From: a virus
Lineage: Duplodnaviria > Caudoviricetes
Virus record (IMG/VR): IMGVR_UViG_3300025679_000005
Direction: 5' to 3' (one strand)
Length of the DNA stretch: 64,000 nt
Part shown: positions 1-64,000 of the stretch, piece after piece
How the letters are laid out: each line of letters starts with the position of its first letter
Position numbering within the stretch: position 1 is the stretch's first letter
Notes under the pieces: generated by a model
Databases searched by the model: none
Told to the model about the DNA's origin: nothing
Seen by the model: the letters and a program-made list of their open reading frames with translations, nothing else
Position numbers and translations under genes: made by a program

Positions 1-115
1 CAGCGTCGAAGTCCAGCTGACGTTCGCCATCGAGGTCCGCATCCTCGTCACGATCACCGTCCATCTCGTAATCGAAGTCGTTGTCGTATTCCAGCTCGCT
101 GTCTTCGTAGTTCAT
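1..115 (-). CDS. Acidic hypothetical protein, N-terminal part (runs off window start)
   Basis: ATG at 115 directly after a class A promoter motif; MNYEDSELEYDNDFDYEMDGDRDEDADLD... Confidence 0.6.
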   Translation of the reverse strand, partial: MNYEDSELEYDNDFDYEMDGDRDEDADLDGERQLDFDA

Positions 116-321
116 GCCCAGTAGAACGGATCCACTAGCGGGAAGTCAAGGAACCTAGCGGGAACGTCGGTGACTATCAACGTCCGCTCTGAAGTCAGCT
201 CGATGTAAGTCCGTACCCTATAACGGTTCTTGACCGTTGAAGCAGCCCACTTGAAGAGTGCTTCATCCGGCGCCTTGATTCGAATCGGCTGGCCGGAGTA
301 GTAGGCGCTGATTCGCCTCAC
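112..321 (-). CDS. Hypothetical protein
   Basis: ORF track; overlaps upstream ORF stop (operon-like). Confidence 0.45.
   Translation of the reverse strand: MRRISAYYSGQPIRIKAPDEALFKWAASTVKNRYRVRTYIELTSERTLIVTDVPARFLDFPLVDPFYWA
122..149 (-). promoter_or_regulatory. Class A promoter (TTGACTT-N13-CCGTTCTA variant)
   Basis: Same geometry as 16 other copies; ATG 6 nt downstream. Confidence 0.7.
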
Positions 322-560
322 TTCTGCTGGACCTTGAGGCAGCCCTTGCAGACCCAGATCTTGGGGTCGCCAATTTGGGCCTTAGGGGCCTTCTGGGTGG
401 CCCAGGCACGCTTGTGGGCTTGCTCGGCGGCATCCCCTGGCTCAGTCCCTGTGTGCGAGCACATGGTCTTGCAGAGGTCACATTGGGCCACATAGGTCGG
501 GGCGGAGTAGCCCTTGACCGGATGGGTGTATCGGATGGTCGGATGTTCGATGATTGACAT
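318..560 (-). CDS. Small Zn-finger-like hypothetical protein
   Basis: CDLC...CKGC pairs. Confidence 0.55.
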   Translation of the reverse strand: MSIIEHPTIRYTHPVKGYSAPTYVAQCDLCKTMCSHTGTEPGDAAEQAHKRAWATQKAPKAQIGDPKIWVCKGCLKVQQK

Positions 561-592
561 TGCTTCTGTCTACGGCCTAGTGGAGGGATACT

Positions 593-832
593 TTACACCA
601 ACTCGTCCTTTTTCGGGGCGAGAATGAGCCAGCGGGCGAAATCAGCGGTGTCGGGGAGCTTCCCCTCACTCCAGGCCTTGAGGAAGGTGGCAGAGTCCAT
701 GCCGTAACGATCCTCAAGCTCTGTGAGAACCTTCGCCCGCCATGGGGGTAGGAGCCTCTTCGGGGTACCTATTGCCTTCAAGTAGGCCTCTCGCTTCTTG
801 CGAGACAAGAGGTTGAGTTCGCTCAATCTCAC
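593..832 (-). CDS. Hypothetical protein
   Basis: ORF in minus-strand operon; ends in GTG-TAA overlapping class B motif. Confidence 0.55.
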   Translation of the reverse strand: MRLSELNLLSRKKREAYLKAIGTPKRLLPPWRAKVLTELEDRYGMDSATFLKAWSEGKLPDTADFARWLILAPKKDELV

Positions 833-1047
833 AGCTTCAAAGTCCCTGAACGCAGGGGTTGATCCCTAGTGGGGACCTGACCGGGTGGGAGCCGTGTCCA
901 TTCACTTCGATGGTTCGCACGCTCCCAGATGCCGTCCTCGGGACTGACCTTGAAGGGGTTGACCATGACTCTGACCACGCGATCGGTCTTGGCAGCAGCT
1001 GACAGGATGGGGACGATCGCGTCTATTTCAGGCTCGTACTCTACCAT
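829..1047 (-). CDS. Hypothetical protein
   Basis: ORF track, coupled to neighbours. Confidence 0.5.
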   Translation of the reverse strand: MVEYEPEIDAIVPILSAAAKTDRVVRVMVNPFKVSPEDGIWERANHRSEWTRLPPGQVPTRDQPLRSGTLKL

Positions 1048-1274
1048 GGTCTATCCTCGTAATCCTGCTCGACTGACTTCTTAGCCTCGTCCAGCGTCTC
1101 CCAACTACGCTCGATCATACGCTGGTAGACAGCCTCTTTGGGGAACGAGGCGTGCCAGCCATCTTGCCGCTCTACGTGGCCCCCTAGGAACCAGACACAG
1201 GCTTTCCTCACGTCATCCACTGAAAACATGTAGGTGACGTAGTCGTCCTCGCCTAGGACTTCCCAGGTCTTCAT
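1041..1274 (-). CDS. Hypothetical protein (start revised to ATG 1274)
   Basis: MKTWEVLGEDD...; avoids overlap with divergent ORF. Confidence 0.5.
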   Translation of the reverse strand: MKTWEVLGEDDYVTYMFSVDDVRKACVWFLGGHVERQDGWHASFPKEAVYQRMIERSWETLDEAKKSVEQDYEDRPW

Positions 1275-1319
1275 GGGGGCATGGCCGCACCACGTCCGAA
1301 GTCCTTGAAGGGGCTGAGG

Positions 1320-1466
1320 ATGAAGAAGCTCACGCCCAAGCAGCTCAAAGGTGTTTGGGTCCTGGGATTGGCCCTGGATGCCCAAGGGCTCAATGATCAC
1401 CTAGTTAGCCAGAAGTTCGACCCAAAGACGGGGATCACGAGCTTCGTGTTCGAAAACGATCTTTAG
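1320..1466 (+). CDS. Small hypothetical protein
   Basis: GAGG then ATG 1320; MKKLTPKQLKGVWVL. Confidence 0.45.
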   Translation: MKKLTPKQLKGVWVLGLALDAQGLNDHLVSQKFDPKTGITSFVFENDL

Positions 1467-1469
1467 GCC

Positions 1470-1497
1470 TTAACTTCCCCTGCCCGGCTCCGTTCTA
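1470..1497 (+). promoter_or_regulatory. Class A promoter TTAACTT-N13-CCGTTCTA
   Basis: ATG 6 nt downstream (1504). Confidence 0.8.
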
Positions 1498-1503
1498 CTT
1501 ATC

Positions 1504-1713
1504 ATGACCAAGATCATCATCATCGACGAGGGCCACGCATTCGTCTCCCCCGCCGGCCTCAATAAGTACCTCAGGGATCTCGCCTATGGTACCCCCAAGG
1601 TCTGCTCAGCCCCGACTTGCAAGCGCCTCGCCAGCTTCGAGTCGGCTACCGGCCTCTGTGGCCATTGCGAGGAGGCCCTCCAGGACCAGCTCGACTACAT
1701 GGATTCGCTATGA
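1504..1713 (+). CDS. Small Zn-finger-like hypothetical protein
   Basis: CSAPTC...CGHC; leaderless start after promoter motif. Confidence 0.6.
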   Translation: MTKIIIIDEGHAFVSPAGLNKYLRDLAYGTPKVCSAPTCKRLASFESATGLCGHCEEALQDQLDYMDSL

Positions 1714-2615
1714 TGACAATCGAGTTGAAACTCCTGATCGCAGTCTCGTTAACGTTAGCGGCTTGCTCGGCTCCCTTCACGACTGGAGCCCTTGGCTTGG
1801 CTACAGGTGATGCCGGAGCCGGTGGTGAAGCCGGAAGCCTTGAGGTGCCCCTTGAGGCCGGCTCAGGAGGCGGTATCGCTACTCCCTCCGGTGGCTCGGC
1901 TGGATCTACAGTAGGAGGGTCTGCGGGCAGTGCTTCAACGGCGGGCCTTGGTGGGTCCGAGACTACAGCAGGCTCAGGAGGAGTTGCCGGAGCTATCGTC
2001 CCCGCTGGCTCAGCTGGAGCCCCTCAAGGAGGCTCTGGAGGAGTCCCTACCATGACAGCTGGCTCTGGTGGAATGCCCCAAGGTGGATCCCATCAGGGAG
2101 GCTCAGGCGGGACGGCTACCGCTGGTTCTTCGGGATCCCCTCAAGGAGGTTCAGCTGGAATGCCTCAAGGTGGAGCTTCTGATTATGGGGTGGATGTTCT
2201 TGGAGACCGAACCTACCGGGGCTACCAATCCTGTTCCTGTGACGCCTCAGGGTTCACATGTCGGGACCTCTACCCCCCGACCAAGTCCGAGAGTGGGCTG
2301 ATTCCACCGGGGTGCTCTTGTGGTCCAGGCGAAGTATTTAGTTGCCAGGATCTGAGCCAAAACCTGCCTCAGGACTTCTGGGTCCAAATCCAGTGTGTCG
2401 GGACCTCGACCAAAGGAGCCGTTACGCTTCAACTCTATGACGGCCCTCCCACGCCCCGCTTCGTTGCCTGTGGGGACGTTATTGACGAGGAGACCGTCCG
2501 CTTCGGCGGCGGTACCATCCCCCTCCTACTGCTGGAGGGCGGTTTGAACGACACCACCTATAGCTTTCCCGTAGGAGGCTCTGACCTCATCGTTTTGACG
2601 GTCCAACTGAACTGA
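1710..2615 (+). CDS. Gly/Ser-rich lipoprotein, myxobacterial type
   Basis: Signal peptide with lipobox LAAC, long GGSAG linker, Cys-rich C-terminal domain. Confidence 0.75.
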   Translation: MMTIELKLLIAVSLTLAACSAPFTTGALGLATGDAGAGGEAGSLEVPLEAGSGGGIATPSGGSAGSTVGGSAGSASTAGLGGSETTAGSGGVAGAIVPAGSAGAPQGGSGGVPTMTAGSGGMPQGGSHQGGSGGTATAGSSGSPQGGSAGMPQGGASDYGVDVLGDRTYRGYQSCSCDASGFTCRDLYPPTKSESGLIPPGCSCGPGEVFSCQDLSQNLPQDFWVQIQCVGTSTKGAVTLQLYDGPPTPRFVACGDVIDEETVRFGGGTIPLLLLEGGLNDTTYSFPVGGSDLIVLTVQLN

Positions 2616-2621
2616 TTGCCC

Positions 2622-2649
2622 TTAACTTCTTCGAACTCGATCCGTTCTA
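2622..2649 (+). promoter_or_regulatory. Class A promoter
   Basis: Exact motif; followed by GTG-TAA instead of an ORF. Confidence 0.8.
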
Positions 2650-2655
2650 CTGAGT

Positions 2656-2772
2656 GTGTAAGATCGGGAAAACAGCGAGGGTCCTGCGGCCTCGTTGATA
2701 GCCCACTGACCGCAGGATGTAGCGGCTTCCCAGGCGACGGACCTTGGAAACCTCTCTGGTAAGCCGCTACGC
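2656..2772 (+). ncRNA. Candidate structured RNA / 5' leader
   Basis: Stems 2682-2689/2710-2717, 2719-2728/2761-2770, alternative 2674-2680/2690-2696. Confidence 0.45.
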
Positions 2773-2790
2773 TATTCTTCAAGGAACCCA

Positions 2791-3201
2791 ATGACCGAAT
2801 ACCTCAAGTTCCAAGCAACGATGACCAAAGCCTACGAGGGCTACACGGAAAAGATGGACCTCAAGGACTTCTACGCTTCGCTCAACCCCTGGACTCGCTC
2901 AGTGGTTGCCTTTGGTAACCTCAATTACCAGGTCGAGAACGGTGGCTTCTCCCAATGGCACGACAACGGCTATTACGTGGGCCTAGATGCCATCCTCCAC
3001 GGTCTGATCCGCTTGGACACCCCAGAGGCCGGGGAGATGCTCAATCTCATCCAATCGGCTCGTGACCGCCTCCACTACCTCGACAAGCTCGATGAGGACG
3101 AGGACGACAATTGGGCGGGCTCAAAGCTCGACACCCTGGACTCCGCCTTCTACGCCCTCGCCCCGAAGGTCTTGCAGCAGATCGAAGATTCGTTGCCCTG
3201 A
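2791..3201 (+). CDS. DMP19/DUF4375-like acidic protein (possible DNA mimic)
   Basis: YQVENGGFSQW motif, acidic C-terminal half. Confidence 0.7.
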   Translation: MTEYLKFQATMTKAYEGYTEKMDLKDFYASLNPWTRSVVAFGNLNYQVENGGFSQWHDNGYYVGLDAILHGLIRLDTPEAGEMLNLIQSARDRLHYLDKLDEDEDDNWAGSKLDTLDSAFYALAPKVLQQIEDSLP

Positions 3202-3204
3202 CCC

Positions 3205-3232
3205 TTAACTTCAGTGGGGTCGATCCGTTCTA
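3205..3232 (+). promoter_or_regulatory. Class A promoter
   Basis: Exact motif; ATG at 3239. Confidence 0.8.
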
Positions 3233-3238
3233 TTGATC

Positions 3239-3625
3239 ATGCCCCACAAGATGACCGTCGTCGAGCACATCGAAGCCAACTCCGCCTCGTTGTCCCTCTC
3301 CCATTGTGACGGCCTCTACCATGTCTCCTGCATCCGCCTGACCCCGGCCGGTGAGCTGGACCACGATGTCGAGCTGTATGTGAAGTCCTTCACGGAAGCG
3401 GCTTTAGCGGCCAAGATCTACATCGAGCTGGAAGCGGCCTTGAAAATGGCAGAGAGATACTGCTACAAGGCCAAGGCCCGCCTTCTCATGGGGGTCGCGA
3501 AGATGACGGAAACCAACCACTCCCTGGCAATCGATGAACTTCCTCAAATACGCAGGGATTGCCCTAGCCACCCTTGCGTTCGGCACCCTCCTCTTCATTT
3601 TCCTTGTCCCGGACCCATTGGATGA
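3239..3625 (+). CDS. Hypothetical protein
   Basis: Leaderless start predicted from promoter geometry. Confidence 0.55.
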   Translation: MPHKMTVVEHIEANSASLSLSHCDGLYHVSCIRLTPAGELDHDVELYVKSFTEAALAAKIYIELEAALKMAERYCYKAKARLLMGVAKMTETNHSLAIDELPQIRRDCPSHPCVRHPPLHFPCPGPIG

Positions 3626-3679
3626 TGCCCCAAACCCAGGGGTCTACACCCCTCGTCATTAAATTGATCATTCAGGTAC

Positions 3680-3707
3680 TTAACTTCTGACCACTCGATC
3701 CGTTCTA
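3680..3707 (+). promoter_or_regulatory. Class A promoter
   Basis: Exact motif; ATG at 3714. Confidence 0.8.
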
Positions 3708-3713
3708 CTGATC

Positions 3714-3845
3714 ATGACGAACGAGAATGGCCTCCTCCCCTGCTCCCCCGAAGCAGCTGCTCACGAAGCCCGGATCGCCGCCTACTACGCGAAAAAGGCC
3801 GCCTACCTCCCCAAAGCCTACGCTGCCAACGCCCCGAAGAAATGA
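3714..3845 (+). CDS. 43-aa Ala-rich peptide (below ORF-track cut-off)
   Basis: MTNENGLLPCSPEAAAHEARIAAYYAKK...; TGA overlaps sigma ATG. Confidence 0.55.
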   Translation: MTNENGLLPCSPEAAAHEARIAAYYAKKAAYLPKAYAANAPKK

Positions 3846-4459
3846 CCATGAAAACCAAGCCCATCGCTCCCGAAGCTTCCAAAGCCCTGATCGCCCTGTA
3901 CACTCCCTTGGTTCATAAAATAGCGGGAGGCTTCCAAAGGAAGCTCCCTCGCAACGTCCTCCGTGAGGACTTGGTCGCGGCCGGAATGTGCGGCCTCTGG
4001 CAAGCCGTTCAGAATTTCAACAAATCCCCTGAATCCTTCGAATGGTACGTTCGTGTCCGTGTTCGTGGGGCGATCCTCGATGAGCTACGAGCCCAAGACT
4101 GGCTTCCCCGTCGTGCACGAGCTGCGGCCGAAGCGGCTAGCGGTACCGATGGGTACGTCCCGCCCCCGGCTGTCGTCCGCTTCGATGACGTGAGTGAATG
4201 GGAGCAGAATCGTTGCCTGACCGATTCCTCCAGCAGCGAAGCCGCCACCGCTGCCAAGCAGACCTTGGACACGATCCTCTTGGCCGTTGACACGCTGCCG
4301 GAGCGGGAACGCTTCATCGTCGCTCAACACTACTTCAAGGGTATGAAATTCAAGGACATCGCCGTGGAGATGCACGTCAGCGAACCCCGCATATCCCAGC
4401 TCCACGCTAGGGCAATGGCAAGGCTTCGTGCCCAAGCACACCTGAGTGCGTCCACGTGA
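3842..4459 (+). CDS. RNA polymerase sigma factor, FliA/WhiG family
   Basis: Region 2 (EDLVAAGMCGL, RVRGAILDELRAQDW) and region 4 (LPERERFIVAQHY, VSEPRISQLHARA). Confidence 0.9.
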   Translation: MTMKTKPIAPEASKALIALYTPLVHKIAGGFQRKLPRNVLREDLVAAGMCGLWQAVQNFNKSPESFEWYVRVRVRGAILDELRAQDWLPRRARAAAEAASGTDGYVPPPAVVRFDDVSEWEQNRCLTDSSSSEAATAAKQTLDTILLAVDTLPERERFIVAQHYFKGMKFKDIAVEMHVSEPRISQLHARAMARLRAQAHLSAST

Positions 4460-4599
4460 ACTACGAATACCGAACGGTCACGGGTGACTACACGTATCCT
4501 GGGGCCTCTACCCTCCTCAAGAAGTACCCCGAGCCCGGCTGGGAACTGTGGGAGTACGCTCCGCATTACTGGTTCTGGAGACGCCCCATCTCGGTGTAA
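4456..4599 (+). CDS. Small DUF4177-like protein
   Basis: YEY...PGWELW...WRRP pattern; GTG overlaps sigma stop. Confidence 0.4.
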   Translation: MNYEYRTVTGDYTYPGASTLLKKYPEPGWELWEYAPHYWFWRRPISV

Positions 4600-4610
4600 G
4601 ATCAAGGTCT

Positions 4611-5027
4611 ATGGCAACCCCCAAGAAAAAGGCCAAACGGCTCAAGACCCTCGTGATCAAAGAGTCAAGATGGCTTCGCTACGGGTCTACACGCCCATCG
4701 GCTCTCTATGCGAAGAGCCTTAAAGGTAAGGGCCTCCCCGGGGACATGTGCTGCCTAGGCTTCTTGGCCCAAGCCTGTGGCGCAACTTCTAGGCAGATCG
4801 AGGCCGCCGTCCGCCCTCAGGATGTGCCCAACATCAAATGGCCCAAAGGCGCCCTAAAGACCAGACATGGCCGTCAAGAAGATACCCTGTGGACGCAGAT
4901 GGCCATCAGGATCAATGATAGACCTTCGATCCTCCACACGGGAATTGATACGCCCCTCGAAGAACGTAAGGCACGCCTCACTAAGCATTTCCGAAAGATC
5001 GGTTTCAAGCTAGTATTCGTGCCGTAG
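4611..5027 (+). CDS. Hypothetical basic protein
   Basis: ATG 4611 after class B motif. Confidence 0.6.
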   Translation: MATPKKKAKRLKTLVIKESRWLRYGSTRPSALYAKSLKGKGLPGDMCCLGFLAQACGATSRQIEAAVRPQDVPNIKWPKGALKTRHGRQEDTLWTQMAIRINDRPSILHTGIDTPLEERKARLTKHFRKIGFKLVFVP

Positions 5028-5030
5028 CCA

Positions 5031-5960
5031 ATGCCCGACAACGATCATCTGTTCTTCCTGGAGCGTGACGAGGGAAGCCGCTTGGCGCTGGAAGAACCCC
5101 CCTTGGCACGCCCAGCAGAGCCCCTACCGTCACCCACGTTCACGCTCGTCTTGACCGTATCCGGTCCGGACGTTCACGGCCTCGAAATGGTCGTTGGCCA
5201 AGCCGACTTCCAAAGGGCCATGGACAGAGGCGACATCGTTATAGGGGGGGTGGACACCCGCGCCCACTTCGAGGTCATTCAGCCCGTCACGTTCGGTCAG
5301 TTTATCCTCGCCCTGGGAACAAGATTCTCGATCCGGCAATCGAATACGTACTCAACCGTTCGCCCAGGGGTCACACATCCGAATCGGGGAGCCCTCGCAG
5401 TCGACGCCCAAAACCTGAGAAATTACATCGCCTGGGGTTGGCTCATCCCAACGACGCCCGAAGGTCCTCTGTACCGTACCCCGAGAGGCTTCAATATCGT
5501 ATTGGTCAACAGCCACGTCATCCCCCTGATTGCTGACGAAGTCATTGAGGTCGTCACGCCGGTCGAGCCGAACCTCGATCTCGAACGGCCGGCCCTCACT
5601 ACGCAGGAGTTCCACACACCGTACCACTCCACAGCCGGCTTGGAGCTACCACCCGCACGCCCCGCTTGGATACGCAATGCCATTCGTGCCATAACAACCT
5701 CTCTTGCAGCAGACGGCCTAGGGGACGCCCAGATCCAACGAGTCATAAACCTTCTCCTCACACCCGGCTCTGGCCTAGAGCTTGCCCAAGCTCCAACCCC
5801 CTCTGATGATGAAGTCCTTGAGGCCATCACTCGTCGAAGAGACGCTGCTACTGTAGATGGCCAAGTCTTAGGGCCTGTCCTCAGAGTGACCCCACCAACG
5901 CCCGAGCCTGACAGACGCTCTGTGTGGGACAGACTAGGAGACGATGACGACCTAGGATGA
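5031..5960 (+). CDS. Hypothetical protein with C-terminal SVWDRLGDDD tag
   Basis: 309-aa ORF. Confidence 0.65.
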   Translation: MPDNDHLFFLERDEGSRLALEEPPLARPAEPLPSPTFTLVLTVSGPDVHGLEMVVGQADFQRAMDRGDIVIGGVDTRAHFEVIQPVTFGQFILALGTRFSIRQSNTYSTVRPGVTHPNRGALAVDAQNLRNYIAWGWLIPTTPEGPLYRTPRGFNIVLVNSHVIPLIADEVIEVVTPVEPNLDLERPALTTQEFHTPYHSTAGLELPPARPAWIRNAIRAITTSLAADGLGDAQIQRVINLLLTPGSGLELAQAPTPSDDEVLEAITRRRDAATVDGQVLGPVLRVTPPTPEPDRRSVWDRLGDDDDLG

Positions 5961-6173
5961 ACGGCAACAGGGTATAGCCTGACCCATGCAAGGGCGAAGC
6001 CCGGGAGCGTAGCGACCCTGGGTATGCTATGACCCACCGCCGGTAATCCAGTGACCTTGAAATCCGGCCCATTAACCAAACGGCGGTCCGCGATCCCCTA
6101 AAATGGCGTATCCAGTATGCGTCCCGCTTTTATCGGCAAAAGGGTAAAACCTAATTCGGAACCTGGGAAAGCA

Positions 6174-6258
6174 CCCCTACCCTTATTTTTGGCTCGATTT
6201 CAAATCGGCTAAAATGGGGTAGGGGCTCAGAATTTTCCCTGGACCCGCCATTTTAGCC
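6174..6258. repeat. Imperfect long inverted repeat with alternative pairing arm
   Basis: CCCCTACCC/GGGGTAGGGG stem 6174-6225; GGCTAAAATGG (6207) complementary to CCATTTTAGCC (6248). Confidence 0.6.
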
Positions 6259-6279
6259 CAAATGTGCTATACTCAGCAC

Positions 6280-7317
6280 ATGCTTCCCATCAACTTCAAG
6301 GACCTCACTGGCCAACGCTTCGAAGAGCTGAAACTGACCGTGATCGGTGCGACCTCACCTGACGCACATGGGCACATGCTGTGGAAGTGCCTACGGGATG
6401 ACGGCTCGGAAATACTGCGGACGGGCAGCTACCTGACGCATTACAAGCCCAGGGAGAAGGTGTTGCATCCCAAGCGTCCGCCAGCACCCAAGATCAAGCC
6501 GACTCCGGAGTACACTGCCTGGACTTCGATGAAACAGCGTTGCTTGAATTCTAACGCTCAAGCCTACAAGGACTACGGAGGGCGAGGCATCACCGTCTGC
6601 CAGCGGTGGCAGGACAGCTACGAGGCCTTCCTAGAGGACGTTGGGCCACGACCGGGCAAAGGCTACTCTCTTGAACGGGAGCATTCTGACGGCAACTACG
6701 AGCCGGGGAATGCGCACTGGGCTACGCGCATAGCTCAAGCACGAAACACTAGAGCAAGCCGTCTGCTGACCCATCAAGGGGAGACATTGACCGTGGCCGG
6801 TTGGGCAGAGAGACTGGGAATTCCAAAGCACACAATTACAAACCGTCTGAACCAGGGCCTGGAAATAGAAGCGGTGTTTGGCCCCACCAAACTAAAGCCT
6901 AGAACTGGCTTTGAGCGGACTATCGGCGTTGAACGTGACGCCTGGAAAGCAATGCTACATCGTTGCACGAACCCGAAACATCCTGCCTGGTCGAAGTATG
7001 GTGGCCGAGGGATCCTGGTGTGCGAACGTTGGCTGGGATCCTTCGACAACTTTCTGGCTGATGTTGGCGCCCGACCAGGTCCTGGGTACAGTCTGGAGCG
7101 GAAGGATGTCAACGGCAATTACGAGCTGGACAACTGCAAGTGGGCTACTAGGACGGAGCAGATGCGGAACACCAGGAAGACGCGCTGGCTCACGTTGCAC
7201 GGGGTCACGCGCAGCTTGAGTGAGTGGGCCGAGGTGACGGGCATCAACTACGAGACGATCCGCAATCGGCTACGGAAGGGGTTGTCGGTGGAACGGGTGC
7301 TGGCCTTGGCGGTGTAG
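6280..7317 (+). CDS. Free-standing HNH-type homing endonuclease, tandem duplicated domain
   Basis: Two copies of W..M..RC.N....Y..YGGRGI.VC.RW...SLER...GNYE..N..WAT; N-terminal DLTGQRF; TGTGCTATACT -10-like box upstream. Confidence 0.85.
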   Translation: MLPINFKDLTGQRFEELKLTVIGATSPDAHGHMLWKCLRDDGSEILRTGSYLTHYKPREKVLHPKRPPAPKIKPTPEYTAWTSMKQRCLNSNAQAYKDYGGRGITVCQRWQDSYEAFLEDVGPRPGKGYSLEREHSDGNYEPGNAHWATRIAQARNTRASRLLTHQGETLTVAGWAERLGIPKHTITNRLNQGLEIEAVFGPTKLKPRTGFERTIGVERDAWKAMLHRCTNPKHPAWSKYGGRGILVCERWLGSFDNFLADVGARPGPGYSLERKDVNGNYELDNCKWATRTEQMRNTRKTRWLTLHGVTRSLSEWAEVTGINYETIRNRLRKGLSVERVLALAV

Positions 7318-7326
7318 ATAACGGGG

Positions 7327-7878
7327 ATGCCTGTCCTTACACGCACTCAACGTGAGATTCATGACGCTATTGCTGAAGAAGCAGGCATTGTTGCTAGGGG
7401 ATTTCACAGAGAAACCGTAGCTGACAGCACTGTCATTGCTGTTCTCCGAGCGCATAGTCTGATTGAGGGTCAACTCTACCAGACTATGGAATCCAGATAC
7501 CCAGGGCTGGGCCTAAGAGAGATTGACTTGAATTTTCACAAGCTACATCGATTAGCATTCAGCACCAACTTTGGATCCCCTGTGAGTCAAGCCATAGGGG
7601 CTTTGAATAGGATTCGAAACAGAATTGCTCATGGCGCGGAGGGTCAAATCCCAGACCATGACCTAAACCTCATTCGAGCAGCTATCCCTGTGAACTCTCG
7701 CACAGGGAGTATCACTCTAATGTGTTATATGCTCCTGAATACAGTGGCGATTTCGCAGGCTGTAGAGCGTAAGCTGCATCTGATCCTTTCTGAATCAGAT
7801 GAGGAACAGGCGGCCAGAGAAGCACATGCCCAAATTGGAGAGGACATTCTAGTCCGACGTGGGTGGCTTACCCGATAG
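7327..7878 (+). CDS. HEPN-like domain protein
   Basis: LRAHSLIE...LNRIRNRIAH (Rx4H) motif. Confidence 0.55.
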   Translation: MPVLTRTQREIHDAIAEEAGIVARGFHRETVADSTVIAVLRAHSLIEGQLYQTMESRYPGLGLREIDLNFHKLHRLAFSTNFGSPVSQAIGALNRIRNRIAHGAEGQIPDHDLNLIRAAIPVNSRTGSITLMCYMLLNTVAISQAVERKLHLILSESDEEQAAREAHAQIGEDILVRRGWLTR

Positions 7879-7915
7879 CCAGCCTGCCTCCGGCGGTGTA
7901 AGACAGTCATTGGCA

Positions 7916-8182
7916 ATGCCCGTCGACAAGCTCCCCCTTCATCCAATACTGAAAGACATCCGCCAGGACCAGGAGGATCGACGCCGCAAGCGAGGAAAAT
8001 ACGCCCCTCCGACGGAAACGTGCCGAGGCTGCTCAGGGACCGTGGTCGCTGAGATCAGCTACAGGGATGACGGGAGGATTGGCGGCCCTCCCCGGCCGGC
8101 CTACGTCAGCGGATGGTATTGCCAGGATTGTTTCCTCGTGTATCGGCAATGTCCACCCACGCCTCCGGCGGATCCAGGGTGA
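7916..8182 (+). CDS. Zn-ribbon-like hypothetical protein
   Basis: CRGC...CQDC. Confidence 0.55.
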   Translation: MPVDKLPLHPILKDIRQDQEDRRRKRGKYAPPTETCRGCSGTVVAEISYRDDGRIGGPPRPAYVSGWYCQDCFLVYRQCPPTPPADPG

Positions 8183-8433
8183 TGTCCAAACCGGTACAGT
8201 TCTTGGCCAAGGTCGTGGAGTCTAGGCTTCAGCTCGACATCCCTGTGGATTCCGAGGTATTCCCAGAGGGGGCGGAGGTCACGCTCACAGTGAGTGGGAT
8301 CGTCACTGACCGCTGTCGGTGTGTCTTCGTGCCAGGGATTATGAATCCACCGGGGAATCGAATGCCTCGTGTTAGAACTAGGTGTGCTCTCCAGAGGGGC
8401 CACGAAGACGGGCACAGTTTCGAACCGGTGTAG
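8179..8433 (+). CDS. Hypothetical protein
   Basis: Coupled GTG start; ends CCG-GTG-TAG in class B motif. Confidence 0.5.
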   Translation: MMSKPVQFLAKVVESRLQLDIPVDSEVFPEGAEVTLTVSGIVTDRCRCVFVPGIMNPPGNRMPRVRTRCALQRGHEDGHSFEPV

Positions 8434-8441
8434 TAACGGCA

Positions 8442-8774
8442 ATGCCTCCTCCGGATCCAAGTCGTTCTGTGCTTGTCAGTGCACTCGCTGAGGTGTACCA
8501 CCACTTCGAGGTCATGGGGATCCGGGTTGGATTCATCTACCTGAATCCGAACGAGATGGCGGTATTGGCCAAAGACGAGTGCTTCGACGTGGAGACCCAT
8601 CGTGAGGTGTTGGAGCACTTGAGCTGGGGCAGTGGGGGCTCTTATGAGGGGTGTTTATTCGGAGCCTTTGTCTTTAGCTCGGACAAGGTTCCCATGAGCC
8701 ATGTGGGGGTCATCCCCGAGGACTTCAAAGCGGAGCTGCTTGGCGGAGCCGGATGTATTCCCTTGGGGTTGTAG
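8442..8774 (+). CDS. Hypothetical protein
   Basis: ATG 9 nt after GGTGTA. Confidence 0.6.
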   Translation: MPPPDPSRSVLVSALAEVYHHFEVMGIRVGFIYLNPNEMAVLAKDECFDVETHREVLEHLSWGSGGSYEGCLFGAFVFSSDKVPMSHVGVIPEDFKAELLGGAGCIPLGL

Positions 8775-8953
8775 TGTTCATGGACGAACTCGATGGTTGT
8801 TTCAGCTTCGTCGCGTGCTTTGCCATCATGTGGATCGTGGTGGTCTTGGGAGCGATCTCCCTGGCCGTTTACGGCCGGGCGTGGATCGTCGAGAACTGGT
8901 TCTTGTTCCTGCTGGCTGGGCTCATTGGGTTGATGACCCTGGACCGATCATGA
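8753..8953 (+). CDS. Small membrane protein
   Basis: Two hydrophobic segments. Confidence 0.5.
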   Translation: MYSLGVVVFMDELDGCFSFVACFAIMWIVVVLGAISLAVYGRAWIVENWFLFLLAGLIGLMTLDRS

Positions 8954-9231
8954 TCTCCGATAAAGATTTTGCTGTCTTTGAAATGTGGTTCCGGGAATAC
9001 TTCGATGTTGATGGGCCCGAGGAGTTGCCGGACCCGAAGTACCTTCACCTGTGGGCAGACCTGCATGGACAAGAATTCCTATCGGAATTGAAGGCGATGC
9101 GAAAGGTACCCATCTGTCCTGGGTGTTGTCATCCTCGGTGTGACTCCAGGTGTGACCTCAACGCCAATCCGGTTTACCGGTACATTCCCGGCGAGCCCTG
9201 TCCCTGCTGCGTGTTCAAGTCCGAGCCTTAG
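8950..9231 (+). CDS. Cys-rich hypothetical protein
   Basis: MISDKDF... CPGCCHPRCDSRC. Confidence 0.5.
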   Translation: MISDKDFAVFEMWFREYFDVDGPEELPDPKYLHLWADLHGQEFLSELKAMRKVPICPGCCHPRCDSRCDLNANPVYRYIPGEPCPCCVFKSEP

Positions 9232-9234
9232 CCC

Positions 9235-9522
9235 ATGATCGTACTCTCTCGAAGACGCCAGGGGATAGCTGAAGCCATCGGGGCGGCAACCGCTCACGAT
9301 ATCTTCGTGTCGATGTTGAACCCGAATTTTCGAGGGGAGAACTTCACTTGGGCGAAGCTAGAAGAGATGGCTGTGATCTCTGCCAGGAACAGGATTCCTC
9401 TTCACGGTAACTTCGGTCGGGACCTGTTGACGATGCAAAAAGTCGCCGAGCATTGGGCGAGGTATATTGTCAAAACTTGCCTGTCTGACTCCGATGTCGA
9501 GACGTGGTTGCCTCTGCCGTGA
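9235..9522 (+). CDS. Hypothetical protein
   Basis: ORF track. Confidence 0.5.
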   Translation: MIVLSRRRQGIAEAIGAATAHDIFVSMLNPNFRGENFTWAKLEEMAVISARNRIPLHGNFGRDLLTMQKVAEHWARYIVKTCLSDSDVETWLPLP

Positions 9523-9848
9523 GCGTGCTCTCTCAGGCCTATGAGGACGCTAAGGCTGAGATCGATTACCTACAGCGGTGGGCGTATAGCCAATATCTGT
9601 GGGTGCAACGCCCGGGGCATCGTCGCGTGCGAATTCGCACTACGACATTGCTAGGGCTTGAATCCATGATCATGAAAGCGATTGACTATCTTGGAGTCGA
9701 AGGCGGACGACCTACCTTCCGAGCATTTTCCTCGGAAGTGACGATGGGTTCCGTGTTCACGGTCAAGCACTTCGAGAAGTTTCAGATAGTCGGAATTGAA
9801 TTTCCGAAACTTTCCGTCTGGGATCGCCTTTCCGACCCTATTATCTAA
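9519..9848 (+). CDS. Hypothetical protein with C-terminal SVWDRLSD tag
   Basis: ORF track; start revised to coupled GTG. Confidence 0.55.
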   Translation: MSVLSQAYEDAKAEIDYLQRWAYSQYLWVQRPGHRRVRIRTTTLLGLESMIMKAIDYLGVEGGRPTFRAFSSEVTMGSVFTVKHFEKFQIVGIEFPKLSVWDRLSDPII

Positions 9849-9876
9849 GAGCAATCACTGACCGTAAGGACCTTCC

Positions 9877-11207
9877 ATGGGCTCATTCAACGCTACCTGT
9901 ATCGTCTCCAATCTTCCTATTGAAGCTGGGGACAAAGTTCGATACCTCGCACTTGCCCGGAACGCTTACGATGTCGACGGATCCGGCCTCTGCTGTTACG
10001 TCACGGGGCGTTGGCAGCTCCACGGGGTTCCGATCAAAGCCGAGTACAACGACTACGGCTCAGTGGAAAACATCGTCCCGGGGTTCACGACGGATCTCTT
10101 TTTCAAGGGACTGGCGATGGCAGTGGTCGAGGTCGGGGTCGGGGACAATTCGTGTCATGACGTTCCCGTCCGTGAGGACATGAACGTGGAACAGTGGCTG
10201 GAGGCCCTTTGGGAGGGGCGGGTCAAGGTCAGTGACCACAGGGCGTTGTATCGCAAGATCTCAGAGGCTAAGGAGCTTGACCAGAAGCTTGAGGAGCTGA
10301 CGGGATCGAACCCGCAGTTGGCTGGATTCTACGATCCGAAGGCTTATGAGCCAACGACAGGGATTCCTTCGTTCCGGCGGATCGAGAAGCTCATGGCTGA
10401 AGCCGGGATCGAGGTCTCATCCGGTGGCTTCGCTTCCGGTGTTTTGGTCGACGAGGTAGGTTCTGGATTCGTTCGCATCCGCCGTGGGGAGATTGGTGAG
10501 AAGCCGGGTCTGGAGCCTCTCCTTCCGATCCTACATGGGGCTCATACACCAATGGATCGGAGATCTTGGTTGGGGCTTTGCCCAGTACCGATCCGAAGGT
10601 TCACATCCACGTGAACCACGACGTTGAGGACTACAACAAGGCGAGGCCGGTTTCTGCGGCGATGATTCGAGAGGATGTGTGGCAGATCCTTGTGAATACG
10701 CCCATAGATTCCTGGCACGGCAACTACAACATCGACAGTTTCAAGTCCGAGGCTTTGAGGGCCTTGGAAGGGGACCTTGCTAAGGCCGAAGAGCTGAAAG
10801 TGGCTAAGGCCGGTGGAGACGAGAGTAGGATCTTCCGTTTGGCTATGCGGATGAACGACGACTTCGACATCAATCCCCGGGAGAATGTTTTCCGGGGATC
10901 AATCCGCGGCAGCGAAGGCGTTTCCGGATTCTCATTCCGGGAGGCGTTCCGTTTCGGTATCGAGCAGGGAACGTCACCTGAAGAGTTGCGTGCCTACATT
11001 CTCGACTTGGCGGAGACGGTCTACGTCCAGTGGGTGTATTCAGTACTCCACGGGCAGTGGCATCCGACGACGAACTCCGGCCAGGAGGGCAACTGGAAGG
11101 AGCACCGCCAGTTTCTGACATCGTTGTTGGAGATCAAGGGACGCTGGGAGAATGCGTCCGATGAGTCTGATGAGGGCGAGGACGACGATTCGGGACCGGA
11201 GGAGTGA
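9877..11207 (+). pseudogene. Large hypothetical gene split by a -1 frameshift (9877-10614 and 10566-11207)
   Basis: Two overlapping ORFs; second frame is open from 10500 and lacks an obvious start signal. Confidence 0.5.
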
Positions 11208-11230
11208 TTTCCCCTGGTGTAAGGTAGGCC

Positions 11231-11497
11231 GTGAAATTCATTACTGTATTCAATCGTGTCCTTAGCCTAGCTAGGGCGGACGGCTACAGCAGACTGTTTC
11301 AAAGTGAGCCTGGGGAAAGACCTCTTCTATCTGTGCTGTTGAGATCTGACGACGACTGGGAGATGCGTGTGTTGGGATCCGGTGGCGTGGCCGGCTTCGG
11401 GAAAGGGTCTACCTTGGAAGAGGCAGAGGCACAGGTCATGGCCAATCTGTCTAGCTTGAACCGGGCCCTTTCGGGGCTCATCTACGAGCTTACGTGA
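11231..11497 (+). CDS. Hypothetical protein
   Basis: GTG 9 nt after GGTGTA. Confidence 0.55.
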   Translation: MKFITVFNRVLSLARADGYSRLFQSEPGERPLLSVLLRSDDDWEMRVLGSGGVAGFGKGSTLEEAEAQVMANLSSLNRALSGLIYELT

Positions 11498-11685
11498 ATT
11501 CCCCTAGGAATCTGTTTCCGAGCTGATTTCGGCCCTCTACCCACCGCGGCCTGCGGCCGTAGACTCAGTCCCACTTACGATGGTTTCGAGCCGTCCAGAA
11601 GTCCTTGGAGTAGTCCCCAATATTGAGACCATTATCCCCCACGTGAACAACGATAGATCTACGACAACCTCAAGGAGAACAACTA

Positions 11686-11874
11686 GTGGAACGCCGGTTT
11701 GTGATTCAGTACATGAAGGATGACGGTTCTTGGCACGATTACGTGCCCCGTCCGATTCTGGAGAGGGACCAGAGTTACGAAGAGGTTGTGCGGATGGCCA
11801 AGGACCTAAAGCCCGAGTTGAAGCAGTGGCGGGTCCTGACCTACACCCTGACTGCGACCCTGAATTTGGGGTAG
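11686..11874 (+). CDS. Hypothetical protein
   Basis: AAGGAG SD upstream. Confidence 0.5.
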   Translation: MERRFVIQYMKDDGSWHDYVPRPILERDQSYEEVVRMAKDLKPELKQWRVLTYTLTATLNLG

Positions 11875-11883
11875 ACTGTTTCG

Positions 11884-12288
11884 ATGCCCACTAACATCAA
11901 GGACTTTGTGGCCGGGGTGCAGGCACCCCTTGAGCCTGAGGACAAGCCTACGCCAAGGTTGGCCGAGGCTTTGCAAAAGGTCCTGGACAGGTACAGGTCA
12001 GCCGAAAGGTTGCTCCTCGATGAGTACTACCCTCTTGGAACGATCCTGTATATGATCTCGACAGTCTTTTACGAGCCTTTGGGAGAGTTCCTTGAGAGAG
12101 GGACACCAGGGAAGGTAGTCAGCCGCTGGTCGTGGAATGCGGGCACTGAACATTCCATCCACATTGAGATCGTCTCTCCCTCAGGGATCATTCACAGGAT
12201 TACAGAGGATCTACCAAACATCCAGCATGGCTGGTCCTTGGACCCTCCGGCCACGATTGCAGATCGCCTAACGGACCCCCTTCTCTAG
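11884..12288 (+). CDS. Hypothetical protein with C-terminal TIADRLTD tag
   Basis: ORF track. Confidence 0.6.
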   Translation: MPTNIKDFVAGVQAPLEPEDKPTPRLAEALQKVLDRYRSAERLLLDEYYPLGTILYMISTVFYEPLGEFLERGTPGKVVSRWSWNAGTEHSIHIEIVSPSGIIHRITEDLPNIQHGWSLDPPATIADRLTDPLL

Positions 12289-12306
12289 CCGGTGTATTAC
12301 CCGGCA

Positions 12307-12795
12307 ATGGCACTTACCGAAGCTGATCTGGTCAGGGTTCAAGAACTGGCGAACAAGGCCACTTACGGGATTCAGTCCGTCCTAGAAAAGCGTAAGCAGA
12401 AAGAGCTGGAGATCGAGCATGCTCAGGCGGTGATGCGTGAAGAGACGGGCAGGCTCTTTAATGAAGTAGTGACCCCCACCCTCCAAGCTTACGTGGAGGC
12501 GAGGACGAACGGCCCTGCGTACCTTCGTCTTACGCTAGTAGTAATGAAGGGTATGAATCCGGTCCTGAATTTGATCTACCACCCTGAGAAGCCTGGGGAA
12601 ACGGGGATGGATCCTTTGACCGTTGCTATTTTTTACGAGGATTCTGGTGCTTTCAGGCTTGAGTACCGCTGTGATTGTACTTTCGTCAATGGCGAAAAGA
12701 AGTTCTACCTGGACCTGGACATGATGACCCCTGCGAACATCCTCGCAAAGCTCCACCAGATCTTCCAGCATTGGGACAGTCAAAACGGTTTCTAG
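12307..12795 (+). CDS. Hypothetical protein
   Basis: ATG 10 nt after GGTGTA. Confidence 0.6.
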   Translation: MALTEADLVRVQELANKATYGIQSVLEKRKQKELEIEHAQAVMREETGRLFNEVVTPTLQAYVEARTNGPAYLRLTLVVMKGMNPVLNLIYHPEKPGETGMDPLTVAIFYEDSGAFRLEYRCDCTFVNGEKKFYLDLDMMTPANILAKLHQIFQHWDSQNGF

Positions 12796-12850
12796 CCCTT
12801 AGGTTTGTGAGAACCACTGCCGTATAGTGAGGCATGAAAGTTTGCTCCAA

Positions 12851-14026
12851 ATGATTCGTTCCTACCGATACCCCCTGCACCCAACGAAGGCCCAGGAAGC
12901 GATCCTGCTTCACTGGCTTCGCATGTGTTGCAGTCTGTATAATGGGGCACTGGAGGAACGTAAGTCCTCTTGGGTCAAGCTAAAGAAGGGTGTCTCCTAC
13001 CTCAATCAGCAGAGGTCTCTGACTATCATTCGGGCACAAGATCCTGACTTCGAAGCGATCCCAGCAGCTATTCTTAGGGCCCCTCTCAAGCGTCTCGATC
13101 GCGCCTACAAGGCGTTCTTCCGCCGTGTTAAATCCGGCGAAACTCCAGGCTTTCCCAGATTTAAGAGCAGTAAGCGCTATGATTCCTTCTCGTTAATGGG
13201 GCAATTCTCTGAGGCCACCCCTAAGGCCAAAGGGCGATCAGCCCAAGTTCGCATCCCGAAGCTGGGGTTAGTCAAGTTCAACCAATACCGACCCCTCAAG
13301 GGGAAGGTCAGAGATATCCTCGTCAAGCGAGAGGCTGATCGATGGTTCGTAATCTTTCAGTGTGACCTAGGAGCTGCCCCTGAGGTCGTTGTCGACCCTA
13401 CGAAGTCCGTCGGCATCGACTTGGGACTCACCCATTTCGGGACTTTGGATGATGGGACGACGATCTCCAATCCCAGGTTCTTCAAGGCAGGGCAGGACCT
13501 CCTAGCACGTCGCCAATGCGCTCTGCAACGCAAGCGCAAGGGCAGCCGCTCCCGACAACGGGCCAAGACCCTAGTCCAGAGGGCTCACGCTCACGTCAAG
13601 AACCAGAGGCTAGATCACGCTAGGAAGCTGGCGAAGTCCCTCTTTGAAACGAATGACATAGTCTGTTACGAGGACCTCTCGATTCAGGAGATGATCTCAG
13701 GTCCTTCCAGAGATGGTAAATACAAGCTCAATTTAGCGAAGTCAATCGTAGATGCGTCCTGGTCAATCACAATCCACTGCCTAAAATGCAAAGCGGAAGA
13801 AGCTGGCAAATTAGCGGTAGGGGTAGATCCAAGAGGGACCACACAGAGGTGTAGTGGGTGCGGAACCGTCGTCCCAAAGGGACTCCGGGACCGCGTTCAT
13901 GATTGCCCCGTCTGTGGCCTCATCATGGATCGTGACCAGAATGCAGGATGTAACATCAAAGCGCTCGGTTTGAGCGCGGTCAGTGGCTTGCGAAGCCAGC
14001 CGAAGTCCGAAAGGAAGGCGGCTTAA
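12851..14026 (+). CDS. tnpB: TnpB RNA-guided nuclease, copy 1 (intact)
   Basis: MIRSYRYPLHPT HTH, GIDLG (RuvC-I), YEDL (RuvC-II), CSGC..CPVC Zn finger, DRDQNA (RuvC-III). Confidence 0.95.
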   Translation: MIRSYRYPLHPTKAQEAILLHWLRMCCSLYNGALEERKSSWVKLKKGVSYLNQQRSLTIIRAQDPDFEAIPAAILRAPLKRLDRAYKAFFRRVKSGETPGFPRFKSSKRYDSFSLMGQFSEATPKAKGRSAQVRIPKLGLVKFNQYRPLKGKVRDILVKREADRWFVIFQCDLGAAPEVVVDPTKSVGIDLGLTHFGTLDDGTTISNPRFFKAGQDLLARRQCALQRKRKGSRSRQRAKTLVQRAHAHVKNQRLDHARKLAKSLFETNDIVCYEDLSIQEMISGPSRDGKYKLNLAKSIVDASWSITIHCLKCKAEEAGKLAVGVDPRGTTQRCSGCGTVVPKGLRDRVHDCPVCGLIMDRDQNAGCNIKALGLSAVSGLRSQPKSERKAA

Positions 14027-14053
14027 ATGAGCCGTCAAGACTCGGGCAAAACC
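12851..14053 (+). mobile_element. IS200/IS605-family tnpB-only element 1
   Basis: Conserved 3' end ...GACTCGGGCAAAACC; no tnpA. Confidence 0.75.
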
Positions 14054-14073
14054 GAAGTAACTGAAGACGATTT
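13958..14073 (+). ncRNA. Predicted omega-RNA 3' scaffold and guide, copy 1
   Basis: Hairpins conserved by compensatory changes across five copies; guide is the flank after CAAAACC. Confidence 0.7.
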
Positions 14074-14215
14074 CCAGAACTTCGTGGCGAAGTGGCAGGC
14101 CACGGTTGCTGTCGACGAATCAGAGCGAGAGGCTATGGTTGCCGCGCTTCCTTTGGCTGTGCTGGTCGTTCTTCAGTACACTACAGCGTCAATGGAAAGC
14201 ATTCCCCGGTCATGA
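14027..14215 (+). CDS. Small protein; first 9 aa encoded by element right end
   Basis: TAA-ATG junction; MSRQDSGKT then flank sequence. Confidence 0.45.
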   Translation: MSRQDSGKTEVTEDDFQNFVAKWQATVAVDESEREAMVAALPLAVLVVLQYTTASMESIPRS

Positions 14216-14430
14216 TCCTCTCTCGCCAGTATCGTGTCGACGGTGTCGACGCCAACAAGCAGGGGGCGTTCGTGCTCCTACGTGGTACGCACGAACGGCT
14301 TCAGATTGCCGTGAGTGACGTGGAGGCTAACGAGCTTCGAGGTCATGTGGGGCGGTTCCTGAAGCTAGTACTTGAAGAGCGGAGCCCTTCGTCGGCCCCA
14401 CCTCCAGTGCCCTCCAGGGTCGACGGGTGA
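14212..14430 (+). CDS. Hypothetical protein
   Basis: Coupled ATG (MILSRQY...). Confidence 0.45.
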   Translation: MILSRQYRVDGVDANKQGAFVLLRGTHERLQIAVSDVEANELRGHVGRFLKLVLEERSPSSAPPPVPSRVDG

Positions 14431-14774
14431 CCACCTTATTGTATCTCCTGGCGGGGGCGGTCTGCGGAACCGTTGGGGGATACTTGATGTTCATCTGCCC
14501 GCACAAGCGAAAGCCTGTTGAGAAGCCTTCGGTAAATCGCCCCATTTTCGCTTACATGGAGTCGATTCACGCTGGAGGTGCTTCCAAGTGGCACATGCGT
14601 CGCCTACCTCCTGATGGGGTCCTCAAACTGGGAGGTGGGATTACGACTCCCAGTCTTTGCGGCAAAGTCACGAAGGGGTGGGACTTGGCAGTACCTTTGA
14701 GTGGGCGACACGAGCGTCACACCTGTGAGGAGTGTACTCGAATTTACTTGGCTACCTTCAGGGATCCGGTGTAA
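14427..14774 (+). CDS. Membrane-anchored hypothetical protein
   Basis: N-terminal TM segment; CxxC; ends CCG-GTG-TAA. Confidence 0.6.
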   Translation: MTTLLYLLAGAVCGTVGGYLMFICPHKRKPVEKPSVNRPIFAYMESIHAGGASKWHMRRLPPDGVLKLGGGITTPSLCGKVTKGWDLAVPLSGRHERHTCEECTRIYLATFRDPV

Positions 14775-14782
14775 CAGCCTGG

Positions 14783-14935
14783 GTGTCCCTTTACCATTGG
14801 TGCATCCTCGGGCTGGCCCTTTTGGTGTTTGGCTTCCTGACAATAATCTGTGGAGCGCACTACCTGACCCTGGTATCCATCATGGGCGTAGTCACGATCA
14901 CCTTCCACATAGTCACGTCTAAAGACGTTCTTTAG
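14783..14935 (+). CDS. Small membrane protein
   Basis: GTG 9 nt after GGTGTA; two TM segments. Confidence 0.5.
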   Translation: MSLYHWCILGLALLVFGFLTIICGAHYLTLVSIMGVVTITFHIVTSKDVL

Positions 14936-14991
14936 AATTTAGAGGATCTTTACTAGGCCCCGGTGTAGTGACGAAATTCAAGGAGATACCA

Positions 14992-15357
14992 ATGACCCAA
15001 TCACATTCAAAATTCAAAGTATTCATCTCGGAACCCGGCAAGAACGGCCTTCTCAATGAGGACGTTCCGGTGGCGATCTCGCGCTTCGTCGATCAGCACA
15101 ACGTGGCCGCCAAGAGCATCGGCGTCGAATTCAAACAGTCCACCGGCAAGGTCTGGTTCACCCTGGGTTATGCCGAAGGCCAGGGAACGCACCAGGTGGC
15201 CGTCAAAACGGTCGTGCTAGGCCAACTTGGTGACGACGCCTCTGCCCTCGAAAACGCGCTGGAGACGGCAGCCAGTGGCCTCGACAACGTGATCTGCCAC
15301 GAGTTCTACGTGGATGGCACCGACACCTTCGTCGCTGTCTTCTTGCAGAAGCTCTGA
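14992..15357 (+). CDS. Hypothetical protein
   Basis: AAGGAG SD; followed by terminator. Confidence 0.7.
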   Translation: MTQSHSKFKVFISEPGKNGLLNEDVPVAISRFVDQHNVAAKSIGVEFKQSTGKVWFTLGYAEGQGTHQVAVKTVVLGQLGDDASALENALETAASGLDNVICHEFYVDGTDTFVAVFLQKL

Positions 15358-15368
15358 GCATTTGCTCT

Positions 15369-15406
15369 GGAAAGGGCCTGCTGCCTTCGGGTAGTGGGCC
15401 CTTTCC
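15369..15406 (+). terminator. Intrinsic terminator-like hairpin
   Basis: GGAAAGGGCC...TTCG...GGCCCTTTCC. Confidence 0.7.
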
Positions 15407-15581
15407 TATTTTGTATGGCCGATCCTGTTGAGCCCATGACCCCGCTTGTAGCTGGAGCTGAGAGAGTTACCAACCATTGTTGTGGGTGCGTCGAGGTCTA
15501 TCGTATGGACGTTCACGGTAAATGGGTCTGGAAGTCTGGGACAGCTTGTGGTCAAACCGTGCGTTCGGTGTACATACCCAC

Positions 15582-16112
15582 ATGATTTACCCCAAAGGCG
15601 GAATCGACTACGAACCGATGACCGAGACGCGACCGAGGTGTAACGAGTGCAGGTTCCCATTTGCACGGACTTCGCACGAGGAAGTATCGGCGGGCTACTG
15701 CAATGGGACAGATGAACTCCGATGCGCTATGGCCGTCATCGCCCGTCTCCGCTCCGAGCTAGACGCCGCGAAGCATCTGCCAGACAAGTTCGAGGAAGAG
15801 AACGATCCGGACTTCGAGGAAGAGCCAGGATACCCTGCTCGTCCGCCCAGAGGCGGTCATCCTATGCAGCCGATCGTCTTAGATCAGAATGGGACTCCTA
15901 GATTCAAGCAGAATCAGATTGTCTATTTTCTGGTTCATCACGGCGGTTTCAACCTTAATCAGATTGCGGCGATGCCATGGCCCAAAGAGGACTACGAGCA
16001 GCTCATGCAGTTGATCGGTACCTCCGTGAGTGCGATCGGTGCCAATACCGAATTCGTCAGCGCCGAGCTTGTGGCTGAAGCGGACGGTATCGCTGAGACC
16101 CTTCTGAAATGA
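15582..16112 (+). CDS. Hypothetical protein
   Basis: ATG 9 nt after GGTGTA. Confidence 0.6.
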   Translation: MIYPKGGIDYEPMTETRPRCNECRFPFARTSHEEVSAGYCNGTDELRCAMAVIARLRSELDAAKHLPDKFEEENDPDFEEEPGYPARPPRGGHPMQPIVLDQNGTPRFKQNQIVYFLVHHGGFNLNQIAAMPWPKEDYEQLMQLIGTSVSAIGANTEFVSAELVAEADGIAETLLK

Positions 16113-16238
16113 ACGCTTGGATTGGCACGGAAGTTACCCTCACTAGGGACACCGAATGCAAATACTGCTGCAACGAGCACTCCCCACCGACCTCAAGACC
16201 CGTATCTCCGCCGCAGTTAACGCCTAGGATCTCAGCCA

Positions 16239-16781
16239 ATGCCTCCAGAGCAAGTCGGTTTCAGAGAGCTGTACAACTCTCACTTTCGTATGGTCTGGAG
16301 AATGTTGAGTCGGCTTGGTGTGCCCAGCGCGGACGTGCCTGATCTTACCCAAAAAGTGTTTCTGATTGCGTTCACGAAGCTGCCAGAATTCGAAGGCCGC
16401 TCCACGATCTCGACGTGGTTGTGCAGCATTTGCAATCGCGTCGCCTGTGGTCATCGGCGATCGTGGTCCACTCGCAACGAGGTTTCCACGGATCCTGTGC
16501 AGCTCGAAGGAATCTCGGGAGAATCGAACGTTCGGCCGCCGGACATCGCGTTGGCGTTACACGCGGAAGCTGAACGCTTCTTAGCCAAGCTGTCCGAAGA
16601 GCAGCGAGCCGTCTTCGTTCTGTACGAAGGCGACGAATTGTCCGGGCCGGAAATTGCCTCGATTTTGCATATCTCTTTGGGGACGGTTCGCTCACGTTTA
16701 CGAGATGCCCACGTCACGTTTCGGCGCGAAATACGACGCTTGGCCATCCGGAGCGCAGATACGCCCCCTCTGAACGTTTAG
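16239..16781 (+). CDS. RNA polymerase sigma factor, ECF family (myxobacterial type)
   Basis: DLTQKVFL...FEGRSTISTWL (region 2); LSEEQRAVFVL...EIASILHISLGTVRSRL (region 4). Confidence 0.92.
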   Translation: MPPEQVGFRELYNSHFRMVWRMLSRLGVPSADVPDLTQKVFLIAFTKLPEFEGRSTISTWLCSICNRVACGHRRSWSTRNEVSTDPVQLEGISGESNVRPPDIALALHAEAERFLAKLSEEQRAVFVLYEGDELSGPEIASILHISLGTVRSRLRDAHVTFRREIRRLAIRSADTPPLNV

Positions 16782-16784
16782 CCC

Positions 16785-16813
16785 TTAACTTTACGGGGTC
16801 AGGTTCCGTTCTA
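16785..16813 (+). promoter_or_regulatory. Class A promoter (N14 spacer)
   Basis: ATG at 16820. Confidence 0.8.
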
Positions 16814-16819
16814 CTGAGC

Positions 16820-17125
16820 ATGACCTCCCACGTTGTTGAACTAAACGCCGTTACCAACTCTGGCTTGCCTTATAGTGACGGATCCGGCGCTCCTGCCAAC
16901 GTCACTGTAATCTGCGGCAAATTCCTCTTCCGATTCGCCGTGGACTTCATCCTCGAAGCGAAACCCCGCCTTGTGAATTACGACGCTACGAGGGGATCTT
17001 TGAGGTCTGATCGGCGTCAAGCTGAAGCTGCGGCCCAGGAGGCCTACCTCACGTGGCTGACCGCTCACGTAGGTTCGGATTGGTTTACAGTCAATCGCGA
17101 AATGTACTCAAAGGATCCCAGCTGA
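16820..17125 (+). CDS. Hypothetical protein
   Basis: Leaderless start. Confidence 0.65.
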   Translation: MTSHVVELNAVTNSGLPYSDGSGAPANVTVICGKFLFRFAVDFILEAKPRLVNYDATRGSLRSDRRQAEAAAQEAYLTWLTAHVGSDWFTVNREMYSKDPS

Positions 17126-17343
17126 TGTCCCTTCGTATCAAGGCTGTAATCGCTTGCGACAAACTCGGCTGCAAGGTAGAGCAGGATCACGAGATCGAGA
17201 TCTCCTCTGAGGAGGTTGAGGCTAGACGCTTTCTTTCGGTGGCACACCGGGCGGACGCCTTGCCTGAGGGTTGGTCATACTACAGCAGTTACGGCGCCTC
17301 TGAAGTCCGCTGTCCTGAACACACCGATCCGTTTTGCTCTTAA
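17125..17343 (+). CDS. Small Cys-containing hypothetical protein
   Basis: Coupled ATG; CDKLGC...RCPEH. Confidence 0.55.
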   Translation: MSLRIKAVIACDKLGCKVEQDHEIEISSEEVEARRFLSVAHRADALPEGWSYYSSYGASEVRCPEHTDPFCS

Positions 17344-17367
17344 CTTTCGGCTTCGGGATCCGTTCTA
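17340..17367 (+). promoter_or_regulatory. Class A promoter
   Basis: ATG 17374 starts a 27-aa peptide coupled to the next gene. Confidence 0.8.
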
Positions 17368-17453
17368 TTGATCATGAACAAGCTAACCTCTCTCGCAGCC
17401 GAACTAACCCGTCTCCCCCAGTGTCTTCGCTATTGTTTTCACGAAAGAACCCA

Positions 17454-17762
17454 ATGAGCCGCTTCAGCAAAAACCTCGTTGACGAAACCCTTCAGAAGCG
17501 TCTTCAGAGCATCCAAGACACCTGGGGTTTTGACCCCAGGGTGGGTTATGCCCAAGTCGAGGCTGTCGCCACGGCACGACGCAGAGAGCTTCACGGGACC
17601 GATCAGGAGATCCTCCACGACGCTTTGATCGCGTACGGCGAATATTCTGCGTTGATGCAGGTAGCCGAAGACCTTGGCATCCAAGCATATCCTGACGTGT
17701 CAAATCAGGTGCCCATACGCATAAATAAAGCCTACATCCGGTACATGAAGGTTCCAGCATGA
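17454..17762 (+). CDS. Hypothetical protein
   Basis: ATG overlapping upstream peptide stop. Confidence 0.55.
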   Translation: MSRFSKNLVDETLQKRLQSIQDTWGFDPRVGYAQVEAVATARRRELHGTDQEILHDALIAYGEYSALMQVAEDLGIQAYPDVSNQVPIRINKAYIRYMKVPA

Positions 17763-18073
17763 ACTACCTCAGCCTAGGAAGTGCTCCCGTATCCGAATCC
17801 TGTGCTCAGCTTGGGGAGCCTGAGTACGAAGCCCGCGCAAGGGCTGAATGCCGGGCCCTCATTGGCCAATTGCAGCGTCTTTACGAGGCGAGGCATGGCC
17901 ACACTCTTCCTTGCCAGCTCTTCGTTAAAGGGCAGTTACACGACTTTGGGACATACTTCGAGGTTTCTGCCAAGTTCATTGAAGAGGCGGTCAGTCAGGA
18001 GGCTGTCTACTGGCTTGAGGCTCATTTGCCTGAGAATTGGGATGAAGAGGCCCTTCGCGAAATTCACGTCTGA
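17759..18073 (+). CDS. Conserved-looking phage hypothetical protein
   Basis: MNYLSLGSAP..E.CAQLG.P.Y pattern. Confidence 0.65.
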   Translation: MNYLSLGSAPVSESCAQLGEPEYEARARAECRALIGQLQRLYEARHGHTLPCQLFVKGQLHDFGTYFEVSAKFIEEAVSQEAVYWLEAHLPENWDEEALREIHV

Positions 18074-18076
18074 CCC

Positions 18077-18104
18077 TTAACTTATGGGTTCACGACCCGT
18101 TCTA
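18077..18104 (+). promoter_or_regulatory. Class A promoter
   Basis: ATG at 18111. Confidence 0.8.
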
Positions 18105-18110
18105 TGGATC

Positions 18111-18440
18111 ATGCCCAATCAAACCGCCCCCGAACGCATTATCGCTCTTTTCGAACACCTCTGGCCCAGCGAAATCTTTAGCATCCGTTCAGACGTAGGT
18201 AGTCAGACTGTCTCTCTCGTGATTTCCAGCAAGGACTTCCTGACGACTTATGCCAGGGTCCGCTTCGAACCCAAGAACTGGGCGGACGGAAACATCGCCA
18301 CCACCGGCTACAAGGTCGAGATCAGTTACGCCGCCTTCAACGGCTCGTTGGAGGACATGACTCCCAATCTCTTCGTCATCACCATGGTGAACGGCGTGAT
18401 CAAGGCAATGCAAGAGGTCTCTCTCATCAAGGGCGAGTAG
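18111..18440 (+). CDS. Hypothetical protein
   Basis: Leaderless start. Confidence 0.6.
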   Translation: MPNQTAPERIIALFEHLWPSEIFSIRSDVGSQTVSLVISSKDFLTTYARVRFEPKNWADGNIATTGYKVEISYAAFNGSLEDMTPNLFVITMVNGVIKAMQEVSLIKGE

Positions 18441-19006
18441 TTTGCCCTTAACTTCTGACCCCGGGATCCGTTCTATTGATCATGGCACAAGCAAAACGAA
18501 TCGAAGCGGTCACGGTTACCCGAACCTGGTATGCACGTCGCCAAGCCGCTATCGGTCAGGCCAACGTCCTGACCACCCAGAAACAGCAGCAGCACAATGC
18601 TGTCAGAGATCCGCTGGGCGGACAGCTCTGGCGGTTAGAAAACGCTGTGACCAAGGAATTGGTCGACTCCGAAGGCGTCCCCCTCGAAGTCAATTCCCAA
18701 GGATACCCCGTCTCTCTCATCAAGGGCGAGTAGTTTGCCCTTAACTTCTGACCCCGGGATCCGTTCTATTGATCATGGCACAAGCAAAACGAATCGAAGC
18801 GGTCACGGTTACCCGAACCTGGTATGCACGTCGCCAAGCCGCTATCGGTCAGGCCAACGTCCTGACCACCCAGAAACAGCAGCAGCACAATGCTGTCAGA
18901 GATCCGCTGGGCGGACAGCTCTGGCGGTTAGAAAACGCTGTGACCAAGGAATTGGTCGACTCCGAAGGCGTCCCCCTCGAAGTCAATTCCCAAGGATACC
19001 CCGTCT
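18417..19006. repeat. Perfect 293-bp tandem duplication (promoter plus gene) with GTCT junction microhomology
   Basis: 18417-18709 identical to 18710-19002; GTCT repeated at 19003. Confidence 0.9.
18482..18733 (+). CDS. Hypothetical protein, duplicate copy 1
   Basis: After class A promoter 18448-18475; C-terminal SLIKGE gained from duplication. Confidence 0.65.
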   Translation: MAQAKRIEAVTVTRTWYARRQAAIGQANVLTTQKQQQHNAVRDPLGGQLWRLENAVTKELVDSEGVPLEVNSQGYPVSLIKGE

Positions 19007-19008
19007 AA
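18775..19008 (+). CDS. Hypothetical protein, duplicate copy 2
   Basis: After class A promoter 18741-18768. Confidence 0.65.
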   Translation: MAQAKRIEAVTVTRTWYARRQAAIGQANVLTTQKQQQHNAVRDPLGGQLWRLENAVTKELVDSEGVPLEVNSQGYPV

Positions 19009-19009
19009 A

Positions 19010-19255
19010 ATGGCAACTACCAAGCACACGATCACACCCACCGTTTTAGAGCGTGAAGACGGTATGGCAATGCTTCGCCTCGCCAATGGCATGTGGGCCA
19101 TTCGAGCCCCGATCGCCGGCCAGGCTCGATTCTGGGACGGACTGTACTGGGTCGTATCGAGTCGCATCAATACGGCGTCAGGGATCTGGCCCCTTAGGTT
19201 CCAGTTTGAAGCCGTCAACGCTGCGGCCATCCTAGAGGTCTTGGAAGCTCCGTGA
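19010..19255 (+). CDS. Hypothetical protein
   Basis: ORF track. Confidence 0.55.
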   Translation: MATTKHTITPTVLEREDGMAMLRLANGMWAIRAPIAGQARFWDGLYWVVSSRINTASGIWPLRFQFEAVNAAAILEVLEAP

Positions 19256-19335
19256 ACAAGCCCAAACCAGTGTTCATCGACCCCCAAGAGGGTTTCCTAC
19301 TAAAGGGTGTCGACCACTAGTACTGCCCCTTTAGA

Positions 19336-19533
19336 ATGGTAGATACCTTCATTGACCTAGAAACGTTGATCAAAATCAACGACGAGCTAGATATCGCTGG
19401 TCATCTGGTGACCTTCGATGAAGCCCTGGCATGGCTGCGGAAGGCCCCTCAAGCAGAGACCCTGGAGGACCTCGAAGGAGAAGACCCTCACGCCATTGAC
19501 CAATACCTCCGAACGGGCGGACCCAATGTTTGA
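19336..19533 (+). CDS. Hypothetical protein
   Basis: ORF track. Confidence 0.5.
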   Translation: MVDTFIDLETLIKINDELDIAGHLVTFDEALAWLRKAPQAETLEDLEGEDPHAIDQYLRTGGPNV

Positions 19534-19747
19534 GGGATCCTGCGGTGCGTATATCACCCGGACCGGCTCAGTCATTCCTGACGGTGAGCTGGCCTACTAC
19601 GCCCCCACGGTAGATTCTCAGCCAATGCCCGTGAAGGTAGAGGCGATCATCTTCTCGAACCCCGAGCACGTGACAGTAACCATCAAGGCTCCTTGGGGTT
19701 ATGAGACCCTAACCGGCCCACAAGCCAATCGACTGCTAGCGTCATGA
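19526..19747 (+). CDS. Hypothetical protein (PWGYETL motif)
   Basis: Coupled ATG. Confidence 0.5.
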   Translation: MFEGSCGAYITRTGSVIPDGELAYYAPTVDSQPMPVKVEAIIFSNPEHVTVTIKAPWGYETLTGPQANRLLAS

Positions 19748-20388
19748 ACCCCATCAGGATTCCGATCGGAACGCTGCCTTCACGAGAGCAGTTCGACATT
19801 GCCTTCATTGAAGTGACAGGACCCTCAAGGACTTTCGCCTTCAAAGGGATGTCCTTTTTTGCCGCCTTGCTCTGGATGACACTCATCGACCGGCTCAGCA
19901 TTTCCAACATGCCTGAAAAGCATGTCGAGCCGGCCGAAGCTCAGGCCGCTCGACTTTGGTGCTCAGAGGTTCTGACAGCTCTAGGCTTTAAATGGATCGA
20001 GTACGGAGACGAGCCCGACCCTCACAAGGAAGTGCTCGTGACCTTTCGCCTTCCGATCAATGCCGACAAGGAAGACGGTTACCGGTATCTCGAAATGTTG
20101 GTCTACGGGCCGATGAACTACGTCGGCGTCTACTGTCGCCAGACGTGGGACATCATCTCCTTGGATGACATGGACTTCGATGATGACGGTGATGGCTGTC
20201 CGAAGCCAGGCAAAGATTACGTCAAGACCACCACTGCCTGGGAACAGATCTGCTACCACGATTCTGGCTGGCGCACGGACGGAATCGATCGCATCATCCG
20301 GATGTACGAAGACCAGATCTTGGGCCTGAGAGGTCCCCGCTGGTATCAAGTGATTGACGCCCCGCAAGAAATCCAGTCTAAGTACTGA
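19744..20388 (+). CDS. Hypothetical protein
   Basis: 214-aa ORF. Confidence 0.6.
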   Translation: MNPIRIPIGTLPSREQFDIAFIEVTGPSRTFAFKGMSFFAALLWMTLIDRLSISNMPEKHVEPAEAQAARLWCSEVLTALGFKWIEYGDEPDPHKEVLVTFRLPINADKEDGYRYLEMLVYGPMNYVGVYCRQTWDIISLDDMDFDDDGDGCPKPGKDYVKTTTAWEQICYHDSGWRTDGIDRIIRMYEDQILGLRGPRWYQVIDAPQEIQSKY

Positions 20389-20467
20389 CCGGTGTATGAC
20401 CCCGAATGGTTCATCTGATTGTGGCATTCCTGGGGATCATCGTAGGTTACCGTCTAGGAGCTGGTAG

Positions 20468-20692
20468 GTGGATGTGGCAAAAGAAGAACTGAAGCCGTTT
20501 CCGATAACAGCAAATCGGGAAGGTACCGGAGAAGTGCGTGTGAGCTTCCCAGGAGGCTCTGTGCTGCTTTGCGCCCATGGGGCTAGGGCATTGGCCCATG
20601 AAATCGAACAGGCCGCTGTGGGGCAGTATTGTGACGGCTACAGGCATGGTGATGAGTCGACCATGTACATCGGCTTCAAGGCGGAGTCATGA
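20468..20692 (+). CDS. Hypothetical protein
   Basis: ORF track. Confidence 0.5.
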   Translation: MDVAKEELKPFPITANREGTGEVRVSFPGGSVLLCAHGARALAHEIEQAAVGQYCDGYRHGDESTMYIGFKAES

Positions 20693-20940
20693 TCGAAGCA
20701 GGGCAGCTCTACCAGGACCTTCGCAAAAGGCATGCCTGGAGGCAAGTACTGGTGATTGGGCGCCCCTTCAAAGGCGAGAAGCTTCTGTGTACTGTGTTCT
20801 CAGTGGCTACGAATCAGCCCATTGGCAGAGCCCTCAGGATCCCCGTTGAGGTACTGAGTGACCCAACACGGTACAAGCTCATTGAACGGAAGTCTTCGAC
20901 CAAGAAGTCGGTTTCTGAGCATCCGCAAGGCTCCCCTTAA
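20689..20940 (+). CDS. Hypothetical protein (SH3-like beta pattern)
   Basis: IEAGQLYQD...RQVLVIG. Confidence 0.5.
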   Translation: MIEAGQLYQDLRKRHAWRQVLVIGRPFKGEKLLCTVFSVATNQPIGRALRIPVEVLSDPTRYKLIERKSSTKKSVSEHPQGSP

Positions 20941-20964
20941 CTTCCTCGAAGCGGCTCCGTTCTA
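20937..20964 (+). promoter_or_regulatory. Class A promoter
   Basis: ATG at 20971. Confidence 0.8.
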
Positions 20965-20970
20965 CTGAGC

Positions 20971-21747
20971 ATGGACAACAGGCACCCCTTCGAAAAAGCT
21001 CTCCTCGGCAAAGCGCCATTCCGTTGCGTTCGTGTCGAGGAAATAGTCCACACCTCTGCGGACGGACACACCCGTGCCGGCACCAGCTGTGACTTCTGTT
21101 TCACGAGCATCCGCTGGGCCTTCTTCATCAACTCGGCCGACGGCAAGGAATTCAAGGTCGGTTGCGATTGCGTCGCCAAGACCCACGACTCCGGCCTCAA
21201 GTCCGAGGTTTCCAAAGCCCGCCGTGAGTTCAAGGCTGAGACCAAGCGGACTGCCTTGCGAGTGGCTGCTAAGGAGCGGGCAGCACAGTTCCTGGCCAAG
21301 CATACTGGCCTGGAAACGGCCCTCAAGGTCGAGCACCCTATCATCCGTGACATTGGCAGCAAGCTGCTCCAGTACGGCTCCTTGAGCCTGCGTCAGGTGG
21401 CCTTCGTGTTCTCCCTAGCCGAAAAGGCTGAGCTGGCGGAACTGGACATTGTGGGCTGTGCCCAACCTCCAGTCCTTGACGTGCCCTCCTTCGAGGACCG
21501 TGTTCAACTCGTGGTCAAGGTCTTGTCCACGCGACTGGATGAGGGGCGTTTCGGCACCACCTTGAAGGCCCTCTACCAGGTGCGTACCCCCGAAGGCTGT
21601 TGGAAGGCCTGGGGCACTCTCCCCAGCGGGATCCGCGGGGAGGTCAAGGGCAACACCTACACGATCAAGACCCGTGTGGTACCCTCGAAGGAAGACCCCA
21701 AGTTCGGGTTCTTCAATCGTCCTACGGTTGTTCAGCTCAATAGCTGA
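20971..21747 (+). CDS. Hypothetical protein with N-terminal Zn site and OB-fold-like C-terminus
   Basis: CDFC...GCDC; C-terminal beta-rich segment. Confidence 0.65.
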   Translation: MDNRHPFEKALLGKAPFRCVRVEEIVHTSADGHTRAGTSCDFCFTSIRWAFFINSADGKEFKVGCDCVAKTHDSGLKSEVSKARREFKAETKRTALRVAAKERAAQFLAKHTGLETALKVEHPIIRDIGSKLLQYGSLSLRQVAFVFSLAEKAELAELDIVGCAQPPVLDVPSFEDRVQLVVKVLSTRLDEGRFGTTLKALYQVRTPEGCWKAWGTLPSGIRGEVKGNTYTIKTRVVPSKEDPKFGFFNRPTVVQLNS

Positions 21748-22270
21748 TCAGGTATGTCTTTGGAACGGAGTCTGTTAGCCAGACTCCGTTCGTCGAGAGA
21801 TAGAACTTGTACCCGTCCGCGTGCATGACACCCGCTTGCACGGTCAGAATAATGGCCGGGCGACGCCTATTGGCCACGATCAGGGCTGTAGCCAAATCCG
21901 CTGACAAGTGCACGTGGTGCCGGGCCATTTTCTGGAGCCCACCCGATTCAAAGACAGCTTCCACGAATCGGGTGGAGGTACCATGATATAGAGTCTCCGG
22001 AGGTTCCCGCTCTTCGTACCCCAGGCCGACTTCCACCGAATGCCCCTGAGAAGCTCGAATTCGAGTCTTGTCCTCGTTGAACTCGAAGCGCTTCTTGTCG
22101 TTGTCGGCAACGACATCTTCGAGGTCTTGCCTGGACATGTAGGTGACGACGCCCAGTAATGCGGCGACATCGAGCCAACCCGCCTCGTCCAGGGTCAACC
22201 CGAAACCCCCCGGGTCATGTCGGAGGATCCGGCTGAGCAACTTGCTTCGTTTGACCTGTAGCTTGATCAT
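21737..22270 (-). CDS. kptA: RNA 2'-phosphotransferase (Tpt1/KptA), NAD+-dependent
   Basis: SKLLSRILRH, DKKRF, IRASQGHS, LYHGTS, RHHVHLS, NGVWL. Confidence 0.93.
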   Translation of the reverse strand: MIKLQVKRSKLLSRILRHDPGGFGLTLDEAGWLDVAALLGVVTYMSRQDLEDVVADNDKKRFEFNEDKTRIRASQGHSVEVGLGYEEREPPETLYHGTSTRFVEAVFESGGLQKMARHHVHLSADLATALIVANRRRPAIILTVQAGVMHADGYKFYLSTNGVWLTDSVPKTYLISY

Positions 22271-22273
22271 GGC

Positions 22274-22678
22274 GTGCCTTGCACTATTCAACGCCTCAAT
22301 CGTAAAGGCGTCGAAGCTCCGCCCGACAACATCCCTACGGAAGGGGACAACATCAAAGCTGAGTTCAAGGAGCGCATCAAAGGCATGGCCACGGACCTCG
22401 TGAAGAAGCGGCAGGCCTTCTCCGAGATCATGGCCAAGAAAAACCTGACCAAGGCTGACCGCGAAGCAGCGGCCAAGACTTTGGACCAAGCTGTCCAAGA
22501 ACTGACTGCCAACGCCCCTTTCTTCCTGGAGATGTTCCAGGAGGCCACCGAGAAGGTCGTGCACACGGCCAAGGCCGAGGTCGCTGCCTTCATGGCCGTA
22601 GCTTCCCAGGAGCGTGGCGTAGCCTTGCCAGAGGGCGAGATTCCTTCTAGGCTCCTCCCCTTGGGTGCCACCGAATAA
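22274..22678 (+). CDS. Hypothetical helical protein
   Basis: ORF track; start uncertain. Confidence 0.55.
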   Translation: MPCTIQRLNRKGVEAPPDNIPTEGDNIKAEFKERIKGMATDLVKKRQAFSEIMAKKNLTKADREAAAKTLDQAVQELTANAPFFLEMFQEATEKVVHTAKAEVAAFMAVASQERGVALPEGEIPSRLLPLGATE

Positions 22679-22704
22679 GGCACTTTTTAGTAACTCTCTG
22701 TAAT

Positions 22705-22944
22705 ATGGTTGCTTCAGCTCCGCGGATTTTCACGTTAGGGAACGGTCGTAAATTTAGGGCTACCCCTGATTCAGGGTCCTACAACGGACTACAGCTGGAA
22801 GTCCGAGTCCCGTGGGGTTGGGAGACACTAAAGGCTCAAGATATGATAGACTTGGCCACGAAGGCTTTGGCTAGGCAGGCGATTGGCGCTCCGGTCAAGG
22901 ACTTCAGGTGGAGCTTAGATGATCGCTATACCGACCCAGGTTGA
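22705..22944 (+). CDS. Hypothetical protein (PWGWETL motif)
   Basis: ORF track. Confidence 0.5.
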   Translation: MVASAPRIFTLGNGRKFRATPDSGSYNGLQLEVRVPWGWETLKAQDMIDLATKALARQAIGAPVKDFRWSLDDRYTDPG

Positions 22945-23057
22945 GACACTCCTGGAGGTCCTGTTCTTTCTTTCCGTGCTGATGTCGGCCACTCTACTAT
23001 TTCACGCCCCTCGCTGATTTTTTCGAAAACGGGCTAGAAGTCGGTGTAGCAATGGAC

Positions 23058-23238
23058 AGCCGGTCGATGTGCAGGTACCCCCCTCCCTGCTGCTTCCGGC
23101 GCCTACTAAGTCCCCTGGCGTGTCGCGCTTTCCCCTCAAGCAGTCCACGCCAGGGGCAATTCTCTCTCTGATTCAGCCCACGAACACGTGACTACGGTTT
23201 GGACGCTGTACCCATGTCGTGGGCTGAATCAGAAAGAG
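23058..23238 (+). ncRNA. Candidate three-hairpin non-coding RNA
   Basis: Starts about 9 nt after GGTGTA (23043); stems 23059-23100, 23112-23156 (11 bp), 23167-23233 (17 bp perfect). Confidence 0.5.
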
Positions 23239-23239
23239 C

Positions 23240-23267
23240 TTAACTTCTTCGGGGCGTGTCCGTTCTA
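23240..23267 (+). promoter_or_regulatory. Class A promoter
   Basis: ATG at 23274. Confidence 0.8.
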
Positions 23268-23273
23268 CTGATC

Positions 23274-23873
23274 ATGAACCGCGCCGAATTCTTCGCCATG
23301 CTGGAGCCTTTCCTGGCCCCGTCCACTTTGCTCGATGTCCAGGTGGCCTACACCTTCGCCAAGTTCGGCCATCGGGCCCAGGTCCGCAAGGAGACGGATG
23401 CGGACGGAAAGCCCGTCCGCTACTTCGAACACGTTCGCCGGGTAGCGATCAACGTGGTCCAAGACGCCAAGATCGTCCTCCCGGAGTTGGTTATCGCCGC
23501 CCTCATCCACGATGGGCTGGAGGACACCCGGGACATCACCCCGGAGATGACAGAGCACCTGTTCGGCAAAGAGGTGGCCATGATCGTGAAGACCCTCTCT
23601 AAGTGCCCTGAAGAGGGCTATCTCGAACGGTTCCACATGTGCACGGACTGGCGGGCCTATGTGGTCAAAGCCTGCGACCGCCTCGACAATCTGCGTTCTC
23701 TGAGCCAGGCCTCCCCTGAATTCCAGGCCAAGCAGATCAAGGAGACAAGGGCCAAATATTACGACCTGTTCGACAAGATGATCGTGTTGACCCCTCCAGA
23801 GTACAGGGCTCGTACTCAATCCCTACGGGACGCCATCATCAAGCAGACCGAAGGGCATCGGATCAGTCCTTAA
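23274..23873 (+). CDS. HD-domain hydrolase, RelA/SpoT/Mesh1-like
   Basis: HRAQVRK...YFEHV...AALIHDGLEDT...VKACDRLDNLR. Confidence 0.85.
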   Translation: MNRAEFFAMLEPFLAPSTLLDVQVAYTFAKFGHRAQVRKETDADGKPVRYFEHVRRVAINVVQDAKIVLPELVIAALIHDGLEDTRDITPEMTEHLFGKEVAMIVKTLSKCPEEGYLERFHMCTDWRAYVVKACDRLDNLRSLSQASPEFQAKQIKETRAKYYDLFDKMIVLTPPEYRARTQSLRDAIIKQTEGHRISP

Positions 23874-23897
23874 TTTTCTGGGCCCTGCTCCGTTAGA
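23870..23897 (+). promoter_or_regulatory. Class A promoter variant TTAATTT-N13-CCGTTAGA
   Basis: ATG at 23904. Confidence 0.65.
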
Positions 23898-23903
23898 ACA
23901 GAC

Positions 23904-24383
23904 ATGAACCGACCCACTTACAACGGCTCGACCGTCACCACGCCTGAAGCGGCCATGTTGATCCAACTCTTGGGAGCACAGACCTACCGGGATCTCGCCC
24001 TGACCACGGATCAGATGAGAGCCATCCAGAAGCTCTATGGCTTCGTGCCGGAGAAGCCGAACAAGAAGCCTGAGGCTCCCGTCAAGCCCGAGCGTGCGGA
24101 CCTTGACACTCTCTGGAAGTACGAAGATGCCATGAAGGCGTATGAGAAGGCGGTCCGTTCCCACGAGAAATGGGAAGATCCCATCAAGCTCATGCAAGCG
24201 GGGGCAGATCATAACGCCCTACGTCACGCACAATCCGACGGGCTTCGTGTCATCGCCTGGCTAGCCCAGTACGTTCCTGCCGGAGAAGACCCTCTCAAAC
24301 ACGTGATCCAGCTTGCTGCCGAAGCGGGCATGGACGTGAGCTGCGAGGAACTGGAGTGGGCTAACTCCGACCCTACAGACTGA
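23904..24383 (+). CDS. Hypothetical protein
   Basis: Leaderless start. Confidence 0.65.
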   Translation: MNRPTYNGSTVTTPEAAMLIQLLGAQTYRDLALTTDQMRAIQKLYGFVPEKPNKKPEAPVKPERADLDTLWKYEDAMKAYEKAVRSHEKWEDPIKLMQAGADHNALRHAQSDGLRVIAWLAQYVPAGEDPLKHVIQLAAEAGMDVSCEELEWANSDPTD

Positions 24384-24936
24384 CTGCAACGCTGAACCTG
24401 GGGTCAGCGTATCCGGTACCGTAGACCCAGACCCAATCTCTGTGGCGCCGGATACCGTAGCTACCGATTTCGACGCCCCTCAATTCGATGTCCAGGCCCG
24501 CCTCTGTGTGCCGGATATAGGCGTCCTCCCCGCCTTCAAGGGAGTGAAAGAAGTCGAGAGCGTGGCAGGCCATGTTCCCCAGAGCGGCGTGTACCCACCC
24601 GTCTTTGGAATCGGTCTTTCGGCACTCGATCAGCTCTACCTTGAAGAAGGTGTTCTGATGAAGCTCGTCCGGGGTGTCGTCTCTGAAACAAGGTGTGGCG
24701 GCCATTCGCTTACCAAAGTCTAGGGTGTCGTCGAGCATTTTCTGTATGAAAGCCTGCTCGGCAGAGCCCACAAGGGTTCCTTGATTGCCCATCCCCAGCG
24801 GTTTGGCTCCGGTTGGCAATGTCACCGCCACGGCTTCGGCACTGACAATCCAGGGTACTTCCACGTACCTGTATCCGTGGACTTGGTACATCTCGACAGC
24901 GCTGCCAACATTGACCCAGTTGATGCCGTGTTTCAT
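24373..24936 (-). CDS. Stand-alone class II aminoacyl-tRNA-synthetase-like catalytic domain
   Basis: Motif-2-like TPCFRDD...H..F.KVEL; motif-3-like YGTGYADPRF. Confidence 0.6.
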   Translation of the reverse strand: MKHGINWVNVGSAVEMYQVHGYRYVEVPWIVSAEAVAVTLPTGAKPLGMGNQGTLVGSAEQAFIQKMLDDTLDFGKRMAATPCFRDDTPDELHQNTFFKVELIECRKTDSKDGWVHAALGNMACHALDFFHSLEGGEDAYIRHTEAGLDIELRGVEIGSYGIRRHRDWVWVYGTGYADPRFSVAVSL

Positions 24937-25181
24937 TTGTGCTCTCCAGCCTCGAAGGCGCGGCGGGTGCCGGCTGCCATCTTGGCGACATCGACCATAG
25001 CCACCCCCAAAGTCTCAGCCACACCTTCGATAGCTCCGTATAAGTCGGCCAGCTCACAGAGGGCGAGGATGGGGTTGTCCTGCTCCAAAGCTTCGGCTAG
25101 CTCATCCAGCTCCTCAGCAATTTTTGAGGGGGACCCGTAGACTCCTCGAACCTTGATCGGGCGTAGGTGGTAGCTGCTCAT
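24933..25181 (-). CDS. MazG-like NTP pyrophosphohydrolase
   Basis: KIAEELDEL...ELADL pattern. Confidence 0.7.
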   Translation of the reverse strand: MSSYHLRPIKVRGVYGSPSKIAEELDELAEALEQDNPILALCELADLYGAIEGVAETLGVAMVDVAKMAAGTRRAFEAGEHK

Positions 25182-25367
25182 TTTCTCCGAATCACTTTCC
25201 GCCGCTTTACTTTGCGGCGTTCAATGAGCGTGACCTCGATGTCGTAGTAGCGCCTATCCCGGCGGGTGCGGCGGATTTTTGGAGTTCTCTTGGGCTCTAC
25301 GGGGTCGGACAAGTGCTAGGATATACACCGATGATCAAAATATCCCAAGACCCCGCGTCTCAAGGAG

Positions 25368-26033
25368 GTGCTCAAGGACGACAAGCTCTTGAAGGCTTGG
25401 CGGAAGTGCACGGTCATCGTCAGTGAGAAACTTGACGGTTCCAACACCGGAGTCAGCTTCAGCCCTGAGGGTCTGCTGATCCTTCAGAGTCGGGGCCACG
25501 TGCTCACAGGAGGCGCCAGAGAGCGTCAGTTTGAACTATTCAAGCAATGGGGCCACTCCAACATCGACGCCCTCTACGGAGCCATAGGGAGTCGTTACGT
25601 CCTGTTCGGTGAATGGCTCTATGCCAAGCATAAGGTCTTCTATGATGCATTACCCGGGTACTTCATCGAGTACGACCTGTACGACAAGGAAGCCAAGAGG
25701 TTCTTGACGACGCCTCAACGAGCGGAGATCATCGGATCCTTGGGAGTCCCCTCGGCGCCGGTATTGTTCGAAGGAGTGTTTGGCAAGGTCAACAACTTCG
25801 TGCAATACGTCGGACTGTCCGCGTTCAAGACGCCTAAGTGGCGATCCCATTTAGGTTCCCTCGAAGGAACTGACGACAGCTCGTGGATGGAAGGGATCTA
25901 TATCAAAATCGAGGACGACTTTGAGGTTGTCGGGCGGATCAAGTTTCCTCGCCCGGAATTCGAGAAGATCCGGGATGACGACACGAACTGGCTGCGTCGA
26001 CCGATCGTGAAGAACCTGCTCCGTCAGGGGTGA
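25368..26033 (+). CDS. ATP-dependent RNA ligase family protein
   Basis: SEKLDGSN (motif I), FGEW, EGIYIK. Confidence 0.85.
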   Translation: MLKDDKLLKAWRKCTVIVSEKLDGSNTGVSFSPEGLLILQSRGHVLTGGARERQFELFKQWGHSNIDALYGAIGSRYVLFGEWLYAKHKVFYDALPGYFIEYDLYDKEAKRFLTTPQRAEIIGSLGVPSAPVLFEGVFGKVNNFVQYVGLSAFKTPKWRSHLGSLEGTDDSSWMEGIYIKIEDDFEVVGRIKFPRPEFEKIRDDDTNWLRRPIVKNLLRQG

Positions 26034-26362
26034 CAGAGGTCGCAGCCGGGACTGCTGCAAGCGCAGTATGGCTTGAGTTTTGGCTGTGGAGGTTCTTTAC
26101 CGCTACCTTCGCAGTGAGGACACTCCATCATGAGCCTGGAGTTCATGGGCACATGCACCTGTTTTTTGCCTGCGCAGCGACCACAAGGTGTTGAGGACGC
26201 TACAGGGAATGGCAAGGATAGCTGCGGGCAGGTCAGGTGCTCGGCCTTGAACTTGTCCACAGAGGCGAGGACCCCGCTCAAAGCTGCCGGCATTTTCAGT
26301 GCTTCAGAGACGCCGCACTTCTGACAATGGAACACCGGGGGTTGTCTCAGCGTACTGAGCAA
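26024..26362 (-). CDS. Cys-rich hypothetical protein (DnaJ-type CxxCxGxG-like)
   Basis: CQKC, CGRCAG, CPHCEGSG. Confidence 0.55.
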   Translation of the reverse strand: MLSTLRQPPVFHCQKCGVSEALKMPAALSGVLASVDKFKAEHLTCPQLSLPFPVASSTPCGRCAGKKQVHVPMNSRLMMECPHCEGSGKEPPQPKLKPYCACSSPGCDLCHP

Positions 26363-26365
26363 TCA
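26344..26365 (-). promoter_or_regulatory. 22-nt 5' leader hairpin element, copy 1
   Basis: TGATTGCTCAGTACGCTGAGAC, 10 nt after GGTGTA. Confidence 0.75.
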
Positions 26366-26590
26366 AATATTGGTATACACCGCCGCCCCTGTCTGGAAAA
26401 TTAGTACCGTCACCAGGCCAGCGTCTTCACCGGGTATCGGTTCTCCTAGATTACCATTTCCAACTTACGCCTTTCAACGTGTGGGGTTAGCCCGCTTGCG
26501 CGGGCAATGGGGTTTCTAAAGTTCCACCTGCTCAGCCGACCTGATGACTAAGCTTGACCACGTCTAGCTCGGGGCAAGCCTAGTTGGATT

Positions 26591-26983
26591 CTACCATAAC
26601 TTCGGGAGTTTGGAAATTAGTTCGAAGCAGGCCATTGAAGGATTGTACTTGAACCGACAGCCAGTCTTAGTGTCCTTAAGGATAAGGGACACTAACTGCT
26701 CACTCTGTTTCCGGACGTAGGTTTCCGCAGACAATTCGTCGTGAAACATGCTGACCATTCGACCCCTGAGGTCGAGGGCCCAGTATCTGAAAGGCAGATC
26801 CATCATCCGAGCAGGTGTATAAGCAAAGGCTTCAGGCAGCTTTGCGCGGTTTACGACAGGGCTCTTTTTTAGGGTCGGCCAAGAATCTGCCGCGCACATC
26901 CAAGGCAACAGCTCTTCGAAGAGCCTTGAGAGCATTCCATAGCTCTGGCTTTTTCTCCCAACGGATGGCCAAACGCTCGACAT
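26591..26983 (-). CDS. Hypothetical protein
   Basis: ORF track; start uncertain. Confidence 0.4.
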   Translation of the reverse strand: MSSVWPSVGRKSQSYGMLSRLFEELLPWMCAADSWPTLKKSPVVNRAKLPEAFAYTPARMMDLPFRYWALDLRGRMVSMFHDELSAETYVRKQSEQLVSLILKDTKTGCRFKYNPSMACFELISKLPKLW

Positions 26984-27269
26984 TCCAGCAGGTTGGCTTA
27001 CACCACCTCTCGATTGGAAATAGCTGACCGTAAAGAACGCAGCCCTTCAAAGCACACCCCACCTTAGGGTTCTCTCCCATGGGATCCAAGATTCGTGCAG
27101 GGAAGTTGCAGAACGGGCACTGGGCGGGAAGGCCCTCTGGCCCGTGCGCCCACACGAATTCGGCCTCATCGCCTTGACCGTAACCCCCTGTCAGACCTCT
27201 TGTAGCAGATGGTGCAGTACATGGAGTAGCCCGTTCGCAGGCTATAATTAGTGTAGGGCACTTCTCCAC
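26832..27269 (-). CDS. Cys-rich hypothetical protein
   Basis: CPFC...C..KGC; start uncertain. Confidence 0.4.
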   Translation of the reverse strand: MEKCPTLIIACERATPCTAPSATRGLTGGYGQGDEAEFVWAHGPEGLPAQCPFCNFPARILDPMGENPKVGCALKGCVLYGQLFPIERWCKPTCWNVERLAIRWEKKPELWNALKALRRAVALDVRGRFLADPKKEPCRKPRKAA

Positions 27270-27318
27270 AGCAGAGTTTCATGGGATGTTTTTACACCGG
27301 CTTAGATAGGAGGTCCCC

Positions 27319-27588
27319 ATGGAATTTAGAGCGGAGGCTAATCTGCCTGAGGAAGAACTGCTGGAGATCGGCACGTACCTGGGCGGGATACTCGCAAGCG
27401 AGTTGAGGCTCCAGCCATCGGAGGTGGTGGTCAGGGTTGAGATGAAAGAATCCCCCGACGATTCGGAGAACATCGATATCTATTATCGCATCACCATCAA
27501 AAATCGCACCCCCAATGAGTTGGAGATGTTTCAGGCTCAGCAACTATTCGAAAAACTGATGGGTTATGACGAGACGATGCTCAATTAA
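27319..27588 (+). CDS. Hypothetical acidic protein
   Basis: AGGAGG SD. Confidence 0.65.
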   Translation: MEFRAEANLPEEELLEIGTYLGGILASELRLQPSEVVVRVEMKESPDDSENIDIYYRITIKNRTPNELEMFQAQQLFEKLMGYDETMLN

Positions 27589-27608
27589 GTGCTAGACTAC
27601 CTACCCCA

Positions 27609-28802
27609 ATGATCCGTTCCTTTCGTTACCAACTGCATCCAACGAGGGGTCAGGAAGCGACCATGAGGGGCTGGCTTCTCACATGCGGCAGTCTTTACAA
27701 TGGAGCCCTGGAAGAGAAGAAGTCCTCGTGGGTCAGGCTCAAAAAGGGCGTTTCCTACAATGATCAGACCCGGTCACTGACTCTCATCAGATCTCAGGAT
27801 CCTGCTTTTGAAGTGATCCCAATGATGGTGCTGAGATCAGCGCTTAAGCGACTTGAACCGCGGGAAGCCTGGTGTTTCGCCAGACTTTAGGCGTCGGAAG
27901 AATCCGTCGAAGGAGCGATCAAAGGTAGCAAGAGGTATGATTCATTTTCGTTGATGAGATCCTCTAAAGTACTCCCCAAGATCAAAGAACGCTCAGCCCA
28001 AGTCAAAATCCCCAAATTGGGTTTGGTGAATTTCAATCAGTACCGCCCTCACAAGGGAACGATCAAGGACATCCTCGTCAAGCGAGAAGGGGATCGCTGG
28101 TTCGTGATTTTCCAGTGCGATTTGGGAACCTCCCCAGAGACCGTTGTCGACTCCACGAAGTCCGTCGGTATCGACCTGGGACTCACCCATTTCGCGACTC
28201 TGGATTCCGGTGAGACGATCGAGAACCCCAGGTTCTTCAAGGCGGGGCAGGAACTTCTGGCTCGGCGGCAGCGTGCCCTGCAACGCAAGCGCAAGGGCAG
28301 TTCTAGTCGGAAGCGGGCCAAAATCCTTGTCCAGAGGGCTCACGCTCACATCAAGAATCAGCGATTAGATCACGCTAGGAAGCTGGCAAAGTCACTCTTC
28401 AGTCGGTTTGACGTTGTCTGTTACGAAGACCTCACGATCCAGTCAATGATCGAAGGTTCTTATCTAGCGAAATCAATCGTAGATGCGTCCTGGTCAATTA
28501 CAATCCACTGCCTAAAGTGCAAAGCGGAAGAAGCTGGCAAATTAGCGGTAGGGGTAGATCCAAGAGGGACCACACAGAGGTGTCATGCCTGCGGAACCGT
28601 TGTCCCCAAGGGACTCCGTGACCGCGTCCATGATTGCCCAGAGTGCGGCCTCATCATGGATCGTGACCAGAATGCAGGATGTAACATCAAAGCGCTCGGT
28701 TTGAGCGTGGTCAGTGGTCGATTTGACCAGCCGAAGTCCATAGGATCCTCAGATTTTATGGGCAAAACCCGGACACGAACCTGCTCAAAGACAGCAGGTT
28801 AA
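27609..28802 (+). pseudogene. tnpB: TnpB copy 2, interrupted by a 62-bp internal inversion (27857-27918)
   Basis: Flipping the segment restores KRLDRSFDGFFRRLKSGETPGFPRFKGSKRY in frame; RuvC D/E/D intact. Confidence 0.92.
28689..28790 (+). ncRNA. Predicted omega-RNA 3' scaffold and guide, copy 2
   Basis: Ends GGGCAAAACC at 28769. Confidence 0.65.
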
Positions 28803-29110
28803 TTAAGGCTGTTGGCGTATTGGGGGTAAGCTCCCTTGGCTTCCAAGATCGCCCGCTCTTCCGCCGTGAACAAGTTGGCTGGGATGATTCGTCGAACGAA
28901 CTCATCTGCGGCCAGCCTACCCTCTTGAAAAAGCGTAGCGGCCTCGTGGAATCTATCCCAGACGGCCTTTTGCTTGTCGTCAGGCAACTGTTCGACCACT
29001 TTGCTGATGGATTCCATCACGTCTGACGCATCTGACGCATTTGACGCATTCGAGCTGGGGATCATTTGTTCTTTCGAGCTTGCAGGGTCATGCGCTGGAC
29101 AGCTAGACAT
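28799..29110 (-). CDS. Hypothetical protein
   Basis: ORF track; short 9-bp tandem repeats (SNASNASDASD). Confidence 0.5.
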   Translation of the reverse strand: MSSCPAHDPASSKEQMIPSSNASNASDASDVMESISKVVEQLPDDKQKAVWDRFHEAATLFQEGRLAADEFVRRIIPANLFTAEERAILEAKGAYPQYANSLN

Positions 29111-29364
29111 TCGTTCACTAGAGACTTAGCGGCCTCATCCACGGGGCCGACGTTGCCCGAAGTGATACCGCGCTCTAAGAGGTTCACGAGCTTGGTTGAA
29201 AGTTCTCGCACTCTGGAGGCCTTCTGTAGACTCTCTTGCGATGGCATTGACTTGGCTGTGTGGGAGGCGCCTGCGAGAATGCTTGAGGCGGTTTCGAAGC
29301 TTTTTCTAGCTTCGACCGCATCTAGAGCCGCAGGGAATGCGCTAACGCTGTGACGGCGACTCAT
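29062..29364 (-). CDS. Hypothetical protein
   Basis: ORF track. Confidence 0.5.
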   Translation of the reverse strand: MSRRHSVSAFPAALDAVEARKSFETASSILAGASHTAKSMPSQESLQKASRVRELSTKLVNLLERGITSGNVGPVDEAAKSLVNECLAVQRMTLQARKNK

Positions 29365-29615
29365 GGGAAAGGCCTTTTAGTTGTTGTGACGGGCATGTCC
29401 TCTGATACGGCCAAGTCTATGGAAGACTTAAGCGAATGTTTCGGGAAAGTCCGTTCGACCTGACCTCGATGCTCAACACAGGTAGGGCAATTCACCTCAT
29501 GGGCGTTTAGCGTATCCTCAAAGGACAGCCATTTATGACCGTTCGGCCATTCCGCAGGGACTCCAGGCATCCCGCAGTAGGACCTACCATGCCTGAGAAT
29601 GTGAACGACGGTCAT
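29361..29615 (-). CDS. Hypothetical protein
   Basis: ATG 9 nt after minus-strand GGTGTA. Confidence 0.6.
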   Translation of the reverse strand: MTVVHILRHGRSYCGMPGVPAEWPNGHKWLSFEDTLNAHEVNCPTCVEHRGQVERTFPKHSLKSSIDLAVSEDMPVTTTKRPFP

Positions 29616-29650
29616 GTTTGGAACTACACCGGAAAGGGTGTAGTATCCCC

Positions 29651-29837
29651 CATGGATGAAGAAGCAGCTCTTGCCTGGGGACAGGACTACGCCGATCCCT
29701 GCAGCCCCAACCCGTTGATCGCAATCGCCTCGGGCGTAGCCCTTCTGATTGGAGGCGTGTTCTTCCTCCTAGGGTTGGGAGTATTCATGGTCCTGGACCA
29801 AGGGAAGCTTTTGTTAGGTGCCAAAAACCGCCAGTAG
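29651..29837 (+). CDS. Small membrane protein
   Basis: ATG 8 nt after GGTGTA; C-terminal TM segment. Confidence 0.5.
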
Positions 29838-29963
29838 TCCCAAGATGAAGAGTGCTACCATGAACCCGTGCCAGAAGCCGTCCTTATAATTTTCCATGAG
29901 TGAAAGGCTAACGCCCACTGTTGCAAGAGGCAAATTTATAGAGTACAGTGAGTCCCCATTTCT

Positions 29964-31152
29964 ATGGATCGTTCCTACCGATACCCCCTGCATCCGACGA
30001 AGGGCCAGGAAGCGACCTTGCTTCACTGGCTTCGCGTGTGCTGTAGTCTCTACAACGGGGCTCTAGAAGAACGTAGGGGTTCTTGGAGTCGACTCAAAAA
30101 AGGGAATTACCTACGTTGATCAATCAAAGTCCTTGACCACCATTCGCGGGCAAGACCCTGAATTCGAAGCTATCCCCGCTTCTATCCTGAGGTCTCCTTT
30201 GAAACGCTTGGATCACTCCTACAAGGCATTTTTCCGCCGCGTGCAGTCTGAGGAAACGCCTGGCTTCCCACGGTTCAAGAGCAGCAAGCGTTACAACTCT
30301 TTCTCGCTAATGATATCAGCCTCTAAGGTCGTCCCAAAGACCGAAGGATCATCAGCCTTAGTGAGAGTCCCAAAATTAGGTCTTGTTAAGTTCAATCAGT
30401 ATCGACCACATCTTGGGAAGATCAGAAATACCGTTGTCAAGCATGAGGCCGGTAAATGGTTCGTGATCTTCCAGTGCGATTTGGGAACCTCCCCAGAGAC
30501 CGTTGTCGACTCCACGAAGTCCGTCGGTATTGACCTAGGGCTCACCCACTTCGCGACATTAGACTCCGGTGAGACGGTCGAGAACCCCAGGTTCTTCAAG
30601 GCGGGACAAGAGACCCTTGCGAAGCGCCAACGCAAGCTATCGCGTAAGCGCAGAGGCAGCAGGTCTAGACAACGGGCTAAGACCCTCGTTCAAAGAGCCC
30701 ACCTTCATATCAAGAATCAGAGGTTAGATCACGCTAGGAAGCTGGCAAAGTTTCTCTTCAGTCGGTTCGATGTGGTCTGTTACGAGAACCTTCAGATAGC
30801 AAACATGATTCAGGGAAACCTGAGCAAGGCAATCTCGGATGCGGGTTGGTCTATACTCCTCAAGTGCCTAAGATGCAAAGCTGAGAATGCTGGCAAACTG
30901 GCAATTGGGGTTGATCCAAGGGGAACCACACAGAGGTGCCATGGGTGCGGGGAGATCGTCCCCAAGGGACTTCGGGTCCGCGTCCACAATTGCCCTTTCT
31001 GTGGTCTCGTCATGGACAGAGATCAGAACGCTGCCCTAAATATCAAAGCGCTCGGTTTGAGCGCGGTCAACGGCCTGCAAGGCCAGCCGAAGCTTAAGCT
31101 AGAAGTTTTAAGCAAAACCTCAGAAACCTTCTTTGTAGCGGATCCTTTGTGA
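29964..31152 (+). pseudogene. tnpB: TnpB copy 3, frameshifted by one extra base in an A6G3 tract (30096-30104)
   Basis: N-terminus MDRSYRYPLHPT stops at TGA 30117; remainder in +1 frame with intact RuvC motifs. Confidence 0.9.
31045..31140 (+). ncRNA. Predicted omega-RNA 3' scaffold and guide, copy 3
   Basis: Ends AAGCAAAACC at 31119. Confidence 0.65.
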
Positions 31153-31415
31153 TCCAATACTTCGGTTGGGCGGCCGCTACGCTATTCACGATTGCCTCAG
31201 GGCTTCAGGTCATCAAAGTATGGCGAGAAGGCCAGGCCAAGGGGATGTCCTGGTGGTATCTCCTTCTAGTCTGGACGGGCTTTTGGCTCATGGGTGCGTA
31301 CACCATCCACACCAAAGTAGGCAGTGCTCTGATCTACAGCTACGGCCTCCAACTAGTCGCTTTCACGGTCATGATCGTTCGAAAGCTATTCCCCACTGCC
31401 GGAGTTGGTGTATAA
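31149..31415 (+). CDS. PQ-loop/SemiSWEET-like small membrane protein
   Basis: 3 TM segments; LQVIKVWREGQAKGMS pattern. Confidence 0.65.
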   Translation: MIQYFGWAAATLFTIASGLQVIKVWREGQAKGMSWWYLLLVWTGFWLMGAYTIHTKVGSALIYSYGLQLVAFTVMIVRKLFPTAGVGV

Positions 31416-31420
31416 TCCCT

Positions 31421-31442
31421 TGATTGCTCAGTACGCTGAGAC
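31421..31442 (+). promoter_or_regulatory. 22-nt 5' leader hairpin element, copy 2 (RRM gene leader)
   Basis: Identical sequence, 8 nt after GGTGTA. Confidence 0.75.
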
Positions 31443-31485
31443 AGCTGGATGATGCCCCCAGCAAAGAGAAAGCAAGTAAGTCAGA

Positions 31486-31929
31486 ATGGGAAACAGATTG
31501 TTCGTAGGAAACCTCTCGTACAACACGAATGAGGCTAGTTTGTCGGAGATCTTCGCCAAGTGTGGGTCGATCACCAGCACCAAAATCATCACGGATCGTG
31601 AGACCGGTCAGAGCCGCGGATTCGGCTTCGTCGAGTTCGCTACCGACTCGGAAGCTGCCGGCGCCATGGAGTCCCTGAACGGGGCCCTCTTGGATGGCCG
31701 TCCCCTGGCCGTCAAGGAGGCAGAAGCCCGTCCCCCGCGCCAAAGTGGCGGTGGTGGTGGCTACACCAGCAGGCCGTCCAGTGGTGGCTACTCCAGTGGT
31801 GGCTACTCCAGTGGTGGCGGTGGTTATGCAGCCTCCCCTCCTCCCGAGCTGCCTCCAACCGGTGGCCGCAACAAGGGTGGCGGTGGCAAGCAGCGTCGTG
31901 ACCGTGATCGCAGTGACCGCGACTACTGA
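31486..31929 (+). CDS. RRM RNA-binding protein with Gly-rich tail
   Basis: RNP2 LFVGNL, RNP1 RGFGFVEF; SSGGY repeats. Confidence 0.95.
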   Translation: MGNRLFVGNLSYNTNEASLSEIFAKCGSITSTKIITDRETGQSRGFGFVEFATDSEAAGAMESLNGALLDGRPLAVKEAEARPPRQSGGGGGYTSRPSSGGYSSGGYSSGGGGYAASPPPELPPTGGRNKGGGGKQRRDRDRSDRDY

Positions 31930-31948
31930 TCACGTAGTCGAGTAGCAG

Positions 31949-31979
31949 AAAAGGGCTGGCAGAGGATGCTAGCCCTTTT
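31949..31979 (+). terminator. Intrinsic terminator
   Basis: AAAAGGGCTGGCA/TGCTAGCCCTTTT. Confidence 0.75.
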
Positions 31980-32003
31980 GCTTTTGTGGTGTAGGATCCT
32001 GCC

Positions 32004-32279
32004 ATGAGCCTCAAGAAGCTGTGGGATACGGTTGGTGACGCCCTCGACGAATTTGTGGAAGAAGTTCTAGAGGACATCGTCCCTACGATTGAAGCGGCCA
32101 AAGACGAACGCTCCGGAGTGGTCAAGGAGCTAGCTGTCTTGACCACTGACAGCCCTGAGGTCATCGAGCGACGGGCACTGGGGATCTACCTCAGTATCGT
32201 CAAACACATCAAGGGTGGTGGCTCCGTCAAATTCTTGGACGCCAAAGGCGTGCGGACCCTCAAGGTCCCTCTGCGGTGA
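32004..32279 (+). CDS. Hypothetical protein
   Basis: ATG 10 nt after GGTGTA. Confidence 0.6.
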   Translation: MSLKKLWDTVGDALDEFVEEVLEDIVPTIEAAKDERSGVVKELAVLTTDSPEVIERRALGIYLSIVKHIKGGGSVKFLDAKGVRTLKVPLR

Positions 32280-32470
32280 TCTTCTGGGAAGAAACCCGAA
32301 AGGAGTCGGGACACTTCGAGAAGTTTTACCGTCGAAACGGGAGCTTCATCTTCGACTTCAGTCGATGGATTTGGTTCCAGCAACGAGGGGACTTCAGTCT
32401 AGGAGCTTGTGCTACTCCCTACGAGCACCCTGAGTTCTGGGCTGGGGTTTTTGGTATTGAATTGGTGTAA
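32276..32470 (+). CDS. Hypothetical protein
   Basis: Coupled GTG; ends in class B motif. Confidence 0.5.
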   Translation: MIFWEETRKESGHFEKFYRRNGSFIFDFSRWIWFQQRGDFSLGACATPYEHPEFWAGVFGIELV

Positions 32471-32479
32471 GAAGCGTAC

Positions 32480-32569
32480 TGATTGCTCAGTACGCTGAGA
32501 CTACGACCTGTCTATTACTGACGGACAGGCTCAAAAAGACCGATGAGAACAGCTCTCATCGGTCTTTTT
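32480..32569 (+). ncRNA. Promoter-to-terminator small RNA carrying 22-nt element copy 3
   Basis: GGTGTA 32464; hairpins 32486-32499 and 32507-32529; 16-bp terminator 32533-32569; no ORF. Confidence 0.6.
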
Positions 32570-32596
32570 CGTTGGTGTATGATACTATCCGCCGCT

Positions 32597-33442
32597 ATGC
32601 CCAGAATTGCTTGGAGTACAGACACCCACCTCAACTTCCTGCACTACCCGAAGGCCCCCAAGGCCTTCGGGGAGTATCTGGCAGCGGAGCAGCCTTTCGA
32701 CAGCATGATCTTGACTGGGGATATCTCAGAAGGTCCAGAGGTGGTCTATCACGTCAAGCAAGTACAGGAAGGGTTCGTCAAGCCCGTGTACTTCATAATG
32801 GGCAACCACGATTACTACATGAGTTCCTTCGCTGAGGTTGATATGGCCATGGCAAAGGTGCCTGGCTGGCTCACCAAGAGCGGGGTCGTGGAAATAGACC
32901 CAGGTGTAGCCCTCGTTGGCCACGAGGGCTGGTACGACGCTGAGTACGGTCACGCTTACGCCAGGTTCAATATGGCGGATTGGTCTCTCATCGGGGAGCT
33001 GAAAAGTTACATCTCAAGAGACGACCTCTTGGCCAAGATCCGAGCTAAAGCCCAGCTCGCTGCTAAGGCAGCTCGCCCTATTTTGGAAGCGGCGATCAAA
33101 GACCATGAACTAGTCTTGTTCGCCACGCACTTCCCGCCCTTCAAAGGTGCCTGCTGGCACGAAGGCGGCCTCAGTAACGACAACTACCTCCCGTGGTTCT
33201 CTTCGAAGGCTATGGGAGATATCCTCCTGGAAGTGGCTTCAGCCAATCCCACGAAGCGGATTCTAGTTCTGTGTGGACACACCCACAGCTTCGGGATCTA
33301 TGACGCAGCCCCCAACCTCAAGGTCTTGACGGGGAAGGCCAAGTACGGTTCGCCTGACCTCACAGGCGTCTTGGAGATTGCGGACACCAAAGTCTTGATC
33401 CGGATGAAAGACTCCAGCTGGGCGGACAGGGGCATTTTCTGA
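32597..33442 (+). CDS. Calcineurin-like metallophosphoesterase (Icc/CpdA-like)
   Basis: DTH, GDISE, GNHD, H.PP, GHTH motifs. Confidence 0.9.
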   Translation: MPRIAWSTDTHLNFLHYPKAPKAFGEYLAAEQPFDSMILTGDISEGPEVVYHVKQVQEGFVKPVYFIMGNHDYYMSSFAEVDMAMAKVPGWLTKSGVVEIDPGVALVGHEGWYDAEYGHAYARFNMADWSLIGELKSYISRDDLLAKIRAKAQLAAKAARPILEAAIKDHELVLFATHFPPFKGACWHEGGLSNDNYLPWFSSKAMGDILLEVASANPTKRILVLCGHTHSFGIYDAAPNLKVLTGKAKYGSPDLTGVLEIADTKVLIRMKDSSWADRGIF

Positions 33443-33447
33443 GACCG

Positions 33448-33714
33448 TTGTCCGAAAAGCCGTTCGAGATCGCTTACCGACGTTGGAAACACATAGAGTC
33501 CGGTTACGTTGTCGAGGTCTTAGGGGTGCACCATTATACGGGTACTCACGGGCATTACGCCACAGTGACCGTGCGTGGGACCCGCCTGTCCAAAACCAAG
33601 GAAGCTTCCTGGTCAGCGAATAACTTTCTTCTGAAATTCAAACCTAGGGGCAAAAAGATCAAGTTCACATCGAAATGGGACCTTTTGGCTGACGACCCCT
33701 TATCCTCTATCTAA
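33448..33714 (+). CDS. Hypothetical protein with C-terminal SKWDLLADD tag
   Basis: ORF track. Confidence 0.55.
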   Translation: MSEKPFEIAYRRWKHIESGYVVEVLGVHHYTGTHGHYATVTVRGTRLSKTKEASWSANNFLLKFKPRGKKIKFTSKWDLLADDPLSSI

Positions 33715-33942
33715 GGCTAGACGTACCTTACCCTATGATTTTCGGCACCTTCATCATTGTCTTCGTAGTCGGACTGCTGTTCGCAACCCTACGGACTAAG
33801 GTGCCAAAGAGGGGCGCCCCGGAAAGCAAATCGCAGAACTAAAGAACTACGGGCAATTCCAGGGCGCTCCTAGGAGTATACACCGAATCCCGGGTTTTGC
33901 CAATCCACCATAAATAGATCTTGGGGTTGATAGAACATTAGG

Positions 33943-34278
33943 GTGCATCCCATTTGTAGGATGCCTTCATCTCTCTCAGACTACACGGGCGGGCAGACAG
34001 ATCTGCCTTTCATGGTTGAAATGACCAAAACCGTGATCTTGGCTGGATTACAACTCCAGGTCGAGACTACGATTGATCCTGCATCCCTTGCATACGACAC
34101 CGATTCCTTTGTCTGGGAAGAGGGGCAGATTGTCATGTCCCTCACTTTCAGGGACGGGTTCGGATGGGCACACGGGCGGCTCTACATTCAACCTAGCATC
34201 AGCGATGCCCACGATGTATGCTTCCTCGTAGATGCCGAGTTTCTAGGATACATTCCACGTAACGAGGGCCTAAACTGA
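33943..34278 (+). CDS. Hypothetical protein
   Basis: ORF track. Confidence 0.45.
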   Translation: MHPICRMPSSLSDYTGGQTDLPFMVEMTKTVILAGLQLQVETTIDPASLAYDTDSFVWEEGQIVMSLTFRDGFGWAHGRLYIQPSISDAHDVCFLVDAEFLGYIPRNEGLN

Positions 34279-34288
34279 CCGCCTGAAA

Positions 34289-34717
34289 ATGTCCACGCCA
34301 CTCCTCCTCATTGAACGCACTTCCGACACCCCGATACGTCCCAAAGATATCGACGGAGATAGTGCCTTTATCGGAGCGTTTGGTCAACGTGAGCAGGAGA
34401 CACTAGCCCTCTGGATTGTGCGTCTGTGCCAGGCCAGGAAGAGTTGGCGCCCGTTCAAAATAACGGATCTCGTGAACTACTACGCGATGCATTACGGGAT
34501 TGAAGCTAAGGACTTCGAGTACAGCCTGAGCTTTTTGACGAAGCAAGACTGGGTCGTGGTCGAGGGGGAAGTCGTCACCCTCACTATCCCCTTTGTTGCT
34601 CAATGCTACTTGCACGCTCCGATATTGAGGCTGCCTTTAAGAAAAAAGGTTCGTAAACCTAAAGTGATCGAGCGCATTAGCCGTTACGAACGGCTAATGA
34701 AAGGGTTTCTTCCATAG
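34289..34717 (+). CDS. Hypothetical protein; last codons supplied by convergent TnpB element end
   Basis: Overlaps element 4 right end (34704-34717). Confidence 0.6.
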   Translation: MSTPLLLIERTSDTPIRPKDIDGDSAFIGAFGQREQETLALWIVRLCQARKSWRPFKITDLVNYYAMHYGIEAKDFEYSLSFLTKQDWVVVEGEVVTLTIPFVAQCYLHAPILRLPLRKKVRKPKVIERISRYERLMKGFLP

Positions 34718-35856
34718 ACTCTGGAATTCGGCTGGGGCTTCATCCCCAAGACCGCGCTCAAACCGAGCGCTTTTATATTCAATGCAGCGTTCTGATCTCT
34801 GTCCATGACGAGACCACAGACAGGGCAGCTATGGACGCGGTCCCGAAGTCCCTTGGGGACGACGGACCCGCACGCATGACACCTCTGTGTGGTCCCTCTT
34901 GGATCTACCCCTACTGCTAACTTGCCAGCTTCTTCCGCTTTGCATTTTAGGCAGTGAATGGTGATTGACCAGGATGCATCTGTGATTGATTTGGCTAGAT
35001 ATGAGCCTTCGATCATCTGGGCTATTGAAAGGTCTTCGTAGCAGACGATGTCATTCAATTCGAAAAGACTCTTAGCGAGCTTCCTAGCGTGATCTAGGCG
35101 CTGATTCTTGATATGGGCGTGAGCCCGCTGGACTAGGATCTTAGCTCGCTTCCGACTGTTGCTGCCCCGGCGCTTGCGTTGCAGAGCGCGTTGGCGCCTG
35201 GCCAATAGATCCTGACCGGCCTTGAAGAAGCGAGGGTTCTCGATCGTTTCACCAGAATCGAGGGTGCTGAAATGAGCCAACCCGAGGTCGATACCGACGG
35301 ACTTCGTGGGGTCGACAACGACCTCGGGAGCGGCTCCGAGGTCACACTGAAAGATCACGAACCAGCGATTACCCTCTCTGCGAACTGAGATGTCCTTGAG
35401 CATTCCCTTGTGGGGGCGGTACTGGTTGAACTTGATTAGGCCTAACTTAGGGATTTTGACTCGGGCTGAATAGCCACTGGCCTTTGGGATCGGCTCAGAG
35501 AACTGTCCCATGAGCGAGAAAGAGTTATACCGTTTAGAGCTACGGAAGCGAGGGAATCCCGGCGTTTCGCCAGACTTTAGACGACGGAAGAATGCCTTGT
35601 AGGCGTGGTCAAGGCGCTTGAGAGGGGTCCTGAGGATAGTGGCTGGAATCGTCCTGAATTCAGGGTCTTGGGATCGAATGAGGGTCAGGGATTTCTGTTG
35701 ATCGTATCTGGTCAAACTTTTGCCGAATCTACGATAGCAGTTGATTCGCTCTTCCAACGCCCCGTTGTAGAGGCTACAACACAAGCGAAGCCAGTGTAGC
35801 AGAATTACTTCTTGGGTCTTCGTCGGATGCAGCGGGTATCGATAAGAACGGATCAT
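34684..35856 (-). CDS. tnpB: TnpB RNA-guided nuclease, copy 4 (intact)
   Basis: All RuvC and Zn-finger motifs; right end GGAAGAAACC at 34704. Confidence 0.95.
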   Translation of the reverse strand: MIRSYRYPLHPTKTQEVILLHWLRLCCSLYNGALEERINCYRRFGKSLTRYDQQKSLTLIRSQDPEFRTIPATILRTPLKRLDHAYKAFFRRLKSGETPGFPRFRSSKRYNSFSLMGQFSEPIPKASGYSARVKIPKLGLIKFNQYRPHKGMLKDISVRREGNRWFVIFQCDLGAAPEVVVDPTKSVGIDLGLAHFSTLDSGETIENPRFFKAGQDLLARRQRALQRKRRGSNSRKRAKILVQRAHAHIKNQRLDHARKLAKSLFELNDIVCYEDLSIAQMIEGSYLAKSITDASWSITIHCLKCKAEEAGKLAVGVDPRGTTQRCHACGSVVPKGLRDRVHSCPVCGLVMDRDQNAALNIKALGLSAVLGMKPQPNSRVYGRNPFISRS

Positions 35857-35890
35857 CTAAGATGGTGTAGTATCTCAGAAAATTACCCTA

Positions 35891-36142
35891 ATGTCCATGT
35901 ATCTGATCACACTGACGGTTTTCGCCACTTGGCTCATCTTCAAAGCCAACCAAGTCTCCCGCAGAATACCTACCTGTCGGTATCGAGACCTTGGGGATTT
36001 CATCTGGGCCGCTGAGGCCTACACGGGCGGTTACTTTGCTATCGCTCTGTTGGGAGTCTTTTTTGGGCCATGGGGCCTGGCGATGATGGCCTGGATTCTA
36101 GGCTATGCTCTGCTTTGCCGGATTCGGGGAGCATCGACTTAA
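35891..36142 (+). CDS. Small membrane protein
   Basis: Three hydrophobic segments. Confidence 0.55.
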   Translation: MSMYLITLTVFATWLIFKANQVSRRIPTCRYRDLGDFIWAAEAYTGGYFAIALLGVFFGPWGLAMMAWILGYALLCRIRGAST

Positions 36143-36166
36143 TTTCTTCGAGGTCGATCCGTTCTA
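36139..36166 (+). promoter_or_regulatory. Class A promoter (TTAATTT variant)
   Basis: ATG at 36173. Confidence 0.75.
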
Positions 36167-36172
36167 TAGGAC

Positions 36173-44451: not shown

Positions 44452-45399
44452 TCATGGTTTCTCGTACAGTTCCTTGTCCAGCCGAAGGAGAATGGGAGCG
44501 TCTTCAAGCTCATTCAAGTAGGGCTGAACCTGTCCTACTCCGTAGAAGGTCCCTGCCAATGCCCCGGTGATGGCGGCGGTTGTGTCCGTGTCCCCGCCAG
44601 CTCGGACAGCGATCTCAACAGCATCGGCAAAGTTGCTGGTGGCCAGAAAACAGAGGAGGGCGGCTGGAACCGTCTGAACCACGTGGGCTCCGGTCCCCAT
44701 CTCCAAAAGAGCCTTCAAGGTTTCCTTGAGGCGGGCGACGGGCTCTGTGGGAAGCTCACTTAGGAGATCCTGGACATCCACGAGCTTCGAGATGATGTCC
44801 CCCTCGTACGTTGTGTAGTACAGGACTCTTCGGATGAAATTGTCGTCGGAGCGTGGGTCCAAGTTTGGCGGAGGGGCATTCACTAGCAGGGCTGTAGCCA
44901 CTGCAATGATAACGGCCCCTTCGACGGATGCCTCCGAGCTGTGCGTGATTCGAGAGTCGATCCTGGCGGCGATGGCGGCCGTTCCTGGGCTGTTGTAGTA
45001 GAACAAGCCCAGGGGGGCGGCCCGCATAGCCGAACCGTTCCCTTCGCTGGGCACACCGGAGTCGAGCCAGTGGTGCCCACTCAGGATACGCTCCAGGGCC
45101 TCCTTGGTGGCTTTGCCCATACCTCTGTGGTCGTTGGAGGCATACCACTCAATGTAGTTCTGAGCTGCCCCTACGGGGTCATAGGTTCCGCTGGCCGCTA
45201 GGCTCGTGGCCAGGGCTGTGGCCATCTTCGTGTCGTCAGTCCACTGCCCTGGCTTCAGATTGGGCTGAAGGGTGTTGATGTCCCATGAGCGGAAGGAACC
45301 ATCCCAGTCCAGCAACGCTTCCGAGGAGAAGTGATGGGTTTCAAAGGGCCCTCCAAGACTATCCCCCACAGCCAGGCCAGTGAGTGTCGCCGGAATCAT
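44452..45399 (-). CDS. ADP-ribosylglycohydrolase (DraG/ARH family)
   Basis: GLAVGDSLG, WTDDT, GNGSAMR, GGDTDT. Confidence 0.93.
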   Translation of the reverse strand: MIPATLTGLAVGDSLGGPFETHHFSSEALLDWDGSFRSWDINTLQPNLKPGQWTDDTKMATALATSLAASGTYDPVGAAQNYIEWYASNDHRGMGKATKEALERILSGHHWLDSGVPSEGNGSAMRAAPLGLFYYNSPGTAAIAARIDSRITHSSEASVEGAVIIAVATALLVNAPPPNLDPRSDDNFIRRVLYYTTYEGDIISKLVDVQDLLSELPTEPVARLKETLKALLEMGTGAHVVQTVPAALLCFLATSNFADAVEIAVRAGGDTDTTAAITGALAGTFYGVGQVQPYLNELEDAPILLRLDKELYEKP

Positions 45400-45646
45400 G
45401 AGACCTCCTTGATGTTACCTGCCACAGCCAGACAAATTTCTATAAAGGCTGCCTGGCTCAGGGTCCACTTCATCTGATTCACGTTTTTGTGTACCCATTG
45501 TATGTTACCCAGATCGTACCCTAGACCACTGTCGATGCGATCTAAAGACCCTGCCATCGTTACAGAAGCTAACGCCAAGACCTTAATTCGACCTATTTCG
45601 CTTCCTACCAGGTCTGTGCCAAAGTTAGTTGGGCTGTGCGGGGCAT
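45396..45646 (-). pseudogene. Decayed HNH-type endonuclease
   Basis: TDLVG..IGRIKV N-terminus joined to SLDRIDS..GY..GNIQWVHK.VN.MK; frameshift after ATG 45646. Confidence 0.65.
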
Positions 45647-45647
45647 C

Positions 45648-45866
45648 CTAGCGCTTTACACCAGGGGAGGTCCTCTCCTTGTAGCGGATCATTGCCTCGA
45701 AGGAATTGACCAAAGGCTCTGGCTGAGGCTCGTGGAAGATGGCCCAGGTAACATCCTGAATCTTCTTCTTGGCCTCCGCCAGCTCCTCTTGCGCTCTATG
45801 CTTTTCCAGTTCGAGGGCTCGACGCCTAGCTAGTCGGATGAGACTGTCGATCTTGCTTCCCACGAC
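45648..45866 (-). CDS. Coiled-coil hypothetical protein
   Basis: ORF track, start revised. Confidence 0.45.
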   Translation of the reverse strand, partial: VVGSKIDSLIRLARRRALELEKHRAQEELAEAKKKIQDVTWAIFHEPQPEPLVNSFEAMIRYKERTSPGVKR

Positions 45867-46215
45867 GCTTGGTCTTCTTTCGGAATTTGCGAGCTTCCTC
45901 GAAGCCTTTGCTGTACTTCGGTTTTTTGAGGCCGTAGTGCACCAGTTCTTCACTCGAAAGCTTTTTGATTACCTTCCTAGCTTTGAGGTAGGCAGCTCGG
46001 AGGGTCCTGCCGTGGATGAATAGCTTGTGCTCTTGGATCCTTCCCAGAGCCAGACACCAGGCTTGTATACTGTCCTTGGCCAGCTCCTCGGCAGTAGGGA
46101 CAATGCCTGCCCTATCCATGATCTCGACGCCGTACAGGAAGACTCTGCTGATCGTCGTCCCAGGTATCTGACTATCCTCCAAGGCCGTGAGGGCCTTGTC
46201 AATATCCCACTTCAT
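45826..46215 (-). CDS. Hypothetical protein
   Basis: MKWDIDKAL...; coupled to upstream stop. Confidence 0.6.
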   Translation of the reverse strand: MKWDIDKALTALEDSQIPGTTISRVFLYGVEIMDRAGIVPTAEELAKDSIQAWCLALGRIQEHKLFIHGRTLRAAYLKARKVIKKLSSEELVHYGLKKPKYSKGFEEARKFRKKTKRRGKQDRQSHPTS

Positions 46216-46424
46216 ATGTTCAGGCCTCGTTGACGTAGGCGAGCAGTCAGGTTCTTGATGGCTCGCATGTCGCTGGGGGAGCCTGCGGTGTGGACCATGT
46301 CCTTGCCATTGGGGGCCAAGAACTTGTAATGCCCCCTGTTGGTTTGGACTGTTTTCCACCCTTGGGTTTTGGCAGCAGCCAAAATATCACGGAAGTCACT
46401 ATTTGTTTCGACTCTAGGTGCCAT
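46212..46424 (-). CDS. HicA-like dsRBD-fold protein
   Basis: GW...T.RGHYKF..PNG...TAGSPSD. Confidence 0.65.
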   Translation of the reverse strand: MAPRVETNSDFRDILAAAKTQGWKTVQTNRGHYKFLAPNGKDMVHTAGSPSDMRAIKNLTARLRQRGLNI

Positions 46425-46547
46425 TGGATTTCTCTTTTCTTTGGGGACGGCATTTCAGGGCCGTCCCAGGTACTAACGACCGCTCCCTCCAGGAACTTAA
46501 GAGGCGATTCCTGAAGAAAAGTTAGCTTGTTCGGTGTATGTTTGATC

Positions 46548-48014
46548 ATGACTACAGCTTTAGAGAGTGACGCATACAAAGCCTCGATGACCGAAGCGGG
46601 TTTCCCGTTGCGAGACGAAAACTTTTACTACGCGCATCGGCGTGGCGGGGCCCAAGGCTGGCACTACATGCCACTTGATGTCAACAAATTCATTCAGAGC
46701 ATCCTACCGACGCCGACGGAAGAGGATTATAACTACCTGAAAGAACACAACTACGAGGCCGGTGCTGGTACTCGTAAGGCCTTCACGCTGAAAGATCAAG
46801 TGAAGATCCTATCCGTACCTCAAGGCGGATGGTTCTACAACCGTGAAGCTGCGTTCAGTGGAAGGGGGCCTTCAACTCTCGTGAGCTGGCTGGAGCCCAA
46901 GACTCTGCAACTGCATCTTCGCATCCAAGTAGCGACGGCGTACATGTCCGCCGACCCTTCTCTAGCCGAAAAGATTCGGTACGTTACATGCGAACGTGAG
47001 AAAGAGATCATCCTGGAAACCCTGGATTCTCTGAAACCTTTGGGCGTTCGGGCCGCCCAAAGGTTTCAGATCGAAGTCTGCGAGCAGCAGTACTATGACG
47101 CCGTATACGCTCGTGCTCGAAAGCTCGTTGACGTGGTGCACAATCCAGATCGCATCTTCGAAGTCGGTATGCGTGGAGTGTCTTGCATGGAGCAGCACGA
47201 GATCGCGCTCCGAGCAATCAAAGATGCGGGCATTCTTCGCACCTCCAATATGGAACTTGCTCGCAGGCTGGGGATGACCCCCGTAGGTACAATGGGTCAC
47301 GAGCACCCTCAGCGGATGGGTGGGGACTACTGTGCTTTTGCCACTATGCGGGATCGTTTTCCAGGCTTCTTGTTCTACTTACCCGACACCTTCGACACTA
47401 TTCGCTCTGGAGTGCCTGCCGCCTTGCGTGCGATTGGGGAAGCCCCCGACCGTAATGCGGGCATTCGTTTCGACTCGGAAGAAGGTATCCGAGGACATTA
47501 CATGTTCACCGTGGTCCGTGCCAGAGAGCTTGGGTTGACACCCAACTTGGCCCTGGAAAGTGGCTGGAACCACGACCTGACTGTAGAATTTGAAGAACTT
47601 CGAAAGCAGATCAAATGGCCGGAAGATCGCCAGTGTTATGGCTTTGGGGGGTTCCTCAATAAAACCCCCTGGCCGTCCTTCGAGCGGGATACCGTCTCCG
47701 CAGTGTGGAAGCTCTCTCAGACAGGAAATCGTGCGGTCATGAAGTTCGGAGATGAGCCCGGTGGGGCCAAGGAGTCTATTCCCGGCCGTCCGCAAATCTA
47801 TCGTCCAAAGCCGGCTGTGCACAGTGATGTGATCGGCTATGTTTACCAAGAAGGCGAGGATCATCCCAACTCTGATGTCTTCTGCCTGAGCGGCCAGGAG
47901 ATGACCTCTCCGCTATACCCAGGCCGTCCAGGATCGTTGGTGTACTCCCCAGAAACTCAGCGTTTGGTGAGCGAGTGTCGTGCCGCCAAGAAGCGTATCC
48001 TGGAGGAGTGCTGA
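46548..48014 (+). CDS. pncB: Nicotinate phosphoribosyltransferase-like (PncB/NAPRTase family)
   Basis: SDAYK, TSN, GTMGHE, LPDTFD, IRFDS; directly upstream of nadE. Confidence 0.8.
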   Translation: MTTALESDAYKASMTEAGFPLRDENFYYAHRRGGAQGWHYMPLDVNKFIQSILPTPTEEDYNYLKEHNYEAGAGTRKAFTLKDQVKILSVPQGGWFYNREAAFSGRGPSTLVSWLEPKTLQLHLRIQVATAYMSADPSLAEKIRYVTCEREKEIILETLDSLKPLGVRAAQRFQIEVCEQQYYDAVYARARKLVDVVHNPDRIFEVGMRGVSCMEQHEIALRAIKDAGILRTSNMELARRLGMTPVGTMGHEHPQRMGGDYCAFATMRDRFPGFLFYLPDTFDTIRSGVPAALRAIGEAPDRNAGIRFDSEEGIRGHYMFTVVRARELGLTPNLALESGWNHDLTVEFEELRKQIKWPEDRQCYGFGGFLNKTPWPSFERDTVSAVWKLSQTGNRAVMKFGDEPGGAKESIPGRPQIYRPKPAVHSDVIGYVYQEGEDHPNSDVFCLSGQEMTSPLYPGRPGSLVYSPETQRLVSECRAAKKRILEEC

Positions 48015-48015
48015 T

Positions 48016-49992
48016 ATGCACCTTCTAAAGGTAGGGACAGCTTCCGTCAATCAGGCCCCTCTCGATTGGACGGGTAACTACGAGAACATCGTCGAAGCCA
48101 TTAACATGGCGGCGGCAGAAGGAGTGCAGATCCTCTGCCTCCCGGAGCTGTGCATCACCGGCTACGGGTGTGAGGATCACTTTCACTCGTACGATGTTCA
48201 GCAGACGGCGCTCCAAGTTCTGAAGATGATCGCCAAGGACATCTCCGAGGCAGAGCTGAAGATCAAGGTCTGTGTAGGGTTGCCGTTCTTGCACAACAAC
48301 GCCCTGTACAACGTTGTGGCCATGATCGATTCCGGCAGGATCTTAGGGTTCGTACCCAAGCAACATCTAGCCGGCGACGGGCTGCACTACGAGCCTCGTT
48401 GGTTCAAGCCCTGGCCTGCGGGTCATCAGGACGTAACCAACTTCATCGACGACGAACTCTACGTCCCGATTGGAGACATGATCTTCGAATTCCGTCACAC
48501 GGGGGAGTCAGCCGTCGTGCGGGTAGGCTTCGAAATCTGTGAAGACGCCTGGGTGGCCAACCGTCCTGGTGCTCTGCTCTCTCAGTACGGGGTAGACATC
48601 ACGATGAACCCCTCGGCTTCCCACTTTGCTTTCGGCAAGTATGAGGTCCGTCAAAGGTTCGTCATGGAAGGGTCCCGAGCTTTCGGCACAACCTATCTCT
48701 ACGCGAACTTGCTGGGCAATGAAGCCGGGCGGGCTATCTACGACGGCGGTAACCTCATCGCTACCAAAGGGAGCATCGTAGGGTTTGGGCGACGATTTTC
48801 GTTCAAACCTGTGGAACTCCTGACGGCGGTCATCGACATTGATGCCACGAGGACTCAGCAGTCTGCCACGGCCAGCTTCACGCCTAAGTTGGGGAAGTGT
48901 CGTGTCATGCAAGGGTATCAGGCCCTGGAGGCCACCGAAGAAGGGGTATCCAACGGGCATGCCATACAGGAGGACGAGACCCACGACGAATTCACCAACG
49001 CCATCTCCTTGGCCTTGTGTGACTACATGCGTAAAGCCCATTCTAAGGGGTTTGTGATCTCCCTCAGCGGTGGGGCTGACTCGGCCGCTTGTGCCGTGCT
49101 GGTCCGAAAGATGTGGGACATCGGTGTGGACACCTTTGGGGAAGAGCTGTTCCTCGAACACTTGGGACTCGAACCTGGAACAGGGTTCAAGGACATCCTC
49201 ACGTGCATGTACCAAGGCACCAAGAACAGCTCTGACGTGACTTTAAACGCAGCAACAGTCGTTGCCGAAGAGCTGGGGGCCAAGTTCTTGATCGTCTCCG
49301 TAGACAGCCTCGTGGAGGGCTACAAATCAATGATGTCGACGGCTTTGGGTCGGGAGCTATCCTGGGAGACTGATGATCTGGCCCTACAAAACATCCAAGC
49401 CCGTGTCCGAGCGCCTAGCATCTGGATGGTAGCAAATGTCGAGGGGAAGCTCCTGATCACTACCAGCAACCGAAGTGAAGCGGCGGTGGGGTATTGTACA
49501 ATGGACGGTGATACCGCCGGCAGTATTGCGCCGATTGGTGGTATCGGCAAAGCCTTCTTGCTCCGTTGGCTACGGGACTCCGCAAGACTAGACTTCCCTT
49601 CCCTGGAAGCTGTGATCAAGCAGAAGCCGACAGCAGAGCTTCGCCCAGGGACTTCGGCGCAGACAGATGAGACCGACCTCATGCCTTACGAAGTTCTAGA
49701 TGCAGTAGAAAAGGAGGCCATTGTGGGCAAGAAGTCTCCAACTGATGTCTACAGGTCTGTTCGTCGTAGGTTCTCAATGTACGCTGAAAAGGACCTTCTT
49801 CTCTGGATCGAGCGGTTTTTTCTTTTATGGGCCAGGAATCAGTGGAAGCGCGATCGGCTTTCCCCAGGATTCCACGTCGATGAAGAAAGTCTTGACCCCA
49901 AAACATGGTGCAGGTTCCCAATCCTCTCAGGAGGCTTCGTCCAAGAGCTTGCCGCACTGCGAGCCTACGCCAAAGCTGAAGGTGTGTGTTGA
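48016..49992 (+). CDS. nadE: Glutamine-dependent NAD+ synthetase
   Basis: Nitrilase domain (LPEL, K, EICED) fused to synthetase (SLSGGADS, NIQARVR, SNRSE, PTAEL). Confidence 0.97.
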   Translation: MHLLKVGTASVNQAPLDWTGNYENIVEAINMAAAEGVQILCLPELCITGYGCEDHFHSYDVQQTALQVLKMIAKDISEAELKIKVCVGLPFLHNNALYNVVAMIDSGRILGFVPKQHLAGDGLHYEPRWFKPWPAGHQDVTNFIDDELYVPIGDMIFEFRHTGESAVVRVGFEICEDAWVANRPGALLSQYGVDITMNPSASHFAFGKYEVRQRFVMEGSRAFGTTYLYANLLGNEAGRAIYDGGNLIATKGSIVGFGRRFSFKPVELLTAVIDIDATRTQQSATASFTPKLGKCRVMQGYQALEATEEGVSNGHAIQEDETHDEFTNAISLALCDYMRKAHSKGFVISLSGGADSAACAVLVRKMWDIGVDTFGEELFLEHLGLEPGTGFKDILTCMYQGTKNSSDVTLNAATVVAEELGAKFLIVSVDSLVEGYKSMMSTALGRELSWETDDLALQNIQARVRAPSIWMVANVEGKLLITTSNRSEAAVGYCTMDGDTAGSIAPIGGIGKAFLLRWLRDSARLDFPSLEAVIKQKPTAELRPGTSAQTDETDLMPYEVLDAVEKEAIVGKKSPTDVYRSVRRRFSMYAEKDLLLWIERFFLLWARNQWKRDRLSPGFHVDEESLDPKTWCRFPILSGGFVQELAALRAYAKAEGVC

Positions 49993-50755
49993 GTGTGGGC
50001 CTAAGCCACTTGAGGCCTTCTACGTAGCCTACACGACTCCTAAGGGCGCCGTGGTATTTAAGTCCAGATGTAAAGAGTGTTACCCAAAAGTCAAGAGTCC
50101 GAACTCAATTCGACTGGCTTCAGAACGCTCTAAAATACAACGAGCTTCTGGGCACAATAAGGCGGCTTTCTTGGTGAAAGACTCCACAAGGGTAGACAGG
50201 GATAAGGGATTGACCTGTGACCTCACAAAGGAATTTGTGGAGGAGCAGCTCGCTAAAGGTTGCTCCTACTGTGATGAGACGGACATACGATGGCTGGGCC
50301 TAGATCGCGTAGACAATTCTTTGGGACACACTCAACACAATGTGGTGCCTGCCTGTGAGCGCTGTAACTATATCCGACGAGACATGCCTTATGAGGCTTG
50401 GCTCTTATTTGTGCCCACTCTCAGGCAGGTGCTGGATTGCGGCGCCTTCGGAGAGTGGTACCCCAATAACGCAAAGTTACGCAAAGGGATCCGACGAGAA
50501 ATGCCTGTGGACGCTAGACTAGGTGCACCACTAACAGAAGCCTTGATCTTAGCCGATGCAGACACATTTTTCAGCGTTTATGGGGAGTGGCCCAAGTCCA
50601 CAGATAAACGCCCAGTTGTTGGTAAGGATGTGACATGGCCTTACTACGACCGTGCCCTTTACTATGGCCTTAGAGGACTTCCCAAAGGAGAGACTACTTT
50701 GGCTCAGCTGCTCCAGGCAGAGCGTGGCGTGCCTAACAGAAAAGGTAAGCGATGA
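49982..50755 (+). CDS. HNH-type homing endonuclease
   Basis: CSYC...LDRVDNSLGH...NVVPACERCN; start overlaps nadE end. Confidence 0.75.
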   Translation: MCVECGPKPLEAFYVAYTTPKGAVVFKSRCKECYPKVKSPNSIRLASERSKIQRASGHNKAAFLVKDSTRVDRDKGLTCDLTKEFVEEQLAKGCSYCDETDIRWLGLDRVDNSLGHTQHNVVPACERCNYIRRDMPYEAWLLFVPTLRQVLDCGAFGEWYPNNAKLRKGIRREMPVDARLGAPLTEALILADADTFFSVYGEWPKSTDKRPVVGKDVTWPYYDRALYYGLRGLPKGETTLAQLLQAERGVPNRKGKR

Positions 50756-51276
50756 GGCGAGTAGAAGCGGACGAGATAGTTCCCAACCTGTGGCAGGGCT
50801 CCTACCCCCGATACGGGGAACATGTTGCTAAGTCGGGCTTCACGCTCTTGGTGTTCTGTGCTGGGGAAATACAGCCTCCAGCAGAGGACTACCCTGGCGT
50901 CAGGATCATCTACGCCCCCAACAGCGATGACTACGTTAGCAAAATGCCTAGGGACCTGCTTCAAATAGCCGTTGAAGCAGCCCACGAGGTAGCTCAGGAA
51001 ATACAGGACGGTGGTAAAGCTCTTGTGACTTGTGCCGCCGGCATCAACCGGTCAGGGCTAGTGTCCGCATTGACCCTGCACTTCCTTCACGGTTGGGCAG
51101 GAACTGAATGCATCGCACGAGTGCAGAAGACTAGGGTCAATCAAAAGCACCACATGGTCGCTTTGGATAACCCTCAGTTCCGAGCTGTCCTAAAGAACCT
51201 CAAGCCTGCGGGCAAGGCCAAAGCGTTACCAGCAGGCTGGGTTGAAAGTGACTCTGGCTTGATCCTACCTGAGTAA
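50752..51276 (+). CDS. Dual-specificity/protein-tyrosine phosphatase family protein
   Basis: CAAGINRS (CX5R) loop. Confidence 0.85.
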   Translation: MRRVEADEIVPNLWQGSYPRYGEHVAKSGFTLLVFCAGEIQPPAEDYPGVRIIYAPNSDDYVSKMPRDLLQIAVEAAHEVAQEIQDGGKALVTCAAGINRSGLVSALTLHFLHGWAGTECIARVQKTRVNQKHHMVALDNPQFRAVLKNLKPAGKAKALPAGWVESDSGLILPE

Positions 51277-51278
51277 CC

Positions 51279-51521
51279 TTACTTAGGTCCGTAGAAACGA
51301 GTCTCAGGATAACCACCGCAAGCAGGACATTGGGGCCCAGGATCCCCTTTAGGGCCTATTGCTGCGAGGAGTTGCCCACCAGTCTTCTCGTACATCCCGG
51401 CCAAAGACACGAGGGTGTCCTCAAGTTGCTCCCGTGTAAAAGGAGGCTCAGTTGGGCAGTCCCCTTGGGTTTGACGGAGCTTAACTGAAGCGACTATGGC
51501 TTTGACGGCTAGTGAATGCAT
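51279..51521 (-). CDS. Hypothetical protein
   Basis: ORF track. Confidence 0.45.
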   Translation of the reverse strand: MHSLAVKAIVASVKLRQTQGDCPTEPPFTREQLEDTLVSLAGMYEKTGGQLLAAIGPKGDPGPQCPACGGYPETRFYGPK

Positions 51522-51524
51522 GAG

Positions 51525-52283
51525 TCAGTCCGGAATCGGTATGTGGGGTTCCATGTAACGAGTCTTGGCCTGAACCTGAACGAAGTCCACGGAGGGGCTG
51601 TCACTCACTATCAGAGCGGTCAGACGCCCACCGTAAACAACACCCGTGTCGATGCCGTAGCAGGTCACACCTTGAGGTCTGACATCGATGCGGGGTGTAG
51701 ACAGGCTGTGAGCTTCGTGGCCATAGACTACATTGTAGGGCCCGTCGTACACTTCCGCCCAATGTGACGCGCCCACAGGTTGGGACAGGTCAGAGTAGTC
51801 CAGAGGGATGTACCCTCCTTCAGCATTGACCCACCTCAGCCGCATGATCTTGTCCTCTGGTTGTCTCCTTAACGGGATCCTTGGCATCAAGCCACCATGG
51901 ACTGCAACCCAATCAAACCTAGGTTTCAGTACAACTGGCAAAGTCTTGATCCATTCCAGATTTCGTGAACCTAGGCTCAAGTTCGCTTGTTCATCTTGGG
52001 GGCTGAAAGGCCGTGTCATAGGATTAATGTAAGCTGAGTCAGCCTGGCTTCGCTCCCAATGACGACGCCATCGAAGGTGGCGCTCCTCATGATTCCCGAG
52101 AATACTCATCAGTCCGTTCACTCTAGCGAACTCGACACAAGCAGCAGGCGACGGCCCCTTGTCCATGAAGTCGCCCAAGCAGATGACCGTGTCGGACTCT
52201 TTCACACAGAGCTTTACGTAAAGCTCTGTGAACTCCTGGATACACCCGTGGATGTCCCCGATGTAGATCGTACGGCCTGACAT
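51525..52283 (-). CDS. Ser/Thr phosphatase/ApaH/Pnkp-phosphatase-like metallophosphoesterase
   Basis: GDIHG, GDFMDKG, GNHE, VHGG, GHE, DTG. Confidence 0.9.
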   Translation of the reverse strand: MSGRTIYIGDIHGCIQEFTELYVKLCVKESDTVICLGDFMDKGPSPAACVEFARVNGLMSILGNHEERHLRWRRHWERSQADSAYINPMTRPFSPQDEQANLSLGSRNLEWIKTLPVVLKPRFDWVAVHGGLMPRIPLRRQPEDKIMRLRWVNAEGGYIPLDYSDLSQPVGASHWAEVYDGPYNVVYGHEAHSLSTPRIDVRPQGVTCYGIDTGVVYGGRLTALIVSDSPSVDFVQVQAKTRYMEPHIPIPD

Positions 52284-52290
52284 GATGGTT

Positions 52291-52318
52291 TCTAACGGCA
52301 ACGGAGCAATAAAGTTAA
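52291..52318 (-). promoter_or_regulatory. Class A promoter variant (CCGTTAGA)
   Basis: ATG at 52283. Confidence 0.65.
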
Positions 52319-52572
52319 GGGTTTCGTTCCCCAACAGCTTGCTTGAGGATCCGGTACACGAGGTCCCATTGACCTCGGACGCGGGGATTGTGGCCAGTGA
52401 TCTGGCCTTTCTTCCAGGTACCTTTATCACCTTTTTTGGTGATGTCCCAGTCATACCCTCGATTCGAGAAGTTTTTTGACAGGGTTCGGCTAAGGGCGAC
52501 CTTCAAAGTGCCCAGGGAGTAGGCCTTGGTCTTGTCGCCCTTGGGCCACATCTGGATCTGGATAACCAACAT
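52315..52572 (-). CDS. Hypothetical protein
   Basis: ORF track. Confidence 0.55.
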   Translation of the reverse strand: MLVIQIQMWPKGDKTKAYSLGTLKVALSRTLSKNFSNRGYDWDITKKGDKGTWKKGQITGHNPRVRGQWDLVYRILKQAVGERNP

Positions 52573-53393
52573 CAGAGGGTGAGGCTCTTCTTCCAGCTAT
52601 CCAGGAAAGAACGGATGGCCTTCTGCCCCTCAATGTTTTCTGAGTGGATGGCATACTCCGGAACCGGACCATTGGGGAACTTCTCCGCAAGCCACTTGAG
52701 GAACACCATCGCCGTGTCCTCACCACCCAGGTCGTGGTCCAGGTCCATCACAGCGGGCAAGCCCTTAGACACAATCAGGAGGCTGGCCTCGGTCGTGGAC
52801 TTGGCTCCGATGTACCCCTCTGGTACCGCTCGACGGGGAACCTCATCCAATTGGTCGTCTAGCCAGAGCTTCCAAGGGAGCTTGAAGGTCTTGGCTCCAA
52901 CGACGCAGAGAGCGCCCAGGCCTCCTAGACCTAGGAAGCTGACAAGACTGCACACCGGGAAGGCCTGCGGCGATACAACCATGATCGCGACCGGCAGCAT
53001 GAACACCAAATGCACGATTTGGTCGATGGCTATGAGCAAGATCTTGCCAAGGGTCGACTCAGCGAAGACCACGAAGTCCGTGAGATTATTCATCGGGCCC
53101 GGCTTCCGGATATACTTCGCCCAGACGAACACGGGAATGTAAGTGTCCTCCATGAAGTGGCTCAGCCAGAGGATGACCGCGGACATGCCGATGACGTACC
53201 AGGCCGGATTCACGAGCATCAACGAAGCACAGCAGATGACCGTGTAGATCAGGCAGTGTCGTGCTCGAACCCAATGGTTCTTCGGTTTCGCCATTGCCTC
53301 CGCATGGGATTGGAAGACCCAGTCAGCTACGAAATGGATCAGAACGAGAAGGGCGAAGATCCCGCCAATTTTTGCAACCACGTCAATGGACAT
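52572..53393 (-). CDS. DUF3307 membrane domain fused to cyclic-phosphate-processing receiver-like domain
   Basis: HFVADWVFQ, H..ID, DQ..H; C-terminal LWLDD..R, LDHDLG, IHSEN. Confidence 0.75.
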   Translation of the reverse strand: MSIDVVAKIGGIFALLVLIHFVADWVFQSHAEAMAKPKNHWVRARHCLIYTVICCASLMLVNPAWYVIGMSAVILWLSHFMEDTYIPVFVWAKYIRKPGPMNNLTDFVVFAESTLGKILLIAIDQIVHLVFMLPVAIMVVSPQAFPVCSLVSFLGLGGLGALCVVGAKTFKLPWKLWLDDQLDEVPRRAVPEGYIGAKSTTEASLLIVSKGLPAVMDLDHDLGGEDTAMVFLKWLAEKFPNGPVPEYAIHSENIEGQKAIRSFLDSWKKSLTL

Positions 53394-53412
53394 GGCTGGA
53401 TACTACACCATT

Positions 53413-53865
53413 TCAGTCGATGCGAATGTCCACCACTCCCGTAAGGGTCGGACCTCGAACTAGGGTGACCTTACGGGTTCGGCTCAGCAGCTCGTTGGAA
53501 TACACCGGGTTCACGCCAGGGGCAACGGCAATAGTTACGTGAGGATGGGTGTTGTGGGAGTAAACGTTGGGACGGACCAATACTGCCTGACCATGTTGAT
53601 CTGAGGCGTAGCCGATGACCACCATATTGGCGGAGGCACCCACATCAATCTGGAGGATTTCGTCCTCGTTCGGGTCGTACTTGATGGTCATGTGATGGGC
53701 AAGCACATGAGCGTGGAAGGGGATCCCTAGAGTGATCTCCCACCATTCGAGGAGCTTCTCCTGAGCGTCCTCGTCCAGAAAGACCGCTGCGTAGGGTCGA
53801 TCGTCTTTATTTGTGGGCAGCACAGGTGACGGGGTCCAATGCCCTGGCCGGCTCAATGCCGTCAC
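53413..53865 (-). CDS. 2H phosphoesterase (tRNA-ligase CPDase-like)
   Basis: HHMTI and PHVTI motifs. Confidence 0.8.
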   Translation of the reverse strand: MTALSRPGHWTPSPVLPTNKDDRPYAAVFLDEDAQEKLLEWWEITLGIPFHAHVLAHHMTIKYDPNEDEILQIDVGASANMVVIGYASDQHGQAVLVRPNVYSHNTHPHVTIAVAPGVNPVYSNELLSRTRKVTLVRGPTLTGVVDIRID

Positions 53866-54139
53866 AGGAGGTTACTGCCAGGACACACTTGGGACTCATG
53901 TTGACATATTTGTCCTGCATCTCCGTGCAGAACATCGTGCAAGTCTCATTGGGCACGTCAGGAGGTCCGGGCAGGTCATTGTTGTACAACGCCTCGGCTT
54001 CAGGGCATTTTAGGTCAGCCAAGTGGGCACACATCTTGGGGCATAGGTCGGAATTTGGGGGAGGAAAACCGGCTGTTGGTTGCTCAGCACAGGCTACGGC
54101 CAACCAAAGACCTAGGATAAGGGAGACGTGCTTGATCAT
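53807..54139 (-). CDS. Cys-rich lipoprotein
   Basis: Signal peptide with LAVAC. Confidence 0.7.
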   Translation of the reverse strand: MIKHVSLILGLWLAVACAEQPTAGFPPPNSDLCPKMCAHLADLKCPEAEALYNNDLPGPPDVPNETCTMFCTEMQDKYVNMSPKCVLAVTSCDGIEPARALDPVTCAAHK

Positions 54140-54201
54140 GGGTACCTATTCGAGGGGACTCATCGGTAGAATCGTGATTCTTCTTTTCCCACCGTAGACA
54201 T

Positions 54202-54993
54202 ATGGCACACGTCTACGGCTACCGCCCAGACCCCGTAAAAGCGGACGGGGAGTCCTCTGCCAACAACTTTTCCCTTCAGTTAGCCCCCAAACTAACCCAG
54301 GTGACGGCAGGAGACCCTGATCTCAGGCCTTTCTGCACAGTTACCAACCAGTACGACTTGGAGTCTTGCACTGGCAACGCCACTGCCGACTCAGTAGAAG
54401 TCCTGAATGCTATCCAGGGGTTGTCCCCGGTTCAGCTCTCCCGAATGTTCGTCTGGACTCTGGCCAGGAACATGGACGGGAACCTCTCCAAGAACGAGGG
54501 GACCCACATCCGGAATTGCTTCCAAGTGTTGGCCAGCTTCGGGATCTGTCGGGAGGACCTTGCCAGCGGTCAGGGAGGCTGGCCCTATGATTCCGCCAAG
54601 GTAGGGTTCCTACCTGATGTGATGTCTATGCGGGCTGCCACCGGGCATCGAATCCACAGTTATTACCGCATAGTTGAAACTGGTCAGGCTCGTATTGACA
54701 AGATGCTGGAGGCCCTCCGAGCCCACCATCCAGTGGTTTTCGGAACCCAGGTCGACGATGTCTTCGAGGGGATCTCGGACATGACCCCTTGGAAACGGCC
54801 TGCTGGTGCCGTCAAGGGTGGTCATGCGATGATGGTCGTTGGGTACATCACGGGCAAGGGCTTCATCGTGAAGAACTCCTGGGGTCCGGACTGGGGCGAG
54901 AATGGCTTCTGCATCATGGCGGAAGAGGTCTTCACCTGGAACATGACCGAGGACATCTGGGTCCCGACCAACGGCATGAACTTCAAGGCTTAA
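54202..54993 (+). CDS. Papain-like C1 cysteine peptidase
   Basis: Q...SCTGNA, GGHAM, VKNSWG. Confidence 0.9.
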   Translation: MAHVYGYRPDPVKADGESSANNFSLQLAPKLTQVTAGDPDLRPFCTVTNQYDLESCTGNATADSVEVLNAIQGLSPVQLSRMFVWTLARNMDGNLSKNEGTHIRNCFQVLASFGICREDLASGQGGWPYDSAKVGFLPDVMSMRAATGHRIHSYYRIVETGQARIDKMLEALRAHHPVVFGTQVDDVFEGISDMTPWKRPAGAVKGGHAMMVVGYITGKGFIVKNSWGPDWGENGFCIMAEEVFTWNMTEDIWVPTNGMNFKA

Positions 54994-55183
54994 GAGTATT
55001 CTAGTAGGAATTGGCGAGCCCAAGACAGCTTGTCTAACGCCCGTTGACCACTAGGTTGACTCCTTGTCCTGTTAGGTCTATTTTAGTAGACATATCTAAT
55101 GAATGGACACATAAAAGAATCCTCATTAGGTGTGCTCTGTTCCAAGTATGGCGAAATTATTGTCTTTTAGCTAACACCTAAGT

Positions 55184-56077
55184 ATGCCCAGTGGCCTAAC
55201 GTACCGTGTAGCAAGGCGCTACTTAGCCTCGTATTTCTCTGTGGGAGATACGGTCTTGTACGGACGCTGGAAGAACCACACCGGAAAAATCGTAGCCTTC
55301 TCCCAAGATCACTGGGGAAATCCGACAATAGAGGTCGAGCCAGTGCCAAAAGGCCGTAAAGGCAACAAAGTTTTTGGCCTGTTCAAGGTGTGGCGAGCGG
55401 ACGTAAAAGAGAACGCAATGAAGAAGCTACTCGAAAAGCAAGCGGGAGACACCATGAACAGCACCAAACGAGTCGTTGCACGATACATCAAACAGGCTGG
55501 CATCGAGGAAGGTCGTGTTTACGTCTCCGCTGAGGACAATGTCCGGATCCAGCGCTGGAGAGATCACTTTAGGGTTTGGGATCTGACCAATGCCGGCAAG
55601 CGTGGAAAATCCGTCGAAGGATTCGTCCTGAGTACCACCCACTACTACAAGGGTGACGCGGCGGCTTGGATGGACAACATGGGGAAGGTCTTGCCTGAGC
55701 AAGGGGACTACAACGCCATCGTGAGGCTGATCAAGGATGTCCAACACGACTATCCGAACGAAATCGAGATGTCGGAGTTCAAGGAAAAGGGGATCAACGT
55801 CCTACCCGCTTCTTCTGCGCCCATCCAGCTAGAGACGGACACAGGGATCCGGATCAAGGCTGACCCGCTGGATTTCTCAGTGGTCAACTCGGTCAAGCAC
55901 ATGGGCCCTAAAGGGAACTCCTTCAATCAGGACACATTGTTCTCCCCCAGGAACAAGAAGGACGCCCTCCTGTTCTATACTTGGCTAAAGACGAATCTGT
56001 CCAAGGTCAACAAGATGGACATGAACACATTGCGTGACACCTGGAGTTCTGAAGGCGTTCAGTACGATTACCACTGA
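55184..56077 (+). CDS. Hypothetical protein with RVAxRY-type motifs (possible virion-associated)
   Basis: YRVARRYL and KRVVARYI. Confidence 0.65.
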   Translation: MPSGLTYRVARRYLASYFSVGDTVLYGRWKNHTGKIVAFSQDHWGNPTIEVEPVPKGRKGNKVFGLFKVWRADVKENAMKKLLEKQAGDTMNSTKRVVARYIKQAGIEEGRVYVSAEDNVRIQRWRDHFRVWDLTNAGKRGKSVEGFVLSTTHYYKGDAAAWMDNMGKVLPEQGDYNAIVRLIKDVQHDYPNEIEMSEFKEKGINVLPASSAPIQLETDTGIRIKADPLDFSVVNSVKHMGPKGNSFNQDTLFSPRNKKDALLFYTWLKTNLSKVNKMDMNTLRDTWSSEGVQYDYH

Positions 56078-56414
56078 GGAAATCGTGGCTTACTCCTACG
56101 ACCGCACAGCGGGAACCCGCCTGAAGCTGGGTCCAGCTCACCCTGAAGCCCAAGCTTCTGCCGGGCTCAAGAAAATGAAGCTGAAAGCCCGTAGCCAAGG
56201 CGATCTCCAAAGCGCTACGTTGGCTGCGGCTTATGTTGCTCAGAGAGTAGGCAAGACGTACTTCCTTTACCAAGGCAACTCGTTCGGGCATGCCGTCTGG
56301 CGTTCCGACTTCAACCCGTCGAACTATCTCGACCCGATCAACAACACAGGCGGATACGTTTACTCTATCACTCCCGAGCTTGATGTTACGCGCTACGACA
56401 TCATCCGCGATTGA
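56034..56414 (+). CDS. Hypothetical protein
   Basis: ORF track; start may be GTG near 56084. Confidence 0.55.
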   Translation: MTPGVLKAFSTITTEEIVAYSYDRTAGTRLKLGPAHPEAQASAGLKKMKLKARSQGDLQSATLAAAYVAQRVGKTYFLYQGNSFGHAVWRSDFNPSNYLDPINNTGGYVYSITPELDVTRYDIIRD

Positions 56415-56436
56415 GCTGGTGTAGTAACGCCGGGCC

Positions 56437-57084
56437 ATGATTTTAAGCGGGCCGGAAATAGAGCGACAGGTAACGGGCGGCAACATTGAGATCACGCCGT
56501 GGGATCTCAAGAAGTCGAACCCCGCCAGCTTTGACCTGACCCTAGGCGGTCTCGGGGCCGTCTACTCGGAAGTGGTTGAGCACAGAGACCTGTCCGACCC
56601 CAGTGGTCGGAGCTTCTACCCGAAGGACGGGGTCTTGGACTCAGCCAAGGATAACCCTACCCTACAGTTCGAGCTGCCCAAGAGTGGCTTCGTATTGAAG
56701 CCAGGCATCGGCTATCTCCTCCACACTGAAGAGATCATCTGCGCTGAGGAGTTCGTGCCGGTACTTGACGGCAAAAGCAGTATCGGACGCCTTTTCACCA
56801 AAATCCACGAGACTGCTGGATACTTGGACCCGTCCTTCCGAGGGCAGGTCACCCTGGAGGTGACAGTTGTCCACGCTGTGTGGGTCTACCCGGGCATGCG
56901 CATTGGTCAGATTCGGTTCCACACGCTTGTAGGTGAATTGCGGCCCTACAACGGGAATTACACTGGGGACAGAGCGAAGGGCCCCGTGGGATCCCGCTGC
57001 TGGAAGCAGCTCGCTGAGGACGGGATTGAGACCCTTTCTATAGAACGCCTTGAGCGTGGGACTGACAAGTCGACTACTGGCTGA
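56437..57084 (+). CDS. dcd: dCTP deaminase
   Basis: NPASFDLTLG, DGKSSIGR, AGYLDPSFRGQVTLE, GQIRF. Confidence 0.95.
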   Translation: MILSGPEIERQVTGGNIEITPWDLKKSNPASFDLTLGGLGAVYSEVVEHRDLSDPSGRSFYPKDGVLDSAKDNPTLQFELPKSGFVLKPGIGYLLHTEEIICAEEFVPVLDGKSSIGRLFTKIHETAGYLDPSFRGQVTLEVTVVHAVWVYPGMRIGQIRFHTLVGELRPYNGNYTGDRAKGPVGSRCWKQLAEDGIETLSIERLERGTDKSTTG

Positions 57085-57397
57085 GCTGGGAGCTACTCCC
57101 GAAAGGTTGGGGACTACCCACACTGTAGAAGCGCTGGATTCGCTGAAGGCTGAAGCCCGTCAGAAATTCAAAGCCCTAGCCTTTAAGTACCACCCTGACC
57201 GACATCCCGGCGATGATGGCTTGTTGTTTAGAGCATTGAATGAAGCCTTTAACTGGCTGCTCTCTTCGAAGGTGACTCCTCCGGTAATGATCACCACGAC
57301 TACCTACATGTGCCCTGCTCCTAGCTATTTTGATCGGCAGGTGTCTCCAAAAAGAGTATACGACGCCAGGCGGGTAGTTTCGATTCGGCCCACTTAA
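57050..57397 (+). CDS. J-domain protein
   Basis: LAFKYHPDR (HPD motif). Confidence 0.75.
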   Translation: MSVGLTSRLLAELGATPERLGTTHTVEALDSLKAEARQKFKALAFKYHPDRHPGDDGLLFRALNEAFNWLLSSKVTPPVMITTTTYMCPAPSYFDRQVSPKRVYDARRVVSIRPT

Positions 57398-57421
57398 CTT
57401 TCGACCTCGGGATCCGTTCTA
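57394..57421 (+). promoter_or_regulatory. Class A promoter
   Basis: ATG at 57431. Confidence 0.8.
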
Positions 57422-57430
57422 TCAATCATC

Positions 57431-57622
57431 ATGAAGACCGAAGCCAAAACATTCGTTGATTTCAGTGCTTCCGGAAACCCTTCCGAGGTGACTGCAATGA
57501 ATGATAGCTTCGTCCGCAAGTGCGAGCTTTCCAAAGAGCAACAAGCACTACATAACTTCGGCCTCATCGGGTTTGACGCCTACCGTGCTTGGATTCTTGA
57601 GAATCAACTACCGTTGAGCTGA
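57431..57622 (+). CDS. Hypothetical protein
   Basis: After promoter. Confidence 0.55.
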   Translation: MKTEAKTFVDFSASGNPSEVTAMNDSFVRKCELSKEQQALHNFGLIGFDAYRAWILENQLPLS

Positions 57623-57666
57623 AAAGGTCTCGACTTTGCTCAGCAAAGTGCCTATGCTCCGCGCCG

Positions 57667-58092
57667 ATGCTCACACAGAATCAAAGTTTCGAAGAGAAGA
57701 TTGGGGTCCGCCTTCCGGACGGTACTCGCCACATGGCGGTTGTTAAGGTCGGCGCCTTAGACAGCGACGAAGACGTGCTGAAGCGGATCTCCACGAGAGT
57801 GGGTACGCTGTTCAACGTCACCGGCACCAAATATTTGGTGACCTGTCAAGATCCGTTCCGACTGGAAAAAGTAGTGGGCGACGTTTGGGCCCTACCCAAG
57901 GTCGAAAAGGCTGTTTCAGCTGTCGTGGCTCAAACAACTTCCGGCCCCCAGGTCGGGGAAACTTGGCGTCCGAAGGACCCACGTCGTAAAGCGTCTTTTA
58001 TTGTACTTGCTGTTGAAGAGGGTCACGTCGTCACTGATGACGGTCGGCGCATTCAACTGACAAGGTTCAAACGCTATGAGCGAGTCGGATAA
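57667..58092 (+). CDS. Hypothetical protein
   Basis: ORF track. Confidence 0.6.
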   Translation: MLTQNQSFEEKIGVRLPDGTRHMAVVKVGALDSDEDVLKRISTRVGTLFNVTGTKYLVTCQDPFRLEKVVGDVWALPKVEKAVSAVVAQTTSGPQVGETWRPKDPRRKASFIVLAVEEGHVVTDDGRRIQLTRFKRYERVG

Positions 58093-58258
58093 GCCAGTCG
58101 TAATACGATGCCCCAAACACGATGTGAAGGCAGATCTACACCAAGAGGCTGACCTCGACGCCTTCGTTGACACCCACCGTTGGTGCGGCGGCCTTGAGAT
58201 GTACGAGGGTGAAGCCCTCACGGGAACGTTCGACCCTCCAGAGGACTGGATGAACTAG
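58076..58258 (+). CDS. Small hypothetical protein
   Basis: ORF track. Confidence 0.5.
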   Translation: MSESDKPVVIRCPKHDVKADLHQEADLDAFVDTHRWCGGLEMYEGEALTGTFDPPEDWMN

Positions 58259-58386
58259 GCCTTCTCTTTGATGGCCTTCTTGTCGTTGGTGCGACGTACC
58301 TTCTTCGAGGTCTTCTTTGCCTCGGCACGCCTGCACCAACGGCTGGTGTCGCCCTTCATCTCAGCTTTCATCTTCGTGTAGGCCAT
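58255..58386 (-). CDS. 43-aa Lys/Arg-rich peptide (missed by ORF track)
   Basis: MAYTKMKAEMKGDTSRWCRRAEAKK...; after class A variant 58394-58421. Confidence 0.55.
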   Translation of the reverse strand: MAYTKMKAEMKGDTSRWCRRAEAKKTSKKVRRTNDKKAIKEKA

Positions 58387-58393
58387 GGTCCCT

Positions 58394-58421
58394 CATAACG
58401 GATGGCGGATAGAGAAGTTAA
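58394..58421 (-). promoter_or_regulatory. Class A promoter variant (CCGTTATG)
   Basis: TTAACTT-N13 geometry. Confidence 0.6.
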
Positions 58422-58454
58422 GTACGCCGCTGAGTGCCTGGTGTAAATGGGGTC

Positions 58455-58640
58455 ATGACCGAAGCCTTCCTTACTGCCATTGGAGCTTCGGTCTTCTTGT
58501 TGCTGGGCATCACCATCGGCTGGTTAGCCGGTAAGCGCCAAGGTCAACGAGAGTTAGACCTATTCCGTGAGGGTCTGGGTGGAAGCGTCCGTGGCGGGCC
58601 CTGCTGGCTCCGTACGCAGCTCCCGCCACACGACCCTTGA
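58455..58640 (+). CDS. Small membrane protein
   Basis: ATG 9 nt after GGTGTA; one TM segment. Confidence 0.5.
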   Translation: MTEAFLTAIGASVFLLLGITIGWLAGKRQGQRELDLFREGLGGSVRGGPCWLRTQLPPHDP

Positions 58641-58649
58641 GGTAATGTC

Positions 58650-58847
58650 ATGGGACCAGCTGAACGCCTCCTACGCAAGACCAGAGTCACTCGCAAGAGT
58701 TTGACGGCAGCCTACTCCGACAAGGTGGCCGGTCCGCTTTTGATCGGTGCCCGTCTCACGTTGAAGATCCCGTTCTCGAAGTTCGATCAGTTCTTCGCGG
58801 AGATCATCTCCGAAGCCGTCGAAGCAGCTTCGGCCTTGAAGCTCTAG
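58650..58847 (+). CDS. Hypothetical protein
   Basis: ORF track. Confidence 0.5.
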   Translation: MGPAERLLRKTRVTRKSLTAAYSDKVAGPLLIGARLTLKIPFSKFDQFFAEIISEAVEAASALKL

Positions 58848-59164
58848 ACGACAGGGGTTCGGGGCGACACAGCGGGGGAGAGCCTACGAGGCGCTGTGGC
58901 TGGCTTCTTGATGGCGACCCACGCTGGGGCAACCTCGGCGGCCTCGACGCTCAGGAGCTGCTTGTGAGGCGACAGAGAGGCATCGAAGCCTACTGCTGTA
59001 ACTCGGAAGCGGCCGTTCACGTCGAGCACTTCGTACCGACCACCATTCTTGCGCTCCAAACAAAACCTCAGAGCAACGAGGTCTCCGTTCCTGAGAGGCC
59101 CCGGTAGGTCGAGCTTCACTTTTGGCTCTCCTGAAACATCAGCTATTTTTAGCACACTGAGCAT
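58844..59164 (-). CDS. Hypothetical protein
   Basis: GGAG SD upstream. Confidence 0.6.
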   Translation of the reverse strand: MLSVLKIADVSGEPKVKLDLPGPLRNGDLVALRFCLERKNGGRYEVLDVNGRFRVTAVGFDASLSPHKQLLSVEAAEVAPAWVAIKKPATAPRRLSPAVSPRTPVV

Positions 59165-60062
59165 TTTGTCTCTCCTGTCTCACAAAGAGCTTGGCATCCT
59201 CGCCCCATTTGGTGTACCACTGAAGGTTCCGGCTCGCTAGCCAGTGAGTTGGAACTGTCACAGACCACGGTTACTAGGTTCCGTGTCCTTTCGAGGGCAG
59301 GATCAGCTTACTCCGAAGTTGAACAATCCTGTGAAAATAAAAACCAACTGCTCAGACCTTCTCTCCGATGGAGAAGGATCGCTCGTTCTAGGAACCCGCC
59401 TACGTTGCACTGAGTCAAAGCAACGAGGTCTCCTAGCTAGGTACTCCTTGAGGTCTTGGATGACCCAAGGGCTTCCGACAGCTAAGTAGAAGAATAGCCA
59501 GTGATGATCCAGAACACTTCCCAGAGCATCCACTCCCTGACCTTCTCAGGTAGTGTTCTCTCTACGTGTTCCATTCCCTGTCTACTAGATCAAGATCTCT
59601 CTTTCTATCTTCTTGATCTTACTATCTCTTCGAAGTCTGAGAACCCTCTACAAACAGCATCAGTATCGATAGTCGTACAGGAATACCAAGTAGTCATGCA
59701 TCAAGGAATAGTTCAGTAGCAGGTAGAGTAGTAGCGGTAGCAGACAGCTCAAATGGACTCTGTCAGAGTAGGTCAGATAATGTCATACCTCACGGGTAGT
59801 TAGGCTGGACAGCCGGACTATTGTCAGGTAAGGATGAGATACTCACTCCGAGTTGCTCAAGTCCTAGTTCTGAGGCGGGACTCGTAGGGAGTCTGCCTGA
59901 TGAAAGCCAGAGACCTCATTGCTCAGAGTTCTCCTGAGGCAGCTATTGCTAGGAAGACCTCGTGGAGAAGCGCGAAGCGCTATCCTCAGCAGATCAAGCG
60001 GCTCTGGATAACTTCGTTGAAGCTCTTCCTGCCCCTATAAAAGTGAACCTACCTCGATGATT

Positions 60063-60623
60063 TCATCTGAAGAAGGATGCCGTATACGCCCACTGTACGA
60101 CCGTATTACTATCGGTTTGGCATTGGGTGCCGAGCTGAACCGAACGGCGGAAGAGCCTACGGGCTTCGTCCGTATCGTTCACGGCCAGCGCTTCGATAGC
60201 TGCTTGCCACGGGTCAAGGCTCATCCACTGAAGGGCGCCACCAAACTCCACGGCGTGAGCGGGGGCTTTTTGCAACAGTGCCCAAGGGCTCAGGCCGGCC
60301 GCCCACTCCATCCACGCCGAGGCAAGTATGCCGAAGCGTTTTCGAACGGTGGGGGATTGGACGACCTCAACCTTTTGGCAGGTGAAGGGTACACCCAAAA
60401 TCTTTGCGAGGGCGCAACGAATGGTCACATCTTCCACCGCTGTGCCTCGGCTGCGCGAATGCAGCCTGTCGACTTCCGCCAGAACTTCGTTTCGAAGTTC
60501 GAGTCCCGGGTGATCCAAATACGTAAGCGCCAACGACAGGGCTTTGCGGCTCTGTGAGGTCTTACGGATCTTGTTGGAGAGTTCGGATGCGATCATTGGA
60601 TCAATCTGTTCGGAATTACACAT
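60063..60623 (-). CDS. Hypothetical helical protein
   Basis: ORF after minus-strand GGTGTA. Confidence 0.6.
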   Translation of the reverse strand: MCNSEQIDPMIASELSNKIRKTSQSRKALSLALTYLDHPGLELRNEVLAEVDRLHSRSRGTAVEDVTIRCALAKILGVPFTCQKVEVVQSPTVRKRFGILASAWMEWAAGLSPWALLQKAPAHAVEFGGALQWMSLDPWQAAIEALAVNDTDEARRLFRRSVQLGTQCQTDSNTVVQWAYTASFFR

Positions 60624-60812
60624 GAATATACACCGCAGAAGTTGACGGTCAAATGGCAGCGCTGATGGCTCGCGAAAGGTCTTATTTTCGCGAGTGCTCT
60701 TTCACTCTTGACTAGATCGCCTCAGCTCAATTATGAGGGAAGGCTCCCCAACTACGTCTTTTTCAAGGGACAATGTAGGTAGGGGTGCACGGGGCTTAAG
60801 TTACACGGACCC

Positions 60813-62348
60813 ATGGCCGTTGGGTCCGTACATGTACCGAAACGAGGGTTAATGCCGTATCCAACACGCTCTTCTAAAGCATCTTCCGTGCCGAAAACCG
60901 CCAGCGGGAGTACAAGCGGTTTATCTACGCCACGTAAACAATACTGTGGCACTGTGCCGCCTCAGGGTCTTATTCCGCTGTGGCAGCCTGTCACAGGTCA
61001 GAGGGCGATGGCGGGGTTGCCTAGGGACTACCGTGCCTTGTGGGCGATGTGTCGAAAACAGATTGTGGCGACTGCCAAACGGTGTGGCCTCACCAATACC
61101 GAAGTCCTCTCCGAGCTGAGGGAGCAAGAAGCCCTCGAAGCGTTCGTGACTGACGAGACAATACCTGACGAGATGTCTTGGGAGGACACCCTGGCCCTCT
61201 TGGGCCTCGATGATGCTGGTTGGCGTCGTACCCTGCATTCGATGACCAAGAGCAACGGCGATGGCTTGAAGTGGTGTAACATCGCACCTCTGCCCGCTCG
61301 TAACGGCGACAACCTGACCTCACGGGACATCGTCTATTACGGCCCCACTCTGTGGGAGGCTGCTAGGTTCCTCGACGGCTCCAATCAGATTGCTGTGACC
61401 AAGCCTTTCTGTCCTCGTAGGACTCTAGCCTTCAAGGAATACCTCGACAACATCTTGGCGACCGTCCAGCCGGTGGTGAAGGTTGTCGAAAAACCGAAGC
61501 TGACTGTTGTCCCGCCACCGGCCGTTCAAGAGATCCCTGTGGCGGTCACCCCGGACCCTCCTTGGCCCAAGGGGTTACCGAAGAACTACGACGGTGTGGT
61601 CCTCAAGTATGGTACCTACGTCCATGATCAGGTTCAGCGGTCATCCAAGATCAAGACCTCCGATGAAATCCAGGAGGTCTGCCAAGAAGTCTGGCTGAAA
61701 CTCATCAGAGCTGACGTGCTTCGCAAGTTCGCCGAGATCGCGATGTCGAAGCTCCCGTCTACGATGACCTACCCTCAGTGTCTGATTTTCTTGGGGATCA
61801 CTTCCAAGCAATTTTCTAGTGCGCTGAAGAAGGCTCCCTTCAGCATCAAACCCGTTCAAGGCGTGGAGTTAGCTGACGATGCCTTGTATTCGACGGCACA
61901 GATCGAAACGTTGGATGTCAGCGGCTTGCTGCCGACCGTCAGGGATCCAGATCGTTGCCGTCCTGAGGCGACCGAGCGCGGTTTCAAGTCCTATTTGGCG
62001 ACCGCTGTGAAGAATCACTTCAAGAATTTGATCCGGTATCGTAACCGCCGTCATCAGGAGCGGGGCCTGGATTCCCGTGTTGTCCTGTCCGGGGGGTCCA
62101 CCGGGGTCTATTCGAAGACCATGCTCTTGGAAGAGGCTAGCTCGTGGGAGGCTAATATCCCTGATGATACCGACATGCCTATGGAAGCTATGTTGGACCT
62201 GGCCTCGGAGATCCGTCGTCATGACATTACCCCCTGCTCTGAACAAGGTATGGCCGTCTTGGACTGTGTGGTGGCCAATTCCAGGAAGAACCTGACTCTG
62301 AGGGGGGCTATGGACTCCGTTAGGGCCAAAGTCCGCGTCGGGGAGTAA
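60813..62348 (+). CDS. Large protein with divergent sigma-70 region-2-like segments
   Basis: EIQEVCQEVWLKL ... FKSYLATAVKNHFKNLIR; start uncertain. Confidence 0.55.
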   Translation: MAVGSVHVPKRGLMPYPTRSSKASSVPKTASGSTSGLSTPRKQYCGTVPPQGLIPLWQPVTGQRAMAGLPRDYRALWAMCRKQIVATAKRCGLTNTEVLSELREQEALEAFVTDETIPDEMSWEDTLALLGLDDAGWRRTLHSMTKSNGDGLKWCNIAPLPARNGDNLTSRDIVYYGPTLWEAARFLDGSNQIAVTKPFCPRRTLAFKEYLDNILATVQPVVKVVEKPKLTVVPPPAVQEIPVAVTPDPPWPKGLPKNYDGVVLKYGTYVHDQVQRSSKIKTSDEIQEVCQEVWLKLIRADVLRKFAEIAMSKLPSTMTYPQCLIFLGITSKQFSSALKKAPFSIKPVQGVELADDALYSTAQIETLDVSGLLPTVRDPDRCRPEATERGFKSYLATAVKNHFKNLIRYRNRRHQERGLDSRVVLSGGSTGVYSKTMLLEEASSWEANIPDDTDMPMEAMLDLASEIRRHDITPCSEQGMAVLDCVVANSRKNLTLRGAMDSVRAKVRVGE

Positions 62349-62391
62349 GACCACTAGTCCTTCTATCAGGGATCCTTTTCAGAGGATCTCT

Positions 62392-64000: not shown

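Follow-up and report, generated by a model that had tools for sequence, protein, structure and literature searches.

Pure micro-inversions with inverted repeats of 3-75 nt at their edges have been described as a class of mutation and attributed to template switching or to microhomology-mediated break-induced replication (MMBIR) (PMC8755829; PMC5453318). In both the human-chimpanzee set (PMC8755829) and the four-point template-switch model (PMC5453318), the product is an exact reverse complement formed in place, with no gain or loss of bases. The inversion reported here has the same form. It lies in copy 2 of five paralogous tnpB genes identified by tblastn in the window, the 64-kb stretch of phage DNA that was analyzed. 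As in the human-chimpanzee set, an inverted repeat abuts the breakpoints (at 4 bp it belongs to the 'intermediate' class of 4-7 nt in that study), and only one orientation of this single event is known. It differs from that set in size, 62 bp as compared to 17-33 bp, and in affecting the coding region of a phage-borne selfish gene, whereas the primate cases are found in non-coding DNA.

The closest characterized relative of the interrupted gene is the ISDra2 TnpB of Deinococcus radiodurans (PMC8612924; PMC10097598), with which it shares three Pfam domains, the RuvC D/E/D residues and the zinc-finger motifs, as well as a predicted structured RNA overlapping the ORF at its 3' end, with flank-derived sequence after it. 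In contrast to ISDra2, no tnpA was found in the window, a conserved left end is missing from the elements, their right end reads AAACC and not GGTTCAAG, and the ORF runs ~33 nt beyond the right end into the flank; in addition, copy 2 appears to be inactivated by the inversion. A third point of comparison is the invertons (Hin/Gin, FimB/E and those of Bacteroides), in which a segment between inverted repeats, located in or before a gene, can likewise stand in an 'off' orientation. Invertons, however, have repeats of ~10-30 bp, a cognate recombinase, both orientations in the population and conservation across strains, none of which was found here. The tnpB copies of the window and the parts of copy 2 are listed below.

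12851 to 14026, plus strand: tnpB copy 1, intact paralogue, 78% amino acid identity to restored copy 2.
27609 to 28802, plus strand: tnpB copy 2, ISDra2-like TnpB pseudogene, 397 codons when the segment is flipped back.
27609 to 27890, plus strand: N-terminal fragment ORF of copy 2, 93 aa, with HTH_OrfB_IS605; ends at the TAG at 27888-27890 within the flipped segment.
27853 to 27856, no strand assigned: left inverted-repeat arm TTGA, with the left breakpoint somewhere inside.
27857 to 27918, no strand assigned: inverted core segment of 62 bp; its minus strand encodes TnpB residues 83-104 with the conserved DRSF-DGFFRR...PGFPRF motif.
27919 to 27922, no strand assigned: right inverted-repeat arm TCAA, with the right breakpoint somewhere inside.
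27954 to 28802, plus strand: C-terminal fragment ORF of copy 2, 282 aa in public gene calls, with OrfB_IS605 and Cas12f1-like_TNB and without the REC domain.
28540 to 28769, plus strand: predicted omegaRNA-like 3' scaffold of copy 2, conserved with the paralogues, with hairpins showing compensatory changes; ends in AAAACC.
28770 to 28789, plus strand: putative guide of copy 2, flank DNA directly past the right end, placed by the end of homology.
29964 to 31152, plus strand: tnpB copy 3, broken independently, with one extra A in the A-run 30096-30101.
34684 to 35856, minus strand: tnpB copy 4, intact paralogue, found by tblastn.
40601 to 41752, plus strand: tnpB copy 5, intact paralogue, matching ISDra2 TnpB structures (E 1.8e-42).

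Reverse-complementing the 62-bp core at 27857-27918 opens the frame 27609-28802 throughout and yields the uninterrupted 397-aa TnpB that the original prediction had announced. The flip merges the two fragments of copy 2, ORF 27609-27890 (93 aa) and the ORF that starts at 27951 or 27954 and ends at 28802 (283 or 282 aa). When possible flips were enumerated, only five turned the restored sequence into the observed one (27853/27922, 27854/27921, 27855/27920, 27856/27919, and 27857/27918). These five are equivalent because TTGA at 27853-27856 and TCAA at 27919-27922 form a 4-bp inverted repeat, and the enumeration thereby confirmed the repeat as the boundary of the segment, as had been proposed. 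The inversion is in place and length-neutral, with 0 bases gained or lost and a flipped size of 62-70 bp. The repeat abuts both breakpoints, a coincidence expected by chance at about 1/256 for a given breakpoint pair; its arms are 4 bp long and show no further symmetry.

By sequence comparison, the ancestral orientation can be taken as fixed by the four window paralogues together with seven protein queries. The restored segment is colinear with all four paralogues at 65-77% nucleotide identity (70-77% over the whole ORF), and the paralogues share 74-79% amino acid identity with restored copy 2. The protein queries, consisting of the paralogues P0002 and P0003 and five relatives (~50% identity) from other metagenomes, were searched against the unmodified region. 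All 7 gave a minus-strand HSP covering residues ~79-110 at 27840-27935, with E values from 1.6e-5 to 1e-12. The family motif FFRR...PGFPRF[KR] is present in the restored peptide. A patch copied in from a paralogue was also considered and rejected: the segment reaches only 65-77% identity with each of the window paralogues and P0003 differs at three patch residues, and the sequence was therefore flipped from copy 2 itself.

In its current frame, copy 2 contains a single internal stop, the TAG at 27888-27890 (codon 94), in addition to the normal terminal stop; the rest of the gene is free of lesions, in agreement with the original prediction. The TAG has a trivial origin as the reverse complement of a CTA leucine codon. 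The flip scrambles residues 83-104, which by alignment correspond to residues ~87-109 of an ISDra2-type TnpB. In ISDra2 TnpB, the REC domain comprises residues 13-116 and the TAM is read by K76, F77, and Q80 (PMC10097598); judged from the alignment, the scrambled stretch lies inside this domain and adjoins the TAM-reading residues. The 93-aa fragment lacks the WED, RuvC, and TNB parts and the 282-aa fragment lacks REC, and the nuclease function of copy 2 has probably been lost. Copy 2 is thus a young pseudogene whose only lesion is the inversion, and the event is evolutionarily recent, no further lesion being present in 1194 bp. The event had been described as recent or reversible; the absence of other lesions speaks for the former, and phase variation found no support.

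A 94-nt tRNA with the anticodon CUA (amber suppressor) was found by both ARAGORN and Rfam at 42581-42674 on the minus strand. Read-through of the TAG by this phage tRNA(CUA) could yield a TnpB of full length in which a patch of 22 REC residues is altered, a reading to which we give little weight. Window-wide recoding of TAG was considered and rejected, as ORF statistics were not clearly improved and TAG terminates 15 of the 69 long ORFs.

The flip was found in three assemblies, namely the window itself, a MEGAHIT contig from ENA and a Logan contig. The ENA contig is 100% identical to the window over 6849 bp around the gene, flip included. The Logan contig (9163 bp, depth 83.6) spans 26800-28139 with 0 mismatches, 0 gaps and no variant letters, and no alternative joint was seen in this interval at ~84x, bearing in mind that contigs drop rare variants. 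The exact 282-aa C-terminal product is present on two contigs of 465,854 and 464,302 bp, the second of which is the ENA MEGAHIT contig. As many as 96% of sampled words from the stretch were recovered from one public run, a 2016 peat metagenome that is also the source of the Logan contig, and the three assemblies probably derive from one peat sample. This probable common origin, with one SRA run containing the stretch, is what would favor an assembly error or a chimeric library molecule (e.g., from MDA), a possibility named in the original prediction. However, the three assemblies were made with different software and agree base for base, and the depth is flat at ~84. Random chimeras would not become the consensus, and they would rarely give a clean in-place inversion with two junctions. 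The flip is not an assembler artefact, because the three assemblies agree and a 4-bp repeat cannot confuse de Bruijn graph assemblers working at k = 31-141. We consider an origin in assembly or library preparation, taken together, very unlikely.

Further into the gene, at 28140-28700, the Logan contigs of the source run are fragmented and their summed depth reaches ~980. The cause is the k = 31 graph, in which the many tnpB paralogues collapse over their conserved RuvC/TNB part, and depth or variant calls in this interval are no measure of heterogeneity in copy 2.

Taken together, the data point with good confidence to a single in-place inversion of 62-70 bp at TTGA/TCAA, caused by an error of replication or break repair, which left copy 2 a young pseudogene. 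The error would have occurred at the 4-bp inverted microhomology. In an inter-strand template switch, the nascent strand would have jumped onto the complementary strand at the first arm and returned at the second; alternatively, MMBIR may have repaired a break inside the segment. Either event would scramble REC residues 83-104, create the TAG at codon 94 and split copy 2. The template-switch origin suggested in the original prediction thus remains the likeliest, given an exact, length-neutral flip symmetric about a 4-bp repeat. Template switching and MMBIR are indistinguishable in this case because the mechanism is read from the scar alone and the repeat is short; a repeat of this length has been regarded as scant for two polymerase jumps (PMC8755829). 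In the restored orientation, positions 27847-27861 form a quasi-palindrome with a 5-bp stem, AGCGA-CTTGA-TCGCT, located exactly on the left breakpoint. Such a stem could act as a pause or hairpin site favoring a template switch, and stems of this kind are common by chance.

The symmetry of the repeat is also compatible with two staggered double-strand cuts across the 4-bp sites, followed by religation of the released fragment in reverse. With 5'-TTGA at each end of the fragment and 5'-TCAA on each flank, the 4-nt overhangs would be compatible and either orientation ligatable, and the phage has several nucleases and ligases; the cutter might be a restriction-type enzyme, TnpB or a Cas nuclease. 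Such a route, however, requires two simultaneous cuts with the same stagger, and no known enzyme that cuts around TTGA in this manner was identified. Self-targeting by the omegaRNA guides was tried as a source of the cuts and rejected, as none of the five guides matches near the breakpoints, the best having 4-7 mismatches in 16 nt, which is at chance level. Cutting and religation is accordingly an improbable origin next to the replication or repair error.

The original prediction also invoked a TnpA-like inversion, in which an IS200/IS605 TnpA (Y1 HUH transposase) cuts at TTGAT and TTCAA and the piece is rejoined in reverse. The gene is an ISDra2-like tnpB, and the restored borders do read TTGAT and TTCAA as stated there. 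TTGAT is the target and TAM of ISDra2, and the ISDra2 right-end oligonucleotide contains GGTTCAAG, with GGTTCAA as at the border seen here (PMC2806898). A match of the borders to these ISDra2-like strings (TTGAT; GGTTCAA) is improbable post hoc, on the order of 1e-3 to 1e-4, and is explained only as chance at conserved codons. TTGA and TCAA encode the conserved Leu-Asp and Phe-Lys, respectively, copy 5 has both strings at the same aligned places, and across the window the frequency of each string is about one per 193 nt. The reading of the borders as cleavage motifs fails on the junctions themselves: cuts 3' of both motifs would define 27858-27922, and flipping this interval fails to regenerate what is observed. 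The subterminal hairpins that TnpA requires are missing beside the motifs, the single-stranded DNA fold of the region being unremarkable (z = -0.48), and the local elements lack a conserved left end and have the right end AAACC, which is not of the ISDra2 type. No Y1_Tnp domain (PF01797) was detected in the 64-kb window, and in a Pfam search domains of Y1 transposases, resolvases or integrases were absent from the 61 other ORFs of >=120 aa. TnpA acts on a single strand with fixed polarity (peel-and-paste), and this transposase is not known to have any route to an in-place inversion. The involvement of TnpA is therefore extremely unlikely, and an error of replication or break repair remains the preferred origin.

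A further suggestion was that the segment serves as a phase-variable ON/OFF switch, flipping to and fro in the phage population and thereby toggling an RNA-guided nuclease. The flip is exact and the gene otherwise intact, so reversal would restore function, and the inverted repeat survives the flip, so that reversal is possible in principle by the same process. The available sequences nevertheless speak against a switch. No second orientation was seen in the contigs at ~84x, with the proviso given above for rare variants. Among 5.8 billion protein clusters no full-length allele was found; the search returned the truncated 282-aa product, which is the only match above 83% identity, paralogues at 76-83% from the same two contigs, and other matches that were all at <=61%. 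Neither an uninverted allele nor an orthologue was present in the viral contig collection, the metagenome contig collection contained no uninverted allele and only relatives at <=52% identity, and megablast against GenBank phages gave no match. The relative P0012, on a 469-kb contig, is not syntenic.

The machinery expected of a switch is likewise absent from the window, in that the repeats are only 4 bp without further symmetry and the 61 other ORFs are free of the recombinase domains named above. A loop of 62-70 bp is also far under the DNA persistence length required for synapsis, an argument taken from PMC8755829. Moreover, with four to six intact paralogues, a switch in one copy would be pointless. 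The original prediction had proposed looking for the same inversion in relatives, and an opposite-strand motif was found in 0 of 56 related loci. A recurrent hot spot at the conserved Leu-Asp/Phe-Lys codons was also rejected, with 0 of 56 loci flagged and 29 of 56 colinear through the motif. A phase-variable switch is thus highly improbable, and the inverted copy would be a dead end. With no second orientation in the contigs and no relative carrying the flip, the inversion is therefore a one-off mutation, which is how the original prediction would have classed it under these circumstances. Reversal at a useful rate by a recombinase-free process, e.g., template switching at the 4-bp repeat, giving a stochastic ON/OFF toggle of one nuclease copy, is likewise very unlikely. 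If both orientations were present in deep reads, the locus would be a recombinase-free switch, and nothing observed here points in that direction.

The identity of the genes as tnpB is well supported. Pfam matches to HTH_OrfB_IS605, OrfB_IS605 (RuvC), and Cas12f1-like_TNB were obtained for the two copy 2 fragments and a paralogue, and the restored translation contains GIDLG, YEDL, DRDQNA, and CHACG...CPECG, aligned with the catalytic positions of ISDra2-type TnpB. For an intact paralogue, the match to the ISDra2 TnpB structures 8BF8, 8EXA, and 8H1J covers nearly the full length (E 1.8e-42). The five copies are homologous from the ATG through the hairpins up to an AAACC that all of them share. 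Because homology is confined to this interval, the elements appear from their sequence to be TnpA-less tnpB/omegaRNA units without a recognizable left end. In the five-copy alignment of the predicted omegaRNA, 59 pairs are predicted, six of them with compensatory changes, and no Rfam family reached the gathering score for this scaffold. The omegaRNA-like part of copy 2 is intact and untouched by the inversion.

The tnpB frames extend beyond AAACC, the presumed right end, by 28770-28802 in copy 2 and likewise in the other copies. Flank/guide DNA thus supplies the final ~11 codons of copy 2, and these codons differ between copies. A flank-encoded C-terminus agrees with reports that the C-terminal tail of ISDra2 TnpB is disordered and poorly conserved. 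Copies 1 (14005-14053) and 5 (41731-41779) have an extra stretch of ~15 nt and a longer closing hairpin late in the omegaRNA-like scaffold. The stretch is absent from copies 2, 3, and 4, and this difference suggests two element sub-lineages.

At least two further paralogues (P0003 and P0005) are located elsewhere on the source contig, giving at least seven diverged elements in all. Copy 3 has A6 where the paralogues have A5, which shifts the frame after residue ~47 and requires a +1 shift for repair; the lesion looks like an ordinary frameshift mutation. Given this frameshift and the flip in copy 2, two of the five window tnpB copies are dead by unrelated lesions. The lesion in copy 3 fits a picture in which redundant TnpA-less tnpB elements decay one after another, not all of them being maintained.

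The source is probably a huge phage, a peat element of ~465 kb. The window encodes HNH endonucleases, RNA ligase, Tpt1, NAD synthase, ADP-ribosylglycohydrolase, dUTPase, sigma factors and many ORFans. RNA-repair and tRNA-related genes are concentrated there (25368-26033 and other ORFs), including RNA ligase, a Tpt1/KptA 2'-phosphotransferase, a tRNA-ligase CPD-like domain, a cREC_REC receiver and an RRM protein. The NAD synthase, the ADP-ribosylglycohydrolase and two sigma-70-like factors are found alongside them.

For annotation, copy 2 should be entered as a single tnpB pseudogene carrying a micro-inversion of 62 bp and not as the two genes publicly called. The type of mutation is known and the location is new; the inversion is a real, recent, one-off event by which one redundant selfish nuclease gene was pseudogenized. 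It provides a clean case from a prokaryotic virus in which a 4-bp inverted microhomology delimits a pure micro-inversion and the ancestral state is known from paralogues.

What the first reader, a model, noticed from the sequence alone, without database searches (positions are those of the whole stretch)
32464..32569. Stand-alone ~90-nt small RNA (promoter to terminator) carrying the RRM-leader hairpin
Seen: GGTGTA box, the 22-nt element, a second stem (CCTGTC/GACAGG) and a perfect 16-bp terminator ending in T5, with only a 12-codon frame inside. It lies about 550 bp after the RRM gene. Inference: a decoy or sponge RNA that titrates the protein binding the same hairpin in mRNA leaders (CsrB-like logic).
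Basis: partly seen in the sequence, partly recalled or inferred. Interest (0 to 1): 0.6.

Follow-up and report, generated by a model that had tools for sequence, protein, structure and literature searches.

The report
Stand-alone CasPhi guide-like RNA gene
The small RNA unit is real in the sequence, but its shared hairpin is the guide-RNA "handle" of the miniature CRISPR nuclease CasPhi (Cas12j), so this is a self-contained, ready-made CRISPR-like RNA gene of a huge phage and not an RRM-protein sponge.

Summary
Observation confirmed. 32464-32569 holds a GGTGTA promoter box, a 22-nt element, a second stem and a perfect 16-bp terminator with T5.

The 22-mer occurs exactly three times in the window, each 8-10 nt after a GGTGTA box: in the RRM leader, in a Cys-rich gene leader, and here.

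It is a CasPhi/Cas12j crRNA handle. It matches the published Cas12j-3 crRNA handle at 20 of 22 positions, and the two differences form one compensatory pair. It has the same GAUUG / 5-bp stem / YACG loop / AC layout as the Cas12j-2 repeat.

The box-to-start-codon spacing in this window puts the transcription start at the first handle base. The RNA would therefore need no processing.

The unit is a solitary repeat unit with the same build as viral crRNA-like RNAs (Racr, CracrVA1, CreR).

The 20 nt after the handle match exactly a replication-initiator gene of Pseudomonas-type temperate phages. That site has GAC where a TTN PAM should be, so cutting is doubtful.

Whether the RNA guides CasPhi or only occupies it is unresolved. 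No evidence ties the hairpin to the RRM protein.

This scan had already noted promoter-plus-CasPhi-handle units elsewhere in this genome and CasPhi handles in another phage genome. It is a new member of a known kind.

The parts
32463..32469 (+). Phage promoter box TGGTGTA of the stand-alone unit
   Evidence: Of the 56 GGTGTA sites in the window, 13 have an ATG that opens an ORF of at least 40 codons exactly 9-10 nt after the box. Letter-permuted control motifs do so at 1.7% of sites. The start is therefore inferred about 10 nt after the box.
32479..32481 (+). Predicted transcription start, at the first base of the handle
   Evidence: Inferred from the 9-10 nt box-to-ATG spacing of the apparently leaderless genes in this window. 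There is no RNA data.
32480..32501 (+). 22-nt CasPhi/Cas12j-type crRNA handle: UGAUUG, stem CUCAG (32486-32490), loop UACG (32491-32494), stem CUGAG (32495-32499), AC (32500-32501)
   Evidence: There are three exact copies in the window. It matches the Cas12j-3 crRNA handle at 20 of 22 positions, and the two differences form one compensatory pair. Its layout is that of the Cas12j-2 repeat 3' end. C-1, A-2, G-17 and U-18, the bases contacted in the Cas12j-3 structure, are all present.
32502..32521 (+). 20-nt guide-like segment in the spacer position
   Evidence: It matches exactly six IMG/VR contigs of one family (L018-L023), inside a lambda-O-like replication initiation gene. The 5' flank of the target is GGAC, not TTN. 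There is no target in the window itself.
32505..32532 (+). Second stem-loop (core CCTGTC 32507-32512 / GACAGG 32524-32529), which pairs part of the guide-like segment with the 3' tail
   Evidence: Seen in the sequence and in the minimum-free-energy fold.
32533..32569 (+). Intrinsic terminator: perfect 16-bp stem with A5 before and T5 after, so bidirectional in form
   Evidence: (I2). The weak Rfam matches in this region fall only on the terminator hairpin.
32473..32479 (+). 'Anti-handle' AGCGTAC in the promoter-to-start spacer, complementary to the handle loop and 3' arm
   Evidence: With these bases included, a 10-bp hairpin replaces the handle (-49 kcal/mol against -39). It is found only in this copy. 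Its function is unexplained.
31407..31442 (+). Second promoter-plus-handle module, heading the RRM gene mRNA (RRM ORF 31486-31929)
   Evidence: RRM_1, E = 1.3e-23. The box-to-handle gap is 8 nt.
26344..26381 (-). Third promoter-plus-handle module, heading a Cys-rich (CxxC) ORF (26362/26292..26024, minus strand)
   Evidence: The box-to-handle gap is 10 nt.
32574..32579 (+). Separate GGTGTA box of the downstream metallophosphoesterase gene (ATG 32597), directly after the terminator
   Evidence: It shows that the small unit is bracketed and that the downstream gene has its own promoter.

Best explanation
The unit is a self-contained gene for a crRNA-like small RNA of the CasPhi (Cas12j, type V-J) kind.

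How it is built:
- A compact phage promoter (GGTGTA) is placed so that transcription starts at the first base of a 22-nt copy of the CasPhi repeat's 3' handle.
- The handle is followed by a 20-nt segment in the spacer position.
- Next comes a short hairpin that folds the tail back on that segment.
- A strong intrinsic terminator ends the unit.

How it would work: the roughly 90-nt RNA should be bound by CasPhi through the handle with no pre-crRNA processing, and the next 20 nt would occupy the guide position.

What is shown and what is inferred:
- Shown: the sequence identity of the handle, its three promoter-linked copies, the promoter spacing rule and the terminator.
- Inferred: transcription, CasPhi binding, and what the loaded complex does.

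What the loaded complex does, in my estimate:
- About 45%: a non-cutting occupant or competitor of CasPhi. This covers a Racr/Cracr-like decoy or reprogrammer aimed at a rival's CasPhi, and a titrator of the phage's own enzyme shared with the two handle-led mRNAs.
- About 35%: a genuine single guide against a competing temperate phage.

I put about 0.85 on the identity of the handle. The 0.7 given here is for handle identity plus CasPhi loading as the mode of action.
For: 1. Handle identity.
- The Cas12j-3 crRNA used for cryo-EM reads UAUUGAUUGCCCAGUACGC(G)UGGGAC plus a 20-nt spacer (PMC8298400 supplement).
- The window 22-mer UGAUUGCUCAGUACGCUGAGAC differs from that handle only by C-G to U-A at one stem pair.
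- The Cas12j-2 repeat ends CGATTGCCCCTCACGAGGGGAC (PMC11048056). It has the same GAUUG, a 5-bp stem that is fully covaried, a YACG loop and a terminal AC.
- The Cas12j-3 paper states that the handle is held through C-1, U-18 and a G-17:A-2 pair. All four bases are at those positions here.
- Nine Cas12j crRNAs are reported to be structurally conserved, with a 25-nt mature handle (PMC11933828).

2. Promoter registration.
- 13 of 56 GGTGTA boxes have an ORF-opening ATG at a gap of 9-10 nt, against 1.7% for control motifs.
- The three handles start 8, 10 and 10 nt after their boxes.

3. The sequence is discrete and selected.
- The three copies are identical over exactly 22 nt and unrelated on both sides.
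- The same handle occurs in other huge-phage contigs that share only 40-54% identity on two proteins with this window.

4. Folding and termination: z = -7.1; I2.

5. Architecture.
- It equals that of known viral crRNA-like RNAs: a single repeat-like sequence, a spacer-like sequence and a rho-independent terminator in CracrVA1 (bioRxiv 10.1101/2024.10.29.618823).

6. Context.
- Earlier notes of this scan report an intact CasPhi locus about 53 kb upstream on the same 464-kb contig. I did not verify this here.
- Huge phages with CasPhi and no Cas1/Cas2 are documented (PMC7162821).
Against: - No casPhi gene and no array lie in the window. I could not read the phage's own repeat, so it is not shown that the 22-mer is this phage's own handle and not that of another CasPhi.
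- The predicted handle is 22-23 nt, which is 2-3 nt shorter than the 25-nt mature handle reported for Cas12j-8.
- The handle occurs in neither IMG/VR nor the GTDB genomes, so I never saw it inside a bona fide array next to a casPhi gene. The nearest case is L014, a pair spaced 57 nt apart.
- Nucleotides 6-11 of the guide position are paired with the tail, which is unusual for a working guide.
- There is no RNA or binding data.
- The Cas12j-3 sequence in the supplement is machine-read and carries one extra G. I treat it as an error because the paper's own numbering (G-17, U-18) fits only the version without it.
Confidence: 0.7

Rival explanations
1. True single-guide crRNA used as a weapon. The RNA arms CasPhi against a competing temperate phage by targeting its replication-initiator gene. 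This is a sub-reading of the best explanation, listed separately because it makes a different prediction.
For: - The 20 nt directly after the handle match six IMG/VR contigs of one family exactly. The site is in-frame in a lambda-O-like replication initiation gene next to dnaB.
- The relatives of that family are Pseudomonas phages PS-1 and Skulduggery.
- The identity stops exactly at 20 nt, a working CasPhi guide length.
- Control 18-mers from the other two leaders each hit one family with zero extension. Five chance hits to the 17-mer handle core extended by 0, 0, 3, 0 and 0 nt. An 18-mer hit that extends 5 nt therefore has p of about 0.005-0.02.
- Huge-phage spacers are known to target other phages (PMC7162821).
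Against: - The target's 5' flank is GGAC. Cas12j-3 needs 5'-TTN and does not cut dsDNA with another PAM or none (PMC8298400).
- Three of the five extension bases lie in the handle end (GAC). The target therefore looks like the repeat itself, which is the configuration that protects an array from self-cutting.
- Counting only the guide side, the extension is 2 nt (p about 0.06), and one chance 18-mer hit was expected anyway.
- The first 10 nt (TAC GAC CTG T) are a common in-frame coding word. They recur twice in this window's own genes.
- There is no match in INPHARED phages or GTDB genomes.
- Part of the guide is locked in a hairpin.
Confidence: 0.3
2. The hairpin is an operator for the neighbouring RRM protein in mRNA leaders, and the small RNA is a CsrB-like sponge for that protein.
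For: - One copy of the hairpin heads the RRM gene itself, which would suit autoregulation.
- The small RNA lies 535 bp downstream of that gene.
- Three transcripts share the element.
Against: - The element is explained base for base by the CasPhi handle.
- The same 22-mer occurs in other huge-phage contigs, in tRNA arrays and as a tandem pair, with no RRM gene in the fetched flanks.
- RRM domains typically bind short single-stranded motifs, not a closed 5-bp UNCG-type hairpin (general knowledge).
- A sponge of the CsrB kind carries many sites. This RNA has one.
Confidence: 0.06
3. DNA-level operator. The CTCAG-N4-CTGAG inverted repeat at +1 is the binding site of a dimeric repressor that co-regulates three promoters. 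The small unit is then a titrating promoter or a decayed gene start.
For: - The inverted repeat sits at the predicted start of all three promoters.
- In the stand-alone copy the palindrome is extended to 10 + 10 bp.
Against: - Conservation covers 22 nt asymmetrically: GATTG on one side and AC on the other. It matches RNA contacts in CasPhi, not a symmetric operator.
- The extended palindrome is absent from the other two copies.
- Copies in other phages are not at promoters.
Confidence: 0.04
4. Leaderless mini-ORF. The TTG inside the element starts a conserved peptide MLSTLR. It runs 12 codons here, forms a 27-codon uORF overlapping the RRM start, and is in frame with the Cys-rich ORF.
For: - The TTG lies 11-13 nt after the GGTGTA box, within the range of box-to-start distances.
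- The frame is open into the Cys-rich ORF and includes a CxxC motif.
Against: - GAUUG is conserved in untranslated Cas12j repeats.
- In one search, which scored ATG starts only, the leaderless-type starts sit at a gap of 9-10 nt. This TTG is a different codon at a different gap.
- Identity includes the 3 nt before the TTG and all synonymous positions.
- An in-frame read-through has a 1-in-3 chance.
- UUG is a poor leaderless start (general knowledge).
Confidence: 0.03
5. Inert relic. The copies are leftover CRISPR repeat fragments scattered by recombination, with no present function.
For: Earlier notes describe decayed repeat copies elsewhere on the contig (unverified).
Against: - The three copies have no mismatch in 22 nt.
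- Each is registered to a promoter box at 8-10 nt.
- The same 22 nt are kept in phages that are only distantly related.
- This copy has a dedicated strong terminator.
Confidence: 0.07

Closest known systems
CasPhi-3 / Cas12j-3 crRNA (cryo-EM complex, PMC8298400) and the Cas12j-2 CRISPR repeat (PMC11048056)
   Same: - GAUUG, a 5-bp stem, a YACG tetraloop and a terminal AC.
- 20 of 22 identical to the Cas12j-3 handle, with one compensatory pair.
- The contacted bases C-1, A-2, G-17 and U-18 are present.
- The guide follows the handle on the 3' side.
   Different: - It is not part of an array.
- The 5' half of the 36-nt repeat is replaced by a promoter.
- The 5' end would be set by transcription, not by CasPhi processing.
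- The handle is about 22-23 nt, against 25.
- No casPhi gene lies within the 64-kb window.
CracrVA1 and CreR, crRNA-like regulatory RNAs of type V-A (bioRxiv 10.1101/2024.10.29.618823; 10.1101/2023.03.10.532045)
   Same: - One repeat-like sequence, one spacer-like sequence and a rho-independent terminator.
- Encoded by a phage.
- Expected to compete for and reprogram a Cas12-family protein.
   Different: - Those RNAs act through about 10 nt of PAM-flanked complementarity to a cas promoter. I found no such site, and the casPhi promoter is outside the window.
- The type is V-J, not V-A.
- The phage reportedly carries the matching nuclease family itself.
RNA anti-CRISPRs (Racrs) / viral solitary repeat units (PMC10651486)
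   Same: - A solitary repeat directly behind a promoter in a viral genome, away from cas genes.
- A small non-coding RNA that would occupy a Cas protein.
   Different: - Racrs mimic the host's repeats to block host immunity. Here the mimicked system is a phage-borne one.
- Inhibition is untested.
- The unit also has a guide-length segment with an exact foreign match.
Virus-borne CRISPR mini-arrays used in virus-virus conflict, and huge-phage arrays that target other phages (PMC7162821; mini-arrays of archaeal viruses recalled from my own knowledge, not checked here)
   Same: - A minimal CRISPR unit on a virus.
- The spacer matches an essential gene of another phage.
   Different: - It has a single repeat, not repeat-spacer-repeat.
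- The target lacks the expected PAM.
CsrB/RsmZ-type protein sponges
   Same: A small RNA that would share a binding protein with mRNA leaders.
   Different: - One binding site, not many.
- The protein is predicted to be a CRISPR nuclease, not a CsrA- or RRM-type regulator.
- No titration has been shown.

Membership tests
CasPhi/Cas12j (type V-J) crRNA handle | 3' end of the repeat-derived part is ...AC (C-1, A-2), directly followed by the guide | tested here: met
   32500-32501 is AC, and unique sequence follows in all three copies. The paper states the contacts to C-1 and A-2.
CasPhi/Cas12j (type V-J) crRNA handle | GAUUG 5' of the stem, giving U-18 and G-17 | tested here: met
   32481-32485 is GATTG. 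Counting back from C-1 gives G-17 and U-18. The same pentamer is in the Cas12j-2 and Cas12j-3 sequences.
CasPhi/Cas12j (type V-J) crRNA handle | 5-bp stem closed by a 4-nt YACG loop, with the stem kept by covariation between orthologues | tested here: met
   - Here: CUCAG-UACG-CUGAG.
- Cas12j-3: CCCAG-UACG-CUGGG.
- Cas12j-2: CCCCU-CACG-AGGGG.
Only three sequences were compared, by eye.
CasPhi/Cas12j (type V-J) crRNA handle | Occurs as the repeat of an array next to a casPhi gene | not testable with these tools
   - There is no casPhi gene or array in the window.
- Earlier notes place a CasPhi locus about 53 kb upstream, but its repeat sequence was not visible to me.
CasPhi/Cas12j (type V-J) crRNA handle | Bound (and, in a precursor, processed) by CasPhi | not testable with these tools
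   This needs a gel shift or RIP-seq.
Viral solitary repeat unit / Racr | Single repeat copy outside any array and away from cas genes | tested here: met
   The three copies lie 1 kb and 5 kb apart and none is in a repeat-spacer series.
Viral solitary repeat unit / Racr | Promoter directly upstream | tested here: met
   A GGTGTA box lies 8-10 nt before each copy. The box is validated statistically as a start signal in this window. This is a sequence inference only.
Viral solitary repeat unit / Racr | Inhibits the CRISPR-Cas system whose repeat it mimics | not testable with these tools
   This needs an interference assay.
Cracr/CreR-type crRNA-like regulator | Single repeat-like sequence, spacer-like sequence and rho-independent terminator | tested here: met
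   compared with the description.
Cracr/CreR-type crRNA-like regulator | Partial (about 10 nt), PAM-flanked match of the spacer-like part to a cas or toxin promoter | tested here: inconclusive
   Within the window only two 10-nt seed matches exist. Both are in-frame coding words without TTN. The casPhi promoter is outside the window.
Functional CRISPR guide (spacer with protospacer) | Spacer-length identity to a foreign element | tested here: met
   There is a 20/20 match to L018-L023. Significance is moderate: p about 0.005-0.06, depending on what is counted.
Functional CRISPR guide (spacer with protospacer) | Correct PAM (5'-TTN/TBN for characterised CasPhi) 5' of the protospacer | tested here: not met
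   The flank is CTGGAC in all six contigs.
CsrB-like protein sponge | Multiple binding motifs per RNA | tested here: not met
   There is one handle per unit.
Intrinsic terminator | GC-containing stem followed by a U-run | tested here: met
   A 16-bp perfect stem with T5. The consensus scanner did not list it, probably because the T-run is itself part of the stem.

The most novel reading that the evidence does not exclude
The CasPhi handle is used as a 5' tag on ordinary phage messages, here those for an RRM RNA-binding protein and a zinc-ribbon protein. CasPhi would then double as a post-transcriptional regulator of phage genes. The stand-alone RNA would be the competitor that sets how much CasPhi is free: a CsrA/CsrB-like circuit built on a CRISPR nuclease. 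The anti-handle would make only promoter-initiated copies competent.
Probability: 0.15. Interest if true: 0.8.

Novelty: new member of a known kind. Interest (0 to 1): 0.5.

Why it matters
It shows that a huge phage expresses CasPhi-type RNAs outside any array, from its own compact promoters and in a form that needs no processing. It also shows the same handle starting two protein-coding messages.

If the RNA is a working guide, it is a natural single-guide gene (promoter, handle, 20-nt guide, terminator). It would also point to Pseudomonas-type temperate phages as rivals, and so hint at the host.

If it is an occupant or decoy, it extends RNA anti-CRISPR and crRNA-like regulation (known for types I and V-A) to type V-J and to conflicts between phages that each carry CasPhi.

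Either way it gives a short, defined RNA for testing what CasPhi needs in order to load a guide.

Tried and rejected
- Rfam: at gathering thresholds only a tRNA in the whole window. A permissive scan of the unit hit only the terminator hairpin.
- Close relatives:
  - blastn of the neighbourhood against INPHARED phages found nothing.
  - Protein-seeded locus searches in IMG/VR with the phosphoesterase and the 91-aa neighbour found nothing.
  - No whole genome is held.
- Handle in collections:
  - IMG/VR has no 22-mer.
  - It also has no Cas12j-3-like degenerate version.
  - GTDB genomes have none.
  - A 17-mer core gave only chance-like coding hits.
  - The single metagenome scan gave ten loci. 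Six carry the full handle ending in AC, in four loci (L010, L013, L014 twice, L017). L009 and L015 have U in place of C-1. The rest look like chance.
- Self-targets: none of the three post-handle segments, and none from the other loci, has a target in the window or in the fetched loci within 4 mismatches. The two 10-nt seed matches are in-frame Tyr-Asp-Leu coding words.
- Guide reading for the two mRNA leaders: their 18-mers hit IMG/VR only at chance level, with no extension.
- Protospacer in cultured phages or genomes: none.
- Tail as a decayed second repeat: its similarity to the 5' half of the Cas12j-2 repeat is marginal (32 of 1000 shuffles reach the score), and it has none to the L014 repeats. 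Not accepted.
- Cas12m-type handle: rejected. Cas12m crRNA is described as a roughly 30-nt triplex and pseudoknot with two stems (PMC11013384), unlike this single hairpin. No Cas12m sequence could be compared.
- Additional diverged handles in the window: none by a structure-aware pattern.
- Mini-ORF, DNA operator and RRM operator readings: see the rival explanations.

Full report
**Observation**

- The box TGGTGTA is at 32463-32469.
- A 22-nt element, TGATTGCTCAGTACGCTGAGAC, is at 32480-32501.
- A second stem pairs CCTGTC (32507-32512) with GACAGG (32524-32529).
- A perfect 16-bp inverted repeat, 32533-32548 / 32554-32569, ends in T5 (I2).
- The only frame inside is a 12-codon TTG frame (32483-32521).

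The 22-mer is identical to 31421-31442 in the leader of the RRM gene (D3; RRM_1 E = 1.3e-23). A third exact copy lies on the minus strand at 26365-26344, in front of a Cys-rich ORF. Shuffles never reach these counts.

Each copy follows a GGTGTA box by 8-10 nt. On both sides of the 22 nt the three loci are unrelated. The element is therefore a discrete module, not a duplicated gene start.

**Where the RNA starts**

GGTGTA is a start signal in this window. Of 56 occurrences, 13 have an ATG that opens an ORF of at least 40 codons exactly 9-10 nt after the box. Permuted control motifs do so at 1.7% of sites. This agrees with earlier notes on other windows of the same contig.

Read as a promoter for leaderless messages, the rule places +1 at 32479-32481, the first base of the 22-mer. 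It does the same in the other two copies.

From that start to the T-run the RNA folds into three hairpins at -39 kcal/mol, z = -7.1. The phosphoesterase gene downstream has its own box at 32574-32579, directly after the terminator. The unit is therefore bracketed.

**What the hairpin is**

Notes of this scan say the contig is a 464-kb peat phage carrying CasPhi. That led me to compare the element with published CasPhi RNAs.
- The Cas12j-2 repeat ends CGATTGCCCCTCACGAGGGGAC (PMC11048056).
- The Cas12j-3 crRNA used for cryo-EM is UAUUGAUUGCCCAGUACGC(G)UGGGAC followed by a 20-nt spacer (PMC8298400 supplement).
- The window element is UGAUUG-CUCAG-UACG-CUGAG-AC. It has the same GAUUG, the same terminal AC and the same UACG loop as Cas12j-3.
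- Its stem differs from Cas12j-3 by one compensatory pair, and from Cas12j-2 at every pair while staying paired.
- The Cas12j-3 paper says the handle is held through C-1, U-18 and a G-17:A-2 pair. Counting back from the terminal C, the window element has exactly those bases.

That numbering fits only the Cas12j-3 sequence without the extra G in the machine-read supplement, so I treat the G as an error.

Nine Cas12j crRNAs are reported to share this structure, with a 25-nt mature handle. Cas12m crRNA, the other small type V RNA reported on this contig, is a two-stem pseudoknot and does not fit. Rfam has no matching family.

**Relatives**

The handle is absent from IMG/VR and from GTDB genomes. 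One metagenome scan found it in other contigs.
- It lies inside tRNA arrays, on the tRNA strand, in L010 and L013.
- L009 and L015 show the same placement, with U in place of C-1.
- It occurs as a pair 57 nt apart in L014.
- It follows a terminator in L017.

These contigs share only two weak protein matches with the window, at 40-54% identity. The 22 nt are thus kept unchanged across distant huge phages.

None of these copies sits beside a casPhi gene in the DNA I could fetch. The large ORF before the L013 copy is a subtilisin-like protease.

**What follows the handle**

In a CasPhi crRNA the guide follows the handle. The first 18 nt after the handle hit six IMG/VR contigs of one family. The identity runs for exactly 20 nt on the guide side and 3 nt (GAC) into the handle end.

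The site is in-frame in a lambda-O-like replication initiation gene next to dnaB. The phages resemble Pseudomonas phages PS-1 and Skulduggery.

How strong is this match?
- An 18-mer is expected to hit IMG/VR about once by chance. The two control 18-mers, from the RRM and Cys-rich leaders, each hit one family with no extension.
- Five chance hits to the 17-mer core extended by 0, 0, 3, 0 and 0 nt.
- A 5-nt extension therefore has p of about 0.005-0.02. Counting the guide side only, p is about 0.06.

Against a working target:
- The flank is GGAC, where characterised CasPhi needs TTN, and Cas12j-3 does not cut dsDNA without it.
- The first ten bases are a common coding word that recurs in two genes of this window.
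- Guide bases 6-11 pair with the tail.
- The site is absent from INPHARED and GTDB.

I put the chance that the match is biologically meaningful at about 0.4.

**Mechanism**

The best-supported reading is that the unit makes a ready-made crRNA-like RNA that CasPhi binds through the handle.

The architecture matches known viral crRNA-like RNAs:
- solitary repeat units directly behind promoters, and Racrs (PMC10651486);
- the type V-A CracrVA1, described as one repeat-like sequence, one spacer-like sequence and a rho-independent terminator, which competes for Cas12a and redirects it to its own promoter;
- host CreR RNAs.

What the loaded complex does is open. I lean slightly to a non-cutting occupant or competitor (about 45%) over a true guide (about 35%).
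- What the three units share is only the handle and its registration to a promoter.
- The two other 'guides' are working mRNA leaders.
- The one candidate target lacks a PAM.

Nothing ties the hairpin to the RRM protein beyond adjacency.

**Unexplained**

- In this copy alone, the seven bases before the handle (AGCGTAC, 32473-32479) are complementary to the handle's loop and 3' arm. Any RNA started upstream would then fold into a 10-bp hairpin that abolishes the handle. This could shield CasPhi from read-through transcripts of the ORF ending at 32470, whose stop codon overlaps the box. That is speculation.
- The TTG within GAUUG is in frame with the Cys-rich ORF and opens a uORF over the RRM start. 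GAUUG is conserved in untranslated repeats, so I regard this as accidental.

**Limits**

- I could not read the phage's own CasPhi repeat.
- The comparison with published handles rests on two sequences.
- There is no expression or binding data.

**Verdict**

The unit is a new (type V-J) member of the known class of virus-encoded solitary-repeat, crRNA-like RNAs. This scan had already seen the same design elsewhere on this contig and in another phage genome.

Noticed in passing
L009:8898-8916(-), L015:2969-2987(-), L010:1164-1182(+), L013:1625-1643(+): In other huge-phage contigs the same CasPhi-type handle lies inside tRNA gene arrays on the tRNA strand, 23 to about 90 nt upstream of a tRNA. 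tRNA processing could therefore release a handle-plus-guide RNA, a natural counterpart of engineered tRNA-guide arrays. The L009/L015 copy has U in place of C-1.
   Followed up: partly
L014:618-701: Two copies of a 27-nt repeat end (AACCRAGATTGCTCAGTACGCTGAGAC) lie 57 nt apart on a 1.3-kb peat contig. This is a possible mini-array with a short spacer. No cas gene is on the fragment.
   Followed up: partly
window 32473-32496: A 10-bp perfect hairpin (AGCGTACTGA / TCAGTACGCT) overlaps the handle and excludes it. It exists only in the stand-alone copy. Its 5' arm lies mostly upstream of the predicted start.
   Followed up: partly
window 32276-32470: A 64-codon GTG ORF overlaps the stop of the 91-aa gene (GTGA), and its TAA stop overlaps the GGTGTA box of the small RNA unit. 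Pfam gives no match. Whether it is a real gene was not tested.
   Followed up: no
window 26024-26362 (-): A Cys-rich small ORF carries CxxC and CxxCxGxG-like motifs (Pfam matches only weak, E above 0.03). The TTG inside the handle is in frame with it. A GTG at about 26335 would put the start codon within the first 11 nt after the handle, where bound CasPhi could cover it.
   Followed up: partly
window 31424-31509: A 27-codon frame starts at the handle's TTG and overlaps the RRM start codon (31486) in another frame.
   Followed up: no
window 42581-42674 (-): A 94-nt tRNA with anticodon CUA, an amber suppressor type that ARAGORN labels 'Pyl'. It is the only tRNA in the window. Another note of this scan has already treated it.
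   Followed up: no
window 12827-14026, 27951-28802, 30133-31152, 40601-41752 (+), 34684-35856 (-): Five TnpB-type (OrfB_IS605 / Cas12f1-like TNB) genes lie in 64 kb. Two of them flank the RRM / small-RNA block.
   Followed up: no
window 31949-31979 and 32533-32569: Both terminators in this block are A-run / stem / T-run hairpins, so bidirectional in form. The consensus scanner lists the first but misses the second, probably because its T-run is part of the stem.
   Followed up: partly
window 47980-49992, 44452-45399 (-), 25368-26033: NAD synthetase-like, ADP-ribosylglycohydrolase-like and RNA ligase genes, seen while annotating the surroundings.
   Followed up: no
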